Of a stretch of 28,179 nt of DNA, positions 1-28,179 are shown piece after piece. Positions within the stretch are counted from its first letter, which is position 1. Each line of letters opens with the position of its first letter. The stretch is from an uncultured Actinomycetes bacterium (lineage in GTDB: Bacteria; Actinomycetota; Thermoleophilia; RBG-16-64-13). The notes under the pieces were generated by a model. The model was not told the DNA's origin and did not search any database. It saw only the letters and a list, made by a program, of their open reading frames with translations. The stretch lies in NCBI GenBank assembly GCA_963706025.1, contig CAVPLM010000018.1:1-28179 (forward strand). Reading direction: 5' to 3'. The translations under genes and the position numbers were made by a program.

Positions 1-57
1 GGCGTGCTCCGCCCTCTCAAGAGACGGGTCATGCGCTGGAGGAAGGTGGCCGAATGA
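1..57 (+). CDS. C-terminal end of an upstream gene, probably an ABC permease (partial)
   Basis: Frame 1 reads GVLRPLKRRVMRWRKVAE* to TGA 55-57. The basic ...RW tail is typical of SsuC/TauC-type permeases, and an ABC ATPase follows. Confidence 0.55.
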   Translation, partial: GVLRPLKRRVMRWRKVAE

Positions 58-90
58 GGCGGGTGGTCTGATGAGGCGGCTGGTCTGATG
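54..90 (+). repeat. 17-bp tandem duplication ATGAGGCGG(G/C)TGGTCTG x2
   Basis: 54-70 and 71-87 differ at one base; the ATPase ATG follows at 88. Confidence 0.9.
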
Positions 91-765
91 ATCACGTTCG
101 AGCACGTGAGCAAGGCTTTCGATTCGCTCAAAGTCTTGGACGATCTCTCGCTCCACATCGCCGCCGACCAGATAGTGGGGGTAGTGGGCCCGTCCGGGGT
201 GGGCAAGACCACCATCCTCAAGCTGATCACGGGCATCGTGCTACCCGACGCAGGCACGGTGCGTGTGGCCGAAGGCTCTGTGGGCTACGTCTTCCAGGAG
301 CCGCGGCTGCTGCCCTGGCGCACCGCCCTCGACAATGTGGCCGCCCCTCTGCGGGCCCAGGGGTTGGATAAGAAAGAGGCCCGCTCCGCTGCCGCCCGCT
401 GGTTGGAGCGGGTGGAGTTGGACGGCTTCGAGCACTACCATCCTGCGGAACTCAGCGGGGGGATGGCTCAGCGGGTGTCCATAGCCCGGGCCCTTGCGGC
501 CGAGCCCCGGATCCTCCTTATGGACGAGCCCTTCAGCAACATGGACGTGACCCTGAAGGGGTCGCTCATCGCCATCCTGCAGGGGATCATCAAGGAGCGT
601 CAGACGACTGCGGTGTATGTCACTCACGAGCTTACCGAGGCCCTCCAGTTGGCCGACCGGATCGTGGAACTCACCCCCGATCACCGGCTGCGCGAACTCG
701 ATCTGAGCGACCGCGGGGCGGTGGCCAGGGAATGGCTGGCGACGACCCTGGGCGGGCTGAAGTAG
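88..765 (+). CDS. ABC transporter ATP-binding protein (nitrate/sulfonate/taurine type)
   Basis: Walker A GPSGVGKT, FQEPRLLPW, signature LSGGMAQR, Walker B ILLMDEPF, H-loop VTH. Confidence 0.93.
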   Translation: MITFEHVSKAFDSLKVLDDLSLHIAADQIVGVVGPSGVGKTTILKLITGIVLPDAGTVRVAEGSVGYVFQEPRLLPWRTALDNVAAPLRAQGLDKKEARSAAARWLERVELDGFEHYHPAELSGGMAQRVSIARALAAEPRILLMDEPFSNMDVTLKGSLIAILQGIIKERQTTAVYVTHELTEALQLADRIVELTPDHRLRELDLSDRGAVAREWLATTLGGLK

Positions 766-772
766 TGACAGC

Positions 773-1477
773 ATGATCACCGTCGAAGAGGTTGTGCAGG
801 AACTCCGGTCCCGGCGCGACGAACAAGCTCTGGCCGGCATGGCCCGGTACGGGATCAAGGTGGACGACGCCTGCGGAGTGTCCGTGCCGGAGGTGCGGGC
901 TCTGGGGAAGCGGATCGTGAAGGAGCTGGGGCGACGTGATCCCGCCAGGCATGTCTTTGCCCTCGAGCTGTGGGATACGAGGATCCACGAGGCGCGTCTA
1001 CTTGCCGGCCTGGTGGATCTTCCCGAGATGGTCACCGAAGAGCAGATGGACACCTGGGTGCTGGGTCTCGACTCCTGGGATGTCTGCGATCAGCTCTGCA
1101 ACAACCTGTTCGTCTACACGCCCTACGCCTGGAAGAAGGCTCTCGAGTGGAGCAGCCGGGAGGAGGAGTTCGTCAAGCGGGCCGGTTTCGTTCTGATGGC
1201 GACCCTGGCGGTGCATGACAAGGAAGCGCCCGATGACCGCTTCCTGCCGCTGCTCACCGCGATCGAGCGGGAGGCCGCCGACGAGCGCAACTTCGTCAAG
1301 AAGGCGGTCAATTGGGCACTTCGGCACATCGGCAAGCGGAGCCCCTACCTACACGGACAGGCGGTGGAGACGGCGCGCCGCATCGCCGCATCCGGGAGCC
1401 GGGCCGGTCGCTGGGTGGCGTCCGACGCCCTCCGGGAACTGGAAGGCGAAGCCGTGCGGCGCCGACTGGGGTTGTGA
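773..1477 (+). CDS. DNA alkylation repair protein (AlkD-like HEAT-repeat glycosylase)
   Basis: Motifs MARYGI, LWDTRIHEARLLA, DSWDVCDQLC, DERNFVKKAVNWALRHIGKR. Confidence 0.9.
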   Translation: MITVEEVVQELRSRRDEQALAGMARYGIKVDDACGVSVPEVRALGKRIVKELGRRDPARHVFALELWDTRIHEARLLAGLVDLPEMVTEEQMDTWVLGLDSWDVCDQLCNNLFVYTPYAWKKALEWSSREEEFVKRAGFVLMATLAVHDKEAPDDRFLPLLTAIEREAADERNFVKKAVNWALRHIGKRSPYLHGQAVETARRIAASGSRAGRWVASDALRELEGEAVRRRLGL

Positions 1478-1658
1478 AGCCATACCCGGGTCGACCCTGC
1501 GCGTGATCGCAGCAGTCGCGCCTGGTGGGTACGCGCGCGGAGAGCGTGGGCGCGGGGTCTACCACTCACGCGCCAAGATTCAACCTCTGTTGTAGAGACC
1601 GCCGCGTCCCCTTCTCCTAGCATCGTCCCCATCGGAAACACGATCGTGGGGAGGAACG

Positions 1659-2114
1659 ATGTTCGAGAAACAGGCGTGGATGCAGCGTGCGGGCGAGTAT
1701 CCGCAGTCGGACCACGAGTATTTCAACCTGCTGGCCCGCGCGGTGTTCTCGGCGGGATTGGGACCCAAGGTGGTCGAGTCCCGCTGGAAGGAGATCGGCG
1801 TCGCCTTTCACGGGTTCGATCCGGCCAAGGTCCAGCAGATGGACGAGGCCGACGTGGGCCGGCTGCTCTCCGACCCGGCGGTCATCCGCAATCGGCGCAA
1901 GATCGAGGCCGTCATCAAGAACGCCGGTACCTTCCTGGAGCGGGCCAAGAAGCACAAAAGCTTCCACGCCTATCTCGGGAAACTGGGAGCGGCCACCGAT
2001 CTGGAGCCGGTCGCAGACGAACTGGCGCAGACCTTCACCCACCTGGGTAGGACCTCGGCCCTGTTCTTCCTCTTCAGCGCCGGTTGGCGCCCGCGCGAAG
2101 CGGCGGAGGGGTGA
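1659..2114 (+). CDS. DNA-3-methyladenine glycosylase I (Tag)-like protein, short form
   Basis: VFSAGL, AFHGFDPAKV, IRNRRKIEAVIKNA motifs; RBS GGAGG upstream. Confidence 0.8.
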   Translation: MFEKQAWMQRAGEYPQSDHEYFNLLARAVFSAGLGPKVVESRWKEIGVAFHGFDPAKVQQMDEADVGRLLSDPAVIRNRRKIEAVIKNAGTFLERAKKHKSFHAYLGKLGAATDLEPVADELAQTFTHLGRTSALFFLFSAGWRPREAAEG

Positions 2115-2272
2115 GGCGCGGGCGTTGAGGATGTCCGACGTCTCAGACCGGCCTCTCAGTGCGGATCGCGGGGCAAGGGCGGGCGGCGTGGGTTTGCCCA
2201 CGGGCCAAAATGGCTAGGAGAAGAGGAGAACGTCGGTGCCACTTCACCCGGTCAGAGGCGAAAGGGGGCCCC

Positions 2273-2542
2273 ATGGACCCGGAGATTCTTCGCGAATACG
2301 AGGTCAAGCTCGGCGACTGGCTCGCTCAGGGTTACCAGATCCTGGCCGACGATGTCGACGGCGAACTGCGGCTGACCGTTCACTACGTCTCCCGGGAAGG
2401 CGGGACGGGGAGCGAACGGGAGCAGGAGTACTGGCCCATGAGCGCTGAGATCGTCCAGATGTTGGCCGACAACGGCATCCCGATCTCGCGTGCGCTGGCC
2501 GGTCCTCGTCCGTGGGCGGGTCCTCACCCGGAGGAGGAGTAG
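2273..2542 (+). CDS. Hypothetical protein (89 aa)
   Basis: RBS-like AAAGGGGG before ATG 2273; plausible acidic globular sequence MDPEILREYEVKLGDW... Confidence 0.7.
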   Translation: MDPEILREYEVKLGDWLAQGYQILADDVDGELRLTVHYVSREGGTGSEREQEYWPMSAEIVQMLADNGIPISRALAGPRPWAGPHPEEE

Positions 2543-2686
2543 AGGACCGGATCGAGCTCGGCGGCGCAAGATCGTGCGGGATGGTATCTTTTCGCCTGCA
2601 CGTCATCACCGGGGCTGTGTCAGGACCGCGTGGGTCTCAGGGGGGCGCCCTCGCTGCCGGCCGGTCTTCAGGAAAGGAGAGCTCCC

Positions 2687-3868
2687 TTGTCTCGAGAAGT
2701 TGTGATCCTCAGCGCCGCCCGCACGCCCGTAGGGCGCTACCTTGGCACCTTGGCGGCGATCCCGGCCTCCAAGCTTGGTGCGATCGCGATCGCCGAAGCC
2801 ATCAAGAGGGCGGGCATCGACGTCACTGAGGTCGAAGAAGTGATCATGGGCAACGTGCTGCAGGCCGGACAGGGCCAGAATCCCGCCCGTCAGGCCTCTC
2901 TGGCCGCCGGCGTCCCCGAGGACGTCCCCGCCTGGACCCTCAACATCGTCTGCGGTTCGGGTATGAAGACCGTGCACTGCGCGGCTCAGGCCATACAGAC
3001 CGGCGACGCTGAGGTCATGGTGGCTGGCGGCATGGAGAACATGAGCATCGCCCCCTACCTGGTCCCGCAGGCCCGCCAGGGTTACCGCATGGGTGACGGC
3101 GTTCTGCAGGACGAGATGGTCCTGGACGGCCTGCAATGTGCCATCGGTCAATACCACATGGGCCTCACGGCCGAGAACGTGGCCGAGAAGTACGGGATCA
3201 CCCGCGAGATGCAGGACGAGATCGGTTACCGGAGCCAGGTGAACGCGGCCGCGGCTATCGCCAATGGCAAGTTCAAGACCGAGATCGTGCCGGTCGAGAT
3301 CCCCCAGCGCAAGGGCGACCCCCTCGTCTTCGACACCGACGAGCACGTCCGCGCTGAGACCACCCTCGAAGGGTTGGCCAAGCTCAAGCCCGCCTTCAAG
3401 AAGGACGGCACCGTCACGGCGGGTAACGCCTCCGGCATCAACGACGCCGCCGCCGCCCTCGTGGTCAGCTCGCGTGAATGGGCCGAAAAGAAGGGCATCA
3501 AGCCCTTGGCGACTCTGGTGGCCTACGCCACCGCCGCGCTCGACCCCGCCTACATGGGGATGGGCCCCTACTATGCGACTGGAAAGATCCTGGCGAAAGC
3601 CGGCATGACGCTCGACCAGATGGACGTCATCGAGGCCAACGAGGCCTTCGCAGCTCAAGCCGGCGCCGTGGCGCAGGAGCTGGGCCTCGACATGAGCAAG
3701 GTGAACGTCTACGGCGGCGCGATCGCCCTGGGGCACCCCATCGGGGCCTCGGGCGCGCGCATCCTGACCACCCTCATCCATGCTCTCAAGCAGGAGGGCG
3801 GCACCTACGGCCTGGCCACCATGTGCATAGGCGGCGGCCAGGGTATCGCCACCATCGTCAAAGTCTGA
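2687..3868 (+). CDS. Acetyl-CoA C-acetyltransferase (thiolase)
   Basis: TTG start after AAAGGAGA; [15 protein letters not shown] (catalytic Cys), [25 protein letters not shown]. Confidence 0.97.
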
Positions 3869-3884
3869 ATCTAGGAGGAGTCAC

Positions 3885-4109
3885 GTGAAAGAACGCGTGG
3901 AAGAAGCGCTGGATCTCATCCGCCCCGCCCTGCAGAACGACGGCGGGAACGTCGAGTTGATCGACGTGGACGAAGCCGCGGGCATCGTCAAGGTCAAGCT
4001 GGTCGGGGCCTGCGGTAGCTGTCCCATGTCACAGCTGACCCTGCGCATGGGGGTCGAGCGGGTGCTGAAGGAGCAGATCCCCGAGATCACCGAAGTGGTG
4101 GCCGTCTAG
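3885..4109 (+). CDS. NifU/NfuA-family Fe-S cluster carrier
   Basis: IRPALQNDGGNVEL and GACGSCPMS (CxxC); RBS AGGAGG, GTG start. Confidence 0.93.
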   Translation: MKERVEEALDLIRPALQNDGGNVELIDVDEAAGIVKVKLVGACGSCPMSQLTLRMGVERVLKEQIPEITEVVAV

Positions 4110-4411
4110 GACTTGAGCCGAGTGACCATGCCGGTCGCCTCGTCGAACTCCTTCTTGAGGTAGGTCAGCTTCTCGGTTGCGGCCGAAAGGCTCTCGAGCC
4201 TTTCGGCCGTGGCTTTGGCTCTCAGCGATGTTTCCTCGATGCGAGGCCCTAGCTCCTGGACTCGGCGTGTCACTTCCCGCACCTGGTCCATGGAGCCGAT
4301 TCCGACCGCCTGTGCCGCCTTTTGCAGGCGTCTGGCTTGGACGGCGAGTACCACCAGCCCGGCGATGATGAGGGCACACCCCACGCAGATCATGATGATC
4401 ATGGGCCACAT
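4106..4411 (-). CDS. Small membrane-anchored coiled-coil protein
   Basis: N-terminal hydrophobic helix then heptad-rich helix; lies directly downstream of the NlpC/P60 gene on the same strand. Confidence 0.7.
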   Translation of the reverse strand: MWPMIIMICVGCALIIAGLVVLAVQARRLQKAAQAVGIGSMDQVREVTRRVQELGPRIEETSLRAKATAERLESLSAATEKLTYLKKEFDEATGMVTRLKS

Positions 4412-4420
4412 GGGCCCATT

Positions 4421-5656
4421 CTACCCGACCCAGGGCACTCCGATGCGTGGTTGTATGACGAAACGGCGAATAGCGGACAAATTCGTCCTCTGGCTCAAAT
4501 GGGAGATCTTGATCACGTCCCCGGTACGCGGGGCGTGGACGAAGAGGTCGTTACCCAGATAGATACCCACATGGTGGACCGGCAACCCGAACGCGAGTAG
4601 GTCGCCGGGCTGGATATCGCCCGGATCAACCGGGTAGCCCATCTGCGCCTGGTAGCCGGAATAGTGGGGCAGATCCACCCCGTGCTGCGCATAGACGTAG
4701 CGGGTGAACCCGGAGCAGTCGAAGCCGGTGGAGGGCCGGTCGCCCGCCCAGACATAGGGGATGCCCAGATAGGTGGCCGCCGTCTCCATGAATTGATTGA
4801 GGGTGAGGTCAGCTGTGAGGGGCAAGGGCCCGGCGTAGCGCTGGCCGCCGTTGATGAGGTTCTGCAGGGCCAGCCGTATCCTCTCCTGCTCCTCGAGCTG
4901 ACGCTGGCGTTCCTGCTCGATGAGCGCGGCGATCTGGCTGTCAATGCCGTTCAGGGCCTTCTGCCGCTCGTCCAGCTTGGCTTGGATATCCCCCCGCACG
5001 TCGTCGATCTGGCGACGGACCCTCAGCTGCTCGAGCTTGTGCTCGTCGATCTCCTTGAGGAGAATGTCAAGCTTGTCGGTGCTCTCCTGGAGGTCCTCTA
5101 CCATGTCCCGGTCCTGCTCGGCCAAGGTCGAGACCAGGCGTATGCGGGCGAACAGGTCTTCCACCCCGTCCGCGAGAACGAGCATCTGCAGGAGCTGGTC
5201 GCGACCCCCCGCTTTGTAGAGGGCGCAGATGCGTTCCTCGAACCTCTCCAGGCGCTCGGCGTGATCGGCCTCGGCATCCCTTAGCTGCCGGCGCAGGTCG
5301 GCCATGCTCACGTTCAACTGGTCGAGCTTCACCGACAGCTGGTTGTACGATTCGGTGCGCTGCTCCAGTTCGGTGTCGAGAGCGTCGATCTCGGCTTGGA
5401 CGAAGCCGGCCTGGATGGCCAGGGAGTCGACCTGGGAACTGACGGCTCCAAAGAGCTGGACCGGCTGGGTGTTAGAGGGCACCGCCGCTGCCGGGGAGGC
5501 TCCGAACCCGAGAAAGATGGTGGCGCCGAGAAGGGCGGACAAGACGAGGACGAAGGCGAAGGTGGAAGGGGTCGCGGTCCGGGCGCGTGCGCGGACATGG
5601 GCGGGCAAGCCCAAGCGTCTACTGCGAGTGTGGCTGGTAGCCATCAGTGCACGCAC
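4421..5656 (-). CDS. NlpC/P60 peptidoglycan endopeptidase with N-terminal coiled coil (RipA/CwlO-like)
   Basis: Signal/TM segment, long coiled coil, C-terminal YLGIPYVWAG, GFDCSGF, HHVGIY, HAPRTG. Exact start uncertain. Confidence 0.93.
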   Translation of the reverse strand: MRALMATSHTRSRRLGLPAHVRARARTATPSTFAFVLVLSALLGATIFLGFGASPAAAVPSNTQPVQLFGAVSSQVDSLAIQAGFVQAEIDALDTELEQRTESYNQLSVKLDQLNVSMADLRRQLRDAEADHAERLERFEERICALYKAGGRDQLLQMLVLADGVEDLFARIRLVSTLAEQDRDMVEDLQESTDKLDILLKEIDEHKLEQLRVRRQIDDVRGDIQAKLDERQKALNGIDSQIAALIEQERQRQLEEQERIRLALQNLINGGQRYAGPLPLTADLTLNQFMETAATYLGIPYVWAGDRPSTGFDCSGFTRYVYAQHGVDLPHYSGYQAQMGYPVDPGDIQPGDLLAFGLPVHHVGIYLGNDLFVHAPRTGDVIKISHLSQRTNLSAIRRFVIQPRIGVPWVG

Positions 5657-5955
5657 GACCCTTCTTCTTTTGTCTGCATCGAATTATCGGCAGCAAGCGG
5701 CAATTACTTGCGCGATTCGTCGCAATGCCGGCACGTCCTTCTTCTGACGCCTCATCATACTAGGATGTGACCGAGCGCGCCGGGCTCGTACCAAGGACGG
5801 AATATGGCGCGGCGGCGGGCAGCCGAGCGCTCTCAGATGGCGCGGGCGGCGCTGCCTTGCGCGTGAGGCGGACGCCCAGGAGCAGGCCGCCCAAGGCGGG
5901 CGGACCGGGCAAGGCTCCGCACGTGGGTCGTGGGCGGCCCCGCCCGCCGCCCCTG

Positions 5956-5964
5956 TGCTATACT
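5956..5964 (+). promoter_or_regulatory. Extended -10 promoter element for the tRNA
   Basis: TGcTATACT ending 15 bp upstream of the tRNA 5' end. Confidence 0.7.
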
Positions 5965-5979
5965 CCGTCACTCAAGCGG

Positions 5980-6056
<77 letters not shown>

Positions 6057-6060
6057 TCAC

Positions 6061-6092
6061 TAAAGCCCTGCAAATGCGCAGGGCTTTACTTC
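6061..6092 (+). terminator. Hairpin after the tRNA (terminator-like, at the island end)
   Basis: TAAAGCCCTGC-aaatgc-GCAGGGCTTTA followed by CTTC. Confidence 0.7.
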
Positions 6093-6261
6093 TATGTAGT
6101 GTCCCCAGAACTAGCCGTGATTCGGGGCAAATCCAACGACCTGCCAACGTACGGGCGGCAACAGGGCGGCACGAAACGGGCCTGAGACCATCGGGCGAAT
6201 TCTCCCCATCTTGTGCCGCGCAAATGACATCTTCCGGTGCGTCTAGGCCTGACCTTACACG

Positions 6262-6699
6262 CGGGATCTGGTCCTCGTCGACTACCTCCAACTTATGGAC
6301 ATCGGCAAGGATTCCCGGGTGGAAGGCACCACGCGTAACTCCCACGGCCTTAAGCGCCTTGCTAAGAAATACGGGTGCGCGGTGCTCTGTCTCTCGCAAC
6401 TATCCCGGCCCCAGGAGCGGGTGAAAGCCTACACGCCCGGGATCTTCGACCTACGCGACTCTGGAGCAATCGAAGCAAGCGCCGACCAGATCATCTTCGT
6501 CTATCGAGAGCGAGAGCCGGGCAACGAGACACCTCGTGACGATGGCGCCTTCGTCGTGGCCAAAGCCAGGATGGGCCGCACCGGCATGCAGAGCTTCGTC
6601 TTTGATGGAGCCACCCAGCAGTTCGAGACGAAGGCGGTCGCTGAGGAACGCGCTGCCATACAGGGCTGGAGCGTCTACCAGGGCGGAGGGGAGCCGTGA
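6262..6699 (+). pseudogene. DnaB-like replicative helicase, C-terminal fragment
   Basis: DLVLVDYLQL (Walker B, from 6265), LSQLSR, DLRDSGAIEASADQIIFVYR, AKARMGRTG; no Walker A or N-terminal half, with an in-frame stop just upstream. Confidence 0.88.
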
Positions 6700-6944
6700 G
6701 CGGTCGCCCACCTGCAACACCTGCAACACATAAAAAAAGGGACCCAGGCCTGGAGGAGACCATCGGTGACATCCGGGCCCGGGCTGGACGCCGGCGGCAC
6801 GGACGGATCTTCATCATCCTCGAACTGATCGAGGGTCGGGTGATAAGGCGTCGTGTTGAGGAGAGTGGGATGACGCAAGAGGACTACGAGCGACTGATGC
6901 AGGCGCGGCCATGGTCCCGAGAAGCGAAAGGAGGGCGGAGATGA
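6696..6944 (+). CDS. Small phage/satellite-like hypothetical protein
   Basis: GTGA overlap with the helicase stop and ATGA overlap with the next gene. Confidence 0.55.
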   Translation: MSGRPPATPATHKKRDPGLEETIGDIRARAGRRRHGRIFIILELIEGRVIRRRVEESGMTQEDYERLMQARPWSREAKGGRR

Positions 6945-7342
6945 TGCCGACCGCCGTGAGCGAGCAGTTTGAGGCCGAGCTGCACTCTCGTGTGGAAAGC
7001 ACGGACGACGAGATGCGCCACCTGCGCGCGGAAAACGAGCGGCTACGGCGCAGGGCCGACGCCTTCGAGAAGAAGGGCGGTCGCAAATGGCGGCTGGCGT
7101 CACAGGACGAGGTGAGGGCGGCGGTCGGGGACTACGTGGCCGCGCGGGCGGCATTCCTACAGGCGCGGGACGACCTGCTGGCGCTCATGGTACAGGGGCG
7201 GGCGGCGTACTTGTACCCGATCAGGGAGTGCGTCTTCTGCCGCATGCCGTTTCAGCCCCGGACCAACAAGCAGAGGTATTGCAGCTCCAAGTGCCGGGTG
7301 CTCAAGGATGCCCGCCAGCGGGCATTGATGGACCGACGATAG
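6941..7342 (+). CDS. Phage-like protein with coiled coil and C-terminal Zn finger
   Basis: RBS AAGGAGGG; C-terminal CVFC...QRYCSSKC motif. Confidence 0.75.
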   Translation: MMPTAVSEQFEAELHSRVESTDDEMRHLRAENERLRRRADAFEKKGGRKWRLASQDEVRAAVGDYVAARAAFLQARDDLLALMVQGRAAYLYPIRECVFCRMPFQPRTNKQRYCSSKCRVLKDARQRALMDRR

Positions 7343-7398
7343 GAAATGCGCTTGGCCTGACGGTCCGGTCGACGATTCCTATTGTCATCGTGCCGCAT

Positions 7399-7523
7399 AA
7401 ACGGTCCCGGGGGTTCAAATCCCCCTTCCGCTCAAGAAAGCCACGAACGGCTTGTTGAGACCCGGTTCCGAGGGCCGGGTTCTCGCCTCTTTCGGGCCTG
7501 GTCGGGGGCAAACTGGACGGCAG
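7399..7523 (+). repeat. tRNA-Ser-like att repeat R1
   Basis: CGGTCCCGGGGGTTCAAATCCCCCTTCCGC-tcaa-GAAAGCCACGAACGGC...GACCCGG..CCGGGTT...TCGGGGGCAAAC; aligns over its length with R2. Confidence 0.85.
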
Positions 7524-7776
7524 AGAACGAACCCAGACGCCAGGTGATGAGTCGAAACGGACGCCGGTGCGCCGGTCGGCTGGAGTCTCAATACCCGACC
7601 TCCCTGCTGTCGTCTGTGCATGGCAACGAGGCTCTGCGGGTACTCCTGCATTACAGATTGGCTCCGAGCGGCCCCACTTGTCGGTCGTGGCTCTCATTTC
7701 GCCGCTCGACCCCATGATTGCTGTCGCCTGGACGGCGGACTTAGCGACAAACGGCGTGTCCTGGGGAGGTAGCGCG

Positions 7777-9012
7777 ATGGAACGTCTCGACGTCATGGTC
7801 GTAGGTGCCGGACAGGCGGGCTTGGCATTAAGTCACGAGCTGACCGCTGCTGGGGTGGAACACGCTGTGCTCGAGCGCGGCCGCGTTGGAGAGACGTGGC
7901 GGCACCGTTGGGATACCTTCTGCCTGGTCACCCCCAACTGGACCGTGCAGTTGCCCGGCCACCCATACCGCGGGGCCGATCCCGACGGCTTCATGCTGCG
8001 CAATGAGATCGTCTCCACCTTGGAAGACTACGCCGCCGGCTTCGAGGCTCCGGTTCGGGAAGGCGTCCTGGTCACCGGAATCGAGTCGATACCCGAGGGA
8101 GGCTTCATTGTACACACGGCGGCCGGGGACTTCAGCAGCCGCGCCCTCGTGCTCGCTAACGGCGCCTTCCAGCGGCCGCACCGGCCTGCGGCGGCTGACA
8201 CGCTGCCCCCCGATCTACCGCAACTGGATGTCACGAGCTATCAGAATGAAGGCATCCTGCCGCCCGGCAAGGTGCTGGTCGTCGGCAGTGGCCAGTCCGG
8301 CGCCCAGATCAGCGAGGAGTTGCGTGAGGCAGGGCGCGAGGTGGTCCTAGCCTGCGGCAAGGCGGCCTGGGTCCCGCGTCGTCTGGGCGATCGAGATATC
8401 GTCTGGTGGCTGGACAAGGTGGGTTTCTTCGAGCACACGCTGGAGTCACTGCCCAGCCCGGCCGCGCGTCTCACCCCCAACCCCATGGCTACCGGTCATG
8501 GCGGCGGCCACGACCTGCACCTGCGCACGCTCCAAGCTATGGGGGTCACCCTCACCGGGCATTTCCTGGGGGCGGAGAACGGCTTCGCCCACTTCGCGCC
8601 GGATCTCGAGGAAAGCGTCGCCTGGGGGGATGAGCGCCGCCACGAGCTGATGAGTGTGTGCGAGCGGTTTGCCGCGGAGCAGGGATTGGCTATGCCTCCC
8701 ATGGACGAGCCGAAAGCCTTCCGTGCCCATGCACCCGAACGGCTGGATCTCTCTGACTTCGGCGCTGTCATCTTCGCCGGTGGCTTCCGCCCCGACTACC
8801 GGTCCTGGCTTCCGTGGCCCGACGCGTTCGATGAACTCGGCTTCCCCTTACAGCGAGATGGCGTGAGCAGTGTCGTCCCCGGGCTGTTCTTCATGGGCGT
8901 CCATTTCCTGCGTACTCGGAAGTCCTCGCTCCTCTTCGGGGTGGGCGAGGACGCCGCCATCGTCGCCAGCCATATCGGTGACTTCCTCGCAAATGGACAA
9001 CCCAAGAGGTAG
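7777..9012 (+). CDS. Flavin-containing monooxygenase family (FAD/NAD(P)-dependent oxidoreductase)
   Basis: RBS GGAGGT; GAGQAG (FAD), WRHRWDTFCLVTPNW, GSGQSG (NADPH), AGGFRPD, GVGEDA. Confidence 0.9.
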   Translation: MERLDVMVVGAGQAGLALSHELTAAGVEHAVLERGRVGETWRHRWDTFCLVTPNWTVQLPGHPYRGADPDGFMLRNEIVSTLEDYAAGFEAPVREGVLVTGIESIPEGGFIVHTAAGDFSSRALVLANGAFQRPHRPAAADTLPPDLPQLDVTSYQNEGILPPGKVLVVGSGQSGAQISEELREAGREVVLACGKAAWVPRRLGDRDIVWWLDKVGFFEHTLESLPSPAARLTPNPMATGHGGGHDLHLRTLQAMGVTLTGHFLGAENGFAHFAPDLEESVAWGDERRHELMSVCERFAAEQGLAMPPMDEPKAFRAHAPERLDLSDFGAVIFAGGFRPDYRSWLPWPDAFDELGFPLQRDGVSSVVPGLFFMGVHFLRTRKSSLLFGVGEDAAIVASHIGDFLANGQPKR

Positions 9013-9019
9013 CACGGGA

Positions 9020-9162
9020 ACTGCGCAAGCGGTACCGGGAGTTCGAATCCCCTCTCCGCCTAGGAAAGCCAAGAATGGCGGGTCGGGACCCGGTCCGAAA
9101 AGCCGGGTTTTCGCGTCTTTTGGGCGAGTTCGGTGGCAACTCGGTGGCAAAGTCAACGGCAA
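9020..9162 (+). repeat. tRNA-Ser-like att repeat R2 (best-preserved copy)
   Basis: Variable-arm hairpin ACTGC-GCAA-GCGGT, T-arm GGGAG-TTCGAAT-CCCC, 3' TCTCCGCC, hairpin ACCCGG/CCGGGT, then TCGGTGGCAA at 9130-9139 and 9141-9150. Confidence 0.9.
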
Positions 9163-9437
9163 GTATGGGTGCGAGACGGATGCGAACGCACTAGATCACA
9201 AGACGCTCTCCCCTACGGCTTCGTCTATCGACATCGCTTCGATTGACCCAGAGTCGAGTCGGCCTATACTGGAGCCATACGGGGAGCGAGTCAGTCTCCC
9301 CCACGTAGCTCGCCGGCCGCCGGATGGGAGCCTCGCGCAAGTCCCCACCTACGCCGAGCCGCAGTGATGCGGACCGACCAGGATTCATGGGTCGAAGTAG
9401 GCGGGAGGCATGCGAACGACGTGATGGAGCAGGGGAA

Positions 9438-9650
9438 ATGTGGGTGTTAGTCCTTCTGGTCGTAGGGATAACCTTCTGCGCGGAAACCGTCATAGGTGTC
9501 GCGCTCCACGTGCGGTCGAGCCGAAAGGCAAAGAGGATGAGCATCGCCGAATACCTGGACCAGGGAAGGGTCGGAGCGACCACTCGTGGGGAGAAGCCAG
9601 ATGCGGATCGCCCAAGTCCGGTTCCTGGACCAACAGCCTGGAAACAATGA
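9438..9650 (+). CDS. Small single-pass membrane protein (70 aa)
   Basis: ATG after GGAGCAGGGG; hydrophobic N-terminus MWVLVLLVVGITFCAETVIGVAL; stop abuts R3. Confidence 0.55.
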   Translation: MWVLVLLVVGITFCAETVIGVALHVRSSRKAKRMSIAEYLDQGRVGATTRGEKPDADRPSPVPGPTAWKQ

Positions 9651-9651
9651 G

Positions 9652-9770
9652 AAGCGGCTATCCGTACGGGGGTTTCGGGGATTCCTTGAGATGAGGCCCC
9701 GTCTCAGTGGCCAGGTTTTCGCATGTCTCAGGCGAGTTCGGTGGCAACTCGGTGGCAAACTCGACAGCAA
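9652..9770 (+). repeat. tRNA-Ser-like att repeat R3 (5' part degenerate)
   Basis: GGCGAGTTCGGTGGCAACTCGGTGGCAAA at 9731-9759 is identical (29 bp) to 9123-9151; 5' remnant AAGCGG...TACGGGGGTT. Confidence 0.8.
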
Positions 9771-9870
9771 CAAACGGGGAGGACACTTCCCCGCCCGGTT
9801 GCATGCGCAGACATCGGGGTATGAACCTGGTCAGTGGTATTCACAGGGCATCGACTCGTGAGGAGGAGAA

Positions 9871-11172
9871 ATGCCTGCCATCGACCGACCCCCAGGCGCC
9901 CAAGACATGATGGATTTCGCTCTCGTCGACGCTCTGCTCGGCCGGCGCTCTCGACGCTTCTTTCAGGGTGCGGAGATACCGGATGGCGTGTTCGCCTACT
10001 CGTCGCGGGCAGAACCTCTGCCCCTGACTGACCTTGAGAAACTGCTCGTTGTGGGAGCCTGTAGCGGCAACACCAGTTGGCATCACATGATATTCCGCGG
10101 ACAGCGGTATGCTCCTCACCTCGCTAACTACGCCGGAGCGGCCGGTGGAAGGACATTCCCGTCTTCGGCCGGCTTCGAGACCAGCAAGACCTTCTTCACC
10201 GACGACGAGGGAGTGTACTTGGTGGAGATGCGGGACGCGCCGGCGTTCGCCGAACGAGCCGGTGATGGCTCACTGAGCCTGGACGAGTTCGTGGACAACG
10301 TTAGACTGCGCAGGCGCAGGATCAAGGACGGCCGTCTCGGCGTGCCCTCCGAGCCTCCCTTCACCGAGGCCCACAACACCTGGGTCTTCAACAAGCCCTC
10401 GACCCTCGTCGTCATCCCGGTGGGCGACGTGTCTCAGCACCTCCTCCTTGGGCTCTGCTACCTCCTGCAGAACGGCATCGTCCTCTACGACGACATCAAC
10501 AGGCGAGCCATCCCCGGGATCGAGGGCTTCGGGGATATCGTGGACACGGGCAGCGTATGGCCCATCACCGTCGCGGAGTTATCGGTCTTCGCCGAGGTGA
10601 ACGTGGAGCTGGGAACGAGCTGCTACGCGGGCGCCCTGATGCTCCAGGCCCTGGGGCTAGGGGGATGGATGTTCAACGGCGTCGATCCATTCACCGTGCT
10701 GGGAGCAAGCGGAGATCCCCGGGCTCCCGGATTGGGCTTCCGCTATGACACCGACGAGCGCTGGCCCTATCCGAATCCCACCGGTCTGGAGGGAGTGATG
10801 GAGGGATTCTGCCCTCCCCACTATGCCGACATGCGGGCGGCAGTCGAGGCGGTCTGTGAACGCAAGTTCGGCTCGGGCGGGCCGTTCAACCCAGCCACGC
10901 CGGGACCCTGGAAAGCCAGCGGCAAGGTGCGTGGGGCTGCCCAGGTCCACGACGAGCGCTTCAGGGAATGCGTGGCTCTGCAGGCCCAGTACATTTATGA
11001 CACCTTCGGGAAGTTCCCCGGCACGGTCCCCTCCATGTTCGTGAGCATGTACCTTCAGGCTCATCACTTGGACACCGCGTTCTATGACGAGTTCTTCAAG
11101 CCCGGAGCCTACCTGGAGACGCATGCGCATCACATGGAGCGCTGGCATCCTGACTTGAGGGCCGAAACATGA
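9871..11172 (+). CDS. Conserved hypothetical protein, probably nitroreductase/SagB-like flavoprotein fold
   Basis: RBS AGGAGGAG; ALLGRRSRRF (RRSxR FMN-binding-like), RTFPSSAG, LMLQALGLGGW. Confidence 0.7.
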   Translation: MPAIDRPPGAQDMMDFALVDALLGRRSRRFFQGAEIPDGVFAYSSRAEPLPLTDLEKLLVVGACSGNTSWHHMIFRGQRYAPHLANYAGAAGGRTFPSSAGFETSKTFFTDDEGVYLVEMRDAPAFAERAGDGSLSLDEFVDNVRLRRRRIKDGRLGVPSEPPFTEAHNTWVFNKPSTLVVIPVGDVSQHLLLGLCYLLQNGIVLYDDINRRAIPGIEGFGDIVDTGSVWPITVAELSVFAEVNVELGTSCYAGALMLQALGLGGWMFNGVDPFTVLGASGDPRAPGLGFRYDTDERWPYPNPTGLEGVMEGFCPPHYADMRAAVEAVCERKFGSGGPFNPATPGPWKASGKVRGAAQVHDERFRECVALQAQYIYDTFGKFPGTVPSMFVSMYLQAHHLDTAFYDEFFKPGAYLETHAHHMERWHPDLRAET

Positions 11173-11978
11173 TACCCGTCGTCAAGTCCATTGAGCTTCC
11201 CAACCAGGTGAGGCTGCCCTACTCGGAGCAGGGAGACCCGTACGGTGTGCCTTTGCTGCTGCTGCACGGCTTCACGGACTCATTACGCTCCTTCGATCTC
11301 GTGTTGCCTCACCTCCCCACATCCGTCCGGGCCATCGCGATCACGCAAAGGGGCCACGGCGACGCCAGTCGGCCCGCGGCAGGGTACCTTGTCTCCGATC
11401 TTGCGGCGGATCTAGCGGCATTCATGGATGTCATCCACCTGGAGGCCGCCTTCATCGCCGGCGCCTCCTCGGGTGGCCTCGTAGCCCAGCGCTTTGCGAT
11501 GGATCACCCCGAGCGCGTACTGGGTCTTGTGCTCGTGGGCTCGCCCGTGACACTGCGAAACAAACCGGGCGTGGTGAAAGCCTGGAACTCGAGGATATCG
11601 AAGCTCAGCGATCCGATCGACCCGGCGTTCGTGCGCCAGTTCGTCAAGAGCACCGCGACCAAGACGATACCGCAGGCGTTCTTCGAGACCATGGTGCAAG
11701 AGAGCCTGAAGCTACCGGCATTTGTATGGAAAGCAGCAATCGAGGGCTTCCTGAAAGACGACTTCACTGCCGAGCTTCACAAGATCAAGGCTCCCACATT
11801 GATCATCTGGGGCGATCAGGATGCTTTCACGCGAGACGATCAGGAGATCCTCCTGGCAGCCGTCAAGAACTCGAGGCGGCTGATCTACCACGGCGCCGGA
11901 CACACGCTCATCGCGGAGGAGCCTGAACGCCTTGCTGCCGATCTTGTGGCCTTCGTGGAGAGCGTCACAGCTCCCTGA
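11169..11978 (+). CDS. Alpha/beta fold hydrolase
   Basis: LLHGFTDS oxyanion motif, RGHG, nucleophile elbow GASSG, WGDQD, GAGH; ATGA overlap with the previous gene. Confidence 0.92.
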   Translation: MIPVVKSIELPNQVRLPYSEQGDPYGVPLLLLHGFTDSLRSFDLVLPHLPTSVRAIAITQRGHGDASRPAAGYLVSDLAADLAAFMDVIHLEAAFIAGASSGGLVAQRFAMDHPERVLGLVLVGSPVTLRNKPGVVKAWNSRISKLSDPIDPAFVRQFVKSTATKTIPQAFFETMVQESLKLPAFVWKAAIEGFLKDDFTAELHKIKAPTLIIWGDQDAFTRDDQEILLAAVKNSRRLIYHGAGHTLIAEEPERLAADLVAFVESVTAP

Positions 11979-11981
11979 GGG

Positions 11982-12112
11982 AAGCGGAGGGTACCGGGGG
12001 TTCGAATCCCCCCCTCCGCCTGTTTCACAGGGCTTGCTTGCTCTGAAGCCCGATGCCGGTGGCCGGTTCTTGGCGTCCTTTCGGCGATTTCGGTGACAAA
12101 GTCGTTGACACG
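11982..12112 (+). repeat. tRNA-Ser-like att repeat R4
   Basis: AAGCGGAGGGTACCGGGGGTTCGAATCCCCCCCTCCGCC, then GCCGGTTCTTGGCGTCCTTTCGGCGATT and arm-like TCGGTGACAA (12090-12099) / TCGTTGACAC (12102-12111). Confidence 0.85.
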
Positions 12113-12197
12113 AGACGTGACGACAGGGACGAGAAGACGCCAAGCGAGCTGCGCGATGGCGGGACAGCTGAAACACCGGTGAAGACGTGGCGGCCGC

Positions 12198-12770
12198 TCA
12201 TTCCTCCCGCCGGCCTTGGCTCCGCTGTCTCTCGATGGTCTCGGCCAACTCCTCAGCGCGCTGCGAGCCGAGCATGACGCGCCGGCCGTCGCGCAGCGTG
12301 AGATCGACACCCCTGTGGCCACTGACGTTGTAGGCGACCTTCTTCCGCGACCATCCCTTGATCCCCCAGCCGCCGTACTCTCCGATGGGGCTGTAGCTGC
12401 GAACCTCCAGTCTTTCGATCTCGTCCAGCCGGAGGACACGCTTGGACAGGGGACGGTACCGGATGAGCAACTCGCGGGACGTGACTTCGAGCACCAGCTC
12501 GAGCCGGGCGAAGAACAGCGGCAGGCCCACTCCGATCACCAACCATAGCAGCCATACTCCCCAGTCGGGGGCAGGATTGCCTCCGAACGGCCGGCCGAGC
12601 AGGATCTGCTGGGCGAAGCTCCACCAGCCGAGTGCGGTGAGCCCGGCGACCAGCACCCACAGCCACCACTGACGGAAGCGTTGCTCCTCATGGTAGACGG
12701 TCGACCCGGAGAGCCGCTGAGGCAGATCACCCTTCGCCGCAGCGTTGCCCCTTGATCGCACCGCGGACAT
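12198..12770 (-). CDS. DUF6141-like membrane protein
   Basis: EEQRFRQWWLW, two TM helices, YSPIGEYGGWGIK, AYNVSGHRGV, LGSQRAEEL. Confidence 0.75.
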   Translation of the reverse strand: MSAVRSRGNAAAKGDLPQRLSGSTVYHEEQRFRQWWLWVLVAGLTALGWWSFAQQILLGRPFGGNPAPDWGVWLLWLVIGVGLPLFFARLELVLEVTSRELLIRYRPLSKRVLRLDEIERLEVRSYSPIGEYGGWGIKGWSRKKVAYNVSGHRGVDLTLRDGRRVMLGSQRAEELAETIERQRSQGRREE

Positions 12771-12776
12771 TCCTTT

Positions 12777-13352
12777 CTACTTCTCCACCGGATACCCGGC
12801 CTCTACCCAACCAGAGTAGTTGCCCTGCAGACGGTATACGGTCGGAAAACCCGCATCCACGAGCGCCTGGGCGCCTGCTATGGCAACACTGTCCACGTGG
12901 CAGTAGACGAGGTACGGGACCTCCTTGTCGAGGGTGGGGATGGCCGCTTCGAGGGAGCCGTCACCCAGGTAGTAGCTGACCGCGCCGGGTAGGTGGCCCT
13001 CATCATAGTGAGGGGAGACATCTATGATCACCAGGTCCGGCGTCGTCTCGATGAGGCTCTGGGCCTGCTGTGGAGTGAGGTCGGTAAATGAGCCAGGCTT
13101 CGCTTCGGGAATGTCGATGTCCTCAGTGGTGGTGCTCGTAGTCGTCTGTTCGCTCATGGTCGTAGCAGTTGTGCCGACCTCAGTCGTCGTCGTGCCCCCT
13201 GGCATCGTTGTGGTGGCGGGCATGGCCGTCGTTGTGCTCTGAGGCACCGTGGTCGTGTCAGTGGCGGCCTCGTCACCGCAGGCGGCGAGGACCATGGCGG
13301 CTGCGACTAGGACAAGGACGAAGACAAGACCGGCTAACGAGAACCTCTTCAT
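12777..13352 (-). CDS. Rhodanese-like domain lipoprotein
   Basis: Lipobox LAAC, Thr-rich linker, IIDVS..YDEGHLPGA, VYCH active-site loop, LQGNYSGW. Confidence 0.85.
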   Translation of the reverse strand: MKRFSLAGLVFVLVLVAAAMVLAACGDEAATDTTTVPQSTTTAMPATTTMPGGTTTTEVGTTATTMSEQTTTSTTTEDIDIPEAKPGSFTDLTPQQAQSLIETTPDLVIIDVSPHYDEGHLPGAVSYYLGDGSLEAAIPTLDKEVPYLVYCHVDSVAIAGAQALVDAGFPTVYRLQGNYSGWVEAGYPVEK

Positions 13353-13800
13353 GATCCCCCCTCACTCTTTGAGGCACGAAGCCTCTCCCTGGCACACGCC
13401 GAGGGTATGCCCCCTTTTGGCCTCGACCAAACCGCGTTTCCTCCGCTGGGAAAGGAGCCGTGGGCGCACTCCGCCACGTTCTTCCGTACCGCGATGACTT
13501 CTGGCTTCTTCTGAGGCGTGTGGGATCCCTGGGCCTCAATAGCATGCGCGGTTCCTTGCCGGCAGGCTGAGGATTCGGACTCTGCGGAGTTCCACGTTTG
13601 GCTGTATTCACCGTTGCCCGGCTCCCAGCTACTCTGCCATTCCTGGGGAAACGTCGAAAACCGGAGAGGCAGATTCCCGGGCGACCGGTCACCGCCGGGT
13701 TTCAGCGGGTGGCCGACCACACATGAGGGAGGGGGTCATGAACAGCGTGCACCTGATCGCGGCTGGGGCGTCTCAGTACTGAGGGATCCGTTTCCCCGGG

Positions 13801-14181
13801 CTAGTCCACGCGTTCGGCCTCCTGGACGCACTCGGCCTCCCGTTCGACCCTCTCCTTCTGGCGGGCGCGCTTGAATAGATCCCGGTAGTAAGTCAGGTGC
13901 CAGCTGAGGTGGAAGATCGAGACCACCGCCATGACCACCCCTGCCTCCACGTGCCAGAAGATGAGGTTGAAGGGGACGCTGAAGAGCAACGCGTACTCTC
14001 GCCTGATGGCCATCGTGAGCCCGAACCCGGCCACCACCAAGAACGATCCAAGCAGGAGGACGTTCCAGACCTTGCGATGGGTGGTGACCTTGATGCGCTT
14101 CGTCCTGTAGAGGACAAAGCTCGCGGCGTATATCACCATTAGACCGAGGGCGATGGGACTGATGCTGTAGGTGCCGGACAC
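13801..14181 (-). CDS. Membrane protein, cytochrome b-like/DUF4405-type, probable partner of the molybdoenzyme
   Basis: Three hydrophobic helices with conserved-looking His residues (HRKVWN, FWHVEAG, FHLSWH); GTG start 8 nt below the oxidoreductase stop. Start uncertain. Confidence 0.6.
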   Translation of the reverse strand: MSGTYSISPIALGLMVIYAASFVLYRTKRIKVTTHRKVWNVLLLGSFLVVAGFGLTMAIRREYALLFSVPFNLIFWHVEAGVVMAVVSIFHLSWHLTYYRDLFKRARQKERVEREAECVQEAERVD

Positions 14182-14188
14182 GGGGAGG

Positions 14189-14892
14189 CTACTCGAACGC
14201 CGGTCCGTCGTCGTCGGCGTTGTTGTTGTACCCGGCGCGCTCCCAGTATCCGCGGAAGTCGGCATCCGATGACAGCTCTATCCGAGTGACCCACTTGGCC
14301 CATTTGTAGCCGAACTTGCTCTTGGCCACCACCTGCAGAGGGAAGCCTCTCTCGGGCGGCAGGGTGAGGTCGTTTATCTTCAGCGCGAGCAGGATGTTGT
14401 TCTCGAGGATGTAGTCCAGATCCAATGACGTGTATCCAGTAGGCACATCCGCGCTGTAGAAGATGGCTATGATCGCCTCGGGCTTGACTTGGGCATCCGC
14501 GAGGATCGCGCTGAGCGACGGGCCGGTCCATTTGGCCGTGAACTCCACCCTTCGACACAGTTGAGATCCATCAACCAGGATTCTTGTTCATATGACTCGA
14601 GGTCCGTGTACGACAGGGAAAGCGGCTCTCCCACCAGACCGTCCACCGTCAGCACGTAGGAATCTCCGTCGATGATCTGAGTACCTTTCAGGGCGTTGTT
14701 GCCCTGCTTGTTGATGGGGGTCAGTTTCACGCCCTGGAACTCGGTGGCCTCCACTTCTCCTGGGGGCTGGGGACCGGTCGTAGCACTGGCGGGTGCGGAC
14801 CCGCCGTCACCACAACCGAGAACGATCGCTGCCATGGCCAGGGTCACGAGCACGGCAAGAAATGACAATGCGAGCAGCGTCTTGATTCTCAT
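14189..14892 (-). CDS. Molybdopterin-dependent oxidoreductase (sulfite oxidase/MsrP family) lipoprotein, one frameshift near 14550
   Basis: Lipobox VLGC, LTVDGLV, DLNCVEGW (Mo-ligand Cys), then in the next frame AKWTG, LPPERGFPL, FGYKWAKWV, GYWE. Confidence 0.85.
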
Positions 14893-15033
14893 TGCTCCCC
14901 CCGCTGTGTAGGCTGTTAGCTCTGGTTACCCAGTGAGCAGGAAAAGAACACTCAAGACCCCGGTACGAACAGCCATCGGGAACTCGGTGACTCGTTCACG
15001 TGCACCGGCTCATCTTTCAGCAGAGCGTGGAAG

Positions 15034-15142
15034 GAAGCCGGGGGGTTGGAATACTCCCCCCGCTTCAGAAAGCCAAGAATGGCTATCAAGAACCCGGCCC
15101 ACGCGGCTGGGTTCTGGTGCCTTTTGGGTGAGTTCGGCTGCG
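15034..15142 (+). repeat. tRNA-Ser-like att repeat R5
   Basis: GAAGCCGGGGGGTTGGAATACTCCCCCCGCTTC; GAAAGCCAAGAATGGC at 15068-15083 identical to 9064-9079; hairpin AGAACCCGGCC/GGCTGGGTTCT; CTTTTGGGTGAGTTCGG. Confidence 0.85.
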
Positions 15143-15226
15143 AGCCAGGGACCGACGGCATGAGGGACGAGACCGTCTGGTACCCTGATGCCCGACGATC
15201 GTAACCCGCACCCGCAAGGAGGTTGA

Positions 15227-15743
15227 ATGCTCACGCCAAAGGCGGAAGTGTCAATGCTTGAGATCCCAACCATTCCCACGCTTGACGAGAAGGATTTGCG
15301 CTTCAGACACGTCGAGGACCTCCAATCCGCCCTGGAAGAATATGCCGCCTTCCACGATGGCACGATCGTCCGCAACTATGGCCCCGCATCGCCGGCCGCA
15401 GCTGGCCCGCGCACAGGTGACGAGATGGCAGCAAGCCAGGAGCGCATCATGCGCCAGAACAAAGCGATCGATCGGGCCATGCGCCGGCTGGCTATCATGG
15501 CGCCGCTCAGCCACCGACTGGTGCATGGCTACTATCGCCGGCCCGGGCCCTCGGGTACGCCGGCTGCCTGCCAGGAGGCAAGGGGCTGGGAGACGGCCGC
15601 GCGCTACGCCGGGCTCATGCCAACCAGGAGCGATCGCTCTGCGGGCCACCTTCGACGCCTTCTTGGAAGAGGCCATCGGCCTCTTGTTTGTCGCGCACCG
15701 CGCCAAGCATGTCTTGGCGCTGACTATGCCAGCGGTGGCATAG
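15227..15743 (+). CDS. Phage-like hypothetical protein, possibly a RinA/ArpU-like regulator; frameshift near 15640
   Basis: RBS AAGGAGGT; helical AIDRAMRRL...HRLVHGYY; natural-looking C-terminus (RATFDAFLEEAIGLL) in another frame ending at 15743. Confidence 0.5.
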
Positions 15744-15745
15744 TC
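15722..15745. terminator. Hairpin between convergent genes
   Basis: GACTATGCCA-gcgg-TGGCATAGTC, perfect 10-bp stem; no U-tract. Confidence 0.5.
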
Positions 15746-15756
15746 GGGGACGTCAT

Positions 15757-16470
15757 TCACCCCGGCATGAACAGCGCGGCGATCTTGGCGGCCGCCTCTT
15801 CCTCCATGGCGGGGATGGCGTGGGAGTAGACATCCAGGGTGATGCTGATGTTGGCGTGGCCCAGGCGCTCGGAGACCACCTTGGGGTGGATGCCGGCCTG
15901 CAGGGCCAGGGTGGCGTGGGTGTGGCGTAGATCGTGCAGGCGGATCCGGGGCTGCCCGGAGGCCTCGACGGCTTTCTGGAACGACTGGGTCACGAAGTCG
16001 GGATGATAGGGTCGCCCGTTCTCTTGTCGGAAGACGTAGCCGCTATCCACGTATCCGGCCGTCTTCCAAAGCAGCTGCTCCTCCAGCTGCTGCTTGCGGT
16101 GAGCCTTGAGCACGGCGAGCGTGGCCGGGTCGACCGAGACGTTCCGTCCGCGTCCGTTCTTCGGTTTGCCGATGTGGACCACGTAGCCGACCGGCACCAT
16201 GTTCTGCCGGATGGAGAGCCGGGCGTTCTCCATGTCCACGTCCTCCCACCTCAGCCCCAGCGCCTCTCCCCGCCTCATGCCGGTGCTGGCCAGAAGCAGC
16301 CAGAGGGGATAGAGGCGGGATCTCTCTGGTTGAGACGAGGAAGGCTTGCAGTTCCTTGGCGCTCCAGGTCTTCATCTCGTGGGTCATCGCCGCGCGGGTT
16401 CTGGGTGGGTCGGCGGCGTCGGCCGGATTGCGGGTGATGCGGTTCCAGCGCACGGCGGGGGACCATCCAG
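15757..16470 (-). pseudogene. Tyrosine recombinase/integrase, 5'-truncated and frameshifted
   Basis: TGMRRGE (R), RLHDLRHTHAT (HxxR), RLGHANI (H), VYSH (Y); upstream RNPADAADPP...TWSAKEL in another frame (shift ~16320); N-terminal domains missing. Confidence 0.92.
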
Positions 16471-16473
16471 GTA

Positions 16474-16530
16474 TCTGCAAAACTACTGCGATAGTTCGCT
16501 ATTAGTGCATTAACGCAGTCAAATTGCAGA
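16474..16530. promoter_or_regulatory. 23-bp imperfect inverted-repeat pair, putative AbiEi operator
   Basis: TCTGCAAaactACTGCGatagtt versus reverse complement of 16508-16530 TCTGCAAtttgACTGCGttaatg (16/23); 11-bp spacer; ends 1 bp before the ATG. Confidence 0.65.
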
Positions 16531-16531
16531 A

Positions 16532-17377
16532 ATGGACGAACGCCCGACAGGTGAATACGGTCTCTCGGCGGGCATCGCTCTGGCTGGGAGTCTAGCTGAC
16601 GCCGGTCGGTACGTCTTCACCACAGACGATGCTGTCGAGCTGCGTCCTGCGGGTGTCCGCCCGGAGACTGTTCCTCGCTTGCTCAAGTCGCTCGCCGACG
16701 CCGGTTGGATCATCCGCCTGCGCCGGGGCCTGTATGCCGGAACGGGGAAGCTCCCCGGAGGAGTGGACGTGCCGCCCTTCACGATCGCGACTTCATTGGT
16801 GAAACCGTCGGCTATCGCCCATCTGTCTGCTCTTGCCCACCATGGCCTGACGGATCAGATCCCTTTATCGACCAGCGCGATCACCACTCGAAAGGTCGTG
16901 ACCCCGAGCATGCGAGGGGCGCAGCCTCTGGATGGCCCGCAAGTCTGGCATGCGGCCGGACTTGACCTCCGGTACGTGGTGGTGGTCCCCTCACACTTCG
17001 ATCTAGGACTGGAGATGATCTGGCTAGACGAACGTTTTCGGGTGCCCATCACCGACCCAGAGCGAACGGTGCTGGATCTGTTCGCCCTGCCGCGACTATT
17101 CGGGGGAGTCGGAGAAGGCATGAGAGTTTTCGAGCAGTTTCGGGAGGGCATCGACCTGGCGAAGCTGGTCGCGTACGCTCTCCGGTACGGCTCGGTTGCT
17201 GTAGCCAAACGCCTGGGATGGACCCTCGAAGCGACCGGCGCCGGCCCGGCGGTGCTCGCGCCGCTTCGTGAACTCAGATCGTCCAGCTACAGCGCTCTGG
17301 ACCCGGGCCGGATCCGCCGTGGCCGGTACGACCGGGGCTGGATGATCATCGACAACCGCGCTGAAGACCGGGTCTAG
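16532..17377 (+). CDS. AbiEi-family antitoxin / transcriptional regulator (orphan)
   Basis: wHTH with GWIIRLRRGLY; SAIAHLSALAHHGLTDQIP; ITDPERTVLD; KRLGW. No toxin ORF follows. Confidence 0.88.
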   Translation: MDERPTGEYGLSAGIALAGSLADAGRYVFTTDDAVELRPAGVRPETVPRLLKSLADAGWIIRLRRGLYAGTGKLPGGVDVPPFTIATSLVKPSAIAHLSALAHHGLTDQIPLSTSAITTRKVVTPSMRGAQPLDGPQVWHAAGLDLRYVVVVPSHFDLGLEMIWLDERFRVPITDPERTVLDLFALPRLFGGVGEGMRVFEQFREGIDLAKLVAYALRYGSVAVAKRLGWTLEATGAGPAVLAPLRELRSSSYSALDPGRIRRGRYDRGWMIIDNRAEDRV

Positions 17378-17544
17378 CCGTACCGCGTACGTAGATTTGC
17401 GCTGATTCGTCATATTCACGCCGGCGTGAATATGGGCGGTTTCTGAAATCACGGAAGAACTCACTCCTACTTAGCGGCCATTCCTCCTGCAAAACTGAGC
17501 GAAAGTCGCTATATTAAGCAAACATAATGGCGCTATCATACAAT

Positions 17545-18336
17545 ATGAGCTTCCCCAGTCTGTCTGCCTTCGTTGATGACACCCAGGCAGCGGGCCGCTA
17601 CACCTTCTCGAGCTCGGAGGCTCGAGATGCGTTGGATGTTTCAGAGATCGCACTCGATAACGCTCTTCGGCGCCAGAAGGATCGGGGGCGACTCGTGGCG
17701 CCGCGCCGCGGCTTCTTCGTGATCGTACCCACGGAGTACCGAGCCGCCGGTGCTCCGCCTCCGTCGTGGTTCATCGATGATCTGATGAGATTCCTGGGAC
17801 AGCCCTACTACGTCGGTCTTCTCTCGGCTGCCGGTCTTCATGGCGCTTCGCATCAGCAGTCCATGGTCTTCCAGGTAGTGACCGACCGCCCCACCCGTCC
17901 GCCGAAGGCCGGGCGAGCTCGTATCGAATTCCACGCGACCCGCACCGCGGAAGCCTCGCCCGCCACAGGCATGCAGACCGAAACGGGCGCCATGCGCGTT
18001 TCTACCCCTGAGACGACTGCGTTCGATGTGGTGAAGTTCTCGGCGGCCTGCGGGGGCTGGAGCAACGTGGCGATGGTGCTCTCCGAACTGGCGGAGCGCA
18101 TCGACCCGGGGTCGCTTCACGCCTTGGCTGAACTGCGGAAGAGCCCCGAGGTACAGCGGCTTGGCTTCCTTCTGGATCAGGCGGGTCAGTCTCGTCTTGC
18201 CGATGTGCTCCTGCGCGCGCTCGCGGCGAGACGCTATCGTCCGGTACTACTCGCCGGTGATATGCCGCAGGGCGGCGCGGTCTCTGTAGTCCCCTGGCGC
18301 GTGATTCCCAATATAGAGATAGAGCTCGATCTGTGA
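17545..18336 (+). CDS. AbiEi-family antitoxin
   Basis: GRYTFS, RRGFFVIVPTEY, YYVGLLSAAGLHGASHQ, STPETTAFD, QRLGFLL. Start is 17527 or 17545. Confidence 0.88.
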   Translation: MSFPSLSAFVDDTQAAGRYTFSSSEARDALDVSEIALDNALRRQKDRGRLVAPRRGFFVIVPTEYRAAGAPPPSWFIDDLMRFLGQPYYVGLLSAAGLHGASHQQSMVFQVVTDRPTRPPKAGRARIEFHATRTAEASPATGMQTETGAMRVSTPETTAFDVVKFSAACGGWSNVAMVLSELAERIDPGSLHALAELRKSPEVQRLGFLLDQAGQSRLADVLLRALAARRYRPVLLAGDMPQGGAVSVVPWRVIPNIEIELDL

Positions 18337-18572
18337 TACCCGGGCGAACATCACGGCCTGGCGCACGCAGGCGCCATGGGCTCTCGATGAGCAGGTAGAG
18401 TACGACCTGGTGCTATCCCGCTCTCTCTCAGAGATGTTCGCCCGACCGGCACTGCGCGAGATGCTTGCCTTCCGGGGCGGGACGGCGCTCCACAAGCTGT
18501 TCTTCGATCCTTCCGGTAGGTACTCCGAGGACCTGGACCTGGTGCAGCTGACGGCCGGGCCCATCAAACCGC
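18333..18572 (+). pseudogene. AbiEii-family nucleotidyltransferase toxin, N-terminal fragment
   Basis: GTGA overlap with the antitoxin; ITAWRTQAPW..EQVEYDL, AFRGGTALHKL, RYSEDLDL; frameshift ~18340; sequence breaks off at ~18572. Confidence 0.88.
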
Positions 18573-18575
18573 GCG

Positions 18576-19199
18576 ATCGTGCGGCCGACTCGGTTTGTCC
18601 TCCCGCTGTCGGGGGCGCCGGAAGCAGCATCGACTGCCGGTCCGAGCATCCAGGAGCTGTACTCCCTGCTGGCTGCCGACCACCAGCGTAACGCTCTGAT
18701 TGTCGAGGACGTGATCCGGGCCGTGCGGGCGGGACGCTCCCCCGTGGTGCTCACGGAGCGCCGGGAGCATCTGGAGACTCTCGCGGATCTTCTGAGACCA
18801 GAGGTTGCCAATGTGATCCTCCTCCACGGAGGTCTGGGCGCCAAGAAGCGCCGGGAGATCGTCCAACGGCTGACTGCCATTGAGGCGTCAGAAGAACGCG
18901 TGCTGGTTGCCACGGGACGTTATCTGGGCGAAGGCTTCGATGACGCCCGACTGGACACGCTCTTCCTGGCTCTCCCCATCTCCTGGCGGCGGGGTACCCT
19001 CGCCCAATATGCCGGGCGACTGCACCGTCTGGACGAAGGCAAGACAGAGGTGATCGTGTACGACTACGCCGACCTGGCCGTACCTGTGCTCGCCCGCATG
19101 CACGAGCGACGCCTGCGCTGTTATCGGGGCCATGGGGTACGAGGTGAGCCAGGCGGCGACTGCATCCTGTTGAGTGGCGCGCTGTGTTGTCAGGAATGA
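18576..19199 (+). pseudogene. Superfamily 2 (DEAD/DEAH-like) helicase C-terminal fragment
   Basis: RNALIVEDV, VLTERREHL, LVATGRYLGEGFDDARLDTLFL (motif V), QYAGRLHR (motif VI), VYDY; no Walker A/B. Confidence 0.85.
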
Positions 19200-19327
19200 C
19201 CGTGTTGCGCGGCACGCACAACGGCGGGGTAAGAGACAACACCGTGATCAAGCTGTCGCTTGCCACCAGTGTTGTCTCAAGATATACTGTTGTGCATTAT
19301 GAACAACAGGGCTAACACGGACAACAC
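19184..19327. promoter_or_regulatory. Two tandem 59-bp palindromic operators overlapping a sigma70-type promoter
   Basis: GTGTTGTC-N43-GACAACAC at 19184-19242 and 19269-19327 with inner TGTTG/ACAAC at identical offsets; TTGCCA(19260-65)-17 bp-TATACT(19283-88). Confidence 0.85.
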
Positions 19328-20390
19328 TCCGACAGCCTCTGACGTGCGACGCCGGCTTCAGGAAAAGATTCCCGCAACCTGGCAGTTGCGTCTCGAGGAA
19401 CGCAGGTCGGGACGTGGACCGGATGCGGTGCTGGACCTGGAAGCCCCGGATGGCCGGACGGTCACCATCCTGGTGGACATCAAGCGACGTCTGGACCCTG
19501 CGAACGTGCCGCGCGTGGTCGAAGAGATGCGTGCGTGGTCCGCGGAACCCGCGGCATCCGGGCCGACCGTCGCCTATCTCGTGGCTGCACAATACCTGGG
19601 CGAGCGTGTCAGGGAGAAGTTGCGTACGAGCGGTCTCAACTACCTTGACCTGACCGGCAACACGTGGGTCAGTATCGACGAGCCCGGCATCTATGTAAGC
19701 GCGCAGGGTGCGAACAAGGATCCCAATCCCGCGTCTCGTCCGACCCGCTCACTGCGTGGGGCAAAGGCGGCCCAGGTGGTGCGGGCCCTGGTAGATACCC
19801 GCCCTCCCGTAGGTGTTCGCCAGATCGCCAAGATCGCCCGTACCGATCCCGGCAACGTGTCCCGCCTGCTTGACCTGCTGGAGCGCGAGGATCTGGTGCG
19901 GCGCAGCTCGGAGGGCGGGATACAAGAGGTGCTGTGGGACGAACTGCTCAGGGCCTGGACCAAGGACTACTCTCTCACGGAGTCGAATCGGGTCTACACC
20001 TACTTGGATCCGCGGGGGCTGGACGACTTCGTCCTACGACTGCGGGGGCTGCCGTCTCAGTCGGACTATGCTCTCACCGGCTCTTTCGCGGCGGCGCGGT
20101 GGTCCCCCGTGGCGCCGGCCCGGCTGGGCGTGGCCTTTGTCAGGGACGCCGTTGCAGCCGCGGCTGCCCTCGATCTCGTGCCCACCGACACCGGGGCCAA
20201 TGTCCTGCTGGTCGAGCCCAGGGGCGATTTTGTGTTCGAGCGGACGGTGGAGGATGGTGGACTCACCTACGTGGCCCCGAGCCAGGCTGTGGTCGACCTT
20301 CTCACCGGCCCGGGGCGCAACCCCAGCGAGGCTGAAGCACTCCTCGAGTGGATGAGGAAGAACGAAGATGCCTGGCGAACACGGCCCTGA
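19299..20390 (+). CDS. HTH-containing AbiEi-like antitoxin/regulator
   Basis: YLDLTGN; HTH VRQIAKIARTDPGNVSRLLDLLEREDLV; YALTGSFAA, GANVLL, SQAVVDL..GPGR; overlaps the toxin-like gene. Confidence 0.75.
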   Translation: MNNRANTDNTPTASDVRRRLQEKIPATWQLRLEERRSGRGPDAVLDLEAPDGRTVTILVDIKRRLDPANVPRVVEEMRAWSAEPAASGPTVAYLVAAQYLGERVREKLRTSGLNYLDLTGNTWVSIDEPGIYVSAQGANKDPNPASRPTRSLRGAKAAQVVRALVDTRPPVGVRQIAKIARTDPGNVSRLLDLLEREDLVRRSSEGGIQEVLWDELLRAWTKDYSLTESNRVYTYLDPRGLDDFVLRLRGLPSQSDYALTGSFAAARWSPVAPARLGVAFVRDAVAAAAALDLVPTDTGANVLLVEPRGDFVFERTVEDGGLTYVAPSQAVVDLLTGPGRNPSEAEALLEWMRKNEDAWRTRP

Positions 20391-21240
20391 GTACATAGTC
20401 GCCCGACGCGTGCTGCTGGACGCGCTGGAAGCACTTGGGTCTCAGCGGGAAGCCGTGGTGCTCGTGGGTGCCCAGGCCATCTACGTGCACACCGGTGACG
20501 CTGGACTCGCGGTCGCTGAGTACACGACCGATGCCGACGTGGCTCTGGACCCCTCCAAACTGGCCCGCAATCCCGAGTTGGCCGCGGCCATGCGGGCAGC
20601 CGGCTTCTACCAGGAAGAGACCAAGGACGGGCCGCTCGTCGGCATATGGTGTTCCCTGCGGGAGATAGCGGGGGTGACCACCGTGGTCAAAGTCGATCTG
20701 CTCGTGCCGGCGGCTCTGGGTGGTGCCGGCCGACGGGCGGCGCGGCTCCCCGGGCAGAAGAAGGGCTCGATCCTTAAGGTGCCCGGGCTCGAGGGGTGTC
20801 TGGTCGACTGCACTCCGCACATCATCGAGTCTTTCGAGCCGGAAGACAGGCGTTCGTTCGAGATTATGGTCGCCGGTCCCGCCTCTCTTCTGGTCGCTAA
20901 GTTGTTCAAGTTGCAGGAACGAGAAGAGGAAGCCGCCAACCGTCGCGATCGTCGCAAGAACAAGGACGCGCTCGACGTGCTTCGCGTTCTTCGGGCGGTG
21001 GAGATCCAGGAACTCGCGGACGGCCTCAACCGACTGCGGCGGACAGAAGTCTCGAGAAGCGTCACTGAGATGGCCATTGCCGCGCTGCCGGAGCTCTTCG
21101 GTCGGGCCGGCAGTCCCGCCAGTCTGATGGCTGCGGATGCGGCGGCGCCTGCTGAGCCGGCTGAGGTCATCGCCGCCTCCTGCGCTGCGCTGGTGGCTGA
21201 ACTGCTGGAGGCACTGGGCGAGAGCGTCCCGGGTCACTAG
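20368..21240 (+). CDS. Nucleotidyltransferase-fold toxin (AbiEii/MenT-like)
   Basis: VVLVGAQA (G-loop), TTDADV (DxD), VDLLVP, LLVAK, KDALD, i.e. the expected motif order; start overlaps the antitoxin 3' end. Confidence 0.75.
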   Translation: MPGEHGPEYIVARRVLLDALEALGSQREAVVLVGAQAIYVHTGDAGLAVAEYTTDADVALDPSKLARNPELAAAMRAAGFYQEETKDGPLVGIWCSLREIAGVTTVVKVDLLVPAALGGAGRRAARLPGQKKGSILKVPGLEGCLVDCTPHIIESFEPEDRRSFEIMVAGPASLLVAKLFKLQEREEEAANRRDRRKNKDALDVLRVLRAVEIQELADGLNRLRRTEVSRSVTEMAIAALPELFGRAGSPASLMAADAAAPAEPAEVIAASCAALVAELLEALGESVPGH

Positions 21241-21408
21241 GCCTGCAGGACTGAGCACGTGCGCCGAACCCTGCCAACATCGTCTCCAACGCACGGGTCA
21301 TAACGCGTCCACACCCGCGTTCGGGATCCTTTGAAGAAATGCCCTTTTTGCAGCCCGGAAGGCAGCAAGTAGCGCTGAAGACTACGTGCTAAATCGTCTA
21401 TGTCACCA

Positions 21409-21452
21409 CTCATAACCCGAAGGTCGCAGGTTCAAATCCTGCCCCCGCTACC
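21409..21452 (+). repeat. att site: duplicate of the tRNA-fMet 3' 44 nt
   Basis: Identical to 6012-6055. Confidence 0.97.
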
Positions 21453-21824
21453 TTTTTGCCTGCAAATCGGGGTCTTATCTTCAAGACTCCGATTTGAACC
21501 CTGCGACCGCCTGAGGACTCATCATCCCGCATGCACTGCTCCTGCTGAGCGTCAACGCGCCGCCGGCGACGAAGCGGCACGAAGACCCTCGGGGGCAGTG
21601 AGAGGCTGGGCCGTCCCACGTCATGGGGCGGGATTGATGGACATTGATGCGGAAGAAGTCCGCGTCGTTGCGCTCTTCTCCACCGATCCGCCGGAACACC
21701 CTGCAAAGCCTGATGTTATGGGGAGTGGGGATTCGCCGAAAATGAGACTCTGAGGTGGGCCGTTCGTCGCTTCAGGGTGACTGTCGGGCTCACATCGCCG
21801 TCGTTTCCGATTCGATTGATCCGG

Positions 21825-23045
21825 TCATTCTCCGCGCCAGAAACAGCGCCACCAAAGCCAGGAGCATCCACGCCCCCAAGTACATGAACGCCGCCTCGGG
21901 GAGGCCGCCGTCCAGATCATGCCGGCGACGGCACTGGCGGCGAGGTTGCCGAAGCTCTGCATCCCGGCCAGCAGGCCGAAGGCCGAGCCCCGGAGATTGA
22001 AAGGAGCGGCGTGCGCGACCGCAGCGCTCTGGGCGGTCTCGGCACAGCCGATACCCAGACCGGCACAGATGAAGGCCAGAAGCAGGATGAGAATGCTGGG
22101 TCCGGAAAGGGCGAACAGGACGTAAGAGGCAAGAAAGGCGGCCGCCCCTGTCCCGAACATGAGCGTGGCGCCCAGTCGGTCGATCACGTGACCGGCGGGC
22201 AGGCTGATGATCGTGGCCGAGACGTTGTAGCTGAGGTAGAGCAGGATGCCGATCTCGGTGGCGCGGGCGAGACCGTGAGAGGGCTCGAGAAGCTGCGTTG
22301 CACGAAGGATGAGAAGCGTGGCCGCGACATTTCCCATCTCAAAGGCGGACACCGACCACATGAGCCTTCCCAGGCGGCCCTGCATCACAGGGCGCACGCG
22401 AAGCGGATCTTCTGGCGCTCTTTCGCCGTGAGGCGGGGGATGTGACGGATGGCATAGGCGATGGCCACCGCCGCGAGAATCCCAGGGATCACGGACAGGA
22501 GCATGGCGGTCCGCACTGAGAAGAGCGCGACCAATCCCAGAGCGAGGAGCGGCCCCCCAATGGCCCCGAGGTTGTCGGCCATCCTCTCGAACCCATATGC
22601 CCGTCCATAGCAGTCGCTGGACACCGCGTCGGCGAGAAGCGCGTTCCGTGAAGGAACGCGGAGTCCCCGTGCAGACCAGGCGCCGCTCGCAGAAAGGCGA
22701 CCTGCCAGACTGTTTGAGCAAAGCCAATGGCAGCCGTCAAGACGGCGGTGCTGGTGTAGCCCGCCATGGCTACCGTCCGGCGCCGGTCCGGGTCGTCGGC
22801 GAGCGCACCGCCAACCAGCCGGAACACACCCGCGAGAGCGTCGGCGATTCCCTCGATGATGCCCAGTGCGGCCGCGGAGCCGCCCAGCGTGGAGACGACG
22901 AACCGGGGCAGCAGCGAGGTGACGACCTCATGTCCCAGGTCTGACAGGAAGCTGGCAAGCCCTATGCCCTTGACCCCCGGCGTCAGCCACGGGTTTCGGG
23001 CGATACGCCGCTGCGGTCTCGGGCTGGGCCCGCTTGTCTTGTCAC
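21825..23045 (-). CDS. MFS transporter (several frameshifts)
   Basis: Fragments ASFLSDLGHE, LVGGALADD, YGRAYGFERMADNLGAIGGPL, PAGHVIDRLG, RGSAFGLL spread over different frames. Confidence 0.8.
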
Positions 23046-23059
23046 GGTGAGGATCTCAA

Positions 23060-23440
23060 CTAGCGGGCTCTCAAGTATTTCGTGCTGGGTCGTTGACTTC
23101 GTGCTTGATGCAGCGGGAGAGGGTCTCCCAGGCCCTAAAGACGTTCCTACGGATATCACCCGCAACCAGCGCCCAGACGATGTCGTCTCCCACCGCAAGG
23201 CGCCCTCATTGACCCAGGCCCGGGCGCCGACCACCCCGGGCATGGTCTCGACCTGCGCTGATCAACTCGCTCCAGGCGCCTGCTGTCGCAGGAAACCTCC
23301 ATCCCGGCTACCGCCGAGCCGTCACGGGAGGTCGCTCTGACGACCCCGTTGTGGGTGAAGAACACACCGATCTGTGGGCTCGTCGAGTCACTCTTGATAT
23401 CGTCAAGCCACACCTCAAGTGGAGGCCGTCTTCCTTTCAT
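23060..23440 (-). CDS. moaE: Molybdopterin synthase catalytic subunit-like protein (frameshifted)
   Basis: IGVFFTHNGVVRATSRDG, then MPGV..ARAWVNEG and VAGDIR in shifted frames. 3' end approximate. Confidence 0.7.
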
Positions 23441-23485
23441 CGCGTTCTCCTTCTCTTCGGGAAAGAGCCCGGGTAGCTAGCTCGC

Positions 23486-24590
23486 TCATGACGTGAACAG
23501 CAGCAGATCCCGCCGCGGGAGACCCACGGTGACCGGCTGACCGACCTTCACGCCGAACCTTCGTCAGGAGTCGGCGGTTGACGCCGATCTCAAGCGAGAG
23601 ATCCTTGCCGTCCGGTTGAAAGAGGAGGGTCACGTCCGTGCCGGTCGATGGAGACCGACGTGAACTCGGCCCTCGAGCACGAACTCGCCCTCCTTGGGGG
23701 GATGATCCTCGTTGCGAAGCACCACGAATTCGGCGCGTATGCCGACCGAGACAGCGCGCCCCGACCTCGGGCTGCACACTGCCGGGCAGCAGGGTCACGA
23801 TGCAGCTGTCCCCCGAGCGAAGGACAGTCCACCAAGACCGCCTGGGCCTCCACCCCGAGCCACCGTGCCCGCGGAAGACGTTGCGGATACCCAGGTACTG
23901 CGCGACCGCCACGCTGGCTGGGTGCCGCCACACGCTGTCCCGGTCGCCCGCTCTGCCGGATCTCTCCGTCGATCAGCACGGTGATGCGATCCCCCATGAA
24001 GAACCCTCGGAAAGGTCGTGGGTGATCATGAGGATGGCGAAGCCGTACTCGGCCTGCAGGGCCTTGAGCAGACCGCCACAGCTCGTGGCGCAGGGACTCG
24101 TTCAGCGCCGAGAAGGGCTCGTCCAGCAGCAGCAGCGGGGGCCGGGCGGCCAGGGCACGCACCAGGCCACGCGCTGGCGCTCTCCACCGGAGAGGGTGTC
24201 GGGGCGGCGGTCGAGGAGAGCTCCCGATGCCGGTGGCTTCGACCAGGGCGTCCACGACGGGCTCGTACTCGCTGGCTCGCAGGTGCAGGGACCGCGGCCC
24301 GTAGACGATGTTCTCGCGCACCGTCAGAGTGGGGAAACAGAGCGAGCCGCTGAGGCAGATAGCCCATGCCGCGCTTCTCGGCGGGCACGCCGGCCAGGTT
24401 CGCGGCCGGCGAACTCGACTCGCCCGCTGCGTCAGGCGGCCGCAGGCCGATGATGACCTCGAGCAGGGTGGACTTGCCCGGCGCCGGAGGGACCGAGAAG
24501 CACGTGGCTCTCGCCCTCGGCCACGCTCAGCGAGATGTCCTTGAGCTGGAACGTGCCCGCCTGCGCGCAGACCCCGTCAAGTTCGAGCAC
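23486..24590 (-). CDS. modC: Molybdate/tungstate ABC transporter ATPase (multiple frameshifts)
   Basis: GAGKSTLL, LFPH, RENIVYG, LLLLDEPFSAL, MGDRITVLIDGEIRQSG pieces; operon context. Confidence 0.75.
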
Positions 24591-25357
24591 GGCGTTCTCG
24601 AAAGAGGAACTTGGCCGGCGTAAAGAGCGCTCAGCCCGATGGCCAGGAGCACCAGGATCAGCGCCACCGTGCCCTCGATGTCGGCGCTGGAGAGGCGCAT
24701 GTAGATGGCCACGGGCAGCGTCTCGGTGCGCATGGCCATGGTGCCGGCGACCATGATGGTGGCGCCGAACTCGCCCATGGCCTTGGCCCAGGTGAGCACT
24801 CCCGCCGCGAGCAGTCCGCGACGCGCCAGCGGCAGGCTGACGGTGAAGAAGGCCCGGGAGGGAGAGGCCCCAGAGTGCGGGCCACCGTCTCGTAGCGCGG
24901 CGGCACCTGGTCGAAGGCCGACTTCATGAAGCGGGCCGCCACCCCCAGGACGGTGATGAACTGGGCGAGCACGATGCCGGCGAAGGCGAACACGAACTGG
25001 ACCGTGTGCTCCTGCATCCACTCGCCCACCGGATTGCTGAAGAAGATGAGGATGATGGCGCCCAGAGCCGCCGGGGAGACGATGATGGGGAACTCGAGGA
25101 TGGCGTCCACGGCCTCGCGTCCCCGGAAGCGGTAGCGCGAGAGGGCATAGGCCGCGGGCACGGCGATCAGCAGAGCGAGCCCCGTCGCCACCGTGGCGGC
25201 GACGAGGCTCAACTGGATGGAGAACAGCACGCGCTTGGAGGACAGCGCCGTCAAGCACGGCCGATCCGTCGAAGAAGAAGAAGAGCGACGCGATCAGCAG
25301 CCCATAGATGGCGAGCACCGCGAGGGCGCATCAGGATGGTTAGCGTCGGAAGCGCAT
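24577..25357 (-). CDS. modB: Molybdate/tungstate ABC permease (frameshifts)
   Basis: AYALSRYRFRG, EFPIIVSPAALG, YETVARTLG, WAKAMGEFGATIMVAG, TETLPVAIY. Confidence 0.85.
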
Positions 25358-25367
25358 GCCAGCCGCC

Positions 25368-26318
25368 CTACTCGGTCACCCAGTCCGCCGGCAGCGTGTA
25401 CTCGCCGCCCACCGGCTTCTCTTCGCCCATGTAGGCGAAGGCCTGCTCGGGAGTGGTGAAGTAGCCGTACTTGGCGAAGATGGCCTGGCCCTCCTCGCTC
25501 ATCAGGAAGTCGATGAACTGCTGCGCCGCCGCCTGGTTCTTGGTGTAGCTCGCTACGGCGATGGGGATGTAGCCGACGCGCGGGATCTGCGAGGCGGCGA
25601 GGGGGATCGGTCTGGATGTTGTCCGGGTCCCAGTCCTGGAAGACGCTCCAGCCGAGCACCGCGTCCACCTGCTTGAGAGAGATGGCCGTGGCGGTCTTCT
25701 CGCAGCTCTCGGTGTAGTTGAGGAGGTTCGTCCTGGAAGGCGGCCTTCTCCGTCGGCCGAGAAGTTCTGCTCGATGATCTCCACCGCGTAGAGGCCCACA
25801 CACACCGTCTCCGGGTTGGCGATGGCCACCTTGACGCCGGGCTGGGTCAGATCCTTCAGGGTCTGGATGTTTTGGGGTTGCCCGCCTGGACGTTGATGGC
25901 CGGGACCAGATAGGCGATGATCGCCTCCGTGTCCGCGATGACGTCGCCGTCCTTCTTGGCCTTCTCCATGTAGTCGGACGAGCCGGGGAAGTAGAGATCG
26001 CCCTGCTTGGCGAGCTTCATCTGCGAGAGCACCTTGCCCGAGCCGCCGAACGTCACTTCGACCTTGATGCCGGTCTTCTCCTCGAAGACCTGATGGCTTC
26101 CTCGGTGGGCGGCTTGCTGGCGGAGCCGGCGTACATGAGCAGCGTCTCGGAGCTGGACGCGGGCGCCGCGGTGGAGGCGGTAGACTCGGAAGCCGCGGTG
26201 GAGGCGGTGAGACGGCAGACTCCTCGGAGGCGGAGCAACCGGCCAGTGCGAACAGGAGCCCCAGGAGCGAGGACGCACGAGACCAAGCGGTCCCGCCCGA
26301 TGCGGTAACTCTCAACAC
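25368..26318 (-). CDS. modA: Molybdate ABC substrate-binding lipoprotein (frameshifts)
   Basis: Lipobox LAGC; YAGSASKPP, FGGSGKVLSQ, GDLYFPGS, AIANPETVCVG, FAKYGY. Confidence 0.85.
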   Translation of the reverse strand: MLRVTASGGTAWSRASSLLGLLFALAGCSASEESAVSPPPPRLPSLPPPPRRPRPAPRRCSCTPAPPASRPPRKPSGLRGEDRHQGRSDVRRLGQGALADEARQAGRSLLPRLVRLHGEGQEGRRRHRGHGGDHRLSGPGHQRPGGQPQNIQTLKDLTQPGVKVAIANPETVCVGLYAVEIIEQNFSADGEGRLPGRTSSTTPRAARRPPRPSLSSRWTRCSAGASSRTGTRTTSRPIPLAASQIPRVGYIPIAVASYTKNQAAAQQFIDFLMSEEGQAIFAKYGYFTTPEQAFAYMGEEKPVGGEYTLPADWVTE

Positions 26319-26373
26319 GAGTCACCTCTAGTTCATATGACGTTTGCCGTGATCCCAGGCTTGGCCAAGCCTT

Positions 26374-26417
26374 CGTTAGGACAAATATGTTATAACGCGT
26401 GCGCGCAGGAACGTCAA
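26374..26417 (-). promoter_or_regulatory. modA promoter with overlapping ModE-type operator
   Basis: Minus-strand TTGACG-17 bp-TATAAC (26417-26389); CGTTAggacaaatatgttaTAACG (26374-26397) resembles the CGTTA...TAACG ModE box. Confidence 0.75.
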
Positions 26418-26447
26418 GGAGACCGCGACGGCCCGGGGCGGATAAGG

Positions 26448-26803
26448 TCAGTCGGCCAGTTCGGCGAGAGCGGCGAGTTCGGCTTGGGCGGCGGCGTTCA
26501 CTTTGGCTTCCAGGGCCAGATAGCGAGCGACCAGTTCCTCGCCCAGTGGCGTGAGACGTGCTCCGCCGCCACCTTTTCCGCCGCTGGAGGTTTCCACGAC
26601 CGGCTTGGGAATCCCCGGTTGAGGGTGTCGACGAGGGCCCACGCCCGCTTGTAGGTCATGCCCAGAGCTCGGGCGGCGCTACTGATCGAATGGCCTTCAC
26701 CTAGCTTGCGGAGCAGCTCGATTTTGCCGGGACCGAAGGTGATCTCGTCGCCGATGGTCACGTGCGGGGGGAGGAGTACCGCTTGATGGTCTGAATCGCT
26801 CAT
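26448..26803 (-). CDS. modE: ModE-like winged-helix regulator (short form, frameshift ~26615)
   Basis: FGPGKIELL, SISSAARALGMTYKRAW, then VETSSGGKGGGGARLTPLG in the next frame. Confidence 0.85.
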
Positions 26804-27026
26804 GTGTTCAGCTTATCGGATAGCTCGACTTAGCTCCAAGTCTGGGTCCCGGGTCCGGCGCAGCGGTTCTGGGCGCTCCAGGTGGTCACTGGTCGGAAGG
26901 GAATGTCGGCAGACCATACAAGTCTGGGTCCTGCCATCTTCGAAACTGCCGACCCAGCCCTACGAGACCACCAAAGAGAACGACGTCGGGAAAGGGACCG
27001 GGAGGGGTGCACTTGTTTCAGTCCGG

Positions 27027-27072
27027 GCCCCCGCTACCATCAGAAAGCCCCGTAGAAAGCGGAGCTTTACTT
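27027..27072 (+). repeat. Third tRNA-fMet 3' fragment plus homologous downstream hairpin
   Basis: GCCCCCGCTACCATCA identical to 6044-6059, followed by AAAGCCC...GCTTTACTT as at 6062-6091. Confidence 0.8.
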
Positions 27073-27099
27073 TAGGGAAGCAAGCTTTGGAACCCTCTC

Positions 27100-27157
27100 C
27101 GCCCACGTCTTGCCCACGGTTTGCCCACGAAATTGCCCGTGATAAGCCCGTGATAAG
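27100..27157 (+). repeat. Cluster of short direct repeats (GCCCACG x3, GCCCGTGATAA x2)
   Basis: cGCCCACGtcttGCCCACGgtttGCCCACGaaattGCCCGTGATAAGCCCGTGATAAG with 11-12-bp period. Confidence 0.85.
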
Positions 27158-27304
27158 TCTCGGTCCGTGCTCTTCGAACCCCGTCTTCATCCGGTCCTCC
27201 AGGCGAAGTTTAGTGGCGTTCCTTCTCACGGGTTGAGGCTCCGGAAGCGACACTGTGAGAAGATGACCCACTGTGGATGAAGCCCTGTGGCCGCTGGAGG
27301 CTCT

Positions 27305-27940
27305 TTGGAGAAACCCCTCAAGTACACTCGGCGAACAAAGGCCGAGAGACAGAGAGAGATCGCCGAAGCCACCCTGCAGTTGGTGGCCAAGTATGGCGTC
27401 CACGGCACGACCGTCTCTCGCATCGCCGCGGCCGTGGGGCTCTCGCGGGGGGCCCTCTATAAGCATTTTCCCAGCCGGGAAGCGGTTCTTCTGGCTGCCA
27501 TGGACCTCATGGAAGAGAGACCCCCGGGCTGGGTGGCCCAGTCATCTGGACCCGACGTCTACAGGCGCCTCCTCGACATGGGTGACCGCCATGCCTCTTG
27601 GGCTTCATCTGAGTTCGAAACGTTCATCCATCCCTTGTTCGAGTTCATCGCCGCCGGCGGGCAGGGGAGTCTCAGCAGGGAGATGGGTACGAGGCAGCTC
27701 AGGGTCCTCGATGCCTTCGTCGATCTCGTCGACGCGGGGAAGCGGGAGGGAAGCATCCGCCCGGAGGTCGATTCCCGCGATGTCGCCTGGAGCCTTCTCA
27801 TGTTCGCCTGGGCAGAGGATGTCGCCCGGCTGATGGGAGTCGACCAGCTGATCACCAGCGGCGCGTCCACCAGGATCTTCCGGCGTATGCTCGCGGACGT
27901 GGCGGCCTCTCCCTCCCGCGATCGCGAGAGCGATTCCTAG
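27305..27940 (+). CDS. TetR/AcrR family transcriptional regulator
   Basis: RBS GGAGG then TTG; HTH GTTVSRIAAAVGLSRGALYKHFPSREAV. Confidence 0.93.
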   Translation: MEKPLKYTRRTKAERQREIAEATLQLVAKYGVHGTTVSRIAAAVGLSRGALYKHFPSREAVLLAAMDLMEERPPGWVAQSSGPDVYRRLLDMGDRHASWASSEFETFIHPLFEFIAAGGQGSLSREMGTRQLRVLDAFVDLVDAGKREGSIRPEVDSRDVAWSLLMFAWAEDVARLMGVDQLITSGASTRIFRRMLADVAASPSRDRESDS

Positions 27941-27966
27941 CGGCACGAAGCAAAACTCGCGTTACA

Positions 27967-28027
27967 TTGACCAACTTCAGTGGTTCTGCTAGCTTGGTTC
28001 TGCTAGCTTGGTAAACGACCGTTCACC
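27967..28027 (+). promoter_or_regulatory. Promoter with duplicated -10 and TetR-like operator
   Basis: TTGACC(27967-72)-17 bp-TAGCTT with TGn; 14-bp tandem TGGTTCTGCTAGCT x2; imperfect palindrome GGTAAACG-ac-CGTTCACC (28010-28027). Confidence 0.65.
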
Positions 28028-28080
28028 GAATGGCTCTTCAGAGCAGTTGGGTCTGGAAGCACAGCACCAAAGGGGGCGTC

Positions 28081-28179
28081 ATGGCACGGGAATCAGTAAG
28101 CCGCCGGGAGTTCCTCAAGATCGCCGGCCTGACCGGGGCAACCTTGGGCTGGGTGCCGGTCTTGGCGGGTTGGTCAGGA
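28081..28179 (+). CDS. Tat-exported protein, N-terminus only (partial)
   Basis: RBS AAGGGGG; MARESVSRREFLKIAGLTGAT with twin-arginine SRREFLK. Confidence 0.8.
   Translation, partial: MARESVSRREFLKIAGLTGATLGWVPVLAGWSG

Follow-up and report, generated by a model that had tools for sequence, protein, structure and literature searches.

Co-oriented arrays of tRNA-Ser(CGA)-derived, att-type repeats bounding small gene modules in an uncultured Thermoleophilia-type family

Results and Discussion

Structure of the Analyzed Locus

The window analyzed in this study, i.e., the complete stretch of 28,179 nucleotides, harbors a tRNA-Met(CAT) gene, a fragment of a helicase gene, five co-oriented non-coding repeats (R1 to R5) separating four units, a tyrosine integrase pseudogene, two regulator genes, and two further junctions of the tRNA-Met type (Table 1). 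The five repeats, which had been proposed in the initial annotation, proved to be real, as deduced from nhmmer envelopes, alignment, and reading of the sequence. Their envelopes start at most about 10 nt from the positions given there, and successive copies are separated by 1480, 482, 2204, and 2898 bp, respectively. The length of about 120 bp originally assigned to the repeat has to be replaced by about 150–200 nt for the conserved element.

Table 1. Features of the analyzed window with the evidence on which their assignment is based.
Feature	Coordinates	Strand	Description and evidence
tRNA-Met(CAT) gene, anchor of the outer island	5980..6056	+	ARAGORN; Rfam tRNA, 65 bits
Met-type arm	6057..6180	+	Terminator-like hairpin at 6061-6088 followed by direct repeats GGGCGGCAAC/AGGGCGGCAC; sequence reading
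DnaB-type helicase gene fragment	6295..6699	+	C-terminal part only; Pfam DnaB_C E 7e-24, profile positions 147-254 of 255
R1	7390..7538	+	tRNA-Ser(CGA) 3' fragment (T-loop TTCAAAT) and arm; nhmmer E 2e-34; alignments
Unit 1 cargo	7567..9012	+	FAD/NAD(P)-dependent oxidoreductase or monooxygenase; Pfam Pyr_redox_3 E 8e-21
R2	9018..9165	+	tRNA fragment, spacer, hairpin 9085-9111, two copies of TCGGTGGCAA; nhmmer E 2e-39
Unit 2	9166..9646	+	Stub without convincing gene; promoter-like TTGACC-16-TATACT (9243-9270), conserved leader
R3	9647..9773	+	tRNA part decayed, arm intact; nhmmer model positions 26-150, E 4e-26
Unit 3 cargo	9871..11978	+	433-aa protein without Pfam family; alpha/beta hydrolase (Pfam)
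R4	11977..12125	+	tRNA-Ser fragment, second spacer type, diverged arm repeats TCGGTGACAA...; nhmmer E 2e-30
Unit 4 cargo	12198..14892	-	DUF6141, rhodanese, small membrane ORFs, molybdopterin oxidoreductase fragment (Pfam)
R5	15023..15172	+	Decayed; T-loop TTGGAAT, hairpin 15089-15115; nhmmer E 4e-30
Tyrosine integrase pseudogene	15757..16456	-	Frameshift, N-terminus missing; PF00589 E 2e-24; reading frames; tblastn
Two AbiEi-type antitoxin/regulator genes	16532..18336	+	Pfam; synteny
Second Met junction	21409..21590	+	Exact 44-nt tRNA-Met 3' fragment and Met-type arm; repeat families D5, D12
Third, partial tRNA-Met 3' fragment and arm	27027..27150	+	TTGCCCACG repeats; repeat family D8

In each copy, the 3' part of a tRNA-Ser(CGA) precedes a conserved 100–150-nt arm composed, in this order, of a spacer, a GC hairpin plus T-run, and direct repeats phased at 11 bp (TCGGnGGCAA). 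The architecture claimed previously, comprising a tRNA-Ser-like 3' end, an ACCCGG..CCGGGT hairpin, and direct repeats behind it, was recovered on reading the sequence, with the T-run lying after the hairpin. The motifs quoted for it hold for part of the copies: R2 and R5 match the spacer GAAAGCCAAGAATGGC exactly, but R1 reads GAAAGCCACGAACGGC (two differences) and R4 features a spacer of a different type, and the direct repeats are exact in R2 and R3, but diverged in R1, R4, and R5. The tRNA-Ser-like T-arm and acceptor 3' end are mostly gone in R3, a decayed form that was also found in G001 and L146, and the T-loop is mutated in R1 and R5. R2 is the best-preserved copy, and its hairpin is terminator-like. 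All copies share the symmetric T-arm GGGGG-TTCGAAT-CCCCC and the 3' end, and at least four unrelated upstream sequences meet the repeat at one T-loop point (TT^CGAATCC).

The content of the units partly recurs in relatives. G001, G003, and G007 possess homologues of the unit 1 cargo (75–84% identity) in different surroundings, unit 2 is 92–95% identical to G001:C6:16036-16529, and parts of unit 4 are 76–77% identical to G002:C20:260-1508, which is distal to a Ser-type array. For the unit 3 cargo, no match was obtained at E<1e-15 in five relatives.

An exact second copy of the 3' 44 nt of the tRNA-Met gene is located at 21409-21452, and a partial one at 27027-27064; thus, the Ser-type array sits inside an island bounded by tRNA-Met. 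The arm directly behind the tRNA-Met gene resembles that of the 21409 fragment (repeat family D12), and the arm at 27027 shares 85% identity with that of the tRNA-Met gene of G003, where the first AbiEi-type gene lies directly 3' of tRNA-Met. At the orthologous tRNA-Met locus, the insert is absent in G003 and amounts to 10–11 kb in G000 (the genome of the window) and G001, both inserts featuring Ser-type repeats and otherwise unrelated content. As stated initially, the tRNA search returned no tRNA-Ser gene in the window, the tRNA-Met gene being present. The accompanying statement on missing integrases applies to the units between R1 and R5; however, the truncated tyrosine integrase lies 585 bp beyond R5 and falls into the tRNA-Met-associated clade of the tree. 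The window array is of secondary nature and decaying, flanked by tRNA-Met on one side and a broken Met-clade integrase on the other; it probably arrived as a block, either carried along or by recombination, and is now most likely immobile.

Distribution of the Repeat in the Genome and in Relatives

A search with a profile derived from R1 to R5 found 38 further places in the own genome (E<1e-3), among them a bona fide tRNA-Ser(CGA) gene with arm on contig C7 (E 3e-31); the resemblance of R1 to R5 is therefore not due to chance. Since the arm of R1 to R5 also stands behind this real gene, the repeats are read as att-derived junctions, which agrees with the origin suggested for them in the initial annotation. 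The arm also follows the tRNA-Ser(CGA) genes of G007, G011, and at least 15 named MAG loci, and analogous arms were detected behind tRNA-Met, -Phe, -Leu, and -Ser(TGA), beside convergent integrases. The corresponding grammar, namely, a tRNA end, a hairpin, a direct-repeat pair spaced by 11 bp, and a convergent integrase approximately 100 bp away, is family-wide and was seen at tRNA-Met, tRNA-Arg/Ser(GCT), tRNA-Ser(TGA), and tRNA-Leu(TAA).

In G000, 37 out of the 43 repeat matches were located in five co-oriented arrays downstream of tRNA genes; this MAG has a contamination of 7.3%, and arrays on separate contigs may derive from more than one strain. The relatives with repeat arrays, namely, G001 (33 copies), G007 (14), G003 (12), and G011 (8), represent uncultured Thermoleophilia-type MAGs. 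The repeat is present in 16 of the 18 genomes of the family and in none of the 12 genomes from other families of the class, and co-orientation was observed in all 40 metagenome contigs with at least two copies. A genome-wide scatter, as expected for a tRNA-derived element of the REP, MITE, or SINE type spreading by itself irrespective of islands, had been set beforehand as the refuting outcome and is contradicted by this array organization. A few solitary or partial copies outside arrays (C3:5312, C3:200321, C8:130366, and C11:95090) and a conserved insert of approximately 215 nt within the T-loop of some copies would fit such an element. However, the copies are devoid of terminal inverted repeats and target duplications, and they equal the sequence downstream of a true tRNA gene, making a self-spreading element highly improbable.

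Integrases Associated with tRNA-Ser(CGA) Arrays

The integrases adjoining tRNA-Ser(CGA) arrays form a distinct clade in the tree (support 100/99). Intact members of this clade, 377–387 aa in length and convergent, were found 5–5.4 kb downstream of tRNA-Ser(CGA) and its arm in G068 and G072; the constellation previously named as support, i.e., a tRNA-Ser gene with the same arm next to an intact integrase, thus exists in relatives. Furthermore, at L160, an integrase-bearing unit of 4.2 kb is flanked by two copies of the tRNA-Ser(CGA) 3' identity block (O) and arm. An intact Ser-clade integrase was absent from the large-array genomes G000, G001, G003, and G007, whereas G068 and G072 contain 0–2 repeat copies, a contrast observed for a small sample of related genomes. 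Concerning circular or free forms, 0 matches were obtained in viral contigs, and no terminal overlaps were detected in 80 metagenome contigs.

Content, Decay, and Rearrangement of the Units

The median unit length is about 2 kb. Cargo is very diverse, and a unit comprises 0–15 genes, with 126 genes located on the same strand as the array and 102 on the opposite one. Pfam analysis of 143 array ORFs matched 141 families, none of them in more than three ORFs, and Phage_integrase in two. Integrase remnants, searched for by tblastn with ten full-length integrases in 94 units (259 kb), occurred at only five places in or beside the examined arrays. Hence, the units are essentially devoid of integrases, as had been claimed.

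These values bear on the possibility that the arrays represent a graveyard of classical tandem islands, in which each unit was once a full, integrase-bearing tRNA-Ser element that subsequently lost its integrase and backbone, integrase-less modules never having been inserted. Decay was indeed observed: the region G001:C6:138-9084 (unit 1, 8.9 kb) is a decayed integrase-bearing element with a Ser-clade integrase pseudogene and shares the conserved small ORF as well as the small Xer-like recombinase with the G068 element, meaning that some units do arise in this way, and a further, N-terminal integrase remnant is located at G001:C6:21393-21917. Copies truncated at many different positions indicate that random deletion is common, many ends of shared blocks lie away from repeats, and tandem accretion with subsequent decay to CIMEs (cis-mobilizable elements) is described as the accepted route for streptococci in PMC5704250. 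However, apart from unit 1 of G001 and one site at 21.4 kb, the backbone proteins of the 19-kb integrase-bearing element of G068 left no remnants in the arrays, no mobility module recurs among the Pfam families, and 51 full-length copies of O and arm have survived, although the genes expected to adjoin them vanished without trace. In G007, moreover, the tandem tRNA-Met islands retain an integrase in all three inter-fragment intervals (16–47 kb), whereas none was found in the Ser array (28 kb) of this genome. A graveyard of complete islands is accordingly considered conceivable, but rather unlikely.

Blocks of 0.5–4.4 kb with 85–95% identity are common to the arrays of G000, G001, and G003 in changed order, one of them being inverted. 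Differing cargo order, which the initial annotation had put forward as a supporting observation, was thus found in the form of shared units reordered between congeners. Cargo is not in every case inherited together with the arm in front of it, the same cargo being found behind different arm types. Ends of shared blocks are enriched around repeats, with 37% at a distance of up to 200 bp (14% expected), but 63% are more than 200 bp away from any detected repeat. In two near-identical contig pairs, the switch was located at the edge of the hairpin (about model position 73) or in the arm (about 105–114), not in the T-loop. Because the breakpoints are not at one nucleotide and most ends are more than 200 bp from repeats, precise excision or insertion of cassettes is unsupported. 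Likewise, the sequential acquisition previously deduced from the divergence of the copies was not confirmed in its simple, oldest-is-furthest form, since the nhmmer scores reveal no decay gradient along the arrays.

The position of the breakpoints within the repeats and the inverted block would also be in accordance with RecA-type homologous and illegitimate recombination between 150-nt repeats being the main process that maintains and reshuffles the arrays, site-specific recombination having made only the first junction(s) and the repeats persisting as terminator or insulator modules. The terminator-like hairpin in the arm and the promoter and leader following some arms fit such modules; covariation in the hairpin is slight, however (3 of 14 pairs), and terminator-like sites in the region are not in excess (7 versus 6.3 in shuffled sequence). 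This explanation does not account for the tRNA 3' fragments on dozens of units or for the T-loop junction shared by four different upstream partners. Fragments in G001 even bear a variable-arm variant (GCCGTGCAAACGG) of tRNA-Ser from other genera, indicating that this part of the tRNA arrived with the elements. Maintenance by RecA-type recombination is therefore judged improbable.

Proposed Origin of the Arrays

We lean towards the interpretation that R1 to R5 are attP-type junction scars of repeated site-specific insertion, mostly of integrase-less modules, with the integrase acting in trans. Each scar would combine the O block with the P'-type arm of an attP site, and the arm would supply a replacement terminator hairpin for the tRNA as well as arm-type repeats (two to three or more, with 11-bp phasing), to which the integrase presumably binds. 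A dedicated tyrosine integrase clade of the uncultured Thermoleophilia-type family would target tRNA-Ser(CGA), with the crossover probably taking place in the T-loop. Insertion, possibly via circular intermediates, would restore the tRNA with the incoming O block and arm and displace the older junction distally, giving rise to a co-oriented array. Most modules, being small and containing cargo only, may be non-autonomous and CIME-like, and would be integrated by an integrase provided by rarer autonomous elements of 4–19 kb. Later deletions, occasional inversion, and inter-repeat recombination may then erode and reshuffle the array. The repeat would mark a site of recurrent gene addition, in related uncultured soil actinobacteria as well.

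Comparison with Known Systems

The array resembles an integron, yet it is not an integron. Sedentary chromosomal integrons likewise form long arrays in which short, diverse units without recombinase share one orientation and alternate with recurring recombination sites, and their content varies between close relatives. Of the integron-like cassette accretion proposed initially, the att-derived arrays and the integrase-less units are retained. However, the array head is without integron integrase or attI, the sites consist of tRNA and attP arm instead of attC hairpins, and genes lie on both strands, vary in number per unit, and partly possess their own promoters. Two further systems share part of this organization. 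The ssrA islands of Dehalococcoides are also arranged in tandem and accompanied by repeated 3' pieces of their target gene, but are larger and encode their own integrases. XerCD/pdif modules are small, recombinase-less, and bounded by sites for a recombinase acting in trans, but these are 28-bp Xer sites on plasmids and not tRNA-derived.

As at this locus, the tycheposons and tRNA-anchored islands of Prochlorococcus are described as located beside a few tRNA genes and built by successive integrations pushing older material inward, with scattered partial tRNAs, fragmented integrases, and niche-adaptation cargo (bioRxiv 10.1101/2020.12.28.424599). According to the same source, tycheposons possess their own recombinase, often replication genes, and occur as one or two elements per genome, whereas the window contains only the DnaB_C fragment, outside the Ser-type units; no description of a regular array having a long conserved arm is given in the accessible part of that work. 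CIMEs, presented in PMC5704250 together with the accretion-mobilization of ICESt1/ICESt3-type elements, are, like the modules proposed here, att-bounded, without integration and transfer genes, and dependent on an autonomous helper next to them, and form in tandem by site-specific accretion. Known CIMEs, however, are single decayed ICEs or IMEs beside their helper, whereas long arrays of very small units were found here, conjugation genes were not seen, and the helper is mostly absent from the same genome.

Tandem tDNA islands, finally, share the regenerated tRNA and the displaced 3' fragments as direct repeats with the arrays of this study, and the tyrosine integrases of tDNA islands are assigned to T-stem or anticodon-centred crossover classes (PMC4383910). 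Islander counts a tandem only if every member has its own integrase, and 125 tandems of at least two and four of at least three members are given for 2168 genomes in that publication. In comparison, the arrays described here comprise 8–33 junctions each, have units of approximately 2 kb (median) in which an integrase is nearly always absent, and keep a conserved arm of 100–150 nt at each junction.

tRNA-Derived Repeats as Attachment-Site Scars

The window spans an entire contig (C18, 28,179 bp) of the metagenome-assembled genome G000 (3.66 Mb, 64% GC, 92% complete, 7.3% contamination) and features five plus-strand repeats at 7390-15172 whose co-orientation and architecture were correctly described in the initial annotation, as was the lack of a full tRNA-Ser in the window, where ARAGORN recognized tRNA-Met only. 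The integrase pseudogene and the tRNA-Met 3' fragments had been overlooked in that inventory. The tRNA part of a repeat extends from the variable arm or the T-arm up to the acceptor end and is followed by a spacer (GAAAGCCAAGAAyGG in R1, R2, and R5), a GC-rich hairpin with a T-run, and direct repeats of TCGGnGGCAA every 11 bp, this motif occurring two to three times per arm and being almost unchanged across 67 copies. Once more copies were aligned, conservation was found to run about 50 nt further (..ACTCGnCAGCA..GAGACGGACG..CACCGGA), so that the element measures approximately 150-200 nt instead of the ~120 bp assumed previously.

Positions of tRNA genes, repeats, and integrase remnants (window coordinates unless a contig is named)
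Feature	Position	Strand	Description
tRNA-Met	5980-6056		ARAGORN
R1	7390-7538	+	tRNA-Ser 3' part and arm
R2	9018-9165	+	tRNA-Ser 3' part and arm
R3	9647-9773	+	tRNA part lost, arm kept
R4	11977-12125	+	second spacer type
R5	15023-15172	+	tRNA-Ser 3' part and arm
Integrase pseudogene	15757-16456	-	tyrosine type, frameshift, N-terminus truncated; just past R5
tRNA-Met 3' 44 nt, exact	21409-21452		followed by its own hairpin and direct-repeat arm
tRNA-Met 3' part, partial	27027-27064		followed by its own hairpin and direct-repeat arm
Integrase remnants	window pseudogene; C10:28007-28276; three in G001:C6		tblastn

A profile built from the five copies matched 43 places in G000 at E<1e-3. One of these places is the true tRNA-Ser(CGA) gene of contig C7, with the same succession of spacer, hairpin, and arm repeats after its 3' end. 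The arm also follows tRNA-Ser(CGA) in the related genomes G007 and G011 and in many MAG loci from uncultured Thermoleophilia, Gaiellales, and Actinomycetota that were retrieved with the arm pattern; at C7, in G007 and G011, and at many MAG loci, the intact tRNA-Ser(CGA) closes one side of the array, and co-oriented 3' fragments of it mark the unit ends. At other tRNAs of the family, the tRNA end is followed by a terminator-like hairpin and two to three direct repeats at 11 bp (TGCCAACG, GGCGGCAAC) with a motif related to TCGGnGGCAA, and a convergent tyrosine integrase of 380-450 aa begins about 100 bp away (tRNA-Met and tRNA-Arg/Ser(GCT) in G007, tRNA-Ser(TGA) in G013, and tRNA-Leu(TAA) in G014). 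Because the same arm follows real tRNA-Ser(CGA) genes and the same grammar recurs at other tRNAs, we read the arm as the P' arm of an attP. That the repeats represent att scars is well supported and, in our view, highly probable. The hairpin would then stand in for the tRNA terminator displaced on integration, and the direct repeats are putative arm-type integrase sites.

No arm-type motif was enriched in the 250 nt before 50 full copies, and terminator and promoter scans were overall not above shuffled sequence. Any double change was seen in 3 of 14 hairpin pairs, covariation that is too scant to support a selected structure. The T-loop of R1 (7409-7430) reads GGTTCAAATCC, the same as in the adjoining tRNA-Met (6030-6050) and unlike that of tRNA-Ser (GGTTCGAATCC), which may be due to chance or may be the trace of an exchange between Ser and Met sites.

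Among 74 copies, the left edge of tRNA identity spans tRNA positions 31 to 68, the symmetric T-arm GGGGG-TTCGAAT-CCCCC and the 3' end being common to all. Approximately 30 copies make up a class whose start falls in the T-loop; four or more unrelated upstream sequences meet the repeat at one point, TT^CGAATCC. These edges suggest a crossover in the T-loop, which would agree with the T-stem class of tRNA attachment sites as outlined in PMC4383910. Some loci contain a conserved non-coding insert of ~215 nt, flanked on one side by a tRNA-Ser 3' end that is complete and on the other by a further copy starting exactly in the T-loop (..GATGCG|CGAATCCCC..). It recurs across many samples (G000 C8:41289-41645 and C11:71971-72137; collected loci L063, L084, L096, L105, L114, L130, L140, L146, and L152) and resembles a miniature passenger that uses this att site.

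Size, Spread, and Orientation of the Arrays

In total, 37 of the 43 matches in G000 were assigned to five co-oriented arrays, located on the window's contig C18 (5 copies), C10 (5), C5 (6), C8 (13), and C7 (8). Relatives harbor arrays of 33 copies within 103 kb (contig C6 of the congener G001), 14 within 28 kb (G007, representing another genus), 12 (congener G003), and 8 (G011). With R2 as query, 16 of the 18 other family genomes gave matches, compared to 0 of 12 genomes from other families of the class, and at least five matches were obtained for 7 of the 19 family genomes (G000 included), belonging to four genera. Of 80 metagenome contigs with the arm, 40 carry at least two copies, all 40 being co-oriented; the median spacing is ~2.0 kb (95 spacings, counted by hand). 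A REP/MITE-like dispersed repeat, the alternative named in the initial annotation, is therefore excluded by the clustering of the copies in arrays and their co-orientation. A simple order along the array, with the oldest copy furthest from the tRNA, was likewise dropped, since profile scores neither fall nor rise steadily as the distance to the tRNA grows and thus show no decay gradient. Identical tRNA-Ser(CGA) genes occur on C7 and C8, each at the head of an array, and a 3.5-kb unit is common to both at 81% identity; given the contamination value, these arrays may represent two strains binned together.

A conserved module of ~230 nt comes after several of the arms and comprises a sigma-70-like promoter (TTGAC-N16/17-TATACT), a leader hairpin (GGGGAG..CTCCCC), and a strong RBS (GAGGAGGAGGTG). 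It was located at 9200-9400 in the window, at C5:~685000-685530(-), C11:72258-72500(+), C11:~94850-95090(-), and C10:~29200-29480(-) in G000, and at L001:13908-14150. The ORF after the module varies and starts signal-peptide-like, the copy in the window being an ORF-less stub. In Rfam searches, the window gave tRNA-Met alone and L001:13700-14400 sub-threshold matches to the tRNA fragment itself, the leader fitting no family.

Content of the Units and Associated Integrases

As stated in the initial annotation, no unit of the window carries an integrase, the sole PF00589 match being the pseudogene beyond R5. One alternative holds that the units are decayed remnants of full integrase-bearing elements. 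With ten full-length family integrases as tblastn queries, remnants were found at just five places in or beside arrays (94 units, 259 kb), and none in the arrays of C5, C7, and C8 or of G003, G007, and G011. The 143 ORFs of four arrays (149 called, 6 across locus borders removed; crude ORF calling with a GC3 filter and no trained gene finder) represent 141 Pfam families with a maximum of three ORFs per family, Phage_integrase occurring in two. Genome G068 contains a 19-kb integrase-bearing element at tRNA-Ser(CGA) encoding 21 proteins, including the integrase, DUF2958, a ResIII helicase, and a small Xer-like recombinase; remnants of these 21 proteins were detected in the arrays only in unit 1 of G001 and at one site nearby. 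Furthermore, the tRNA-Met locus of G007 is a classical tandem in which all three inter-fragment intervals (16-47 kb) possess an integrase, whereas none occurs in the Ser array of G007, which is 28 kb long. Copies cut off at many positions indicate that deletion is frequent. Decay probably contributes to the arrays, and as their explanation we consider it unlikely.

In a tree of 15 rows, a clade supported at 100/99 unites the integrases beside tRNA-Ser(CGA) arrays, namely L048, L050, and the pseudogene of G001; the tRNA-Phe integrases group together. In G068 and G072, the Ser-clade integrase is intact (377-387 aa) and convergent, and its gene lies 5-5.4 kb past a tRNA-Ser(CGA) that bears the same arm. 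Variable DNA separates arm and integrase at five of five Ser-clade loci, whereas sister-clade integrases lie ~110 bp from the tRNA, and at L160 a 4.2-kb integrase-bearing unit is flanked by two copies of the tRNA 3' identity block plus arm. An intact Ser-clade integrase is absent from the genomes with large arrays, and genomes in which it is intact gave 0-2 repeat matches, a mismatch that speaks against a resident helper. At four of five loci (L076:10130-10400(-), L050, L048, and G001:C6:~3000-3300(-)), the Ser-clade integrase is immediately followed by a conserved ORF of ~75 aa (MAKTYKLTES..GMKPATLRAGLRRALK..), which may encode a directionality factor or a regulator.

Blocks Shared between Arrays

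The arrays of G000, G001, and G003 have blocks of 0.5-4.4 kb in common (85-95% identity), which differ in order, one being inverted, and several correspond exactly to the interval between two repeats. The modular pattern has its limits: only 37% of 112 block ends were situated 200 bp or less from a repeat (14% expected), one cargo can come after differing arm types, and two near-identical contig pairs part at the hairpin edge or within the arm; two of six HSPs with internal ends were left out here, since they matched G001:C6 to a locus of the same contig and reflect an internal duplication. Reshuffling by homologous recombination probably contributes; as the main explanation of the arrays it appears very unlikely to us. 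The duplication, ~1.2 kb in tandem within one unit (L003, G001:C6:40557-42848), gives many shifted self-matches, is also matched by G003:C8:46743-48728, and is probably a repeat-rich protein gene.

Contigs of a single DNA run, with 7% of the sampled words, covered part of the window. In one of them, an R2-like repeat runs directly into the beginning of unit 3, 644 nt being skipped; in a second, the tRNA part of R4 is continued by the arm of R5 (side of 21 nt). Either could be a standard repeat copy from a relative, and hence no inference on excision is drawn. The arm pattern had no match in viral contigs and terminal overlaps occurred in 0 of 80 metagenome contigs, which does not imply the absence of free or circular forms.

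A Ser-Type Array within a tRNA-Met Island

Within the window, tRNA-Met and its Met-type arm precede a DnaB_C fragment and an ORF of 143 aa, followed by R1-R5 with the four units; after R5 come the integrase pseudogene of the Met clade, the two AbiEi genes, a fragment of a helicase gene, a MarR-like gene, and the tRNA-Met fragment at 21409. The Ser-type array therefore sits within the first unit of a Met-type array. The pseudogene falls among tRNA-targeting integrases in the tree and pairs (100/100 support, 78% identity) with the integrase of G067, which is distal to tRNA-Met and a tRNA-Met fragment. At the orthologous locus of G003, tRNA-Met and arm are directly followed by AbiEi, whereas 10-11 kb are inserted in G000 and G001, with Ser-type repeats and otherwise unrelated content. 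In G001, a Ser-type repeat lies at matching distance from tRNA-Met, and a second Ser copy adjoins a tRNA-Met fragment elsewhere in that genome; Ser-type junctions can therefore travel within Met-type islands. The second copy, at locus L082 (G001:C9:440001-452000; reverse strand, ~6498-6690), is a full-length tRNA-Ser(CGA)-like gene with the anticodon now CAA, labeled tRNA-Leu by ARAGORN and followed by the standard arm, 250 nt past a tRNA-Met fragment with a Met-type arm. The AbiEi genes (16532-18336) form an antitoxin/regulator pair beside which Pfam revealed no recognizable AbiEii toxin, the first being kept beside tRNA-Met in G003 and G001. Given the mutated T-loops of R1, R3, and R5 and the absence of the cognate integrase from the window, we take the window array to be a fossil.

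Mode of Array Formation

Like CIME-type non-autonomous integrative modules, the units are bounded by att sites and were found by Pfam and tblastn to be devoid of integrase and transfer genes; excision or mobilization of such modules would depend on the integrase of a related autonomous element. As the best reading, we lean towards a scenario in which modules without an integrase were inserted repeatedly, the enzyme being supplied in trans. A more far-reaching, tentative proposal, which we regard as possible and still doubtful, is a tRNA-based gene-capture platform analogous to the integron in an uncultured Thermoleophilia-type family: tRNA-Ser(CGA) would be the permanent insertion point, and integrase-less circles, equipped with just a core from the tRNA 3' half and an attP arm on one side, would be inserted and excised in trans by a dedicated tyrosine-integrase clade, yielding arrays of at least 30 cassettes that, as in the window, could move as a whole into other tRNA-anchored islands. 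If integrase-less modules are indeed inserted serially at a tRNA-derived site, this would represent a second, independently evolved route to cassette arrays, in a lineage of poorly known soil and sediment Actinomycetota. It would also mean that tRNA-targeting integrases can sustain an economy of autonomous and non-autonomous elements, and would account for much of the location of the flexible genome, arrays reaching ~100 kb or ~3% of the genome.

Comparison with Known Systems

An integron is expected to feature IntI and attI at the array head, which neither the PF00589 search nor the tree revealed: the window's sole match is distal to R5 and of the tRNA-targeting type, and the arrays of G003, G007, and G011 lack an integrase. 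Integron cassettes are mostly single, promoterless, co-oriented genes, each with an attC site at its end, whereas the site here consists of a tRNA fragment and an arm. The designation as integron-like cassettes could not be retained, because both strands are used (126 genes in the direction of the repeats and 102 opposite over nine arrays, by the crude ORF calling with a GC3 filter; three each in the window), a unit holds 0-15 genes, and unit 2 contains a promoter-like site. The window array is not an integron.

The arrays share the intact tRNA and the co-oriented 3' fragments with Islander tandem tDNA islands but lack an integrase per member, and the window array differs in following tRNA-Met, the tRNA-Ser gene being missing from the window. 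According to PMC4383910, Islander demands an integrase per tandem member and tandems rarely exceed two members, with 125 tandems of at least two and 4 of at least three counted in 2168 genomes. Island finders wanting an integrase in every tandem member would overlook such arrays, for which the 150-nt repeat is an easy metagenome marker. A tycheposon encodes a tyrosine or large serine recombinase of its own, in many cases together with genes for replication, whereas the units are without a recombinase (PF00589, Pfam) and just a DnaB_C fragment, outside the Ser-type units, was found. In lambda-type attP, helically phased direct repeats beside the core are bound by the N-terminal domain of the integrase; the TCGGnGGCAA repeats may have this role, and upstream of the core no matching repeats were found. 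Arrays like these were not described in the literature searched; the supplements of the tycheposon paper, outside this search, could show comparable tRNA-fragment arrays. The closest kin are CIME-type accretion and tycheposon-type tRNA islands, from both of which the arrays are set apart by their scale, the size of their units, and the presence of a long conserved arm.
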